Of a DNA stretch of 64,000 nucleotides, positions 1 through 64,000 are shown piece after piece. The position numbers were made by a program, and so were the translations under genes. The stretch is taken from the NCBI GenBank assembly GCA_964270895.1, contig OZ185450.1. One strand, 5' to 3'. The stretch comes from Podarcis filfolensis (taxonomy: Eukaryota). Under the pieces are notes generated by a model. It was not told the DNA's origin and did not search any database. It was given only the letters and a program-made list of their open reading frames with translations. The first letter of the stretch is position 1; each line of letters starts with the position of its first letter.

Positions 1-114
1 ACACATTTGGGTTCCGAAAAACATTCGAAAACGGAAGCATTTACTTCCTGGTTTTCGGCGTTCGAGAACTGAAACGTATGACAACGGAGGCGTTTGGGAA
101 CCAAGGTACCACTG
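1..114. mobile_element. Right end of a TA-flanked Tc1/mariner-pogo (Tigger-like) MITE, cut by the window edge
   Basis: Ends in AAGGTACCACTG followed by TA (115-116). The reverse complement aligns by eye with the element at 16225-16427 (shared TCGAACGCCGA-AACC-GGAAGT-AATGCTT). Confidence 0.75.
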
Positions 115-2062
115 TACTTGTTTCCTGAGACTCATTGCAACCCACCAACAGCCATGTGTGATAACTTTCCAAGAGCTTGGGAAACTTCCTGGTTTTGCTC
201 TCTGCCTGCATAGGGAAGAACACAGCACATCAAGCAAATGTGAGGCCACAATTTGTAGCCACTGAACTCAATGGATTGAACATGGATTGGTGATGGTTTC
301 CTTTCAGTGCTGTGTTTAGTTGCACAGTATAATAATTCAGCCCTTGCTTGGAATCTAATGGCTAACTGCAGTTACGTCTTGTAGTAATACATTCCATAGC
401 CTCCAGAGTGGAGTGGTTAGAAAACCTTCCCTAAACTGGTGCCTTCCAAATGCCTTTGATTCCCAACTCACACCAGCCACTATGGCCCAATGGGGAGGGA
501 TGATGGGAGTTGTAGTTCAAAACAGAAAAGAAAAAAAGAGAGAGAAAATAATATAAAGTCTGAGAATCAAAACAAAGTCAATGAGACAGTAACGAAAACA
601 GCAGCAATATCTCAAATCCAAAATGCACAGCAGGAAGATGCTGATAGTATACCATATAAAACCCCATAACAGCATTAGGTTCAGATCCACTCCAAAGGCT
701 TCCATCCAAATGTTCTCTCATTGGTCAAACTTATGGGGTTTCCTGTCCCCCCCCAATTTCTGGAAGCCTAACTAGAGTTGAAGGAGTCTTTTTGTCTGCT
801 CAAAGGGTCTAGTTGAATGGTGGACCATCCACTGGTTGTGTTTTGCTAAAGACTTAATCAGCTACCCGTGTGTTAGTGGAATGATGCCCGTAACTCCTAA
901 ATCAACTGCCACTTCAAAAATGCATCCCTGAGGGATGGAGCCAGAAACATATTTCAGCTTTGCCTGGGCTTCTTCATAGCTGGAAGTCAACCATGTTAAG
1001 ATAGAACTGTCAAAGGTATGGCTAAGAAGAACTGTGAGAAAGTCCTGAAAAGTTGGTATCTGGTTGGGAAAATTTCCTGAGGAAATTGGAAAGAATGTTG
1101 ATGAAGAGGGTAGTTGAGTTCAGAGCCCACTATTGTTTTGGTCTCAGTTATTCCCTTGAGTTGGCTATCTTAGCCTCCTGATTGATTTAAAAATGTGGTG
1201 GGCCGAAGTTGCATCTCTGAAAGAAGCTCCAGTTAATGCTTTTGCTCAGATAAAAGCTATTGCCTCTCTATCTCACAAATCTCACCTTCTTCAGATGATA
1301 AATTCTTTGTGCCTGTGACCTTAAAAACCAAGAAACCCTCTAAATCGCTAAGTACTTGTCTGAGCCTCAAGTCATGTGTCTGACCAAGGTTGGGGAGATG
1401 AATTATTGTCACCTTTATTCTTTTGCTTTCAGATTACACTTCACCCGCTAGATCATTCAGTATAAGCAAAAGAACATCCCACAGTCAGTTCTTCAGATTT
1501 TTGACAGAAGATGGCAGTTTCTTTTTATACAAACTGGAATTATTGTGGTACAAGCTTAAAACCACCAGTGACATTGGACTCATGTCTACTAGGACTGGGC
1601 TGTTGTGTTCTGTAACCAGTTTCCCTGTAAAGCCTGTTAGCTGGTTCTGCATATACTAGATACTAGACCATTCCTGCTGTTCTTAGACATTCTTGACAAA
1701 TGAGGGTCTCATCCTTTTCTGAGTCATCTTTCCACCATTTCCAAGTTTTCCTGGTCTTGTCAGCCAAACAGATAAGACTGATCCATGTTGGCAAGACAAT
1801 GTTTGTAACCTCTGTAATGGTGTAGAAAAACTATAGTTTCTGTCATCTCTAAGGTGAACTGGAATTTGATCAGCAGGGTTTGAAAAGCCTTTTGTATGTA
1901 GCCAAAAGCTCAATGGAAGCGCTTTGGGAAATGGGTGAGCCACTTTGGACTTAATGGCCAAACCAAAGTATGGCTGTTAAGTTGGAACTTCTTTTTCTAG
2001 CAATCTCTTCCTCCAATTTCTTATTCCTTCCTTAAATTTCTGGTTTGTAGACTAAGTATATA

Positions 2063-2600
2063 TTGAAAGGCGAATCTACCAAATTTGCACTTTCCCAAAT
2101 AATATGCAAACTGAAACACAGGAGTCTTTCAAAATTTGCATTCTCTAAATTTTGTAGTGTGGTTTTTCAGCAAAGTAATATGTACAAAAATGTGAATACT
2201 AGGATGAAATACGTATAGAAATGCACACACACACACATACATTTTTTTATTCAATCTTTATTATTTTTAAAAATGTGCATTTATACAACATTTATACAAC
2301 ACTCTGTTTTTGTTTGTAACAAAAAAGAAAATGATGGCAACTGAAGCAAAGATACTTTGTATACCTCACAATACACATGACACTACAATTTATGAAAAAA
2401 TAATAAATAAATAAATAAAATAAAATAAAGAAGAAGAAAAAGTAGTTGAGGATTTAAAAAAGACTTCCAAACATTCTCATTGTATGTTATCTGTTAAGTA
2501 CACTTTTACCACACAGAAATGCATATATTAGTGAAAAATAGCATACAAAAATGTAGTCTGCTTGTAATTCTGTTTTCTTCAGAAATTTTTGCATTTACTA
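2063..2600. mobile_element. Decayed non-autonomous DNA-transposon-like lizard repeat, interrupted by an L1-type tail
   Basis: AT-rich AAATTTGCA / ACAAAAATG / AAATGCATATATTAG modules recur at about 11880-12010 and 34380-34618, where the copy ends ATCCCTA. Family assignment is from recall of lacertid repeats, not from a search. Confidence 0.45.
2243..2500 (-). mobile_element. 5'-truncated LINE (L1-type) 3'UTR with A-tail
   Basis: The minus strand reads as a T-rich UTR, then AATAAA, then an A-run ending near 2243. Composition resembles the L1 tail at 38059-38245. No clear TSD. Confidence 0.5.
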
Positions 2601-3344
2601 CTTGGGACAGACTTGGAAACACATCCTGGTTTGGCGTGGCACAAAGCTATTTTCAGTCCTTATTTCCCCAAGCTCTTGCAAGATGACCTTGGGTGTTTTG
2701 TCCAGCAGGGAAACTTTCTTGCCATCTTCCATTTTTTACATCTCTCCCCCCCCCCAACAAGTTTGGATGTTTTATGAAATGGAGAGTCATAGATACACGT
2801 TTAAGGGGATGAGATAAAAGAATAAAAGCCAAACTGTTCCTTTTATTGAACTTTTTTTGGTGTGTGCCAGGAGAACTGTAACACACAGCCAAAGAATAGA
2901 AGGGAAGGAGGGAAAAAAATCCGGAAATAATTAAATGCCAGGGCTGCTGGTTGTATAGTGCTCTATTCAGCTGTCTGCCCACAAAGTGCTTCCAGAGAAA
3001 TTTGGAGCCAGTTCCTTACTTGGCAAACATTGTTTGCCTTTTTTACATTTTTCTTTAAAATCATTTTCAGTGACCATCTCCAGCTGAAAATACCCTCTTC
3101 AGACAAGGAAGTCTATTTAAGGCCCTGTCAATCATAGAACGATGACTTGTGATAATAACCTACATTGTTAAGTCACATTAAAAAGAAAAGCTGTGAAATA
3201 AGCAGCACATCTTTTGTACTTGGGATTGTGGAGGTGGGCCAGTGTCACGAGTGCACAGCTCCTCCTGGAAGAAAGGAAGAGTTTTTGGCCTTTGGGTGTG
3301 AGTGTAAACCACACTACTTGCTCACACAGTGGCTGCGCTACGTA

Positions 3345-4036
3345 CAGTGGTGCCCCACAAGACGAATGCCTCGCAAGACGGAAAACTCGCTAGACAAAAG
3401 GGTTTTCCGTTTTTTGAGCTGCTTCGCAAGACGAATTTCCCTATGGGCTTGCTTCGCAAGACGAAAACGTCTTGCAAGTTTGTTTCCTTTTTCTTAACAC
3501 CGTTAATACAGTTGCGACTTGACTTCGAGGAGCAACTCATAGAACGCAGTGTACATAGTAGCCTTTTTTGAGGTTTTTTAAGACTTTGGTGATTTTTGAA
3601 GCTTTTCCAAAACTTCTTTTGCAGCCATTTGGTAAGTTAAGCTTTTAAAACTTTTTTGGGGGGTTTTGTATTTTGGGTTGGGGTGTTTGCAATTCAAGGA
3701 CTTGGTGTTGGGGAGGGGTTTGCAAGAATCTGGAAGCTTGTGTGTTTTTTTCTGCATTTTTCTGATTTTTTGTGACCATTGGGCCACTCTGCTGTTTAAA
3801 AAAAATATTCTGGGTTTGAGTTTTGAAATGCTCTTTACAGTATGTGTGACTTTAAAGAGCACTTAATAAACTCTTGTTGTACCAAATTTGGCTTTGTTTG
3901 GACTTTTTTTGACCACAGGAACGCATTAATTGATTTTCAATGCATTCCTATGGGATTTCGTGCTTCGCAAGATGAAAAATTCGCTAGACGAAAAAATTCG
4001 CGGAACGAATTAATTTTGTCTTGCGAGGCACCACTG
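3345..4036. mobile_element. 692-bp non-autonomous pogo/Tigger-like DNA transposon
   Basis: Imperfect TIRs CAGTGGTGCC(C/T)C(A/G)CAAGAC, TA on both sides (3343-44, 4037-38), repeated GCAAGACG motifs, no transposase ORF. Confidence 0.85.
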
Positions 4037-7000
4037 TATTGTCTATGAGTTTGGGAGTGAAATAGCTGGAGAAGCAACTTACCTGTTCGTTAACACAGTC
4101 AGATTCTTACAGAGTTGCCCGTCATTGGTAGCATTAATGCAGGCTCAATGCACATTCTTATGCTTCCGCTTTATGTCGCTGTAATTAGTTCCATCCCTTT
4201 CTCTAGTATCCATTTTGGGACAAAAGGTGGGGTTTGAGAATGGGGGCAATTCTGAGTGATTCTGAGATGTTTACATCTGAATGACAAGCATGTCTCTATG
4301 AGCTAGGAGCCTCAGTTGTTGTTGTTGATGATTTATTTTAAAGGAACTCTTTACTTCTATATACATTTTCCCCCCACTGTGAGGCTTTTTGAACCATGTG
4401 GTATTTCTATTCTGTCAATTCCATGTTTTTGTGGAGGAAGGGAAACTACTTTTTGTATTTTGGTTGGCATATGGCGAAGGTGAAGTTGACTGCTTTTAAC
4501 AGGCTGGATGGTGCTTTTCAGTTCAGTGACTGGGACTTACTTACTTTTAAAGATGCCATAAGATAGGGATACTTAGGGAAATTGGATCTTTGCAAATCCT
4601 GAGTCCCCGGGGAACATTTCCCCCAATTTATCTAACACCCCCACCCCCATTGTGCAGCTTGGAACTTAGTGATCCACTGGGTTTTACACTTCCCAAATAT
4701 TTTGATGTAAGTCTCAGCTCAAAAATGTATTAAAATGTGTGTATGTGTATTTACTTATTTATATGTGTATTCAGATGCACATTTTTTGTGGATTAAAAGA
4801 ATGATTGGTGGAGTAATGTGGAAATTAATGTGGTTTCCAACCCCCTCCCCCGACACTTTCTGCTCAAAAACTCACATTTTAACTCTGAATCAAAGCAAAC
4901 AGCAATTCATGGAAAACCTGAATTGCCGTTTGCTCCAGTTCAGTGGTAAAGATTGGGTGTTCCTGGGAAAGTGGCGTGGCAAAACAAAAAGCGCAGATAC
5001 ATGGACTGCGAAAGCGTGGACCTGTGTCTAGAAAGGGCGGGACAAAATGTAAGTATGGATGAGCCCTAAATTGTAGTAGTATGGGATTACAGTCCACAAT
5101 TTTATTGATTACAGATGTCAGTGGTTATGGTGTAGGCACTTGGCATATATAATGTAACCAAGCAGCCTGCCTGCTTGTTGATGATTGGCAGGATTGACCA
5201 CGGTTAAGGATCGCCCTATGATGTGCATCAGTTCTGGGCAACCCCCATGATCACCATTCAGGAAGGCTATGGTCTGTCAACCCCAAGCTCCTCCCCCAGG
5301 CTCCCTTTAAGGGGATAGCTTGCTACTGCAGTGTGTCCCACCCCCACCCCCACTTAGAACTAAGGAGCCACCACAATGCCTTATCCACCATTAAGTTGTG
5401 ACTTTTGTTATGGGGCAGGCAAAAGCCTCCAGGCTGGCCAAATGTCCTGAAAGGAAAATTCCTCACTGACCCCTAAAACTGTGACTTAAGCACTTTGATA
5501 GCAAGGCACACAGAAGCTAACCCTCTTGCACCTGGGCAGCTGCCAGACATCAAATAAAGGGGAGAATGAGGCTATGGCTCGCGTCCAGCTGGTTTTTATC
5601 TATAGGGAGCAGATGAGAGAGAAGACCATGAGACCAAAGTCTCCTCTCTAGCCCACTCCCCAAGTCACACCCCTGGATTCCACCACAGTTGGCTGCTCCA
5701 CATGTGGGAGAGTCCCAGCAATCAGTATAATCAGTGGCGGAGGAAGGGAATCTCCTCCGTGCCCTGCTACTGGCGCATATTGCAGGAGGGAGGCCTGTCT
5801 GCCATGGCTGAGCTGCAACCGCTGCTTCCCCAAATTCAGGTAAGTGGGCTTTCTGGATACTATGCGCTAGGGAACAACAGCTAGTGAAGGCAGTTGTCTT
5901 CGTGTCCTACCTGTGGGCCTTTACATTCTTACACATTTGACTTCTTAGTCCTCAAGTTCCTACATCTACATCCCATGTTGGTACCTTGTGATGCTTGTCT
6001 AAGGAAGCCTGTGCAACTCACTATATTGTGTATTGCTACAATAAAATTTGGCCCACTGAATCATCTGGAAACACTTGATACTGTTGAATTTTTACAACTA
6101 ACGAGATATCGACTTTGTGACTAGAGGGAAGATTTCTGGGAGTCCCACATCAACCACCCTGGATTTTCTCGGAACAAATACAACACAATAAATGGACACA
6201 GATAAAACCAGGTCTGAAATAAGGGATCAGTCCCTCCCCCTTTCTATCCCTTTCTGAGAAAAGACATTTAGATACTCCTGTTGTATGTTGTGCAATCTGA
6301 AATCCTGCCTGGTTTTTGCGTATCTGTTTTTGGCCAGCAAAATGGCTGCTTGTTTTCTTTGTTTTAAAAATGTGCCCTTACACAGTCTGGCGTGTCTCAG
6401 CAGGCTGCGTTGTTCTGTGTAGGAGTGGAGATTGCAGTACAGTATACACTTTAGACAACAGTCACCACTTGGACAGCTCCAAGAACATCCTATGAAACTT
6501 TGTAACGAACAGCAGTGCGAGGCTGGTGTATAAAGGGACTTGTTTCTCCACCCTCCTCCCGTCAACATTTTTTGCCTGAACTCTCTCCTTTGCATATCGA
6601 CCCTGAACAGAAGGAATCCTTGATTTTTCTTTTGATGGAGTTCATAAACTTGCAATTAAGGACAGTGCTGTTAAATGCTGATTGTGGCAGAGGGGGCTAT
6701 GGAGCACAAAGGCAGGCCTTGTTTGGGCCATTGTTTCTGTCCTCAATGTCAGTTTCCTTAGCTTTGTGGAGGACTTGGCTTACAGCTTGTGCTTCGTGAT
6801 GTACCGAACACACAAGAGGCCCATTCTTTCCACCCAAACATTAATTACGGAGGCAAAATATGGAGGAGAGAGACATACTGATATCACGGCCTTGGAACAT
6901 TGCAGGCTCAATTTTGTTCCACCCCCTTTTTCTTCTGGTGACACAGAAAGCAAATTTCCAAATTTTCTGGGTCATGTTCTGGGATGCATATAGATTCAGT

Positions 7001-10000
7001 GTGATGTAAAATCATGATATACACATTGGTAACAAGCAGAGGTCTACATCCCTAGCATAGTTGAGGCCCTTGTTTGACCTAACCAGGTTTCTGTGGGAAG
7101 TTGTGCTTCCTGTAGAGGAATTTGCTATGGAACAGATAATGAGACACTCAATACAGATATAGGAATTGAGCTACAAAGACACTTGGGCGTTGCACTGGTT
7201 ATGAGGCATAGTGAAGCTCCATGGCTCAGTGTTAGGAATTACTGGAAAAAGAAAGCAGCATGTTATATTTTGGTATCATTCATAAGTGTATCATACATGC
7301 TAAAATATAATATGCAGGACTTAAATATATATGAATTGCTGATTGCTCTAGCTCCACCTCCTCTCCTACTACCTCAGAGCTGTATTCTTTTGAGCATTCC
7401 AGAATTACAGTCTAGTGATACAAGCAGCTCTTTCCCAGCTGTTGCATTTCTGCACATGTGAACATGTGCAATTGAGTAATGATATGTAGCATGTTTGAAG
7501 CATTCAGAACACATTTACATTATCTCAGTTATCTTTATAACAGAAGGCATGACAGTGTTATTATCACTACCACATTGTAGACTGAAAGAGAACTGGTGTG
7601 GAGGAGGGCTGAGAAAACTCACTTATGACTACTTACAACAACACAATGCCAGATGTTTTGGACTGAATCTCCCATCAGCCCTTGTCAGCATGGCCAATGA
7701 ACAGAGATGATGGAAGTTCGAGTCTAGAGAGAACCCTATTGGCTGCTCAAACCTGAAAAAGTATATAGTTCTGTTATCTATCTAGCCCAATATAGCTTGT
7801 TTTGACTGGCAACAGCTCTCCAGGAGCTCAGAAGTCTTTGTGACCATGGTAAAATTTGAACTAGGGATTCCCTAGCTAGCCCATTCTCCTAGCTAGTATT
7901 CTGCCATACCAGCAAACCAGCGCAAGAAGGGAACATGGAGGTTAGGGTGTCATTGACCACCCAAAACAGCAGATATCGTGTATGTATGTGTCAGTGGTGG
8001 GGGAAGGTGAAAGAGCAGTGCAGTTGTCGATAGTTTTAGGCCCATTCAGTGGTAAGACCTTCTCAAGAAGTTGCATCCATGGAGAGGGAGCCATAGCTGT
8101 TAGAATCCTGCAGCAAAAGGTTCCAAGTTCTATCTCCAGGGTTTCAGGTTATACGGCAGAGAAAGGCTCTAGGATGCCACCAGCAGCCAAAAAAGCCACA
8201 TGAGACCATGTGTACCAGTGGTCTGAATTGACATAAGACAATGTTACATTTACTTATTTACCTTTTTAAAAAATACACCCCACTGTTCACTACATCCTTG
8301 TAGTAACTTTGGTGGCCTTATTTACATGGCTGCATCTGTATTCTGTTCTCTGTGGAAGCCACTCAAGCCTTCCTGCCTCATCTAGGGATGAGGCACCACA
8401 GCTGAAAAGGCCTTCAAGGGTCATGATCTGCCTCTTCAGAGGTGGGAAGCTTGGAGAAGAGCCTCTGACAATGACTTGAGGACACAGGCAGGTTAGTATC
8501 TGTGTTCAGAGAAGAATATGTTTATGCCTTACATGGTGTGGAAGTTGCCATCCAAGACCTCTGTCCTCAACCATAAAACACCAGGAGTCTCAAGCGAGCA
8601 CCTTGCTTGTTTTACCTACTGGGAATTTTCTCACAGCGCCAAGCCCTGCATCTCACAGCGTCCATGCCCTGCAGACCTACTGGGGCTGTCACTCCTGCCA
8701 CAAAAAACAACAAAACAACAAAAACAACACATTGTGGCTTGTGGGTGCCATGGGTTGGTGAATAGCAGCCTTGTACTGCAGGGGAAACAAGCCCTTTGTC
8801 TGGCATTGTTGAGATCATTCAGGCCTCTGCGGCTTGATTTGTGTGTTTTATATTCAGCATAAGTGACAGGGAGCTTGTGACAGTTGCACGGTGTCTAGGG
8901 CTGTCTGTTGAATATCAAATTGTTTGACATCAGCTGGAGCACCGCTGTGAAAATTGTCTGACAGATATAGGCCCTTTTGACCATGAAGGGTTTGGAGAGG
9001 GGTCATAGGTTAGAGGCATAAAGCAGTAAGAGACCTCCATTAAGGAATATGTCTGACCCAACATTAGGAAATCAGCCAGTGTTTGCTAATTATATCACTT
9101 CTTTAATAGAAGAAGGGATGAAAATCAGAGCATCTTCTTTGCCCTTTTTAAATTTTAAAATGTTCATCATGATAAACTGAAAATCTGCTTTCCATGGTTT
9201 GGCTTCCAGGATGCATCCAGACCGAACACCAAATCCTGTTTTGGTGTTACGAGAATGATCCTGAGATGTACCTAGGAAGCTGTCTTATACAGAGTCAAAC
9301 CATTGATTCATCTGTCTTGGCATTTTCATCACCAGACTGGATTTGTCTCTCCAGGATTTCAGACCAGAGTCTTTTTCAGCTTTTCCTGGGGATGCTGAAG
9401 GTTAAATCCGGGAGCTTCAGTATGCAAAGCATCAACTCTGGCTGTGTCTTGAGGGTTGTTTTTCCTTCTTTGGGGGCCTCTTTAGTTTGCGAGACAGTGC
9501 TGTACTGGTATAGTACACATCGATTTCCACTCACAGAGCACACTGTACCCTTGCTTATAACACCATTCCATGCTACATGCCACTGGAATAGAATAAAAAT
9601 CTTAAGTAATTGTTTCTCTTTTTTCATACAATTCTGCAGTTAAAGTGAATTGAAACTACCAATTCTCATTAACTTGCACAGGGGGGAAGTAGAGTTGGGA
9701 TCCAGAAATGAGGAATATTTGAAAGGTGTATTTCAACAAAGAAAATGTGCATTTAAAATACGTACAACAAGCTTCATATCTCTTTATGTGCTGGGTCTGC
9801 TTGGGTTGCCCAGCTTGTAGAGACCTTTTAAGCTCTCTGTCTTGCTCTGGCTCTCCTTGCTTTTTGCTCTTTTTTAAAGAACAGCTGATGCCCTATCACT
9901 TTTCTTTGTTGTTTCTCCTGGTACCCAAGTAGTTTGTTTGCTTTTGTTTTGTTTTTCATAGAAATTGAATCTAATGTATTCAGTTAATAAAAACCGCAGT

Positions 10001-10656
10001 CTATAGTTTTTAAAAATAACAATAATAATCTACATCAAAGATTCGCCTGGTGTTTCTTGAACTTTGGGGAATAAGACAGTAACTTTCTGCTTTTCAAAAA
10101 TAAATATGTATGTCTCATTCCATATATTGTCAAAACAGAATCCTCTTCTCTCTCTGATTGAAAATTACAGGAATGATAGCAGCCTGTGTTTGATTTCGTA
10201 GATCTTTGCTTCTGCTACTATACGTTATGTAAAACAGCAGTGTGCTAAGGTGCAAATAAAATTAGTAAGATCCTTCAGCGAATACAACATGAAATAAGAG
10301 TTACCATTGTCCAGTGCAAAGCAAATGCACTTTAGTAAGTCTTTATTCCCTTTTCTTCCATCCCAGCATCCCTGGTCAAATGTAGCAGCAAGTAGACTTC
10401 TTCATGCTCTCAGATTTGGAGAGCTGCTAGTAGGCAGAGTAGGTAACATTGGCCTAGATGGAGCAATGGTCTGATTTGTTATGGTAGCATTATGTGCATA
10501 AAAGGAAAAGTAGAAAGTATGGAAAGGGTGTCTTGAATGGATTATAAATGTGGAAGGGAGCCAAGTCCTCACCAGTCATTGTTGTGCATTATTTATGTGT
10601 GTCCCACAATCAGTTCCTAGAGACTGTCTTGTGTTAAGGGACTATCAAAGCAAATA

Positions 10657-10898
10657 CAGTGGTACCTCGGGTTAAGTACTTAATTCGTTCTGGAGGTCCG
10701 TTCTTAACCTGAAACTATTCTTAACCTGAAGCACCACTTTAGCTAATGGGGCCTCCCGCTGCTGCCGCGCTGCTGGAGCACAATTTCTGTTCTCATTCTG
10801 AAGCAAAATTTTTAACCTGAAGCACTATTTCTGGGTTAGCGGAGTCTGTAACCTGAAGTGTATGTAACCTGAAGCATATGTAACCCGAGGTACCACTG
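10657..10898. mobile_element. 242-bp pogo/Tigger-like MITE, copy 1
   Basis: 18-bp TIR CAGTGGTACCTCGGGTTA, TA TSD. Near-identical to the copies at 24757, 28652 and 54796. Confidence 0.92.
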
Positions 10899-11097
10899 TA
10901 AATAATGATGAGTTCTGGAGAACACGGAAGTGTGTTGCCCTTTTGTGACATTTTGGTTGGTCCCAATCAGGGGATTGCCTAGTTGTGGATTTTGAAGGTC
11001 TCCCCCCCCTTTAACAGTAAAGTAGTGTTGAGAGGGCTCACCTTGAGAGTAGTGGAATGGTATGATTAAAAACAAGTGACTTGTGCTTCTTCCATTG

Positions 11098-11180
11098 TAA
11101 CAATAACAATAACCATAACCATAACCATAACCATAACAATATTTATACCCCACCCATCTGGCTGGGTTTCCCCAGCCACT
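11098..11180 (-). mobile_element. Very short 3' end of an L2-like retroelement with an (ATAACC/ATAACA)n tail
   Basis: TTTATACCCCACCCATCTGGCTGGGTTTCCCCAGCCAC matches the same 3' terminus seen at 30865-30921 and about 45657-45770. Confidence 0.65.
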
Positions 11181-13113
11181 TTACATAGCTATTTAATAAT
11201 AATGTGTCTGTTAATGGTAAGAAATTGGAATAATTGCCTCAAAAAGTATTGGGCTGTGTATTTCACCTGTGAACATACCATGCCCTTACTCAAAGTAACT
11301 TTAGGTTCTCCTTCTGGTGATATTCTAGAAAGAGGTTGCTGCATTTTGAGAACCCTCATGGGAAATTTTTCTTCTGCTTCCAACAAGTGCCTCTGGTGGA
11401 TTAGTTGCTGAAACAATTTAAAGAGCTAAAAATGGAATGCTGCTTAAGATAACCCATTTTCTTTTGCATCTTTATTGCAAGTAGCAGAGGATGTTTATTT
11501 TGAAGTAGCAAAATTTAACTGACGATGAATGGCAAACTTTGTTCAATGCTTCCATTCTGTGGAAATGTGTATCATGTTGGATGTGCTGATATGGTTGAAT
11601 TATTGTGACCGTTTATTCCATTTACAGTATCTTTGCATCAACACCAGCTTATATCTTCTCTCCCTCACCCCCCCCCCCCCGGTAATACTTAGCCAGATGG
11701 AAAAAATATTACTTGGTGTGATGCCATGTTCCTATCCCCAGAGCGAATTTTTAACACTAAGAATTTCCATTTGTTCAAATTCTAATGCACAGTTTGTTTG
11801 ACCTTCATTGGTTAAATAAAAATGGCTGTTTCAGTTGTTGCCAATGCTCAGACATATATCTGTCATGTCCTATTTTGTGCAGAGTTTCTGAAAAAAAGTG
11901 AAAATTCTGCATTTAAATTTTGCAGATTTTGTACAGTTTTCATATGAATTACACAAATTTTTAATGCAGCTTTTTACATTAAATAAATATTTTTGTGTGA
12001 AAGTTTCGTGCTCTAAAACATGGATTACAAAATCTAGAGAAGTGTGTGATCTGACTATGAGTTGCATTCTGGTCCACAAACAATTTTGGGAGCAGTGGGT
12101 TGGGTTGGTTTGCTGCAAAAAGTGGACTGAATGAATTACTTTTTGAACCCTTCCTTGAGTAGTGTCACTACTTTCACCAAAGCTTCTCTTTGTATTCCGC
12201 TGATGCATCATTGTGTATTTTTTTATTTACGTTTTGCCCAAGCCCAAAGCTCTGGATTTCTGTTGAAAATTCATTGCAGGCATTATTCAGTTTCCATACT
12301 AGGTGTGCCTGATGTGCTGCATAAGCCTTTCTGTTGAGGATCCAAGCTAAGAAATTTGCCTTGGACTTCCTACTGCTCAGAGAAATAAAGCAACATAATT
12401 CCCTGCTTGCTGCTGTATGGTTAAACCCGCAAGGAAGCTGATAATGTGCTTGAAGGAAGGCTGCAACCAGTCTCTGCCATCAGAAACTGCTTATGAATAA
12501 GGAGAAAGAGAGCCTCATTGTTTGAGGGGAGTCCCCCTGTTTCATTACAATATCATTACTGATCTTGCAAACTACATAGACCAGTCTTTAATTGGCCATT
12601 GTTGGTAATTGTTCAGGAAGTTTCAATGGTAGCCCAACTCGAGGCAAACTTGGGGCAGCCCCCACCTGCCTCCAGTAATTTCCAGGCTGGGCTCCTTCAG
12701 TGCATTCTGCATGGGTTGCTCTTGAAGACCATTTGCACATTTCAGAATGGTTCAAAATGAGTACTGAAACAGCTGCACCAGCTGCCACATTGTTTCTAGA
12801 CTCTACTCAAGGTACTGGTGTTGACGATGAATGTCTTAGGTTGCTTTTGATCAGATTTCTTAGGTAAAGTCTTGTTCCAAATGAACCAAACCTCCTTGGG
12901 CATTGAATAGGGCACCACAGGGCTCTGTAGATGCCCCTCTTGCCTCAGCACATGGGCAAAGCCTTTTCGGCATTGGCACCTCACTAGTAAATGCTTTTTT
13001 TTCTTTTGAGAATTGCACTGTTGACACGCTTCTAAGATTCAGAAAACACATGGAAAAGTTCTTTTAAGCCTTCAATATAGAGTTGTGAGGGTGGTTTTTT
13101 AAAAATAATAATT

Positions 13114-13136
13114 ACACACACACACACACACACACA
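13114..13136. repeat. (AC)n microsatellite
   Basis: Read directly from the sequence. Confidence 0.95.
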
Positions 13137-14301
13137 AATCCTAAAGAGCCTACTGTGTTTTAGAGTGTCATATTACTTTAAGTGTCTTGTGATTTTAATG
13201 TGATTGTTTATTATATTTCATGGCTGTTAGCTGCCTTGCAGGTGTAGAAGTGGGTGGAAAAGCTGGTTGTGAAAGTATTAAATAAATCAAAATAATATCT
13301 AGCTCATGATGGAATGCTTGAGGAATTTGATCATGACAAATTCTGTTATGAACTGACTTGACCCTGTATCTCCCATGCTTATGTGTGGATTCACTTTCAT
13401 AGTTTCTGAATGTTCCAGCACAAGTTCTCAGCTCAAAAAACCTTATCAAAACATGTTTATAAATTTAAATACTTAGGTTAGTGTGAATTTTTGAACAGAT
13501 TAAAAATATTTAGAATCACAGATGAATGTGGAAATGGGATGGAATGGATTTGTGAACAAACAGAAAGTGACATGGACAGCAAATTGACTGGTTTATTCGT
13601 CCCTAAATTCATGCAGGTCTCCTGCTCTGCTGGTACTTACAGGAAAATTGGTAGTGATTACCAGAGCCTCTTATACATCAACCTTAGCCCTGCAGGTCGA
13701 ACTATGGAATATCTTGTTTCATTCAAAGACCAGCGTCCTCTGAAGGCTGACAGGACCTTCTCAGGTTCTCCCCTCCCTCCCAGTTGCTGTCCACAGTCCT
13801 GAAAGGGTTCCTTAGATGATCCCACAGTTGCATGTTAAGCAGGAAAGCATACAGGGGAATAATCCCCCAAGTCTGGCTGATCAGAGGGCGATGTCCTCAG
13901 CTGTAATGGTAAAGAACAGGGTACTAAAGACTCCCACCACACTGAGTGAGGTGATCTGTGAGTCTACCTAATCTGAGTCCTTGGAATGGCATGGGAACCC
14001 TGGTGTAAGGGATATGACAGCGAAGCCCATTAATTGTCTGTGTTCCTTGTGTTATGGAGAGGAGAGGTGCCTTATGTAATGTTGTTCTGTTAGTTTCAGA
14101 ATAAAGAATTCTGGGGAGCCTTGACCTTCACCTGAGGAAGGGTTTTGACTCTGTGGTGGAGCATCTGCCATACACCCCTGGTTCCATCTCCTGGCATCTC
14201 TAGATAGGGCTGCAAATGACTCCTGCCTGAAACCTTGGAGAGCTGTGGCCACTCCATGTAGTCAATACTGAGCTAGATGGACCATTTAGCTCAGTATAAG
14301 G

Positions 14302-14523
14302 AGTTCGAAAGCATGTCAAAGTGCAAGTAGATAAATACTCCGGTGGGAAGGTAAACGGCGTTTCCGTGCGCTGCTCTGGTTCGCCAGAAGTGGCTTAGTC
14401 ATGCTGCCCACATGACCCGGAAGCTGTACGCCGGCTCCCTCAGCCAGTAAAGCGAGATGAGTGCCGCAACCCCAGGGTCGGTCACGACTGGTCCTAATGG
14501 TCAGGTGTCCCTTTACCTTTACC
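14302..14523 (+). mobile_element. 5'-truncated Sauria-type SINE
   Basis: Matches the 3' two-thirds of the copies at 20317 and 26939, ends in an (ACCTTT)-type tail, and is flanked by TAAGG (14297-14301 / 14524-14528). Confidence 0.9.
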
Positions 14524-16224
14524 TAAGGCAGCTTCTTATGTTCCATCTTGGATATGTTCCTGAACATTGTAGGAAGTCCAGAACAAATCTGAGGCATCAA
14601 AATTGGGATGGATTTAAATGTGCAAATACTTTCTTTTTGAAGGTTCTGCAGAGCTCTCAATCTTTCCTTCCATTCAAGATTATTGCATCTTACTTTCCTT
14701 GTTTCTGTGCCATGCAGATGCTTATTATGGCAGCTTGTTGTTGTTCGCTGTTGTAAATGAATACAAAATTAGGAAGCATATGGCACACTGTTACATTCCC
14801 TTAAAAAAAGAAAAAGAAAACCCAATGCAGCAATATTTTTCCAAAATTATTTATGAAGTGCCTGTGGGCATTTCTGTAAAATGGTAAGTAAATACCACTG
14901 AATTCGCTGGTTTGACAGTTGTTGTGATGCTCCATACCTTTGACAGTAAAAAGAACAATATGGCAGAGTTAACAAAAGACTAATCAGATTTCTGTTTTCT
15001 CTCCCCTCCCTACCCTTACTTTTCCTGCTGCAATCTTTGGTGGACAAAACAATGTATCTTGGGATGGTTTCCACAATGACATTTCGTTGTACGATTTTTC
15101 TGTTTCATCAGGTAAAGTGTCTTATTTCTTCTTCTTTTTCCTTGTAAATTCACTTTTTTGAATAATGCTGGTGTACTTGTGAACATAAAACATCTGGCCC
15201 GGCTGGCTGTTACCTTAAAATGATAGAAGCTTTGCTACATCATGCTTGTTTGTATGTGAGTGTGCAAATGCACATATTCATTTTCAGCACCCTATAAGCT
15301 AGTGTTAAAATACGTATTATATTTTGGCTGCTGATAAGAAAGGCAATATACATTGGGCGTAAGAGTAATGAATAAGAAAAATAAATTGTAAGGGGGAAAA
15401 CAGAACAGTAATCTATCATTCTGTTGCATAGAGTCATTAATTCTTTATGCACATTGTGTGTATGTGTGTAAAACAACAAACAGTGGGTCTAAACCCAGTG
15501 CACTGATTTTTGTAGGCTTAAGCGTGTTTTAAAACTCTTGGATTGTGGCCAGAGAATGCATTCAAGGCAGACTACATTTGCTTTTGGAGAAAATGGAATC
15601 ACCTTATATAGTAATAGTGAAGCCATTTTGCTTGTGTAGAACTTTACGTAGCAAAATGGGGGTTTATTAGGAATGTCAGAGGTTTGCAGAAGTACAAAAA
15701 ATACTTTGGGGGGAATAGCCCAATGAGGTCTTAGAGTCCTCCGTGGCTGGCATAAATGCTGGCTCACTTGGGGTACTCTTGATTTAGTAAAGCTATTCTT
15801 GAGATGTTATGGGGTATTTTGTGTGTATGTGTTCATGTGCACCCAAACATATGTGTTTAAGTGAATATGTTTGTAGGACAGCTTTTTTGGATGAAGAGCC
15901 AGCATTCCAAAAGCCACTCTCTTTCCAGAAACCACTGCAAATGAGATGCAGCCCTACAGTGCATTCTGTAAGCAGGGAATCCATGGCTATTGTGCACTGC
16001 TTGAAATGAAAATAATTGTGTGTCCTTGGAAGCAACATAAATCTACGTAAACTGGCTTAATTGCCTTCCTAGACCTCCTAATCAAAGAGACTAGATGAAT
16101 GTGAACTGACATCTAAAAATCCATAAATTTATTATTTGTTCTTCTTGCTGTGTCCAGGTTTAAATGTCTTGAAATGTATCACTTTTTCTGCCACATGTAC
16201 CTTTTTTCACTAACCCCTGCTATA

Positions 16225-16427
16225 CAGTGGAACGTCAGTTGTCGAATGCTTCGGAAGTCAAATGTTTCGGCTTTCGAACGCCGACAACCTGGAAGTGAAT
16301 GCTTTTGTTTTTGAATGTGCCTCGGAAGTCAAATGGATTTTGCCGACTGGCAATTGCACCGTGGTTGTCGAACATTTCAGAAGTTGAACAGTCTTCCAGA
16401 TTACGTTCGACAACCGAGGTTCCACTG
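16225..16427. mobile_element. 203-bp pogo/Tigger-like MITE, second family
   Basis: Imperfect TIRs CAGTGGAAC(G/C)TC(A/G)GTTGTCGAA, TA on both sides. Confidence 0.85.
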
Positions 16428-19400
16428 TACTTCTTCCCCATCCCAGTTAGCTGCCCCTGTTACTGCTCTTCAGATTAAATTCAGTCTCCTCTTCATGACT
16501 GGGATCACTCTTCCCCAGACAGGTTTTCCTGGCACCTACTGGACATGGATGCCTTTTAGGTGCCAAGTGAATACTCTCTTCCCTTCTCTCAACCATTTCT
16601 GGATTTCTTTTTGTATCTTGCGTTACAGTTGCTTCTTTGGGCTTTGTGCTGGTGGAAATAGCTTAGCTGCTGTTCCATAGCTGGTTTAAGTGTTGCGTAT
16701 TATTAGGATTTTATTGATTCACATTGGGCTTTTTGGGTGGGATTCTGTGATTTTTGTTGTTGTGGCGGTGGAGTTAACATGCTGTGAAATGCAAAGTTGG
16801 ATAAGTGGTATAACACAAACAAACAAACAAACAAATATTCCCACCCCCCACCCTGCCAGAGCTACAGCTCTGTGTCACATAGGGTCTGGATTATAAAAGC
16901 TCCAATTTCAAAGTAGATATGGAGTGAACGTTGGAAGGAAGGAGCTTGCTCAAATAGGCCAACTCCATTTTGAATCTCAAGCTGACCACTAACCCCTCTG
17001 GCATGTGGGTTTATCTCATGCAAATGTTCTCTCATATTTGGGAAGAGTGACCAGAGGTCAGTCATATGAGTACAAGCTCAGCATGCCAAATGTCCCAGGA
17101 TCAATCCCCAGCATGTCAAGTGATGTTAAAGTATCTTCTTGTCTTGTAGAGCAAGAAAGAACACAAATCAGAGGCTGCTCTCAGACAGAGTCAATATTGT
17201 TTGATTTTATAGATGGTTGAGGTATCTTAGGCTGTTGTTACTATTTTTTCCCAGTGTGGAGCTCCCATTATGAGTGCATTTCTCCCTGCCCCTGCATTCA
17301 GGCAAATCTTGAATTTTTTTTGGGGTGGGGGGGTTGTGAGGAGCGAATAATTGTTTTTGCCAGAACTCTGGTTCTCTAAAAGCTTCAGATGAAGAGATAT
17401 GATAGCAGAAGGCAAGAGGGAGTTGGCCAGCTAGCATTGTTCTCACCAGCTCTGCCTCATCTGCCATTCTGAAACAGCCGTTCTTTGAATAAAGGTCTGC
17501 CCAGGGACAATCAGTTTAATTCTTTGCTTTTGGCTGGCAATGTTAGTTTTGAGGTGATGCTCTGAGCAAGATACGTTGCTTGTCTGCATATGGGAGTTTG
17601 CTGTTGGCTTTAATGCCTGCAAGCTGCATTGCTTGTCGTTCTGACTCTTGGGAATGAAGTTTTTGCTACATGGAAGACTTTGTATGCTGTATTATTTGTC
17701 TCCACCTGGTGGGAGAGAAACAACATTTGGATTTTCCAGTTTGCACAAATTTCAGATAATCATTTCTGCAGGTAAGGAACTCATTGGGATAACATAACAC
17801 ACATTTCAGTGCAAAGTATCATTTCTAGAAATATTTAACACATTCATTAGCAGTTTTGAAAACTCTGGCTTGCATTATTTATAGCACTCAATTAATTTTC
17901 TTTCTTTTAAATCAATCTATTTCTGAGGAATGGAAATGTCAGAGAAAAATATTCTCTCTCTCCCCCTCCTCTGGTGGCAGAAGCTAGTTGCTGGCTTGTT
18001 CCTCCCCTCCCCTCTGGGCTTTCTTTTTGATACTTGCATTTAAGTTTTGTGAAACACATTTCTTTTTGCTGTAGCTTGGGGCTTATCCACACTTAACTTT
18101 CCAACATTCTTTCCAGGCACAGTCCGATCACTATTTTTTTTTTTTGAGCTTTCCCTCCCTGCAACAACCTGTTCTTTACTGCTGATTTGGAGCAAATGGC
18201 AATCCACAGGAAACTTGAATTGCTGTTTGTTGCATTTCGGCTTTAAAGAGCAAGTTTTCATGGGGAAAGCTCTGGAGTGAAAGAAGAGTGTTGAGGCTCA
18301 GAGCTTTAAAGCATGGACCTGTGTCTGGAAAGCGGGGCAGAAGGTAAATGTGAATAAGCCATTGGTGCCAAGGCGACCTGTTTAAAGAGAACCTGTTGCC
18401 TAGTGAAAGAAACTTAAGTCAATTAATCATATGAGGTTTATCAGTTAATAATAAATAGTAAAGAGCATACACCTTTTATCTTTAGATGATGCTCCAACAG
18501 GTGCCATTTTAGAAGAGGCTTTCCTTATGCAAGAGAAGGGAGGGGAATGCCTCTTCCAAGAGGGTTCACTCTTAATTAACTATTCTGATTAATCAGTGAA
18601 ATACTGCAGCACTAGAAACTAGACAAAGGAGGGTTAGGAGAGTCTCAATGGGCTTTCTCAGCATATCTGCCAATCTGGCCTTCCAAATAACTGAACAAAG
18701 ACCACTAGTCCTCTCACAGAAGGAACATGAACATTTCATATGTGGCATATTGATTGTGCGATTGAAGCCAAGTCCAGCATTACCGCTTTGCAAAAGCAAA
18801 AATTTGTTCCTGGTCACTTGGAGGCAGTTTTTACTTTTCACCAACAAGAATGACCAGATGGTTTATTCTACTCTATAAGCTCATTCTGCTACATGTAGAG
18901 ACCTGGCCCAAATATTGCATAATTGGGGCCTTTTTTGCTGGTTGCCCCTTAATTTTAGCAAAAGATTTTTAACAAAGGATATATTTTCAGCTGAGCATCA
19001 TACCTTCTCACTGGTCCAGCTCTCAGACAAGCTCTTAACTCTTTTTGCCCCAAAGTGAACTCCACTGATTCCCTTCCATAAATGATTGCTACCTGAGAAG
19101 GCCTTTTATGGCAAAGAGCTCACAGTGATGGGGCAGAGCACCCATGTCACAGCCTAGGAAAAGGTGGCTGAGTTGGATAGTGGGGCAGAGACTATTACTG
19201 TAGTTATGCATTTTACTTAACACTGTGAGAGAGAAGGCATTTGCCTGTGTCTCAGCTAAGGTTGTGGTAATAACGTATATATATGTGGGTGGCTTTCTTT
19301 AGGATCAGGGGCTATTTGGGGCAGCAGATAGGAAGCCTTTGGGATTGGATAGCCCCCTAGATCCTAGCTGCTTTTCGTTACCTTACTGTCTTTCCCTAGA

Positions 19401-20316
19401 GGTGTTTTTTTTTGGGGGTGGTGGTGGTGGTGTCTCAGCTTGCAAGATGAAATGAGGTTTTGTCATCTGGCAGCTAGACCTGCTCCCCTTCAGTGTATTG
19501 TGTGTCCTTGTCGGAATAATAGAAAATCAAGTCTTATTTTGGTTCGAATTTGATGCAGTATTGATTTCCCCTTGTTAGGCAAGCTGTAAATCAGGACATT
19601 GAATTCCTTAATCTCTTTTCACAGAATGAATCTCCAGTCAAAAGGTTATTCTCTTTTTTTGACATTTATTATCATTAACATGCTTAAGGTGCTGGTGATT
19701 CGGTTCTTGCAATGCTGCCTTCTCCTTGTTATTTTGTGGTTTTAAAAATTCAACTCCTAAACCAAGAAGCCATGAAATGCAGCCTTATTAGCACAGAAAG
19801 CTGCCTTTCACTGAGTCATACCATTGGCGCATCTGGCTTAGTATCAGCTACACCAGGATGGGGAAACTGCTCTGGGACATTGATTCTTGGGGTCCCCTTC
19901 CACTCCTTGATTGTTCAGCAGGAAGCAGTTAAGAGGAACAAATGCTTTGACGTAGTGCAAAGTTTGCAATTACAGCACCTTCCTGTGCACAGAGATCTGC
20001 TCTAAGACAATCAAAGCAGAATGTAAAATGTCCCAGCGAAGAGGTGGACTTGCATTCTTTGCAAATATTCAGAAAGCGTCCATGCATTTTGCAATTGTAT
20101 GCATGCATTTTTCAGGATGCAATTGCATGTTGAAGTTTGAGGCTTTGAATAGCGGTAAGGCAGGGCTTACACAGTTTAGCTGTACATTGACCTTACTTGC
20201 AATCTTCTGGGATTACTGAGTTCTTTATTTGCTTTTTTTTGCAGTCAGAACACATAAAAGGAGGTGAAGAACTTCTTTTTACAATTTTGTAAAAAAAATG
20301 TATGGATAAAATGGAA

Positions 20317-20673
20317 GGCACGCGGGTGGCGCTGTGGGTTAAACCACAGAGACTAGGACTTGCCAATCAGAAGGTTGGCAGTTCGAATCCCTGCGACGGG
20401 CTGAGCTCCTGTTGCTCGGTCCCTGCTCCAGCCAACCTAGCAGTTTGAAAGCACCTCAAAAGTGCAAGTAGATAAATAGGTACCGCTCTGGCGGGAAGGT
20501 AAATGGTGTTTCTGTGTGCTGCTTTGGTTCGCCAGAAGCGGCTTAGTCATGCTGGCCACATGACCCGGAAGCTGTACGCCGGCTCCCTCAGCCAATAAAG
20601 CGAGATGAGCACCGCAACCCCAGAGTCGGCCACGACTGGACCTAATGGTCAGGGGTCTCTTTACCTTTACCTT
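20317..20673 (+). mobile_element. Full-length Sauria-type SINE
   Basis: tRNA-like head GGCACGCGGGTGGCGCTGTGG with a B-box-like GGCAGTTCGAATCCC, a body of about 355 bp, and tail CTTTACCTTTACCTT. Confidence 0.92.
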
Positions 20674-21912
20674 AAAAATTATACTAAGAATTAGATATAT
20701 GTCTCTGTTTCCATAAGAAGTAGCATGATGTGGGTCTGACTCTGCCCACTGGAATGTAGTCCCCGACAGCTTTCTACTTGAGTAATGTGGCTCTCACTGC
20801 AGTGGACCTTTAGTATTTCAGACATGAGACATTTCCAGCCCTGCCTGAAGACAACAGGGATTGAACGCTGGATGTTTGAAGCAAAGCGTGTGTGTTATCA
20901 TTATGCCCTTGACATTTAAAGAATTATGGTCTGGAATTCCATTAAATGTTGGTCAAATTGCTTTGCACTATATATGCTGATTTTTAGTTACTGCCGTATT
21001 TGGAGACCAGTTTACCTCCATTTTGAAAATAAATATGCTTGAGTTCCAATCCTTGAAAGCCAAAAGCCAAAGCAAGCCATGTTTATTTTCAAAAAGCATC
21101 AGAAAAAGAAGTCATGCTGGATTGGACTAAAAGTTCCTCTGGTTTGGCATTTTGCTGTGAATTCTGAATAGATTTTAATGTGGGGGGTAAGCAATAGCTA
21201 GGAAGGGGCTGCTGTCTTCATGCTCTGTTCATAGGCTTTCCAGAGGCATCTTTTTGGCCACTATAGGAAGCCTGTTGATGGAATAGTAGGTGCTATGGAC
21301 ATTACGGTATGCTAGAACCTCCAATCCTGGCAGCAGTAGAGAATAATTGTCCTTTGAGCTGGCCAAAGTGTGACATATTTTTCAAGGACCTGCTTCCCAT
21401 GCACTTCTGATTTTAGGATTACAATGTAAATATTGTGTTGGTAGTTTTCTTTTGAACTGACAATTTGGAATATTCATAGATGTTCCGCAGTGCTTCAATG
21501 ACTATTCCAATGATTATCATACATCTCATTTAGGTTATACTGAAGTTAGAGATCTGGTAGACAGTAGCTTTGGATGTTACAAAGTGCATTCAACTCAGTT
21601 GTCAAATTCAACTTATTTTAGGGTAAAGTTGGTGAAACCATTATTTATCTACAAATCTACATGGTCTGTCCTATAATGTTATATTATCGTTTGCCTCTGA
21701 CATAGTAAGACTCAGAAAAACATTCAGTATTGGATTTCACATTGCAAATAGATTGACAGTTATAGCAAATGAGAAGAATCTAAAGAAAACAGCTCCTTTT
21801 ATTTTGGCTGATGCCATAATTTCCATAGATGTCCCAGATAATAGAAGAAATACATTTTCAAGGAATACTGCTAATAAGAATGAAGATTTGTCAAGCCCAA
21901 AATTTACTAGTA

Positions 21913-21986
21913 TGGTGCTCTCTGGATCATTTGGACCACAACTCATAGTCCAAAACATCTGGAGGGCACCAGGTTGGTGAAGGCTG
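21913..21986. mobile_element. Internally deleted palindromic MITE fragment
   Basis: GGACCACAACTC ... AGTCCAAAACATCTGGAGGGCACCAGGTTGGTGAAGGCTG. Related decayed pieces at about 440-522 and 7648-7718. Confidence 0.55.
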
Positions 21987-22516
21987 ATTGAATGGATTGA
22001 AAGTCAATTCTTACTTCCACAGAAAACCCAACCCAACTCTTTGGGACATCATTGCTTCTTCCTCTTAGTGTGTAGTGTGGTACTTTTAAAACTGATATGC
22101 CACACGCTCCCAGCATTTGTAAGGTGAATTGTGCATATGTAACCTGGCAGACATCTGGATTGTATTACCTCATGTGTCCTATCTCTGCCTGCACAGGCGA
22201 TTGTAGCCTTAATCCCTTCTGGTGCTTCAACATTACAGTGCGTTTTCAAAACATCAAATAGTGTGGAATCCATAATCTACTTCCCCTTATCTCAATTTGT
22301 AAACCTTTAAAGTACTTGGAATTTAAACTGTGCAATGATTTTTGATTTTCAGTAGTTCAAACGCCAACTAAACCCAAAGCGAATATCAAAATAAATCCTG
22401 CACAGGATTTCAGCCGACAGAAATGGAAAGCTGAAGAAGAGAGGATGGACCTTGGTCTGACCAGCAAGACTATTCCTATATTCTTAAACCCCACGGCAGG
22501 CAAATATATCCCAGGG

Positions 22517-22792
22517 CAGTGGTTCCCAATTAGCTAAGTACTGCGGACCCCCCATTTTTCATAAGTCAAGCCATGGGCCCCCTACTTTTGAAAATGTTGC
22601 TCTCTCTGTGGTACTTTCTGTTTTGGGAATGGTGCCACCATACCCTCCAACATATTCCAGCACGAAAGCAGGATGCATGTTTTCTGGGCTGTGCTCCTAC
22701 ACATGGTACCCAAAAACGGGGCGTCCTGGACAGTTGACAGGTATGTTCTGTGGACCACCTGGGTTTCATGGACCACCAACTGGGAACCACTG
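22517..22792. mobile_element. hAT (Charlie-like) MITE
   Basis: TIRs CAGTGGTTCCCA / TGGGAACCACTG. The 8-bp flanks TCCCAGGG and CTCTAGGG are an imperfect TSD, and the right flank resembles the Charlie-type TCTAG target. Confidence 0.7.
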
Positions 22793-23584
22793 CTCTAGGG
22801 TAAACCACATGTTTCTCTTATGCATTGGAGGATTGTATGAAGGAGGGAGGGCAGGGCTATGCTGACCAACCCCATCCTGGTGCCACATGCCGCAGCTAGT
22901 CTCTCCCCGTGGTGTGCATGGATACGGGGGTTCCAGGGTGCACACAAGCCTTCATTCATATAGTTGTAAGTTTTAAGTCTGCCCTCCTACAGCTGCTTTG
23001 CCTGATAGATGCTACAATCTCTTTTTTTCTGCTGTAGTGCAGAAATCTGAGTGCAACAGATGAGGAGATCAATGTGTTCTGGTCCTTCTTAACGTATCCA
23101 GGGCGACTACATTCACTTCATTATTCATACACATGCATAACAGTTTGACAGCACAGAAGGTTCCAGGTTCAATCCCTTCCATTCTCAGTTTAAAAACATA
23201 CAGTTCAGGTGGAAAGGATGAGAGCTTGGAGCTGGTGTCCGTGTTAGTAGGCAGCACTGCCATAAATGGCCCAGTGTTCTGACTCTGTATAAGACAGTTT
23301 CATAAAGCTTCTTATACTTTTTCTAGTAGATCTGAAGATATGTGAAGCAGCAACCATCAGTTGCTTCATATGTCTTTTAAAGACACATCTTTCTGCCCAG
23401 GCCTTACCTGACTCATATAAATCAAACCTTGTTTTCAGTTTGTTTTAATTTACTGAATTTCTATTTTTATCTGCTTTTATAATATTGTTTTACTGGTTTT
23501 ATATTGCATTTTTGTTTTAATCGTATTGTTAGTTTTTTCTATGTTGCAGGTTTAAAAATACTAAGCCATTTATAAATGCTTTAA

Positions 23585-23616
23585 AACCAACCAACCAACC
23601 AACCAACCAACCAACC
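23585..23616. repeat. (AACC)n microsatellite
   Basis: Read directly from the sequence. Confidence 0.95.
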
Positions 23617-24756
23617 ATCAAGGGTGATAGCTGTTCCTTTTGTTATTCCCTGGAGGTACAGTATACTGCCTCTGAACAGGGAGGTTCCATTTTTCTCTCA
23701 TTCTAATAGTTGTCATGTAGAACTTGCTGCCTCACCGCCCCTCCAGCCCTCTCTGCTTTCTAAGTTGTGGCACTCTCAATTTCTTTATTATGTAATGTGC
23801 ATTACCATGCCTTTTAATTGGTAGCCATCTGCAAGCACTGTGTAGCAAAATCTATTTTTGCATCTGGGTGGATTTCTCTTCCCTGCCAGAATGCAGCTCA
23901 CTGAGCAGCTGGTTCCACATGTTCATAAATGCCGTGTGACTTTAATACAGGCACATTTGATTTTTATTGACAGCCCGTCAGGCTCGCGCCAGTGCACTGA
24001 GGCTCTTTGCTGACACGAGGCAAGCAGCAGCCAGCCAGAGAGGGGCCCTATTAGCGTGGCGAGTGCAGAAATCTCCAGGCAGGCTGCGTTCCTTCAGAGG
24101 CCGGCTGTTCTCATCCTCCTCTCTGCCATTGCCCCAAAGAATTTTGCTGTCTTCCTAAACCAGTATCAAATGACATAGCAAAGACTTTCTAAAGCTAAGG
24201 ATTAAAACAGTTGCATCCTCCTTGTAACCTTTCCTTCTGCTGGCTCTCTTCTTCCAGTCATTGTGGAATTATAATGCCAAATATTGTGTTTCTTTGCCAT
24301 TGCTGTAGTCTCTTCCCTGTTGAAGTCTCTGTGTTAGATATCTGGCATTAAGTTTTGTCCTTTACTTTAAAGTTTAGAGAATGCATTGTTCCACCTCTGA
24401 TATGGGCCTGTTTGCTTGGCCATTTCTGCTGGTCCATTTGTCCCACCCCCTAAAAATAAAACTCAGCTTCTTCCATGTAGCTGTATGTAGAAGGTTGTAA
24501 ATTCAATCCTCATTATCTCCAGGTAGGGTTAGGAAAATCCCTTTACTGAGATCCTGGGAAGCCACTGCTAGTCAGTGCAGACAGCGTTATGATTACGACT
24601 TTAATTTATATACCACTTCATGTATTAATATATATATATATATCCAAGCAGTGTACACAAAACTGAAGCAACAATAAACAACTTAAACAAAATATTGCAA
24701 AAATACACAATTACATATAAAAATGTTACATTAATACAAAGTTACCAATATATATA

Positions 24757-24997
24757 CAGTGGTACCTCGGGTTAAGTACTTAATTCGTTCCGGAGGTACA
24801 TGCTTAACCTGAAAGTGTTCTTAACCTGAAGCACCACTTTGCTAATGGGGCCTCCTGCTGCTGCCGCGCCGCCGGAGCACAATTTCTGTTCTCTTCCTGA
24901 AGCAAAGTTCTTAACCTGAAGCACTATTTCTGGGTTAGCGGAGTCTGTAACCTGAAGCGTATGTAAACTGAAGCGTATGTAACCCGAGGTACCACTG
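24757..24997. mobile_element. 241-bp pogo/Tigger-like MITE, copy 2
   Basis: Same 18-bp TIR and TA TSD, inserted in a TATATA context, same orientation as copy 1. Confidence 0.92.
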
Positions 24998-26679
24998 TAT
25001 ATAAATCAATATCATTTCATTTTCCTTCTGACATGCCCTCCCTCTCAACCTCCAGGTTCTCACTTAGCGTCCAAGCAAACTCTAAGCTCCCCCACAAAAG
25101 TCTCACAGCAAAAAGAGATCCTGGAAACAGTGGACATCAATCACCCTAGCCTCTCACTCTAGACTTGCTTTTCATGGGCCGCCCCAAGGTGGATGGGATG
25201 TCCTTAGGCTGCCCACAGCTGTGTCCCATTCAGCCACACTCTTTATACTCGGTTCCAGGCGCAGCAGGTTTTTTGAGTTTCCCAGGGGGGTCAAGAGGAG
25301 GGGAAAGCTCCCCCCTCCACTCACAGCCCTTTCTTCACCCTCTGTTCTCTCCTCCTACAGTTGAATTAGCCAACAAATAGTCTGACTTGCTATCCAGCTG
25401 TGTGTGCCAGGCATATGTTCTGTTCTTTGGCATCCTACCCATTAAAGTGTGCAATGAAGTGCATGCTTGCCCATCAGAATAATCTCTGCCTTTGTTCATG
25501 GAATATATTGCTCTGTTGCTGTGCTCACCGCCATTCTCCCTCCACATCGTCCTCTCTCCATCTGTACTGATTACCTTGACATATCCTCCTGACTCCTTTT
25601 CTCTGTTGGTGAATAAAAAATGTGTGTGTAAGGGGATGGGCGGGCACTGGTGTGTGTTACTAGCAGGGATGGAAGAGAATTTGATTTGGTCCATATTTTT
25701 ACACGAGCTGCCCTAATTTGCAGCTCCTGGGTTAATTATACGGATTGGAACATAATTAACCTTCAGCTCTGGCGATGCTCCACATGTTTTTGGCTCAAGA
25801 AACATACCAAAATGTGCAGAACAGTGTATTTTAGAATGAAGTACATTCAGAAATGTGCACGCTGGGATAAAATAAATAATCAACTTTGTATTTAAATAAG
25901 AATTTTAGTACAGTATTTTTTAGACAATAACCTGCAGATTAATGTGGAAGAAGGACAGAAATGATTTATAAATAAACATATGTGATAGTGACACGGGCCC
26001 AAAATAGATGGAACTGTTCATCCTTAGTTGCTGGTTCTCTTTCGTTAATGTATTCCATTGTTACAAAGGCAAGCTTTCATTGGAAGTATCTCTCTCAAGA
26101 GCGCCTGTGCTTGCCTCACTATTTATGCACTTAAAGTCACTTAGCAGCAACAACTTTCCTTGCCTGAGGCACTAATAGTATTACATTGTCAACTGTTGCC
26201 AGTTACCCAGGAAAATGAATGAGTAATAAAGAGAGCTGGGTGAGTGCGGTTTGGGTAGGACTGATAATGTGTGAATTGTAAGTTGCAGTATTTCCAAAAG
26301 TAAAAAACCAGGACACCCTGGGTTTTTTTTTTGGCTGGGGGGCGGGGACTACTGAAATTGTTGAGCTGGAAAATCAGGACACATGGCAGCCTTTCTCTCC
26401 TCACTTTCTGGTTTGTTTCTGTATTATGTATTAATTAAAAAAATTGATATCCCACATCAGGCCAGCATATTGAAACTCTTATCAGAAATCTATGAACAGT
26501 GGAAAAAAGCCAGACTGAAACAGAGCAGCAACAGCATTAAGAAATCAACCAAACATCAAGCTAGAAAAGAGCTACAGTGCATCACTAAACAGTATGTTTA
26601 AACACCTAATATTACAAAGAGAAGAGGAAGTCAGGCAAATCTTCTAGGTCATAGCTGGGAGCCACTACCAAGAAGGCCA

Positions 26680-26865
26680 TAAACGAGGGGTGAGCAGTGA
26701 GGTTGCCAAGTTGATTGATGGTTCTGACTTCTCTGGGGTGATTAAAATGGGGGAAAAAAAGGATTGTGAAGATCTCCAAAAGTATACCTCCAAACTTAGG
26801 GAATATGTGGGCAAGTGGAAAATGAAATTCAATGTACATAAGTATAAATATATGCATGTCAGTGT
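26680..26865 (+). pseudogene. Decayed CR1 LINE reverse-transcriptase fragment
   Basis: Translation SSEVAKLIDGSDFSGVIK...DCEDLQKYTSKLREYVGKWKMKFNVHKYKYMH parallels the CR1 RT pattern AKFADDTKL...DCEELQ.DL..L..W...WQM.FNV.KCKVMH. The catalytic FADD motif has degenerated. Confidence 0.75.
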
Positions 26866-26938
26866 ATACATTCATCTGCCATGCAAGTTCTGTTTTGGCT
26901 TGTGAGAAAATGTATGTGTAAATTATATATGTCATATA

Positions 26939-27280
26939 GGGACTTGGGTGGCACTGTGGGTTAAACCACAGAGCCTAGGACTTGCTGATGAGAAGGTCGG
27001 CGGTTCGAATCCCCGCAACGGGGTGAGCTCCCGTTGCTTGGTCCCTGCTCCTGCCAACCTAGCAGTTCAAAAGCACGTCAAAGTGCAAGTAGATAAATAG
27101 GTACCGCTCTGGCGGGAAGGTAAACGGCGTTTCCGTGCGCTGTTCTGGTTCGCCAGAAGCGGCTTAGTCATGCTGGCCACATGACCCGGAAGCTGTATGC
27201 CGGCTCCCTCGGCCAATAAAGCGAGATGAGCGCCGCAACCCTAGAATCGGCCACGACTGGGCCTAATGGTCAGGGGTCCT
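26939..27280 (+). mobile_element. Full-length Sauria-type SINE with perfect 16-bp TSD
   Basis: TSD TTATATATGTCATATA at 26923-26938 and 27281-27296. B-box GGTTCGAATCCC. Body matches the copy at 20317. Confidence 0.95.
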
Positions 27281-28276
27281 TTATATATGTCATATAAATG
27301 CCAAGAATTACATAAGTTGATGGTCATGCCATCCCCTCCCCCCGCAAGTGTGCTCTTCCTTCTCATATCTGTTTATTGTAGGCCTGCGGACTTCTGCCTA
27401 TAAATGCATAACTGCACATAAATAAGATTAGTGACAGGTGCTAATGGGTTTCCTGGAGTTTGTGATTCATGTCCGTTTGGGAAATTGCGTTGTGCTCTTC
27501 TTGTGGAGGGTGGTGGGATATCTTGGATGGGCAATTTACTGCCCCAATACTGGAATATATCCTGCTGCTGATGTGACATTCTATTGATGTCCCCGAATTA
27601 ATTTCCCCCTCTACCAACACGATGACTCTTTGATTCTGCTCTGCATGGCTAATCCAATAATGAAGCTCTTATTTGCAGTTCTACTGCAAAATTCACCTGT
27701 TCTTAATTCCACACCTATCTCATGATTCATACTATTTATTGCACTTTATGCTCCCTTGCTTTGATTAATTTGGTACTTAGCTTATCATAAGAAAGCTAAA
27801 GAATGAAATGCTGATCGTTACTCAGGGATGAAAAGGACATCACAGTATGCTTTAGACTTTCATCAGTGAAATACGCTCTCCTAACACATCAAAAATTGGG
27901 ACAATGAAAGATATGAAATTACTGAGCTTGTATGTTTGTTAACAACATGTATAAATTAAAGAGCCCAGAAAGAACGAGATGGTGCATGGTGTCCTTTTTC
28001 ACATCCGGAGGACAACCACCTAATTATGCAGATAAGAGCGCTGAATGTGGATGCTGCTGATGGATTCTGCAATGGGGGCATCTCACTTTAGCTCACTGGC
28101 TTATCTGATGAAAAGGGAGACTCAAGACAGATTGGAAGACACCCGTAATTAATTTATTTCTCTCTGTCAGGGGTGTTTTATCTTGCAAACAGAATTAGCA
28201 TATTGATTTTGATTCATTGCTCTACACGAATCCTTTTGTAAATAAACAAAACATTGTGCATCACTTTCATCTGCAG

Positions 28277-28590
28277 TAGGGCTGGGCAATATCAGCTTTT
28301 CAACACTGTGGTATACCACCAGCCAAATATCACGGTCTGGCGATATACTGCGATGTTGAAAAAACAAGCTGCGTTGGCCTCAGCCTGCGAGGCGCTGGGT
28401 GAAATTGCCTCAGTTCTCAGAGCTGGAGCTGAGGCGGTTTCACCCCAGCACCTAGCGGGCTGGGTCAAGGCAGCTTGTTGGTAAGGACGAACGAGGAGGC
28501 CAGGGGGAATCCTTGATGCGGCTCTGCCAGGGATGAGGAGGGCTCCTGATCCCCTGCAATCACTGCCACCATATGTAGTGAGGCCCACTA
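28277..28590. mobile_element. Partial hAT-type non-autonomous element (left end)
   Basis: Begins TAGGGCTGGGCAATAT, matching the left TIR of the element at 62548, and shares GCGATATA/ATACTGCGAT subterminal motifs. No right TIR found, so the end coordinate is approximate. Confidence 0.55.
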
Positions 28591-28651
28591 GCGTTGGCTG
28601 CCAGGGAATTAGACGGATTCATGAGATGTGATGGCTAATGGAACCTACATA

Positions 28652-28893
28652 CAGTGGTACCTCGGGTTACATACACTTCAGGTTACAGATGCTTCAGGTT
28701 ACAGACTCCGCTAACCCAGAAATATTACCTTGGGTTAAGAACTTTGTTTCAGGATGAGAACAGAAATCATGCTCCGGCGGCGTGGCAGCAGCGGGAGGCC
28801 CCATTAGCTAAAGTGGTGCTTCAGGTTAAGAACAGTTTCAGGTTAAGAACTGACCTCCAGAACGAATTAAGTTCTTAACCCGAGGTACCACTG
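28652..28893. mobile_element. 242-bp pogo/Tigger-like MITE, copy 3 (opposite orientation to copies 1 and 2)
   Basis: Same TIR, TA TSD. Confidence 0.92.
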
Positions 28894-29419
28894 TATTCAG
28901 AGTCTGTTACAATGCTGTTTTTGGATGAAACAGTTGAAGAGGACTGGTGTCTTCATGCTCAGCTTGTGGGCTTCCTGGAAATAGGATGCCAAGGTAGATG
29001 GACCTTTGACCTGAAACGAGAGCTGTTCTTTTGTTCTTAGGGCAAAGAGGGATTCTCCAACTCAGCTAGGTTTTTTCCACATGGACTAGTGCTTTTTTCA
29101 ACACAGACTGAAAACTACCAGTTGCCTACTTGTATATATGAGCCTTCGTATACCCATGGACTGATACTCTTATGTTGTGAAATGTCCATCAGTATTCTAA
29201 CTGTTCAGTGGGCAGCTGCAGTCAACAGTGCTGCTTCTGTTAGGGAAATGAGTGATCACTTTGATCAAAGCCTCATACTAGGACAGGAGGGTGATTGTGC
29301 TGCTGTCAGGGAAACAGGGCAGAACTATTTTAGGAGTTAGGGAGTTGTTGGCTAAGGAGTCTATGAGATAGCAAGATACACAAGGTCTTGGTAGCAGTGG
29401 ATGCCCTGAATGTCCAATG

Positions 29420-29660
29420 TTTATTATTTATTAAATTTGTAAGCTGCCCTTTGTGTGGTTCACAGCATAAAAATGCAAAATAAGAAGACAAAACACATAA
29501 TAAAACAAAAGCCAGAACAAACCATTTTAACACCCCCCCATTTAAAAGGCTCTAGAATGTAAATCAGCCAAAGGCCTAGTTATAAAGAAATGTTTTTGCC
29601 TGGTGCCTAAAGATATGTAATGAAGGCCCACCTGGGGAGAACATTTCACAAACAGAGAGT
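29420..29660 (-). mobile_element. Decayed L2-like LINE 3' region
   Basis: (TTA)-type tail TTATTATTTATTAAATTT followed by TGTTTTTGCCTGGTGCCTAAAGA...CTGGGGAGAACATTTCACA, recalled as lizard L2 3' sequence. Not verified by alignment. Confidence 0.45.
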
Positions 29661-30864
29661 TATCTTAGCCTCACCTTGTAATTCAAATTACACAGCCAGA
29701 TGTTTGCCTAAAGAAGTTTGGTTATAATTTTGAATCTTCAGGCTCCAGGAAGAATGCTTGGGCCTCTGAAAGAACCTCTGACAATAGCACAGAACATGAC
29801 AGGAGGTTAGAAAAACTTTCCACTCTTCCAGATTCTCATCCCGGCAACTGATTTGCTGGTCAGCTGTCTGACCAAAATAATTCGTTTTATGCTAATGCAA
29901 TGCCGTTGGAAGAGGTGCTCAGAATCGTCCCTGCAGTTTGCTTGTTGGGGTGGGGTGGGGGTAGGGGGAGAGAACTACCACACAACCCATCAAATCATGC
30001 AGTAGATTAGATTCAGCAGTGGAAGGATTCCCTACTTGAGTAAATCTAATATGAGAAATTATTCCATTGTGGTTTTTTGTCATTTGGCTAGGCAATTTCT
30101 TTCATTTCTGCACAATTTTTTAGGGTCTGCAAGACCTTTCTTGTTTTTATCCTAGAACAAATTTACATTCGGGTTAATGTAACACAGTGGTTTTAGGATG
30201 ACTGCTTCACTGGGGAAAATTGGTACTTACTTCTTCTTTTTAGGGGGTGTCAGTTGTGTCCTTTGGATTTTAGCCATAAGAAACTATTGGTGAAGTGTGC
30301 CACAAGTTTTAGTAGCTGAATGGGAAGACATCAAGATGTGGATTGTAAAAGAAGTTTTTTGTTTTTTTAAAATCTTCTAAACTAAGCACCGTTTATTTTT
30401 AGCTTCTGCCACTTTGTGCCTTCCTCAGCAGGATCAGAAAGCAATTTAATCACAGTTATTAACCCTAATAAATGCTTTGCAGAGCAATCGGAGAGAGGAA
30501 CTATTCTCATCATCAACTTTTCCTCCTCCCTCTTTGAAAAATGAGGCCATTAACTTGCTGTTGTATATATTGGGAGCAGCATCAGAAAAGTATCCTTTCC
30601 CGGCCATTCACGACTAGATAGTTGTTGAAATTCATTGAGTTTCTGAAATCTACCTGTAGATTTCAATCACCCTGGTGATTGGCATGGGAATGTGTGTGGC
30701 TCAGACCTTGGAACCCTCTTCAGATATAGAAGGGAAAAGGGCGGGGTGTGTGATATTGGCTCCCATGATTGTCAGAATGTAGAGACCCTAGGCTTGATAG
30801 AGAGATGCTAAGGATGCCCGGCCTTCTGGCCTTCCTTGGTTAACACAGCAGAGTCTCCTGGATT

Positions 30865-30921
30865 GGCTGGGGAAACCCAGCCAGATGGGCGGAGTATAAA
30901 TAATAATAATAATTATTATTA
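30865..30921 (+). mobile_element. 57-bp 3'-end retro-insertion with 9-bp TSD
   Basis: GGCTGGGGAAACCCAGCCAGATGGGCGGAGTATAAA plus an (AAT)/(ATT) tail, flanked by TCCTGGATT at 30856-30864 and 30922-30930. Confidence 0.8.
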
Positions 30922-33900
30922 TCCTGGATTCCAACCTCTGCCGCAAGCCTGGTTTTCCTGCTTCAATTTCAGCATTGGGCAGTTAGGGAGTTAGAGTCTT
31001 GCAGTCCATCTTGCTGAAACCCTTAAGGCGCGCAGTGGATATTTGTAATGAACAGGAATAATTTTGTGTTGCTGTTCCCCACACGAGGAAGTAGTACATA
31101 CTTTCCAACCACTTAAGAATGCGGCCCTCCAGAGGGACTCCAATTCCCACCCATCAACTCTGACCATTGGCCACTATTGCAGACGCTGGTGCAAACAGCA
31201 GTCTAGCAGCATCTTGGCGGCCACCTCTGAGTTAGATCTTTGCAGCCAGACCATTCTGAAGTCTAAACAATAGAATAATTACATTCTTAAGTGCTTGATT
31301 TCTTCCAGCTGGAAGTTGGCAGGTGCTAGTGTGGAAAATGACATCATTCAGGAGAACTGAGCTATAGCCCCATTCAGACTTTCTCCATGTTTACACTGAA
31401 TGCGTGGAGAAGTTGGGACAGGCAGTGTTCGTGCTGGCTTTGCCCCAATCTCAATGCATTGAGCCAAATTTATGAAAAGGAGCTACATGCAATTGGAAAG
31501 TTTTAGTCCTGCTTCCTCCTCTAAAAGTTGGCTTTTCTGAGTACCCTTTATTGCTGTGCATGGTTATAGACACTTACACCTTCACGGAGAATAAATCTCT
31601 GATAGTCAGAGACAGAGTGGCACAATTACAGATGTTGGGATGGGTGGAGGTTAAAATAGGCTGTTGCCTACATGTCTTGCTTTGCGGCTTCCTGGAAACA
31701 TATGTCTGGACACTGGGAACTGGGATACTGCATTAGATGAACCTTTGATCTGATCCAGCATGATAACTCGTACGTTTCTGAGGTAGCATAAGCACAAGTC
31801 ATTCTGAACTTAGGCACAGGTGTGCCCATAGCTTCAGCTTGGCCCTGGCAGAATCCTGACTAGCCTCTGCTATTCTCTCTACAGCTGTGATTGTGCTATA
31901 TTGAGATGAACTGGCCTGTGATGCAAGGTAATGAAAGAAAGAAAAACAGGCAGGTGGGGTTTGAGATAACTCATCTTCAGTGTCAGGCACAGAACACAGT
32001 GATCACTTTGTGCCTTGTACACCTGCATGGGTGTTCCTGGCAAGTAACCTGAGGAGGTGGATTGTATTCTGCATATGGAATATATAATAGACCACCATAT
32101 AAGCCAGGGAAGGGGGCAAATTCCAGGCCTCTATCCACATGCCCTCCCCAAACTATAGCCTGCACCGCCACTTTGGCACTATCCTCAAATTCTTCTGTCT
32201 GGATACAGTGCAGCCTTGAACTGGGATAATATCTCCTGCATGCCTGGATGGAGGTATGTAAATATAAAAACCACTCACTTTTCCGTGGCTGGAATGCAGT
32301 CTTCTGTACAAAGATAAGAGTCACATCTGCTGCTGTAATCACTTTTTCCTCTGGTCCCACACACCAGCAGCCCCCAGAAAGCTTTTTAGGAGGTAATGCA
32401 GCTGCTAGGCTGAAAAAAAATCTCCACCTATCATACAAACAACCTGTTTGATGTCTGAAAGTTCTTGGACAATTACATTATAATTTTTTTTGGGGGGGGG
32501 TGATCAAGGACAATAAATTATTTCATCAACAGTTACTATTTCAATTGTGATGTTTTGAGCAATTAAGGCTCAGAAGAAAATACTTTGAAAAATGAAAAAC
32601 GCTTTATGTAACAGAATTTCAGTCCAAAGGATAGGGCTTATGTTGATGATAAGCCAAAACCTACAAAATGCATAATGAATGAATATTGATGATTATGAGA
32701 TCCAGTTAATTTAAGCAGACCAATAAGATTTCCTGTCACATTGTAGACTTTCTTGGAATTGTTTGTGCCTGAGGTTTATTGGTGTGATGCCAGTGTAAGT
32801 ATTTCTTGATTTCACTCCAACTAAAGACAGTGAAACTATCCTAAGTCATATTTTTTTAGTTGGAAGGGTGGGAAGTGGCCTTCATTGCAACTTGCGGTGA
32901 ATGCCAGATCAGGAAATCTACACAGGTGGCTACCCGCGTGGGAGGGCATTGGGCTGAAAATGGTGGAGCCTTAAGGGGGCTGGTACCCCTTTTCCTGGTT
33001 TAGAGCTTGGGAGGGAGGGAGGGTTGGAGTCTCAAACTTGTTGGCTGTTCTCCACCCCCACATCAACTCCACCGAAGAATAATAATCAGTTGAAGTAAAA
33101 TTCATCTGTCATCTTTTATGGATGGGCTCCTCGTAACCTGCTATCAGCTTGGTATTTTTCATCAGCGGGCGGCAAGGTTGCTGATTGATCTGGTTGCGAG
33201 CCAGAGAATGCTTTGAAAGAGAACATTTTTATATAAAAGCATTTGAATAAACCATTTTGGGGGAGTGAAGTAGTGATATTACGTGAGGGTGTCATGGGTG
33301 GAAAATAGCACATTGTTGAAATAAACATTGAACAAAGTGAGATCATGTTCTCTGGAACGTACATTGCCAAGGTCAAGTAAAAATAGTTTCAACGTATTCT
33401 GCAGTTGGGCGAGCTGCTGTTCTGCTCAGCGGTCCTGTAGAAAGCACCCCTGTCTCCTGTACGCAGCTTGCAAGACTCAAAATGGGGTGAGGCTTGAAAC
33501 ACCATTGTCCTTCCTGTTTCTAGATGGTCTCCAGCCCACTGAGGCATCAGCCGACATGGGGGCTAGATTGCAGGAGATCCTTTACTGGACAGTTCATACT
33601 TAAAGTACTCAATACTTCTATGCTCTTTCACTTTCTGTGTCGGAGTGAAGTCAGTGCTAGCTGCTGACAGAGTAAATAGGCCTTACCTGTGCTGAGGCTG
33701 AAGTTATTAAAGTTACAAGCTTCATCAACTTGTTTGGTGAAACCACAAAGAGCTGAAGAGATGTTTGCAAGGTCATCATCATACAAGTGCAGCTGTGAGA
33801 AGAGAAGACATGTTCTCTCTGTTTGAGATTAATCCCTACTGGATTCCTGGCAATCCACCGTCTCTTCTGCCACAGGGCCATATGGCTGATGCGAGCCACG

Positions 33901-35660
33901 TAGATTGATGAAGATGAAGATGCAGGGCGAGTTTGAATTTTTGCACAGATGTTGCTAGGCCCCAGTAGGATTGTGGGTATTGCAGTTGGTAAGACTTACA
34001 GAGTCCTCTATGGCCAAACCTGCTCCACCACAGTTAAGTGAAATTCCAAGAGGGAGTCTAAGTAGCTTTTTCAGGGTTCCACCAGAAAGATAAGGCAGAG
34101 CCATTTTTCTTCATTCATGCATATGCCACACTCGCCCATTAAGCAGGTCTTTCCCTCTAATTTTTGCAACATGATCAGATTATCTGAAACATAACCCCCT
34201 CCTCCAGCATATCTCTATTCTGCATCTCCCCAGTATGGCTTATTTCCAGTATCTCAGAGTGTGGGTCATGAGAAGGAATGGACAGATTAGACTGTTTCCA
34301 TTTCTTGTTAGTTTTACGTATGCTCAATCATAAGTCTCTTCTGTCCCATTTTCTGCAGATTTTTTTTTAAGTTTGGAGGAGTGAAAATCACGTTTAAACG
34401 GTACTCATTTATAGACATTGTCCCCACAAAATTTGCATTTTTGTGTAAAATTCTCATTTTCGTATGCATTTTTGAATCAAAAGTGCATCACAAAATCCAC
34501 AGAAGTGGGAAGTTCAATTTGTAAAATACGTTTACAGCTGTGTATAAATCTGGAAACTGCAAATTAAAATGCTTTGCTTTAAAACATTGTCCAGTGAAAT
34601 TTTATTTCATCCCTAGTCATGATAGTACTTGAGATCTCTTCAGCTGGAAGGAGAGGCTGGGGATTTAATTTCTGCATTCAGAACATATGCTTTATCCAGT
34701 GGGCTGTTGGCCCTCACTGAAGTCTTTGCTTTCTGACTCAGGGGATAGAAGCAGCAGCAGACTGCTTCTAAACAGAGCCGGTTGTTGCCCCTTAGGAAAA
34801 AAAAAAGTTTTCCAATTCTCATCTTCCCATGCTTTTACCATGCTTTTACCATAAAAATGGTGTGGTCTTGAGATTCTGGTACCTTTTCAATGTCTGTTTA
34901 AAATTCTGGGCCAAGCAATTTCCTCAAACCACTCTTCATTTTGTAGCCTCTCTGCTGAAAGAGCAGTTCCCTCTTGATTTTAATAATCCATAAGTGGGCT
35001 CTTCCTTTGGTAGCTTTTGAGATACAGAAAAGCTTAAACATTTTCTTCCCCTGTCTCTCTCTTTTCCTTTCCTTTGGTACTTGATTCTTAAGCTACGAAT
35101 TTTGGATAAACAGCTCATGTAGTGATAGCGAGAAGAATTTCTTCCACCTGTCTCCACTGCAGCCCCTTGTGTTATTACGCCATTTCCCTTGCAATACTGT
35201 AATAATATCAATTTGCTATTGTAATTAATAGATTTTTTCTTTTTTAAAAAAAGGATTTAAATGCCCTTTCTTGCCTAGTTGAAGCAAGAATATGGCTAAT
35301 TCTGCTTTGATACCATTCGGTGCTCCAGTAAGGGCATTAAGATCTCAGAAGTACATCAACATTTTGCACCCATATCTAAGATATTTTGGTGAAATGGATG
35401 AAGGAGATGTATTGATTCAGGACTGAGGTGAACTGGTGGGAATGTGTGTCATTACCTTTAAATTAAGCAGGACTAACAGCTAAGCTTAGGACTTGTAACT
35501 TGTGAGTGAGGCTCTTTATATCAGAGTGAATCAAGAGAGCTCTACATTGATTGTTGTATTGTACTATTCTTGAGGATCCTCGGAAGTGTGAAAGCACTGT
35601 GCATTTGGGCTATGGAATGTGAATTTACAGGCACGTTACACACATCTATACGTAATAACT

Positions 35661-35797
35661 TAGCCAGTAGAGCTTGAGACTCTTAATCTCAGGGTTGTGG
35701 GTTTGATCCCCGTATGGGAAAGCTGAATATTCCTGCATTGCAGGGGGTTGGACTAAATGACCCTTGTGGAGCCTTCCAACTCTACAATTCTATGATT
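35661..35797 (+). mobile_element. tRNA-Lys(CTT)-derived SINE with a CR1-like 3' tail
   Basis: Head GTAGAGCTTGAGACTCTTAATCTCAGGGTTGTGGGTTTGATCCCC closely follows vertebrate tRNA-Lys-CTT but the acceptor stem is broken. Tail GGTTGGACTAAATGACCCTT...CCTTCCAACTCTACAATTCTATGATT is a CR1-type 3' end. Confidence 0.8.
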
Positions 35798-38058
35798 GTA
35801 ATAAGTCAATGCATCACGTTTGTTGCATGCATTTTTCTTCTTTGATGCAGCCTTGTAGTCTTTAAGCGCACTGAAATCATCAGCACTTGCCACTTTTCCA
35901 AAAAATTGTGTCCAGAGTTGCTCATAACATATAAAACGTGGGGCTGCCCTTGAAGACAGCTCAGAAACTTCAACTGATTCAAAATAATGAGGCCTGATTC
36001 CTAGGTGAAGTGCCATTTGTAACTGAAACAAACCCTGTTCTATAATAGCTACACTGATTGCCACATTTTATTTTTACATCATTTAAACAACTTAGGTCCC
36101 AAATATGTGAGAGACCGCTTCCTTTCCTATAGACGTTCATGAGTGTTAAGATCAGCAGAGGAGACCCTCTTGCTAATTTCACCACCCTCAGAGGTGTGGG
36201 GAATTAAAAAAAAACCTTTCTGATTTTTTTCTAATAGGTTTTATTTGTTTTTATATTTGTTTTTATAATTGTGTATCATATTGCCATAATCTGTTTATGG
36301 TAAATGGTGCATAAGGAAACTTCTAACTCAATTAAGTGAATAATAAGTATAACAATTCAGTTACCAAATCATGGACATTTGCCTGGTATCACTCTTGCAC
36401 TTGATGTGAGAAAATATAAGGCTAAGAAGATGTTAGAGTTCTTAAGAGTCCCGCAAGACTAGAGACATTTTTCATTGACTGAATTGGAATCTGGTTTTTT
36501 ATCAGTCCTTGTAGGTCACTTAATCATCAATTTCTTTAATTTTTTAAAAAATCCAACCCATAATTATTCTATCAAAATAATGTTGAACCTCTTTCTCTGA
36601 CCCATTAACATTATAGATTGCATACGGGCTATTACTTTATGAAACTGAGTGCCCGGGAATTGAAGATATATGATGTTGGTTATTGGCAGTAAGTTAGAGT
36701 TAACATTCACAGTGACTTTGCAGTGCATAGATTATTACTTATGCTATTACTGACCCATAATAATGGGATGGGGAGCAATACATCTTCTCCAGAGGAGCAG
36801 CTATGCATTCTGGGCCAATAATGTAAGGCAATGTGGTCTGGCAGGAGAAACATTTTATTGGTTTACTATCGTCTGGTGCAAGGATCCTCTACTGTCTCAT
36901 TGGTATACTATAGAGTTTTCACAGCTGGATCAAAGCAAAATTTGTGAAGGAATGAAGCCCAGAAATGAGAGAGGGTTCTGCCTGTTGGACTTTCTTCAGA
37001 ATCAGATTCTGGGTTTTATTTTTGCCTGACTCCCTGCCACTATGTAATCTTCCCCAAATTTAATTGGCTGTGATGGAGGAAGGAAGGGTTTATAGCAGGT
37101 GTATCAGGGCCACAGTTAGGCCCCTGATGCTGTTGTGAGTGTGTGTACCAACATCTAGGTCACCGGGAACAATGGGAAATGTAGTACCCTTGTCTCCCAG
37201 TGCCCCACTTCAACATAGCGGTGTGTTCTTATAGTAGCGTCTAGGAGCCAATGGAAGCACTGCCATGTATGTCCCCTGCTGCCATATCTACGTAAGCTTG
37301 GGAAAGTGTAAAGGGGATGCGGAGGGTGTGGAGGATTCTTGAGGGAGGAGGCCCCCCCCAATCTGTATTGAACCCAATTTGGGATTTGGATTATGTTGCT
37401 GCTGAACATCTAAGGGTTATCCAAAATCTGTCGACAACCCAAAGTATTTTTGGTGCAGACCACAGAGGTTTGCCCATCTTACTCAACGTTCCTTTGGAAG
37501 ATTCTATCTGTGACAGTGTTTATAAAACTGCAACATAAGTAATAATAGTTAAAGGAGAGTTCTTGAAAACTGACTCTTAACAGTGATAGAGATCCCAGCA
37601 TGTAACTGGTGTGAAAAAGCAGTGTTGTCTGTTGTTTATGAAGTTGGTGACAAAGACTAACTTGGGGACCTTTTCATGGTGGGCTTGTTCTGATGCAGTT
37701 GTAGCCTGTGACCCTAGATGTATTGGGGCTCTTATCTCACAGCCCACAGTCATAGGTGCTGGAAGTTGTATTCCCCCACCATTGGGAGGCCAGGTTTCCC
37801 CTTCTTTTCTTTAAGGGAGGGTGAGACTCTGTTGCTGGGGCTGCTTTGTATGTGGTACAGAATCTGCCTCTTTTATGGGGTTCAGAGGGCAGTGAGACTG
37901 CCTTAGCTTCCGGGGTGCGTGTGTGCATTTTCAGAGGGGAGGAATACACAGGAAGGGAGGGAGGATATCGACTTCTGTAAGCTTATTTACTTCGTATTGT
38001 AACATTAACAACAACAACAATTGTTTCAATAAACTTTAAACTTTAAAAAAGGGATGTT

Positions 38059-38245
38059 TGTTTTTTTTAAATATTTTTATTTTTCCATATAAACACAATA
38101 CAACAAACATAAACATACAAAAACAAAAACAAAACAAAAAACATGTATCATTTCATATCCTAATTTCATATCCTATCTTCCCCGACTTCCTCATGCTTCC
38201 CCTTTCTGTATTCCAAATTCTTATCGATTGTTCAGCAAATCTTCT
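38059..38245 (-). terminator. L1-type 3'UTR end with poly(A) signal and short A-tail, antisense to the ORFs
   Basis: The minus strand reads ...GGAAAAATAAAAATATTTAAAAAAAACA into the TSD. AATAAA is at plus-strand 38076-38081 (TTTATT) and A8 at 38061-38068. The junction coordinate is approximate. Confidence 0.75.
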
Positions 38246-38794
38246 GTAGCAAGATCAAAGCGAAAGGCACTCTAGCTGTAACTGCTTGAGAGGAAACTTG
38301 CGGGATTTAAGAAATCCACCACCAAAGCAAAGAACTCCCCCCCCCGAAGGCAGGAGGGGGGGGAAGAAGATTTTAAAAGTGTTTCCCTGCCAATTTAAAA
38401 GAATTGGATTAAGTATCGCTGCTCTTTAACCTGGGATCGGACTGCCGGAGAAAAGGAACCGGCTAAGGACTGTTGCTATAAGAAGTTAAAAAATATCTCA
38501 AATTGACTTTGGTTACTTCCAATTTGAAACACTGTTTCTGTGGTATTACAAAGTTACTTACAGGACACTATTGACTGGGATCCCCTTGAAAAAGGAAAGA
38601 AAAATTGAAAGGGACTAGGAAACTTTTATTCCTTCTTTTTTGAAGAGTGTGGGATTACTTTGAGAAGTATAGAACTGACTCTACGCCCCCTAGAGGACCT
38701 ACAAATTGTTTCAGCAACAAGTGGAGTTTAAAATTTGAGAACTTTGTTTGTGAGTTTCAAAGTCTGGGAATGACCTTGACTAAAAGACTTTGTT

Positions 38795-39883
38795 ATGGCA
38801 GATGGTAAAGAGAAAGGGGAGTTACAAGAAACAACCTTGAGATCTGGCAGACAATACAAAATTGACACTTACATGCAAAGAAGGGCTTCTGTAACAGGAG
38901 CCTCTGGAACTATAGTGGCTGCAAAGCCAAAAGCGAAAGCAATGTCTACAGAAGAATCATTTGCCAAGGTATTGGAGAAGATAAATGACTCTTTGGAGGA
39001 ACTAAAAAAGCAAGGTGCGGAGACTAAATTGCAAGTTGCTGAAACTAAAGTACAAGTTGCTGAAACAAATAAAAAAATTGAAGAAATCTCTGGGAAAATT
39101 GACCTAAATACTAAAAGTATAACTGACCTAGGGAATAAAGTGAACTCAAATGCAGAAGCAATTGGGAAATTATTGGAAGATTCATCTATAACACGAAAGA
39201 TAGCCGAGGAAGCTAAGGAAATTGCAACTGCTGCGGAGGAAAAATTTCCACCAGTTTACAAGAAATTGGATGAATATGAACTGGCACTCTCTATGCAGGA
39301 TATGCAACGCAAGGAGAGGAACCTGAGGATCAGACTTGTGCCGGAAAAGGAAGGAGAGAACTTGGTGGATGATTTGACAAAAGAATTTTCTGATTTTTGG
39401 AAGCAGGAGCTGAAGAAAGAAGATTTTAAGATAGAAAGTGCATTTAGATTGGGAATAAGACAGAAGAGAAATCGACCCAGAGATTGTCTTATTACCTTAA
39501 GATCAAAGGAGGAGCAAGATAAAATATTGAACCTGCACTACCAAACAGCCCTTCAAATTGAAGACTTTTTTATTGAGATCTTTAAAGACATCCCTAAGAG
39601 TATCTTGGACGCAAGAGGACATTATAAAGACCTGGTGACACTGCTGAAGAAGAACTACATACCATTCAGGTGGGAATTTCCCCAAGGCTTGTCTTTTAAA
39701 TATAAGGGAAAGAAGAGAAGAATAAAGACTGTAAGTGATAAAGACAAGTTCTTGGGAGAACACGAAGAAGACCTACAGAAAGAGACATTTCCAGGACAAG
39801 GGCATCCATCACTGGACACGAACACGGTACCACCGACAGACGAGGAACAAAAACAGGGAGCTGTAGGAGGAAGGAGTAAATAA
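38795..39883 (+). CDS. ORF1: L1 ORF1p: RNA-binding chaperone with coiled coil, RRM and CTD (Transposase_22-like)
   Basis: 362-aa open frame. Long heptad-rich N-terminal half, then RKERNLRIRLVPE, IESAFRLG, RPRDCLITL, IFKDI and LKKNYIPFRWEFPQGL, matching L1 ORF1 motifs RRNNIRIIGIPE, IERAHR, PRPIIVKF and the CTD. Lies directly upstream of ORF2. Confidence 0.93.
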   Translation: MADGKEKGELQETTLRSGRQYKIDTYMQRRASVTGASGTIVAAKPKAKAMSTEESFAKVLEKINDSLEELKKQGAETKLQVAETKVQVAETNKKIEEISGKIDLNTKSITDLGNKVNSNAEAIGKLLEDSSITRKIAEEAKEIATAAEEKFPPVYKKLDEYELALSMQDMQRKERNLRIRLVPEKEGENLVDDLTKEFSDFWKQELKKEDFKIESAFRLGIRQKRNRPRDCLITLRSKEEQDKILNLHYQTALQIEDFFIEIFKDIPKSILDARGHYKDLVTLLKKNYIPFRWEFPQGLSFKYKGKKRRIKTVSDKDKFLGEHEEDLQKETFPGQGHPSLDTNTVPPTDEEQKQGAVGGRSK

Positions 39884-39890
39884 TCCCATC

Positions 39891-42800
39891 ATGGCTCTGC
39901 AACTTCTAACCTGGAATTGTAATGGCTTAAATATTCCCAGGAAGAGAAAAAATATATTTCATGCCTTAAAGAAAGACCAATTGGACTTGATTTGCCTACA
40001 AGAGACCCACGTGACAAGAGCACACAGAAAATTATTAATAAATAAAAGACTGGGACAGGAATTTATATCTTCAGACAGAGTAAAAAAGAGAGGAGTGGTG
40101 ATCTATGCAAAAGAAAAATTGCAACCGAAACAAATTTTTAAAGATGATCAAGGAAGATATTTGGCAATTGAAATTCAATCTCAAGGAGAGAAGTATTTGA
40201 TAGTGGGAATCTATGCACCAAACGAAGGGAAAGCTGAATTTTTTAAGAAGTTGCATGAAATTTTGATGGACCATATGGATTACAACTTAATTTTGATGGG
40301 AGATATGAATGGAGTGGTTTCAACAAATATGGACAAGGCACAAAGACAGGTAATAACAAAAGATGGAAGACTACCAAAGACTTTTTTTGAAATGACTGAC
40401 AATATGGACTTGATTGATATTTGGAGAACAAAACACCCATTAGAAAGAGAGGGAACCTTCTTTTCTGAAGCCAAAATGACATGGACAAGGATTGACCAAA
40501 TCTGGGTGACTAGCAGTATGGCTCCGAATATAAAAAAAGTAGAAATCTGCCCAAAAACTTTCTCCGACCATAATGCTGTAAAGATGGTGATGAGGCAAAC
40601 AACAACTGGTTCCTTCAGATGGAGAATGAATGACACCTTATTTAGAGACGAGGAGATCTGTAAGAAGGCCCAAAAAACCTTGAAAGATTATTTTGAAATC
40701 AACTTAAGGTCTGAAGTAGAAAAAAGAATAGTATGGGACGCAAGCAAAGCCGTGATGAGAGGGTTTTTGATTCAGCAAAATACTTTAAAGAAGAGAAAGC
40801 AAAATGAGAAAAAGGAGAGAATTTTGGAAAAGATAAAAGAAGGGGAAAAACAATTAAGATCGAAGCCAAAATCCCAAGAGATTCTAAGAGAAATCAAATT
40901 TCATCAAACACAATATATGGAACTGATGAATCAAGAATTAGAGTGGAGAATTAAACAAATGAGACAAAAGACTTTTGAATCTGCTGATAAATGTGGCAAG
41001 TTACTGGCTTGGCAAATAAAGAAGAGACAAAAACTCAACACGGTAACAAATATAGAAGTGGAAGGAAAAAACATAAGCAACCCAGCGGAAATTAGGAATT
41101 GTTTTCAGAACTACTTTAGACAACTTTACACACAAGGGCCGCAAAAAGAAATGGACATACAACAGTTCCTCAAGGAAAATGGGCTGAAAAAGGTTTCGCA
41201 TGAAAGTAAGATAATATTGAACCAGGAGATATCAGCACAAGAAATAGAAGATGCCATTCAAGGCATGACGCTGGGCAAATCCCCTGGACCGGATGGACTG
41301 ACTTCCAAATATTACAAAGTTTTGAAGGAAGGGTTGATACAACCTTTGAAGGAAGTCTGCAATGAGATTATGGAGGGGAAAAGGGCACCCGATACGTGGA
41401 GAGAGGCCTACATTACACTTATACCAAAGACAGAGACTGAAAAGACCCAACTTAAAAACTACCGACCCATCTCGTTATTGAATGTGGATTACAAAATCTT
41501 TGCTGATATTTTGGCAAAAAGACTGAAGAGAGTTTTGATGGAGGAGATTCACGGGGACCAAGCGGGCTTTCTCCCAAAAAGGCACTTGTCGAACAATGTA
41601 AGGAATATAATTGACATTTTGGAAAAGCTGGAAGTGAACATAAACACTAAAGCTGTTTTGATATTTGTGGATGCCGAGAAAGCCTTTGACAACATTTCTT
41701 GGAGTTTTATGTTGAAGAACCTCCGGGGGATGGGGGTAGGCCAAGGGTTTGAAAATGGTATAGGTGCAATATACTCTGAACAGAAAGCCAAACTAATTGT
41801 AAATAATGTGGTTACAGAAGAGTTCAAGATTGAAAAAGGGACACGTCAGGGGTGCCCTATCTCCCCACTACTTTTTATATCGGTCCTGGAGGTTTTGCTT
41901 AATATGATTAGGAGGGACCAGTTGGTTAAAGGGATTCAGGTCGGAGCTAAACAATATAAACTGAGAGCATTTGCAGATGATTTAGTACTTACATTGCAAG
42001 AGCCAGAAGCTAGCACGAAAAGAGTTTTGGAAATAATTCAAGAGTTTGGTCAAATGGCAGGATTTAAATTGAATAAGTCTAAGACAAAGGTTTTGGAGAA
42101 AAATTTGACACAGATAGAAAAAGAAAGGTTTCAGAACGAGACAGGGTTGACTGTGGTTAAAAAAGTGAAATATTTGGGTATAAATATGACAGCTAAAAAT
42201 GTGAATTTGTTTAAAGATAATTATGAAAAAACTTGGAGAGAAGTGAAAAAAGATTTGGAGATTTGGTCCAACTTGAAGCTTTCCTTGTTAGGCCGTATTG
42301 CAGCTATAAAGATGAATGTATTGCCAAGAATGTTGTTTTTGTTCCAAGCATTGCAAATAATTGATAAAATGGATTGTTTCAAGAGGTGGCAAAAAGACAT
42401 ATCTAAATTTGTCTGGCAGGGCAAAAAGCCCAGAATTAAATTTAAGATACTAACGGATTCAAAGGAAAGAGGGGGGTTTGCCCTGCCAGACTTTAAACTT
42501 TACTATGAAGCGGCAGCTTTCTGCTGGCTGAAAGAATGGCTACTTCTTGAAAACACAGACATTTTGGATTTGGAAGGTTTTAATAACATTTTTGGGTGGC
42601 ATGCATATTTGTGGTATGACAAGGTTAAAGCACATAAAAGTTTTAAAAATCATATTGTCAGAAAAGCACTACTAAATGTCTGGGACAGATATAAAGACTT
42701 GCTGGAAAATAAAACTCCAAGGTGGCTGTCGCCAATGGAAGCTAAGGCAGTTAAAAAGTTAAATATGGAGTCCAAGTGGCCAAGATACTGGGAAATTTTG

Positions 42801-43628
42801 GAAAAGGAAGGGGACAAATTGAGATTGCAGAGTTTTGAGAAATTAAAAGGGAAGGTGAGAGATTGGTTCCACTACCATCAAATTAATGAAGCGTTTAAAC
42901 TGGACAGTAAAATTGGCTTCCAGGTGGAAAAATCAAAATTGGAGACAGAACTGTTAGAACCCAGTACTAAGAATTTGTCCAAAATGTACAATTTGCTGCT
43001 GAAATGGAATACACAAGATGAAACGGTTAAATCGGTCATGATTAAATGGGCTCAGGACATTGGTCATAATATTTTGTTTGCTGATTGGGAAAAGTTGTGG
43101 ACCACCGGGATAAAATTTACGGCATGTAATGCCTTAAGAGAAAACATTATGAAAATGATATATAGGTGGTACATAACCCCAGTCAAGCTTGCAAAGATTT
43201 ACCATGTGCCTGACAACAAATGTTGGAAATGTAAAGAAACTGAAGGTACATTTTTTCATCTTTGGTGGACCTGCCCGAAGATTAAGGCATTCTGGGAAAT
43301 GATCTATAATGAACTTAAAAAGGTATTTAAATATACTTTCACCAAGAAACCAGAGGCCTTTCTCTTGGGTATTGTCGGCCAAGGGGTGTTAAAGACGGAT
43401 ATAACTTTCTTTATGTATGCTACAACAGCAGCTAGAATACTCATTGCGAAGTACTGGAAGACGCAAGAACTACCCACACTGGAAGAATGGCAGATGAAGG
43501 TGATAGACTATATGGGCTTGGCAGAAATGACGAGCAGAATCCGAAACCAGGGAAGAGAAGCAGCGCAAGAAGAATGGAAAAAATTCAAGGACTATTTAAA
43601 GAAATATCATAAAGTTAATGAAAGTTAG
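39891..43628 (+). CDS. ORF2: L1 ORF2p: APE endonuclease, reverse transcriptase, C-terminal CCHC region
   Basis: 1245-aa open frame. APE motifs TWNCNGL, LQETH, IYAPN, MGDMN, TRID, FSDH. RT motifs KSPGPDG, YRPISLLNVDYK, DQAGF, VDAEKAFD, GTRQGCPISPLLF, AFADD, KYLGI. Zinc knuckle CWKC...FHLWWTC. Confidence 0.98.
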   Translation: MALQLLTWNCNGLNIPRKRKNIFHALKKDQLDLICLQETHVTRAHRKLLINKRLGQEFISSDRVKKRGVVIYAKEKLQPKQIFKDDQGRYLAIEIQSQGEKYLIVGIYAPNEGKAEFFKKLHEILMDHMDYNLILMGDMNGVVSTNMDKAQRQVITKDGRLPKTFFEMTDNMDLIDIWRTKHPLEREGTFFSEAKMTWTRIDQIWVTSSMAPNIKKVEICPKTFSDHNAVKMVMRQTTTGSFRWRMNDTLFRDEEICKKAQKTLKDYFEINLRSEVEKRIVWDASKAVMRGFLIQQNTLKKRKQNEKKERILEKIKEGEKQLRSKPKSQEILREIKFHQTQYMELMNQELEWRIKQMRQKTFESADKCGKLLAWQIKKRQKLNTVTNIEVEGKNISNPAEIRNCFQNYFRQLYTQGPQKEMDIQQFLKENGLKKVSHESKIILNQEISAQEIEDAIQGMTLGKSPGPDGLTSKYYKVLKEGLIQPLKEVCNEIMEGKRAPDTWREAYITLIPKTETEKTQLKNYRPISLLNVDYKIFADILAKRLKRVLMEEIHGDQAGFLPKRHLSNNVRNIIDILEKLEVNINTKAVLIFVDAEKAFDNISWSFMLKNLRGMGVGQGFENGIGAIYSEQKAKLIVNNVVTEEFKIEKGTRQGCPISPLLFISVLEVLLNMIRRDQLVKGIQVGAKQYKLRAFADDLVLTLQEPEASTKRVLEIIQEFGQMAGFKLNKSKTKVLEKNLTQIEKERFQNETGLTVVKKVKYLGINMTAKNVNLFKDNYEKTWREVKKDLEIWSNLKLSLLGRIAAIKMNVLPRMLFLFQALQIIDKMDCFKRWQKDISKFVWQGKKPRIKFKILTDSKERGGFALPDFKLYYEAAAFCWLKEWLLLENTDILDLEGFNNIFGWHAYLWYDKVKAHKSFKNHIVRKALLNVWDRYKDLLENKTPRWLSPMEAKAVKKLNMESKWPRYWEILEKEGDKLRLQSFEKLKGKVRDWFHYHQINEAFKLDSKIGFQVEKSKLETELLEPSTKNLSKMYNLLLKWNTQDETVKSVMIKWAQDIGHNILFADWEKLWTTGIKFTACNALRENIMKMIYRWYITPVKLAKIYHVPDNKCWKCKETEGTFFHLWWTCPKIKAFWEMIYNELKKVFKYTFTKKPEAFLLGIVGQGVLKTDITFFMYATTAARILIAKYWKTQELPTLEEWQMKVIDYMGLAEMTSRIRNQGREAAQEEWKKFKDYLKKYHKVNES

Positions 43629-45656
43629 AATGATGTTGGACTGGAAAGTAAATGGTTACTATTAGCAATGGTTAAGACAAGGAAAATAAGGAAGAATAGT
43701 CTAAATTTAAAAAAGGGATGTTAGTCATGTAGAATTCTCCATTATTGTGCTGTGCTGCAGCATCCTAAACAATGTACCTAAACCAGCCTCAAGAACATTA
43801 GAAGAACCTGCTGGATTAGACTAACAAGACCAGAATCCTGTTTCTCAAAGCTGCCAGGCAGGAAATTATGAGAATATTCCTCTCAGGTTGTTTATCCTCA
43901 GCATCTGGTCAAAATACCTCTGAAAATGGAGTTCCCATCCAGCTGTTAGTTCCTCTGTTTCTGACTCAATCTGTGAGTGCTGTTGCTTGTGTAGTCAAAA
44001 TGCCATTGCCCACGGACAAGAGGGTGGCTTTGGCAGGCTGCTGTGCAGAAGTACAAGGTTTTTTTTTTTGGGGGGGGGGAATCTTCAAAGGGGGAACCAC
44101 ACAGAACAGCCCACCAAGGACTGAGTGTACACAGTGAACACACTGAAAGGTGACCTTCTCTGGGTGGGAAGAGAAACTGAAGACTGGAGGGAGGAGGGGG
44201 ACTGTAGTAGAGTGGCTGATCTTCTGAGCAGGGAGCACCTTCCAAACATGGCCAGCATCTTGTTTCCAGCCCTGCTTGTCCCAGCCAAACGGCATTAATG
44301 GACCCATGCGCTGTGAATTTGTCTGATCCTCTTTTAAAGCCATCTAAGCCTGAACCCATCAGCACATTTGCGGCAGTGAATTCCATCTGTTAATTTCACT
44401 CCATGTCGTTCTTGTTTTGAGAATAGCTCCTTGCAATGATCAGCGGCTTCCCTGCTTACCCAAGTGGCGTGAATGCGCCAGGGATTTTTACAGTCTCCAG
44501 TGTCTTTTCACGGTTCCTTTCCAACTTATTTATGTGCTGGCCTCTCTCCCCACCCCCACCCCGGCAACAACAACAAAAACCCCTTTGAGGCCTGCCCTGC
44601 TTTGGCAGGCTCTCCTTTCAGAAGAAACCGAAGACTGTGATTTACTGCCATGGCCCTGGTTGGCGCTGCCTTCGCCTCGCCCCTTATCAGGGTGTTCTCT
44701 CCTTTCTGCTAACATGCCACTGTGTCTACATGACTGATGGGGAGAGAAGTTCAGTTAGGTCAGCAAGGTGGCCGATTGCGTGCATGAGAGGAGGGAGTCA
44801 GGAAGGAGATTTCTTTGTCAGTAATTGAAGTGTTTCAGTTTTCAGTGTGAGGAGGCACCTCTCTTTGGGGTAGGGGGCCAGCTCAGAGACCAGGGGTGGC
44901 AACAGCAGCTGCCCGGAGGACTCCCAAGGAGAGAGGAGGGTGTTTGAAAAAGGGAGAGAGGCTGCCAGCTCTGCAAGCAAGGGGTGACATAACTGGGCTC
45001 CTGAGCCCCAGAGGGGTGCTGCAGAAAGAATTCAGCTGGTCAAGGGAGCCGTGGACTCAAAAAGGTTGAAAACCTCTGAATTACTAAATTGGCTTCTCTT
45101 GTCTTTCGCTGTTTAAAAATCAGCGTAGTTCTGATTCTAGCTGATAGTCTTGCAGGGGAAAGTTTTTCAAACTTATTTGTAAAATGAAAAAGTTTCTAAA
45201 ACAAGAAAAGGCCATTAAAATGAGAAAGTACTGCAGAAATTCAGAAGAGAGGCAGATTTTGCAAATCTCTCCAGGGAAGGTAGTACCGCAAGATTTCCGC
45301 CATAGCAATTTACATGTGGGATGGAGAGAAAGGGATTCATGTCCCTTCCCCCACACTTCTTTTTTTCACTACTGCCATCTGTTTTGTTGCTTAAGTGTTC
45401 CTCCCTTGAATCCACCATGGAACAGCACTGTGTGATGGTGTTCCAAGTGGGTTTCTATATGTGTATGGGGGGAAGCTGCCAGTTGATGGGTGCTAAGAAG
45501 ATCCGTATTCTTTTTACTACCATTCCCCCCCCCCCCCCGCCTTGAAATGGCCCTTCCCAGTTTCACTACTTGCAAATATTTGTGTGCATGTGGTGGATTT
45601 CAGATCAGCCTTAATTTTTTACAGTCTTGCAAGTAGTATAACATGCATTCTGAGCA

Positions 45657-45770
45657 AATAATAATAAAAATTTTATAATTTATACCCCGCACATCTGACT
45701 GGGTTTCCCCAGCCACTCTGGGCGGCTCCCAACAGAACACTAAAACAGAATAAAACTTCAAACATAATAA
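45657..45770 (-). mobile_element. 3' fragment of the same L2-like element as 11098 and 30865
   Basis: TTTATACCCCGCACATCTGACTGGGTTTCCCCAGCCACTCTGGGCGGCTCCCAACA with an (AAT)n-type tail. Confidence 0.7.
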
Positions 45771-48700
45771 TAATAATTTTATCATTTATAAATAATAATC
45801 TCAGGATGCTTCCAGACAGATGCTTATTTTGGGATTGGGATTCCTCACATACACAGCTTTTTTTTTTGCAGCATTAGCACAAAGCTGTTCACGTAAAAAT
45901 GTCCTTCGCTCCTTTCAATCTGGGTTTTCCTTTCTCGGTAAAAACCACTGCCCTGTTTGTGATACCTCAATGACCTGCTTGCAAATTAAGCCCTATTAGG
46001 AAGCTTCCCAGGTTGGGACTGTATGCTAAAAGAAAAACAAATAATTCACTTTAAAACTAAAAGCAACTTCAGCTTGAAAACTTTTTTCTTTCCCATATAT
46101 ATTTTGGGAATTGTTCTCATTTCTGCCACTCAGAAAGGCAACTCCTTCGGTCATAAAAATGCTTTATGTTAATTGCACACATACGAAATAGAGAATTGAT
46201 TTGTTTTTTGTTGTTGTTCTGCAGGGCATGGCTATGAATCAAAATGCACCACTGCAAGGCAGAAGGGGCTGTTTGAATGTCTGTTTCTTGACTTTTTTTT
46301 TTAAAAAAGTAATCAGTGGTAATGAGTTATCTTGCCATTGTGTGCACTGATTGCTATGGTGTTGCTGCTTCTATGGAGTTAAAACTTTATTTGGCATGAA
46401 CACTGTGACCTTTGAATCACTATTGTGGCAGCACAACACCACAGATGTTTGTGGTATGTAAGGACCCATTTGCCGAATTTAGGTGACTCTTATGATCAAC
46501 GTGTTTTCACAGGTGTTGCATAGATACACCTGTGCATATTTGAAGTGATGTGATGTTTGCCAGCATTTCTGTTTTGAGTTCTGTCGGTTAACTGGGAGGA
46601 AGTGGAAGCACAGAGAAGGAAAAGGCACTGCACTAGATACTCTGGCTGGGCTCTTGCCTTTGTTTTTGCTTTTACAAAGTGGGAGGAGAAGTGGAAACTT
46701 GCAAGAGTTATAGGTTATGCTTTAACATAGCCTTTTGTTCCATTCCTCCCTTTCTTTGCTTCTGCTCGGATTTCTTCCTTAGTTCATCTGCCTTGGGTAG
46801 CTAAGCTTCCAGATGGTAACTTATCCCCAACTGTCATAGTGGCATGGTGGGTGATTGACAGCATATTGCCCTGATCTGCTCCTGAGATGGAACCCGTGGG
46901 GCTCAGAGAGCTCCTAGTCAGCAACACGCTCTGACAACTTCTGGGACCAGACTGAAGCCTTTCACACCTTGACGTCCAGTACCCCCTCTCATGCTTTGCC
47001 CTCTCCTTGCAAACTGGAGAGCCAGCAGGATATAACTTGGAAAAGGAATACAGGGAAGTGAAATGTACCGAAAAATGGTGGTGTTTTCGTGCAGTAACAC
47101 CTGCAAAAATCTGCAGTGTGGTGGTTGGGAAATTGAAGAAGCTGCTGACCTTCTTGTCTCGAATCATTATGTTAAGCATCTCTGGCTTGGTTCAACTATG
47201 CTGATAGTCTGCTTAATTCACAGCTGGCAATTTAGTGTTAATGGTGCTATATCAATCAGCATCCTCAAATCATTAGGGACTAATGGAACCTGTATTTTTT
47301 TCCCCATGCCTTTCCTCCTGCTACGACTCATCTGGTTACCAATTTCCAAAATGTGGCTGCCTTCCATAATTGGCTCTCCCCTTATCTCTTGATGGTTATA
47401 CTGTCTTTGCTTTGCATCTTAAAGGTAAGACCCTTTCCCAGAAATGTTTTAAATAATTTAGTTTTGCAACACAATAATGAGAGCTGCACTTGACTTGCTG
47501 ATTTAATCAGCTGATTAGTCAACTATATAGCTTCACTTGATAAATTGACCAGGACACCATTTTAATCTGCAAGAACAAAATCTGAGGCCTTTCTTTTTCT
47601 CACTTAGTGCCATAATAAGGAATGTTTTAAAGAGTATAGTAAAGATGGCTTCAAGTATAATGGCCCCCCTGTTAATATGAGAAACATCTATCTCAAAAAA
47701 GCCTTGTCCAGCTTTCCTCTGGGGAAAACCTCTCTTTAGTGCTCCATCAGCGCAAACAGCAATTTGGGTTGACGTTTGCTCCAATTTAGCGCTAAAGAGC
47801 AAGCTTTCTTTGGGAAAGGAGCTGCGCAAGTGAAAAACTGCCTAGACCTGTGCTTTCTAGGCACAGGACAAGTAGAAAAGTGCATGAGCCTTAAGCAACC
47901 TAGGTTTCTATCCCCACTATTGTTCCCTTTGTGATAAGCTAGGAGCTGACTATGCGTGGCAGACAGTGCTCTGATGCATTGTGGTTTGTCAAGTTGTGTT
48001 AATGAAGAGGATGTATTGGGACACGAGGATCTTCTCTGTAATTCATCAGCAGTGGTGGTAGCCTTGTAAATTCAAATGAAGTAGGATATACAGGGAATAA
48101 GCTGTTGGGCAAGTGGGTCTATTGGGATCTCTGATTTGCCTGTGTGTTCCACCAAGGGAGATGAGATGAGCCTCCTTGATTGCCAGTATTGCCATCTAGG
48201 TTGACAGCAACTTGCAAATGCAGCCTGCATAGCAGCTCTTGAAACTGTTTAATGTGTAATAAATCTATCTTCAAAGACAGTAACTATTCACATGTAAAGG
48301 TCTCATTTAACTAGAGGGTACAATAAGGAACTGAGGTCTCCAAGCCATAGACAAGATTGTCTGAGATTGTCCAGAAACATTTTCCTATTCTCCCATGCAA
48401 TGAGGAATTGTATGTGAAAAGGAAGTGGTGCTTCATTAATGCAGAGGCACAAAGGAAGCAGATGGATAATTTGCTGAGGAAATTCTCTCTTCTAGTTTGC
48501 TTTATGCCTCTGCTCTCCTTAAGCTCTCTGCTCTCCTGTAGTGGGCAACGTTTTTGCCCCTGTGGACCAAATGCTGACAGTGGGAGAACCTATGCTCATT
48601 CTCTTCCTGTCCTCTCTCCTCTGACACACACAGCCTTCTCCCCCCATTCTCTCTCACACATAGCCACCTTCTCCACTTTCACTCTCACCCTAAGCACTTC

Positions 48701-48963
48701 CCGATCTCAGGATGTAGGGGACCCCATGTTGGGACCCCATCACGCCTCCCCACCTCATGTTGTCTACACTTCTGTGGTGTAGTGTTCACATTTCTTCATT
48801 TTTGACTGCTTCCAGTGGCAGAGACTTAATGGATAGTTGGATTTTTTTGGTGCTGCTGGAGTTTCCTTTTTTTTACCCCAATATTTTTTTCTGAATTCCT
48901 GTCGCATTCAATTGTCTCCAGGTAAAACTGATTACGTTAATCTTTTTCACACTTTCCCTTCAC

Positions 48964-49119
48964 CAGAGGCGGAGCTAACTGCTCTGGCATTAGGAGCGGC
49001 GCACATGCCGTGCACCTGGGAGTGGCGAGTGTCCCAGGGGGGCAGCGCAGCGATGTCACCCCCCCATGAATGACACCTGGGGCGGGCCACACCTACCACA
49101 CCCCTTTCCTCCGCCAGTG
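48964..49119. mobile_element. 156-bp GC-rich hAT-type MITE
   Basis: TIRs CAGAGGCGGAG / CTCCGCCAGTG, perfect 8-bp TSD CCCTTCAC at 48956-48963 and 49120-49127. Confidence 0.85.
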
Positions 49120-52100
49120 CCCTTCACACATTCAGTGAAAGCATGAGATTGCACACACTGCCTCCAGTCCCTCAGCTTCAGTGTGTTCAGCAAGGCATCT
49201 GAAAGAGACTGCTCTGTACATAGAAGCCCCTTTCAGACCTTTGGTTGGTGGAGACAGTATATGTGCAGAGGACAAGGTTCAGGGTGCCACCCTGCTCTCC
49301 CACTTCATGTAGTCACAGTGGAAGATGGAATGAGCAAAAGGCATTGCTGAGTTTGCTGGCGAGAAATGTTTCTTTGCAGGTAGATATGGTAGAAGGAGAC
49401 ACAGATTTCCCCCTGATATCTTTGATGGGTCATGTGACATCTGGCTGGTCATTTAGGATAGTTGCCCACTGCCTAATCCTATTGATGCATTCATAGATCT
49501 GCTACAACATCCTATTGCTAGGCCAGCAACCTGTCATCTGTTTGGTACATATGACGAGCTGATAATTGGTGCTTCATGTTTTTTGGTTTTGTGCTGGCAA
49601 CATTGTCATTGTACATCCTTGCTGAGGTGCAGAGGGTGGCACTTGGAACTGACCTACCATGCCCTCACCCCCAACTTCTATCTACATCCAAGCAGTGCAA
49701 AGCCTTGTACAGTGTGACTTCAATGCGGCTTTCTTCAGCACTTTTCAGAGCTCATAAATCAGCGCCACAACTTGTTTGCCTGACTTGAGGGCTTTGCACT
49801 TAACCATTTTCTCCTTTCTACCTCAGAAGGGAAAGCATAAAATTGGGGCCCGAGACTCCTCTCGCTCTGTCTGTTTATATGCATCTTGAGATATAAGGGG
49901 CAGAGAGCGCTGGGAGAAAAACGATCTGCTAGCAGTAATCACAGTGAACCCTGGAAGCCAACAAAGGGTCCAGAGAGTTCTCCTTGAAATTTCCCAATCA
50001 ATCATCTGGAAATGATATTCTGCCCAGTGCATCTCCCAGCAGGCTGCCAGGAGTCACCTCTGTCTAGCTGATACTTGTAAGATGGTCGTGTTACATCTGT
50101 ATGTAGAATTCTACCCATTTAGGAAATGAAATAGACTTTCAGCTTATTTCCTTGGCCAAGAAAGCTGAGGACTGAACCATCATTAGCTAAATTAAACATG
50201 GTGAAGAAGCTTGAATCTCAGGCAGCCCGACATACTCTCAAAAGTTGCTTTAGGAATAAAAAGTGCAAGGAGAGAGGAATTTCTTCCAGCTACGCTTGAA
50301 GAATATACTTGCAATGAGAGTGAGAGAAAGAGATTAGAAAAAAGTTTATTCTGCATCCATTATGTCCAGGATTCACTCTGGCACTTCTTCCCAATATTGC
50401 ACAGGGTCAGGGCTTGTGATCTGGAGATGCTGCCAAAATGAAATTGGGCAAGGAGAAGGCTAATCAGACTAGATGAAGCATGGCAAGGATGTTCAAGCTA
50501 CCAGAAGCTTCATCTGCTCCCTAGAGACAAGTCTCTGTGACTACAGTAGAAAGTCAAGCCAGAGTCTGTTTGAGGCTTTATAGGGCAGGTAAAATCCCAT
50601 TGGCCATTTTTATCACCTGACAGCTGATGAGTAAGGACCTTTTTCCTGCCAGCTGCACTGACAACACACAACTACATAATATGCCAGGAGAACAACTCCC
50701 TCTTCTGGAAAGTGCAGTGGCTAAAGGTGTTAAGAATCTCAGTTCAAGACATCTGGGCACTATTCATACAACTTTTCTAAATTGTCTTTTTTAAAAAAAT
50801 ACATATGGGTATGTATTAACTTTTACGAGCCACCATAGGGGCCTTTTTTTGCTGAAAGTTAGCACCGAAGTGAACATAATCCCCTTCTCTCCCTGCCCCC
50901 CTTTGTAGTGACAGTTCTATCCTTGAGAAGTCAGGATTGTAAGTCCTTGCTCTGTGGATTATTTCCATCTCTGCGCCATTGAACAGTAGAAGGTTGATGT
51001 TTGTTTCTTGTAGCTAAGTTGAGCAGCGGTGATGAACAGATTAGATGCCCAAGATTGCAGAATGGAGATCAAAGCACAGCATGCAGTTAATAAGCCCACA
51101 TCACTCACAAATATGAGCGTTAGCATATATGATTACATGTTATGAGTGTTTTGCTGCCCATTTTCATTCCCCCTGCAAAAAACCCCCAAGATAGCTAATT
51201 GTTGCAGTTATCATATTATATTCTCAAAGTGCCCTGCCAAACAGATTGCAATTCCATCTGATGGGACTTGTGCTGTCGCTTCTGTAACACTTTAAAATGC
51301 TCCATCACAGGCTTGTTCTGTACACTCCTGTACACACCGTATGTGCATGGCATCTTTTACCAGAACACAATCCAGGGAAGTCTTGTCCAACTCCTATTAG
51401 CTGGGAGAACACAGCAAATGATTGCATGCAACAGATGGATCCTCTGTAGGAAAATGGCCACGCTGAATCTGAAAATAAGCAAGCAGTGGTACTCAGTGGC
51501 ACTAAGTCACATTGTGATTCACTCACCTGCCCTTGAGGAATATCTGTCCAAGGTTATCCTCACAGGTATTTAGGAGGCAAGTGAAACATTTGCTGTTTAT
51601 GCCATCTCTTTCCTTTGCTGTGTGAATTGAAACTGAACCCCTTAGGGTTTTGTGTGTTGCTCTTTGTGTTTTATCCCTTGCCATGTTTTCCTGGAGCCAG
51701 AGTTTGATCTGGAAAGGTGGATGATGAATTTAACAATAATGATGATATGTCCACAAGGCACAAGTATCAGCTGCTGTGTCTTGGTGCTGGGAGACAGCCT
51801 GCACATGGAGCAGGGCTATGCTGCTGCCTCGGTTGGTGTATTTGCAGGTGCCATTAAGGGCATTAGAGCAGGAGATGGCCAGATCTGTTTCATGCAATGC
51901 ATCCACACTGAGAGAGCTCATCCAGACTTCATTTCCTGCCACATTTCTAGAAACAGGTCTGTACTTTAAAGTGCCATGTCCAAGCCCCCCCCCTTGCCCA
52001 GTTACTTTCCTTGCCATAACCTGCTCTTTACCGCTGAATCAGAGCAAACAGCAGTCTGCAGAAAACCTGAATTGCCATTTGTTCTGATACAGCGTTAAAG

Positions 52101-54795
52101 AGTGGGTTTTCTCAGGGAAAGTGTTGGGGCCTGTACCTAGAAAGCATGGGGCAAAATGCAGATGTGGATGAGCCATTACTTCTCCTGCACATGCCTCATT
52201 TAAATGAATAGGAGCTGTGCTAGAATAGAGAACCGTAGGGAAAAGCCTTATTCCAAAATGCACAATCTATGTAACACCATAGCCCCAACTAGCTCAGTGT
52301 TGTCTGCAAGAACTAGCAGTGGGTTCTCCAAGGTTTCAGATGGGACGGGGTTTTTCCAGCCCTACCTGGAAATGTTGGGGATTAAATTTGTGCCTTTCCA
52401 CTTGTATGCCTTGCCACTGAGCTACATGCTGCACCTCCTAAATGCCTGTTGAAATGAAACTTGCCCAGGAGGACTTCCTGATGGATTGTGCCCCATGCCA
52501 GTTAAGGGTATGAACCTTTTAGATTTTCTGTCTCATTTTCCAAAACGTTGGCCAACTCCAAACCTGACACCAGTTCTGTAAGCATTGGTTAAATGTTTGT
52601 GGCAGTAAATTGCGGGAAGAGTGGGCGAGGATTGACAGTTTATCCTGTTGTCTCGTTGCTTGCCACAAAAGAAGATCAGCTCCTCAGCAACTCTCACATT
52701 GATTTTCTTTCTAAAATAAAGGCAGAAGCAGATCTTTGAGGATGTGTGATGAGGTCCAGGAGCTTCAGAATAACTGTTCTTTTGGGAATGAGTTCTTGGA
52801 ATCAGGTTGGGTTCTCTGAGTTATTGTCTGGTTGAAAAAAAGCTTCTGAATTCCACAAAGGAATTGTGTCGGCGCCTCTCCATTTCACAGAATCTGATTG
52901 ATGAATAGTTAAAAATCCCTGCAGAACAGAGACTAGTCAGTGGATTTAGTTTTGTTGCATCTACTAACCCTGCTGGGAAATGCTTTGCTGCTATCTCATG
53001 TGTCCGCTTTATTTCAGTGTTGCACCTTGCATTTCCCCTTATTTCTTATTTCCAAAGATGTACATTTTCAGTACTCAGCAGCTACCGTTCAGGGAGTATG
53101 AAATGTGTTTCCGTGTCAACGAAAACAACATAGAAATTGCTCATGGAAATGTTGGGTTAAGCAGGGGCAGTCAGCTAAACTGATGGATAAACACTTGATT
53201 ATTTGCCCCTGGAAAGTTTCTTCATCTTTATCCCTGGCTGTCCAGTCTGAACCTGTGTATTTTCCCTTTACGCTACCACACATGCAGTTCCTGACAGTAA
53301 GTCCTTTGGTATTGGTGTTGCAGATGTAGGAGGTCTGCCTCTGATACCACTTCGGACAAACATATCTTTGAGACTGACCATTCAGATGCTGGCACTATTA
53401 CTCTTGTGTCACTAGTCTCTCAGTCTAGTAGACTTAGTTGGGTGCTTTTAGCAACTGCAGTACCAGTTGGCCTGAACCCCCTAGCCAGTTGAACCCCCAA
53501 CAGCCAGCCTGGGCCAATTAGTCCCTATATAAAGCCCTAGTTCAAGAGCTTCTTCAGGCCAAGTGAGTTGTTTCTCGCAGGTGGATACTGCCTGAGCTTT
53601 TTCTCTTATTCCCTGAATTCCTTTGTTTGTGAATCTGCTTGTATTCATGTTTACTCCCACAGAACTTGGCCTTCCTGCTTTGTTCCTTATTTCTGACAAA
53701 GCCGTGTGCAGTTGGCCTATGTAGTTATGGATCTTTAACCAGTGCCATGTGCAGAATCTACAGAAAAAAATGGCTTCTGTGGTACTTCAGTAATGTATAA
53801 AGGAAGGACACTCTAGAAGCAGCTGCTACCCTCATGTTGCTGGAACAGGGACAATATTGACCCACCTGGACAAATTGGTTATCCATCATGTAGTTTTCTC
53901 ACAGTATAATGAACACATTGCAGCCAGCAGTTTTGTGTCTCTCATTCCCCATCCCCACTGAGTGCTCTTTCTTTGTCTGTCTGTCTCTGTCTCTGCCCCT
54001 CAGCCTTCCTTCATCTGAAGAGAATGCAAATATTGGATTTAGTAAGATTGACTAGTGTCAACCTGTGATTAATCTCTGGATGAATTATTTGCATAGCTCT
54101 GGATCCAGGCAGCAAGGGGAGATGGTGTGCTAGAGAAGGAGCCCCTCCCCTAACCAAAAGAAGAAGCAAATATTGGTTCATTGGTGCTGGAGCTGAAAAG
54201 CAAGAAATTGTGGAAGAGGAATTTGAGCTTGTTGCATGTACTCATAGTAGCATCCCCCAGGGAGTGTTTAGAGTAAAGAGTGATTAATAACAATAACAGG
54301 GAATCTAAAAGGCTTTTTAGTGGTATGTTATGTGCTGTGTTTTTCAATTGTGGTGGTAAAATAATACAGTGACTATCATATTAGGCATTGATTATCATGC
54401 CATATATATGTGCATTTTTCAGCTTGAATATTGCTTCGCTGTTCTTCCATTCTGAGAGGATATTTCTGTTCAAACTTTCATCATTCTTTCTTTTCTTTTA
54501 TCATTAAAGTAAAATCCAATGTTTTCTTTTTTACAAATTGTTCTGTCTTATGACCTGGAGGATTCTATAGTGCTTGTGAGTAACCCAGTCTTTCTTCCTA
54601 CTAACAGGCCATAATGTAGGCCTGTAAGGGACAATGGTTTCTTCCAAACATAGGTTAGGGTATAACCCAACTCATCTGAGCTCCCTTTATTGTGCACACA
54701 TGCTGGGGTGAGGCAGGACAGGGGGCTATGGATATGAAAGGCTTTCACATAGACTTTCCCAGGACCTACTGCAGTGTATACATTTATTATTTGTA

Positions 54796-55037
54796 CAGTG
54801 GTACCTCAGGTTACATACGCTTCAGGTTACATACGCTTCAGGTTACAGACTCCGTTAACCCAAAAATAGTACCTCGGGTTAAGAACTTTGCTTCAGGGTG
54901 AGAACAGAAATCATGCTCTGGTGGCGCAGCGGCAGCAGGAAGCCCCATTAGCTAATGTGGTGCTTCAGGTTAAGAACAGTTTCAGGTTAAGAACGGACCT
55001 CCGGAACGAATTAAGTACTTAACCCGAAGTACCACTG
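54796..55037. mobile_element. 242-bp pogo/Tigger-like MITE, copy 4
   Basis: Same TIR with one substitution at each end, TA TSD, same orientation as copy 3. Confidence 0.92.
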
Positions 55038-57339
55038 TATTTGTATTTCTCATGGCCCACCTTAGCAATTCAGATAGTGGTCATGGTCACATGTCTTGGT
55101 AACCCATTAACCATGGCCTGTGGTGCACAAACCAGTTCAGCCCTTTTCATTCATCTGCTCAACCCAGTTGTTTCACTACCAACATGCCACAGTCTGTAGC
55201 CAAGGTTTGTTTTTGGCTAACTGATTGTGCTGCAGTCAAGTGAAACAAACCATGACCTTGGTTCACATGTAACACTGGTGGAGAGCAAACCAATGACCCA
55301 GATAGGCATATTCATGGTAAAGCTTCAGCTGTGGCTTACTGTGGCATGTGAATTGCTTCTGTGTCATCAACGCATATGGATGATTTTTCTGCCTGAGCTG
55401 TATTCTGAAAATGAGTATGAAGCCATATTAGGACAAATACCAGGGAACCTGGGTTGGAGGTGAAATATTTAATATCATATAAATCAGAATAGATCCATTG
55501 CTGGAGACCCATCAGGCTTGGCATTTTCTTCACATTCTCCTTACCGAGCCAAGTTTCCATTCTATTAAAAAACTCTCCTTGCTAAAATGTCAATGGGTTC
55601 AACATAACATCTTCCTCACTCCGTGCCACATGGCAAGTTTCCTGTAAAATACTATCCTAATACATTAGACGGGGGAGAGATTTTTTTTTATTAATGTCAC
55701 CTTCTAAGATTTATGGCTCCCCAGACCACATCTCCTCGTTTCAGCCTGTGAAATGTCTTTTGGAGCAGTTGTGTAATATTTAATATACTTTCACAATTTT
55801 GGTGATAAAATGTTTAGTGATGAGGCAGAAGGAAAGAAGCAGGGAAATGGTTTCCGTTGCTTCATAAAATTGGCAAAGGAAGAAGGACGGCATTAGCGCC
55901 CCCCCCCGGCAACCACTGCCTTGAAAATTTAATTTCAACATACTGGTTAGCTAGTAAATGGGGATACACTGGATAGAGGGAAGAAATAAACAGGGAACAC
56001 TTATCACTTACTGATTCTGCAAGCTCTATACATTCAGGAAACAATGGGGTGGACTTTGAGGCACTCTCCCCCCCCCCCATTCATCCTAAGGTAGCCACTT
56101 ATTACAGGGCCCAATGTAACACACACACAACACACAACTCCAGACTTGTGACCAAGGAGGATCCCATCAGATCCGATAGCTAAGCAAAGTCTCAGCTTTT
56201 CTGTGAGGCTCCTGGTTCAAGGGTGTTTGAGTCTGAATGGCTGTTATGGCTTTACCAGCTAAAAAAGGCTATTTTGAAAGCCTCTCATTCTTCCAGTCTG
56301 GTTACATTTTGGGGGTTGATGTAGCTTATAGCCTTGTACCATCTTATTCCTGTTTTGATTTCCAGCACCCTCTTTTATAGCATTTCAAATAGAGGATTAT
56401 TTTTGCCTATGAGCCATGCATAGATGTGGCATTAATTAAGCATGCCGTCTTCCTTTGTATGTCTTTTTGTGCTTGATTTTCAATAAAGAGGTTGGGTTTT
56501 TTCATGCTTGTGTAGTTTGGATTGTTGGTGGCATTGGAAAGGATCATTAGTAGTTGTCCTGGAAGTCCACTAAGTTGGGGCAGAAGGGGAACCAGTCTTC
56601 GTTTATTTTGCCGAAGGAAGACACAAAGCTTTAAAAGCTGGAATATGATTATACATGTAATAAAAGATTAGAATGTCCCAGCCTCCTTTAGGAGGAAGGG
56701 TGGTTTACAAATTAAATACATAAAAATATATAAGAAGACCTGAATTTGACAATGCGTGAAAACCCATCCAGCACATTTGAAATGATACACCTTCTTTATT
56801 TGGGTTAACGGTAAAAAGTAAATAGTTTTGACTTTGAAACAGAGTAAAAATGTGAAGCAAATCATGCTGTAATCAAATATGCTAATTAAATATGTGACCT
56901 TTCAGGCTCCATTTAATGCCCCATTGGCACTGCTTGTGGGGGTAAGCTAGCTTTTGTTGTGTCATTGATGTCTGTAGACTTGTCCTCAGGTGGGTAGAGC
57001 TCTGTCTAGTGATGAAAAGCAAAACTTCTGCTCCAAATAAAACATTAGCAGGTTATCCAGTAGAACTCAGTTTTCAGTGATTTTCCTTCACCCAAATGGT
57101 GTGCTTAATTGACTGAGGTTAGAGACTCATGGTTCACACTTCTTTGTTCCTTTCTTCTTTATTATAGTATCTTGTCTTGTGCTTTTCTTTTAAAAAATAT
57201 TGTTTCATTTTTTCCCTATGTGTACTTGTGAATCAATATTTCAGTTGCCTTCCATTTTGTGTTAAGTCCAATTTTCCTGTATAATTTACCCCCCCTCCCT
57301 TTGCCTCCCCTCTCGCTTAACTAGGAATGGGTCCACAAA

Positions 57340-57790
57340 GTGGTGGCCCTAGCTGTTAGGGCTAGATATACAGTTTCAACTACTGCAAGAACTACCCTGC
57401 CATGTCTGGAAGGTCTCTTGGGTAATACTTCCCAGAAGCCAACTCTTCTTTGGAAGCCACTACTGAAGGTCTCCCATGCGGCTTCCTTTTTAGTTCATGC
57501 TTCCCTCGATATGGTTCCATTCTAGACTCATTCCTTGGTGACTAGTGTATTTGTATGATGGTCTCTGTGGTTAAAGCATCATGCTCTACAGGTTCAGTTT
57601 GGCAATGGAACCATTAGTTGGCAGCCAGCTTTTTGGAGATGCCACCTTGAAGGATGTCCTTGTAGAGTCTAATGACAAGAAGAAAGCTATGCTGAAGAAA
57701 GAAGAGAAGACATGCACTTGTAGGAGACCTTTCCACCCCCTATCACTCAGCTCAGTCTTTTCGTTCTTCCAAGAGTTCTTTCAGAGGCAG
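57340..57790 (+). pseudogene. Decayed DIRS-type retrotransposon gag (ORF1) fragment
   Basis: Across stops and frameshifts: LALAVRA-like start, AASFLVHASLDMVPF, SLWLKH, GSQLFGDATLKDVLVESNDKKKAM, RPFH..SFRSSKSSFRGR. This recalls the vertebrate DIRS gag motif series AFLADASLD / RRSLWL / KLFG..L...L / SFRGR. Assignment is from memory. Confidence 0.6.
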
Positions 57791-59466
57791 AGATTTTTCA
57801 GACCTCCAATCTCCCCTGGGCTTGCCAGTGCAGAGGAACAAGGCCCCAGTATCAATTAATTTTTAGAGACTTTTACTATATCAAAGATATTGATGGATCT
57901 TAAACTGAGACTTATACAACAGCAAATAATATTTATAATCTATTGGACTCCACTATGTTTGTCATATCCACATTCAACTGACAGAAGAGGTTTGCCATTC
58001 GTTTCTTTACTGGGCAGAGAGTCACCTGGATTTGATTTCAGTGAAGTACATGTAGGTCCTGCAATTGTGAACTTAATCCATTTCTGAGAAACGGTTTGTA
58101 AAGTGAGTATTTGCATTGCAAGACAATGATTTCCATTGTTTCCCATGGGAAAATTGGGGAAAATTCCAAAGTGTTCTCAACCAAGAAGAAATTAATTGAT
58201 TGCCTTTTTTCAACATCAGTCTTCTATGAATTAGTTTTGTTTGAAACAGTTGCTTCAAGGGCTTGGTCTTGCTCACAGATTCAGAGGCATCAGCATTATT
58301 AGTTCATTATTCTAAAAGTGTAGAGGATTGAACATGGCTAGAACAGACCCCTGCCCCTTCCATCTATGCACTTGCACCTTCATAATTTGACCTCCAAGGC
58401 AGCAGCTTTTCAGCCAATCTGTATCCCCCAACCTTATATTTTTTGGTAAAGAATGTTAGAGTTCCAGGATGCTTCTGTAGACAGAAATAGATTTATTGCA
58501 GCTTCAACTGCGTTGATGGTTTTGCTCTCAGAAATATCCTGTCAACTGCAGCTGTGCCGAAGTCTCGTTTAGATGGTTTAAATGGAATTTGTCTTTTCGT
58601 TCTCTCTCACTCTCTCTTGGGGACCCATTTTGGAGCTGTTGAGACAGAAAGCAGCTTCTCAAAATGATTCATCTTGCACTGACCCTTCTTTTGAAATCTC
58701 TATAGCCTGCATAGTCTGAGCTAGGAGAAAGCAGCCATTTATTGGCGTAGATTTAGCAATTCTCTGCCCCACCCCCCAGTGACATCCTGCTGCAACAGGC
58801 AAGGATGGTGAGCAGGGAAGATGCACCCGGGTGAAGGAAGCGGTAAACAAACATTTTATTTCTGCCTTGGTTCTCTCTGCAGTCCCAGTGTTGTTAAGCA
58901 AAGAGTCCACCACATTAGCATATTATTTTATTCAGGCTTACGTCCCTCTCTTTCCATTATATCATTGCCTTGCCTTTTGTTCAAGCTAAGACTTGTGGTT
59001 TGTTGTTGTTATAGTGCTGAATTTTGGAGAATTAAAGCTGTGGCAATAAATAATGTTCCTCTAGATAATAAATGGCTGAATCAGAATCTTAGAGTTGGAG
59101 GGGTCTTTGTAGGCCATCTAATCCAATTTCTGTTTGATAAAGCTAATACGGAACTAGAACACCTCAAAAGGGATGTTAGTTAAAATGGGAAGACCTCTCC
59201 CACTCTATGGGCCCAGTTCATGTCTGCATTGTGCTGTGAAGGGGCACCACTCTCCTAGTACAGACTTGACACTGATGCTTGAACAAGATTCATTTGAATA
59301 CTTGGATAGCAATGCCATCGCCCTTGACAGGCTACTCTGTTATCCAAACAGACCTGCAAAAGGTTTGGACAATATAGATTTTTGTAACAGTAACATGTAT
59401 TGCTCTTCTGAACTGCAGGGATGGGAGTCAGTTTTGGCTTGGAAACAGTTGGCTTGCACCGTCATA

Positions 59467-59480
59467 TCTCTCTCTCTCGC

Positions 59481-59520
<40 letters not shown>
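59467..59520. repeat. (TC)n plus (TTTC)n compound microsatellite
   Basis: Read directly from the sequence. Confidence 0.95.
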
Positions 59521-60819
59521 TTGTAGTATGCCTTTGCAAAACCATAGACTGAAGTCAGGCCTAACATGTCCCAGAACCATCCCCCTTAATTATGCAAAGG
59601 ATAGCTTCAGCCAAAACCCTTATAACTCTATGGTCTTCTTTCCATGTAATAAAACATTATGAATGATCTCTGGGTACATGTAGTCTAATATGAGTAATAA
59701 TTAGATATTTGACCTGCTCACCTATGATGAGTAAGAACCACACCCTGTTGAGATGATTATGGCAAAATGTACTTACACTTCATTAACCCACTAGCTAATG
59801 AGCGCCACTGTGCTACCCAAGGAGCCTTCTCAAAACATATAGAGCCAGTACTGAGAATATGCATGCTTCTTCCTTCAAACCCCACTCCCATTTCCAAGCC
59901 CTAAATGAAGCACAAAGCTCATGCTGGCTTGCCTTCTTTCTTTAAATTAACGATTAAAAGCTGGATTATTATTTTTTTAAAAAACTAACTTTATCAAATT
60001 CTTGTTTCTTCACAAAAGCAAAGTTGCATGGTTTGTGTACTGTGATAGCAGCTGGCCCTGACATTTTGCTTGCGATAAGTGCCAGATACCAGAATTACAA
60101 CTTGATGTTTTGAGGAGAGAGACAAGTGCCAAAATCTAGAACCAATGATTAAATGATCGGTTGAGAGGGTCATTGTTCATGCGACATGACATCGTCTTCG
60201 CTCTTCATGAACCACTCCAGTATACACATTTCATCCTCCGTAATGAGAACTTCAAAACTAATCACAGTAGGGAGATTAAATAACTATTTTTAAACAAAAT
60301 AGAACAAAACGATTCCTTCATCTGAAAAGCTCTTCAGATGAAAGTTGGTTTTACACTTGAAAAATAAATATAATCAAATTAATGGACTAGAGCCAAGCTG
60401 TTTGTGAATTGTGCCATTCATGCATTCTGCAGATGTTATAAGAGAAAGTGAGGTGAAACAGCAGTAGAGGGTTCCCCACACCTATTGTACTTATTAGCTG
60501 AAAGAGTATATTTACATAGCCAATTATTTTTTTTTGGGGTGGGGTGGGGTGGAGAATAGAATAAGCCCAGAGCTTAAACAGCCCCAGTTATGCAGGGGCT
60601 CTGTTCCTTGTTAGCTTGCTTGCTTCTACGCCTTATTCATGCTATCTCTCTTGTTGAGGCCCAGAGTTGAAGAAAGCCAAATAATTCATTCATGATTACT
60701 GATGGCATAAGCAAGCAAATCACTCTTTTTGCAGATGGCTTTTGATTTATGGATTTGCATCATGATTCAAACTAGAAGTGATGGAGGCAGCCCCATCTAC
60801 ATGTATTAAGTCAGACCAC

Positions 60820-60940
60820 TTAACTGTCTTCTGAGCTTTCAGGGTTTCAGGCAGAGGTCTTCCAAATCTCAGCTCAGGTGGAGATGCCAGGGATTAAATC
60901 TGGGACCTTCTGCATGCAAAGCATGTTCTCTGTTACTGAG
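60820..60940 (-). mobile_element. Representative copy of an old, diverged tRNA-headed SINE family (other fragments near 14200-14301, 17050-17130, 20740-20900, 23130-23300, 52310-52430)
   Basis: Recurrent B-box-like motif GGGATT(A/G)AA.CTGGGACCTTCTGCATGCAAAGC on either strand. Boundaries approximate and family name not assigned. Confidence 0.5.
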
Positions 60941-61372
60941 TTCTGGGTGTGTGAGTAGGAGGTGTTAAGCCCTCTGTCACCCACCTTATCCTCCTATCAC
61001 ACTCTAACTCATGTTCCCCTCCAACCTGGAATAGACTGGAAGAATGAGCTGAGCTTGTATAAGTGTCTGGAACAATAGTCTTTGAGAACGGACCACTAGG
61101 CACCGTTTGTAGTGAAAACTGGAGCTTGCAAATTTCCTTGCTTTGTATACGAATGGAGCAGATTTGTGAATAGCAGAAATGGCTGCCCACGTCATTTCCC
61201 CATTTGCTTCATATAGATATTGGTGTAAGGTAACCTTTTCCATCCTGGTGCTTTGGCCTACAACTCAACCCCAACCACTATGGGGTGGGTGAGAATTTCT
61301 AAGGGGAAATTCTCTCCAAACGGCCAATGTATGTGAGAGCATATGCCAGCTGAATAATAAGTAATGGAAAAC

Positions 61373-61377
<5 letters not shown>

Positions 61378-61414
<37 letters not shown>
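61378..61414. repeat. (GT)n microsatellite
   Basis: Read directly from the sequence. Confidence 0.95.
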
Positions 61415-61417
<3 letters not shown>

Positions 61418-62547
61418 CACATATTGCAAGATACTTCTTTAGCCTGTAACAGCTTATAGAATCCTGGGGGAGGTCATGACAGGATTACAGGAACCCTGAA
61501 CAGGGACAGTTCTGTTAGAGGTGGTACATTGCAACATTTCATTGTAGGTCCTAACTCAAAGGCATCCCATCTGAATGAGATATTTTGAAATTCTTGCTGA
61601 AGTTTTTTCTTCTTAATGCACCTTGAGTTTGTATCACTCCTGTTGCTGCTGCTGCTGCTGCTGTCATATGAAGGCTTACATGCCACTAAATATGAAAGAT
61701 TAATTTGAAACTTAAATAGAATATTGATTATTGGGCCCTTTTGCTGTTGGCAGGAAGCAGCCCTGGTTACAAAGTGAGTCTATTAAAAGCTATAAAACTC
61801 AGTGCAAATGAGTGCGCTGCAAATCTCAGCATGTGGGAGGTGTTGGAATATCCACAAAATACCTAAGTCCTCTTGACACCGGAGGTGCAGAAAATGCTTC
61901 TAAAGACCAACAATAAAGTGTTTGGGAAGAGTGCAGAAACTGAAGTGATATGAAATATGATCAATGATCTGGGAGGGCGGTTGCTGCTAAGTAAGTAATT
62001 GATTCCTGTGCATAGTTAAATGCAGCAGGCTGGGTTGTTCTGTCAGAGTCAGGCTTCCAATATGCTGCATGGGGGGGGGGGGGTTAGGTTTCTTTTTCGC
62101 ATGCCCCACCACACATCCTGTTAATTAAGGATACCTATAAAAAGGAGTTGCATATCATCCATAAAGAAAGAAACAAGTGAAGGAGGAAATGTTATTGGTG
62201 GGCATTTTAAAAAAAAATGTTAATGGTGGCAGTTTAACGGAACAGCCCTTCCACAAGAAGTAGCAAAGCCAGTTGCCAGGGACTTGGAATGTCAGTTTCA
62301 GATAGGACTGTTTTGGTTATCCGTTTCAGAGGATTGATTATTTGGTCTGGAGAAATGTATTTGCACCCAGTAGACTTCCTTGGATGAGGCTGATTTTCCT
62401 GAGTCCATTTCATTTGGGATGTAGGTCCAGTTCTGGCACTGAAACCGCATTGGTTGCCCTGTGAAATAAGCTCTGGCAGGAGAATGGCAGAGCACAGTTC
62501 TATCAACTCTCTTCTACCTCTCACTGGCTTTCAATATCAATAGCCAG

Positions 62548-63298
62548 TAGGGCTGGGCGATAACTATTTTCCAACATCATAACATACTGCCAGCTCAATA
62601 CTGCGATATATCACAGTGTCGGAAAGGAGTCCATGTGAAAGCAGTGGCGGGTGAGGCAGGTGTGCCAACACTGTTTGTATGCTGCTTCACCCACTGCCTT
62701 GGCATGGGCCAGGTGGGGGAGTGAGCAGGTAGCCTCACCCTCCCTGGATGAAGAAGCAGACCGCTGGCACCTCCCGCCCACCTGTCCCAAGGCGTCGGAG
62801 ACAGCTGAGGCAGCATTGGCAGCTTTCTCCACCACCTTGGGACGGGCAAGAGGCGTGGGTGGACTGCCTCTCCATCAGAGAGTGCTTCTTTTCACACACA
62901 CACAAACACACCCGGCTGAGCAAGCCCCATGTCCCTCCAGCGTGCTCAAGCCGGAGGGACACGGGGCTTGTTGAAACAGAGGGAGGAACAAGCTGTATTG
63001 CGCCTTGGTGGGCAAGATGTGCGGACAGGCTGTTTCTCCCTCTGCAGCAGTATGAGGGCATACCACAATGGCGACTTCACTCAGTGGTATATCGCTGGTG
63101 AAACTGCCACTGCTCCCGAGTCCCTTTGCCTCCAGTGCCCGGCTGCAGCTTGTTTCTCCATCAGCGTGCTGGGCGCTGGTATCAGAGGGACTCAGGAGGC
63201 GGTGGTTTCACCAGCGGTATACCGCTGAATGAAGCTGTCATCACAGTCCACCTCTAATACAGGTCCTGGGCGATACATGGGTATATTGCTCAGGCCTA
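62548..63298. mobile_element. 751-bp non-autonomous hAT-type element
   Basis: Imperfect TIRs TAGGGCTGGGCGATA / TATTGCTCAGGCCTA, perfect 8-bp TSD ATAGCCAG at 62540-62547 and 63299-63306, GC-rich interior, no transposase ORF. Confidence 0.85.
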
Positions 63299-64000
63299 AT
63301 AGCCAGGGTATGCTTCTGGAGAGCATGTCTGAGTTGGGTATGGGTAGGCCTGTCTTGTAGTGGTTCTACTCTTAGCCGTAGGCTGTTTCCAGAAGGCAGT
63401 GATGAGAGATTTTTGCTTGACCCTGTGGTACATATCCCCTCTTTGTAGGCTCATAAGATTTCATTACCCTTCCTCCAAAGATAATTCAGTTTCATTGGAT
63501 GACATAGCACATCTGCCCCCTGCTCAGAGGTTTAACTTCGAGAAGAAGGAGCTGAACTATGAAGAACAATAACTCCCACTCAAAGGAGATATATCTCTTT
63601 TGTCATGTGTGGACAGGTTGATAACTGAATGGTGAAGAATTACACAGAATTTACAGCATTTGTTCTAGGAAAAACCACTCTCCCCTGTAATCATTGTTGA
63701 GCTCTAAATAGCCATGAAGGATAACAACAGGCTGATTATGGATCTGCGTTGCCATTTTGATACCCTTAAAGGGGCTGCTCCTCACACTGACAAAATTTCA
63801 ACTAGCATCCTTCCAGTGTGAGTGATTTAACAGGGGCAGGGACCAGGAAAATAGGAACTAAATGGGCAAATAATGGGAGCAGAAGAGTGGTGGATGTCAA
63901 GGCTGAAGTTCTACTTGAGGAAGTGTCACTTCCAGAGGTACCTTCTGGTCCAAAGCAGCTGTGCAGGTTGTTGAGAGGAGGGGATTTTAGTAGCAAATAA

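Follow-up and report, generated by a model that had tools for sequence, protein, structure and literature searches.

An L1 element in Podarcis filfolensis inverted against its own 3' end: a probable product of twin priming in a lacertid lizard

Structure of the locus

The DNA examined here is a 64-kb window, the whole stretch of Podarcis filfolensis sequence that was analysed, and sequence inspection reveals that a single pair of target-site duplications (TSDs) encloses 5,647 bp of L1 within it. The layout consists of a TSD, a tail arm on the minus strand, a body arm on the plus strand, and the second TSD. Both TSD copies read TTTAAAAAAGGGATGTT, are 17 bp long and identical to one another, have no assigned strand and occupy 38042..38058 and 43706..43722, in agreement with the original prediction that a perfect 17-bp duplication surrounds both L1 parts. 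Across the 64-kb window, TTTAAAAAAGGGATGTT is the sole exact direct repeat of at least 17 bp outside longer interspersed repeats. The pair is shared by the two arms and neither arm has a TSD of its own; separate duplications, which would have spoken against a single event, are absent. An alternative reading of the TSD gives 19 bp with one mismatch. Searches of the 64-kb window showed that the arms do not overlap and that neither is present a second time, and they found no further copy of the L1 family.

Two open reading frames lie on the plus strand of the body arm, and both proved to be open, as had been claimed. ORF1 (38795..39883, plus strand, 362 aa), delimited by its reading frame and by relatives, shares 69% identity along its entire length with a 362-aa ORF1 found on a Logan contig and is homologous (53–69%) to lizard ORF1 proteins, including one from Podarcis lilfordi labelled by its source as "L1 transposable element RRM domain-containing". 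No Pfam match to ORF1 was obtained at E≤0.001; its translation does show a region with heptad-like repeats. ORF2 (39891..43628, plus strand, 1245 aa), delimited by Pfam domains and relatives, matches Exo_endo_phos (E 1e-13) and RVT_1 (E 3e-38) in Pfam. From N to C terminus, the protein comprises an APE-type endonuclease, a reverse transcriptase bearing the FADD motif, and a cysteine-rich CCHC motif (CWKC...H...C). The best relatives of ORF2 are all Podarcis L1 ORF2 proteins, and one of these, a 1245-aa Podarcis muralis protein, aligns end to end without gaps at 83% identity. Judged by the domain order of ORF2, the element belongs to the L1 clade of LINEs.

Beyond the ORF2 stop codon, the body arm continues for exactly 77 nt (43629..43705, plus strand). 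This stub of the 3'UTR aligns to the proximal 3'UTR of a Podarcis lilfordi relative (L004) up to L004 position 20303, and it contains neither AATAAA nor an A tail, just as predicted. In relatives, the 3'UTR runs on for another 190–310 nt past the point matching 43705. The missing 3' end appears to lie at the other side of the element. Based on homology to the distal 3'UTR of relatives, the tail arm (38059..38245, minus strand) corresponds to the terminal 187 nt of an L1 3'UTR and would be the non-inverted arm primed at the poly(A) end; about 185 bp of minus-strand 3'UTR with AATAAA and A8 had been described, and these were indeed found. In minus-strand order, AATAAA (38081-38076) is followed by A8 (38068-38061), the dinucleotide CA (38060-38059), and the TSD. 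The A8 tail is thus separated from the TSD by a CA dinucleotide, which is unexplained. A poly(A) signal, an A tail, and a 17-bp TSD are thus present at this end, as is characteristic of the 3' end of an L1-clade LINE.

Placement of the two arms within the L1 family

For comparison with the arms, three Podarcis lilfordi copies of related L1 were used, at approximately 82% nucleotide identity (the antisense copy in L004, the copy nested in L004, and L006), while four relatives (L002, L003, L004, and L006) served for the 5'UTR. The L004 copy at 27015-20106 is a normal full-length relative with a 16-bp TSD, measuring approximately 5.96 kb after removal of the nested L1, which is itself accompanied by a 12-bp duplication. 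The 5,647 bp of the window element, together with approximately 410 nt and the gap described below, matches this length. A search with a C-terminal fragment of ORF2 returned relatives at no more than 70% identity, and L005, which was fetched from one of these, represents a different L1 family and was uninformative for the comparison. A degenerate 3'UTR pattern had no match in JGI metagenome contigs.

The body arm retains approximately 550 nt of 5'UTR (38246..38794, plus strand; delimited by homology to relatives), which is CpG-poor with a GC content of 40%. In the four relatives, the 5'UTR of the family begins with a CpG-rich block (GC 54–57%, CpG o/e 0.85–1.08) that adds approximately 410 nt upstream of the part retained here, running through a conserved GGAAGTCTGCCTTCC block to a common 5' terminus GGGACTTCC. 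Because the 5'UTR of the relatives extends this much further, the body arm is 5'-truncated. Its homology to them begins abruptly at 38242, inside a block conserved in all four, and a start of this kind marks a break rather than a natural 5' end. Treating positions 1-164 of L002 as flanking DNA would have made 38242 a natural 5' end; this reading was ruled out as the same stretch recurs in L003, L004, and L006. The claim that copying proceeded through both ORFs into the 5'UTR is therefore correct as far as reaching the 5'UTR is concerned, but the 5' end is incomplete, with the outermost 410 nt or so absent.

At the other end, the homologue of the tail arm sits downstream of ORF2 in sense orientation in all three Podarcis lilfordi copies, and, like the tail arm, these copies finish in AATAAA and a short A tail (A8–13). 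The tail arm is homologous and collinear with L004 20280-20108 (pairwise local score 121; blastn E 4e-12) and with L006 14385-14631 (blastn E 1.7e-10), and the terminal AATAAA..TATT..A(n) motif is common to the tail arm and its relatives. The 3'UTR homology rests on pairwise local alignments; the placement of the poorly conserved proximal 77 nt by MAFFT was unreliable. According to the prediction, the family 3'UTR should carry 43629-43705 and then, after no more than a small gap, the reverse complement of 38059-38245, and all three relatives conform to this arrangement. Between the last and first aligned 3'UTR blocks, there are 13 nt in the window as opposed to 22 nt in L004. The gap between the arms amounts to approximately 10 nt when L004 is the reference and to approximately 60–70 nt when L006 or the copy nested in L004 is used, all of which are relatives rather than members of the element's own subfamily. 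Within the bounds set by these relatives, the two arms nearly adjoin in L1 coordinates. Both arms can moreover be assigned to the same L1 lineage on this homology, and the possibility that the minus-strand piece came from a different L1 family is contradicted by the three relatives that place it after ORF2.

These alignments bear directly on two other explanations of the locus. If the element were an ordinary plus-strand L1 with a 5'UTR starting at 38059 and a tail-less 3' end (...TCTAAA), the TSD would flank such a unit, and long A tails are indeed missing from some non-mammalian LINEs. However, the 5'UTR of the four relatives shows no homology to 38059-38241, which in reverse complement matches their distal 3'UTR, poly(A) signal included, while the relatives end in AATAAA and A8–13 and not at the position of 43705. 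An ordinary L1 starting at 38059 is contradicted by this 3'UTR homology, and we give it practically no credence. A second explanation supposes two independent insertions, in which a 187-bp tail of a 5'-truncated L1 arrived first on the minus strand, creating the 17-bp TSD, and a tail-less body then landed exactly between that tail and the right TSD. Nesting of L1 does occur in these genomes, as the copy inside L004 illustrates, but a body arm without poly(A), poly(A) signal, or TSD of its own is impossible for standard target-primed insertion. The body would also have to land exactly at the end of the first insert and, by chance, stop where that insert starts in L1 coordinates. We consider two independent insertions extremely improbable.

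Junctions and proposed course of the insertion

We consider it very probable that the locus records one L1 retrotransposition event completed by twin priming in a lacertid lizard. The twin-priming interpretation of the original prediction is supported by the single TSD, by the tail-less body arm, and by the position of the body arm's end internal to the 3'UTR of relatives. The inversion junction falls at 38242..38245 (no strand), since the 5'UTR homology starts and the reverse-complement 3'UTR homology ends at 38242. The plus-strand letters TTCT at 38242-38245 can be read as part of either arm: they fit where the retained 5'UTR begins (TTCTGTAG) as well as where the 3'UTR arm has its 5' end (AGAAGATTTGCTG in reverse complement). 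Judging from relatives that are 70–75% identical, the arms could share a microhomology of as many as 4 nt at this junction. A head-to-head fusion at about 38245 had been proposed; the fusion is confirmed, but it cannot be assigned to a single exact base and comprises the interval 38242-38245.

The internal priming site was less well anticipated. A TTTAAAAAA-like tract had been expected there, yet it is absent from relatives, and L006 reads TGGTGAAAGG at this position. The relatives show no stretch rich in A or U there that could pair with the internal primer, and the site at 43705/43706 offers at most 1 nt of microhomology, judged from the divergent relative L006. On the tail side, the reconstructed empty site gives a nick at TGTT/AG. 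This had been likened to TTTT/AA, and the resemblance is partial, with four of the six positions in agreement. The opposite strand offers a perfect TTTTTT/AAA site, located 3 nt into the TSD.

Under twin priming, the insertion may have proceeded as follows. The plus strand of the target would have been nicked after ...GGGATGTT (TGTT/AG), and its 3'-OH would have started cDNA synthesis from the poly(A) end of an L1 mRNA, with a product of only 187 nt. The minus strand would then have been nicked 17 nt away from the first nick, allowing its 3'-OH (...TTTTTTAAA) to prime the same RNA within the 3'UTR, approximately 77 nt past the ORF2 stop; position 43705 would mark this internal priming point of the inverted cDNA. 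The second cDNA presumably covered 5.46 kb through ORF2 and ORF1 and halted approximately 410 nt before the 5' end of the RNA. Finally, the 3' ends of both cDNAs would have been joined at 38242-38245, possibly via microhomology of 4 nt or less.

The same final arrangement would also be produced if a 5'-truncated L1 on the minus strand had later undergone a 5.46-kb inversion, extending from its 5' end to 77 nt past the ORF2 stop, and the small loss at the internal breakpoint is compatible with end-joining after such an inversion. This course of events is nevertheless very unlikely. One breakpoint would have to fall exactly on the boundary between L1 and TSD, leaving the 17-bp TSD perfect, and a search of the element gave no inverted repeats that could have mediated the rearrangement, whereas twin priming routinely makes such a geometry and accounts for approximately 18–31% of human L1 insertions (PMC2912911, PMC12016303). 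Young repeated elements of 6 kb are hard to assemble, and the inversion might then stem from mis-joined reads of a repeated element. An artefact of this kind would not have one break exactly where L1 meets the TSD, another at nearly adjoining L1 coordinates, and a plausible microhomology besides; we rate it below a later inversion and only just above two separate insertions.

Significance and comparison with known systems

Given its arrangement, the window copy has most likely been incapable of autonomous transcription since insertion, because its body is cut off from the CpG-rich 5' promoter region and from the poly(A) signal. It would nevertheless pass a filter for active elements based on an intact ORF1 plus ORF2 despite its missing ends, which calls for caution with such filters. 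The locus offers a clean and verifiable example of twin priming in a non-mammalian L1 lineage, and no description of twin priming in lizard L1 was found in the open literature that was searched. The mechanism is well established, and the understanding of L1 integration is unchanged.

A broader proposal is that internal priming in a short A/T-rich 3'UTR is recurrent in lacertid L1, often giving near-full-length inverted copies with intact coding regions. We hold this to be unlikely; an internal segment is inverted in the Podarcis lilfordi relative L006 as well, which is a hint of recurrence. If the proposal were true, inverted copies without promoter and terminator would inflate counts of "intact" L1, and, through read-through transcription, they could act as a source of ORF1p and ORF2p in trans.

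The window element and its Podarcis relatives share much of their organisation. The Podarcis lilfordi copy L004 27015-20106 (OX395127.1) has the same ORF sizes of 362 and 1245 aa, Podarcis muralis ORF2 proteins measure 1244–1246 aa as against 1245 aa in the window, and ORF2 is approximately 82% identical in nucleotides and 83% in amino acids to the Podarcis lilfordi and Podarcis muralis copies. The 5'UTR block TCTGTAG..GATCAAAGC is homologous in the window element and the Podarcis lilfordi copies, as are the 3'UTR blocks ATTTGCTG..CAGAAAGGGGA..GTC with the terminal AATAAA and short A tail, and the TSD measures 16–17 bp across the window element and the full-length Podarcis lilfordi copy. The difference lies in the arrangement: the Podarcis lilfordi copies are collinear and begin with GGGACTTCC, their first 410 nt being CpG-rich, whereas the window copy lacks these and has its last 187 nt inverted.

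The twin-priming model for L1 reportedly goes back to Ostertag and Kazazian in 2001. In human twin-primed L1, cDNAs of opposite orientation lie within one TSD, their ends are at most 20 bp apart in 46% of cases, and microhomology occurs at the junction (PMC12016303, PMC2912911). The window element shares with human, chimpanzee, and mouse twin-primed L1 the single TSD around two opposite L1 segments with nearly adjoining ends, the poly(A) of the tail segment next to the TSD, the 5'-truncated inverted arm, and possible junction microhomology, and its 17-bp TSD is within their usual range of 10–17 bp. Unlike the mammalian cases, it is a lacertid lizard L1 that is distant kin of mammalian L1, and its A tail is only 8 nt, short as in its lizard relatives. 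The median arms of human germline twin-primed L1 measure 571 bp (non-inverted) and 751 bp (inverted) (PMC12016303), whereas here the 3'UTR is broken only 187 nt short of its end, and the inverted arm spans 5.46 kb with both ORFs intact. Seen against these systems, the element is an ordinary twin-priming product of unusual geometry, in which a 5.46-kb inverted arm is paired with a 187-bp tail arm in a non-mammalian L1.

Anatomy and lineage of the element

The original prediction had described an intact-ORF L1 joined to its own minus-strand 3'UTR (with AATAAA and A8) within a single perfect 17-bp target-site duplication (TSD), and this arrangement was recovered throughout. The 17-mer TTTAAAAAAGGGATGTT is present in identical copies at 38042-38058 and 43706-43722, which enclose 5,647 bp, and comparison of the whole window identified it as the sole exact direct repeat of at least 17 bp outside longer interspersed repeats. 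Exact 17-mers are also common to several copies within each of two groups of interspersed, likely SINE-like repeats (10654-10800, 24754-24990, and 28649-28880 for one set; 14315-14420, 20332-20560, and 26954-27120 for the other). The tail arm occupies 187 bp of the minus strand (38059-38245) and carries AATAAA and, beyond a short spacer, A8 and CA, with the TSD following directly. The body arm lies on the plus strand and comprises a 5'UTR (from 38246, upstream of ORF1), ORF1 (38795-39883; 362 aa), a 7-nt spacer, ORF2 (39891-43628; 1245 aa), and 77 nt after the ORF2 stop (43629-43705). Both ORFs are open, and ORF2 encodes endonuclease and reverse transcriptase domains, a FADD motif, and a C-terminal CCHC motif. 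As originally described, the 77-nt stub contains neither a poly(A) signal nor a tail. A comparison across the whole window showed no part of the element repeated elsewhere. Two independent insertions, one for each arm, would have to share this single TSD, and we consider them extremely unlikely.

The top ORF2 relatives are all Podarcis muralis L1 ORF2 proteins (75%-86% identity, C-terminal third). A gapless end-to-end alignment was obtained with a 1245-aa P. muralis protein (83% identity), and ORF1 is 69% identical to a 362-aa relative across its full length. Judging from these matches, the window comes from a lacertid lizard, the element is a member of an L1 lineage with many Podarcis copies, and both of its ORFs are of full family length. 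The ORF1 search also matched two P. muralis gene models, P0088 and P0089, which are named TRIM39-like (RING/B-box Pfam domains) and show 54% identity to L1 ORF1 over 65% of its length; the explanation is either a chimeric annotation that took in a fragment of L1 or an exon derived from ORF1.

Placement of the two arms in related copies

The 3' side was compared with three sister-subfamily copies at two Podarcis lilfordi loci (two in L004, OX395127.1, and one in L006, OX395142.1), which are approximately 80%-83% identical in ORF2. L004 contains an antisense full-length copy flanked on both sides by the 16-bp TSD GAATGTTCCAACTACC. Read in sense, about 90 nt separate its ORF2 stop from a block that is homologous, in reverse complement, to window 38242-38061 (local score 121; blastn E 4e-12), and the copy ends in AATAAA and A8. 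The nested L004 copy and the L006 copy show a like order of ORF2 stop, variable proximal part, ATTTGCTG, CAGAAAGGGGA..GTC, and a T/G-rich stretch, terminating in AATAAA..TATT..A11-13. The homologue of the 187-bp arm is therefore distal 3'UTR, oriented as ORF2, in all three relatives, as the original prediction had anticipated. An ordinary plus-strand element beginning at 38059 would carry this block at the start of its 5'UTR, and we regard its probability as negligible.

Alignment to L004 extends to 20303 for the proximal 77 nt and starts at 20280 for the inverted piece, with 22 nt between the two blocks in L004 versus 13 in the window; L006 and the nested L004 copy carry approximately 60-70 nt extra within the variable proximal 3'UTR. 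The arms thus adjoin in L1 coordinates; they do not overlap, and about 10-70 nt have been lost between them, which is the small gap that had been predicted. Inversion after insertion would likewise leave opposed arms of one lineage, and is very unlikely.

On the 5' side, homology to L002, a Logan contig and the closest relative having upstream sequence, begins abruptly at 38242, at TTCTGTAGCAAGATCAAAGC. The L002 sequence upstream of this break is not flanking DNA, as it recurs in the relatives L003, L004, and L006. A conserved GGAAGTCTGCCTTCC block lies immediately 5' of the break in all four. L003, L004, and L006, whose sequence reaches far enough, extend beyond it by approximately 410-420 nt and end at a shared terminus, which is GGGACTTCC... 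in L004 and L006 and adjoins the 16-bp TSD in L004. Since the relatives continue past the break to a shared terminus, the body arm is 5'-truncated by about 410 nt. The prediction that the inverted arm had been copied through both ORFs into the 5'UTR thus stands, although the copy stops about 410 nt short of the family 5' terminus. The sum of 5,647 bp, about 410 nt, and the gap agrees with the full-length L004 copy of approximately 5.96 kb. The absent part is CpG-rich in relatives (GC 54%-57%, CpG o/e 0.85-1.08); the kept 5'UTR has a GC content of 40% and a CpG o/e of 0.36.

Two further structures were also observed at these loci. L006:9044-14632 has a sense-antisense-sense layout, with 5'UTR and the ORF1 N-terminus (9044-10194, sense), a segment equal to window 43166-40251 (10195-13041, antisense), and then a segment that corresponds to the window from 42432 to the 3' end (sense, with an A13 tail). 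Such a layout entails the deletion of 1.25 kb and an inverted duplication of 735 bp, and it is not accounted for by simple twin priming. The unit as a whole is flanked by a short possible TSD, AAATTTCTA. The nested L1 at L004:22643-23585 is a 5'-truncated, sense copy of the same lineage within the antisense full-length copy. It consists of 606 bp of ORF2 and a 337-bp 3'UTR and tail, and duplicates 12 bp of its host element (window-equivalent 41358-41369).

Junctions and mechanism

At 38242-38245, the plus-strand TTCT could belong to the beginning of the kept 5'UTR or, equally, could represent the initial bases of the tail arm in complement (AGAAGATTTGCTG in the window versus AAAGGATTTGCTG in L006), and this ambiguity would allow up to 4 nt of microhomology at the inversion junction. 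At the internal priming site (43705/43706), the relatives, all outside the window's own subfamily, give at most 1 nt of microhomology. The TTTAAAAAA-like tract predicted at this break was not found in these relatives, so this part of the original prediction is not supported. The tail-side nick in the reconstructed empty site reads TGTT/AG, and the poly(A)-primed side carries only this site. On the internal-priming side, the minus strand has a perfect match to the L1 endonuclease site, TTTTTT/AAA, 3 nt inside the TSD (38042-38047). The CA that separates A8 from the TSD (minus strand, 38059-38060) could reflect an irregular tail; alternatively, the duplication could extend to 19 bp with a single mismatch, the 17-mer being followed by TG in one copy and by AG in the other.

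In mammals, twin-primed L1 products consist of a TSD, an inverted upstream segment, a non-inverted 3' segment, poly(A), and a second TSD, and the segment ends are near-adjacent with junctional microhomology (PMC2912911; PMC12016303). The anatomy of the window element very probably represents such a product, as originally proposed: the single TSD, opposed arms, common lineage, near-contiguity, and 5' truncation were all observed. We infer the order of the nicks, the derivation of both cDNAs from one RNA molecule, and their joining via microhomology. An assembly artefact that brought these same features together is highly unlikely, and each of the four alternatives either conflicts with the homology data or depends on coincidences for which twin priming has no need.

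Comparison with known twin-primed elements

A full-text literature search (lizard, reptile) found no paper describing twin priming in a squamate L1. Here a known process is newly exemplified in a further host lineage, and the practical value of the case lies in caution when counting 'intact' elements. Germline polymorphisms in humans have median lengths of 571 bp for the non-inverted arm and 751 bp for the inverted arm (PMC12016303). With arms of 187 bp and 5,460 bp, respectively, the window element is therefore at the long-inverted-arm extreme.
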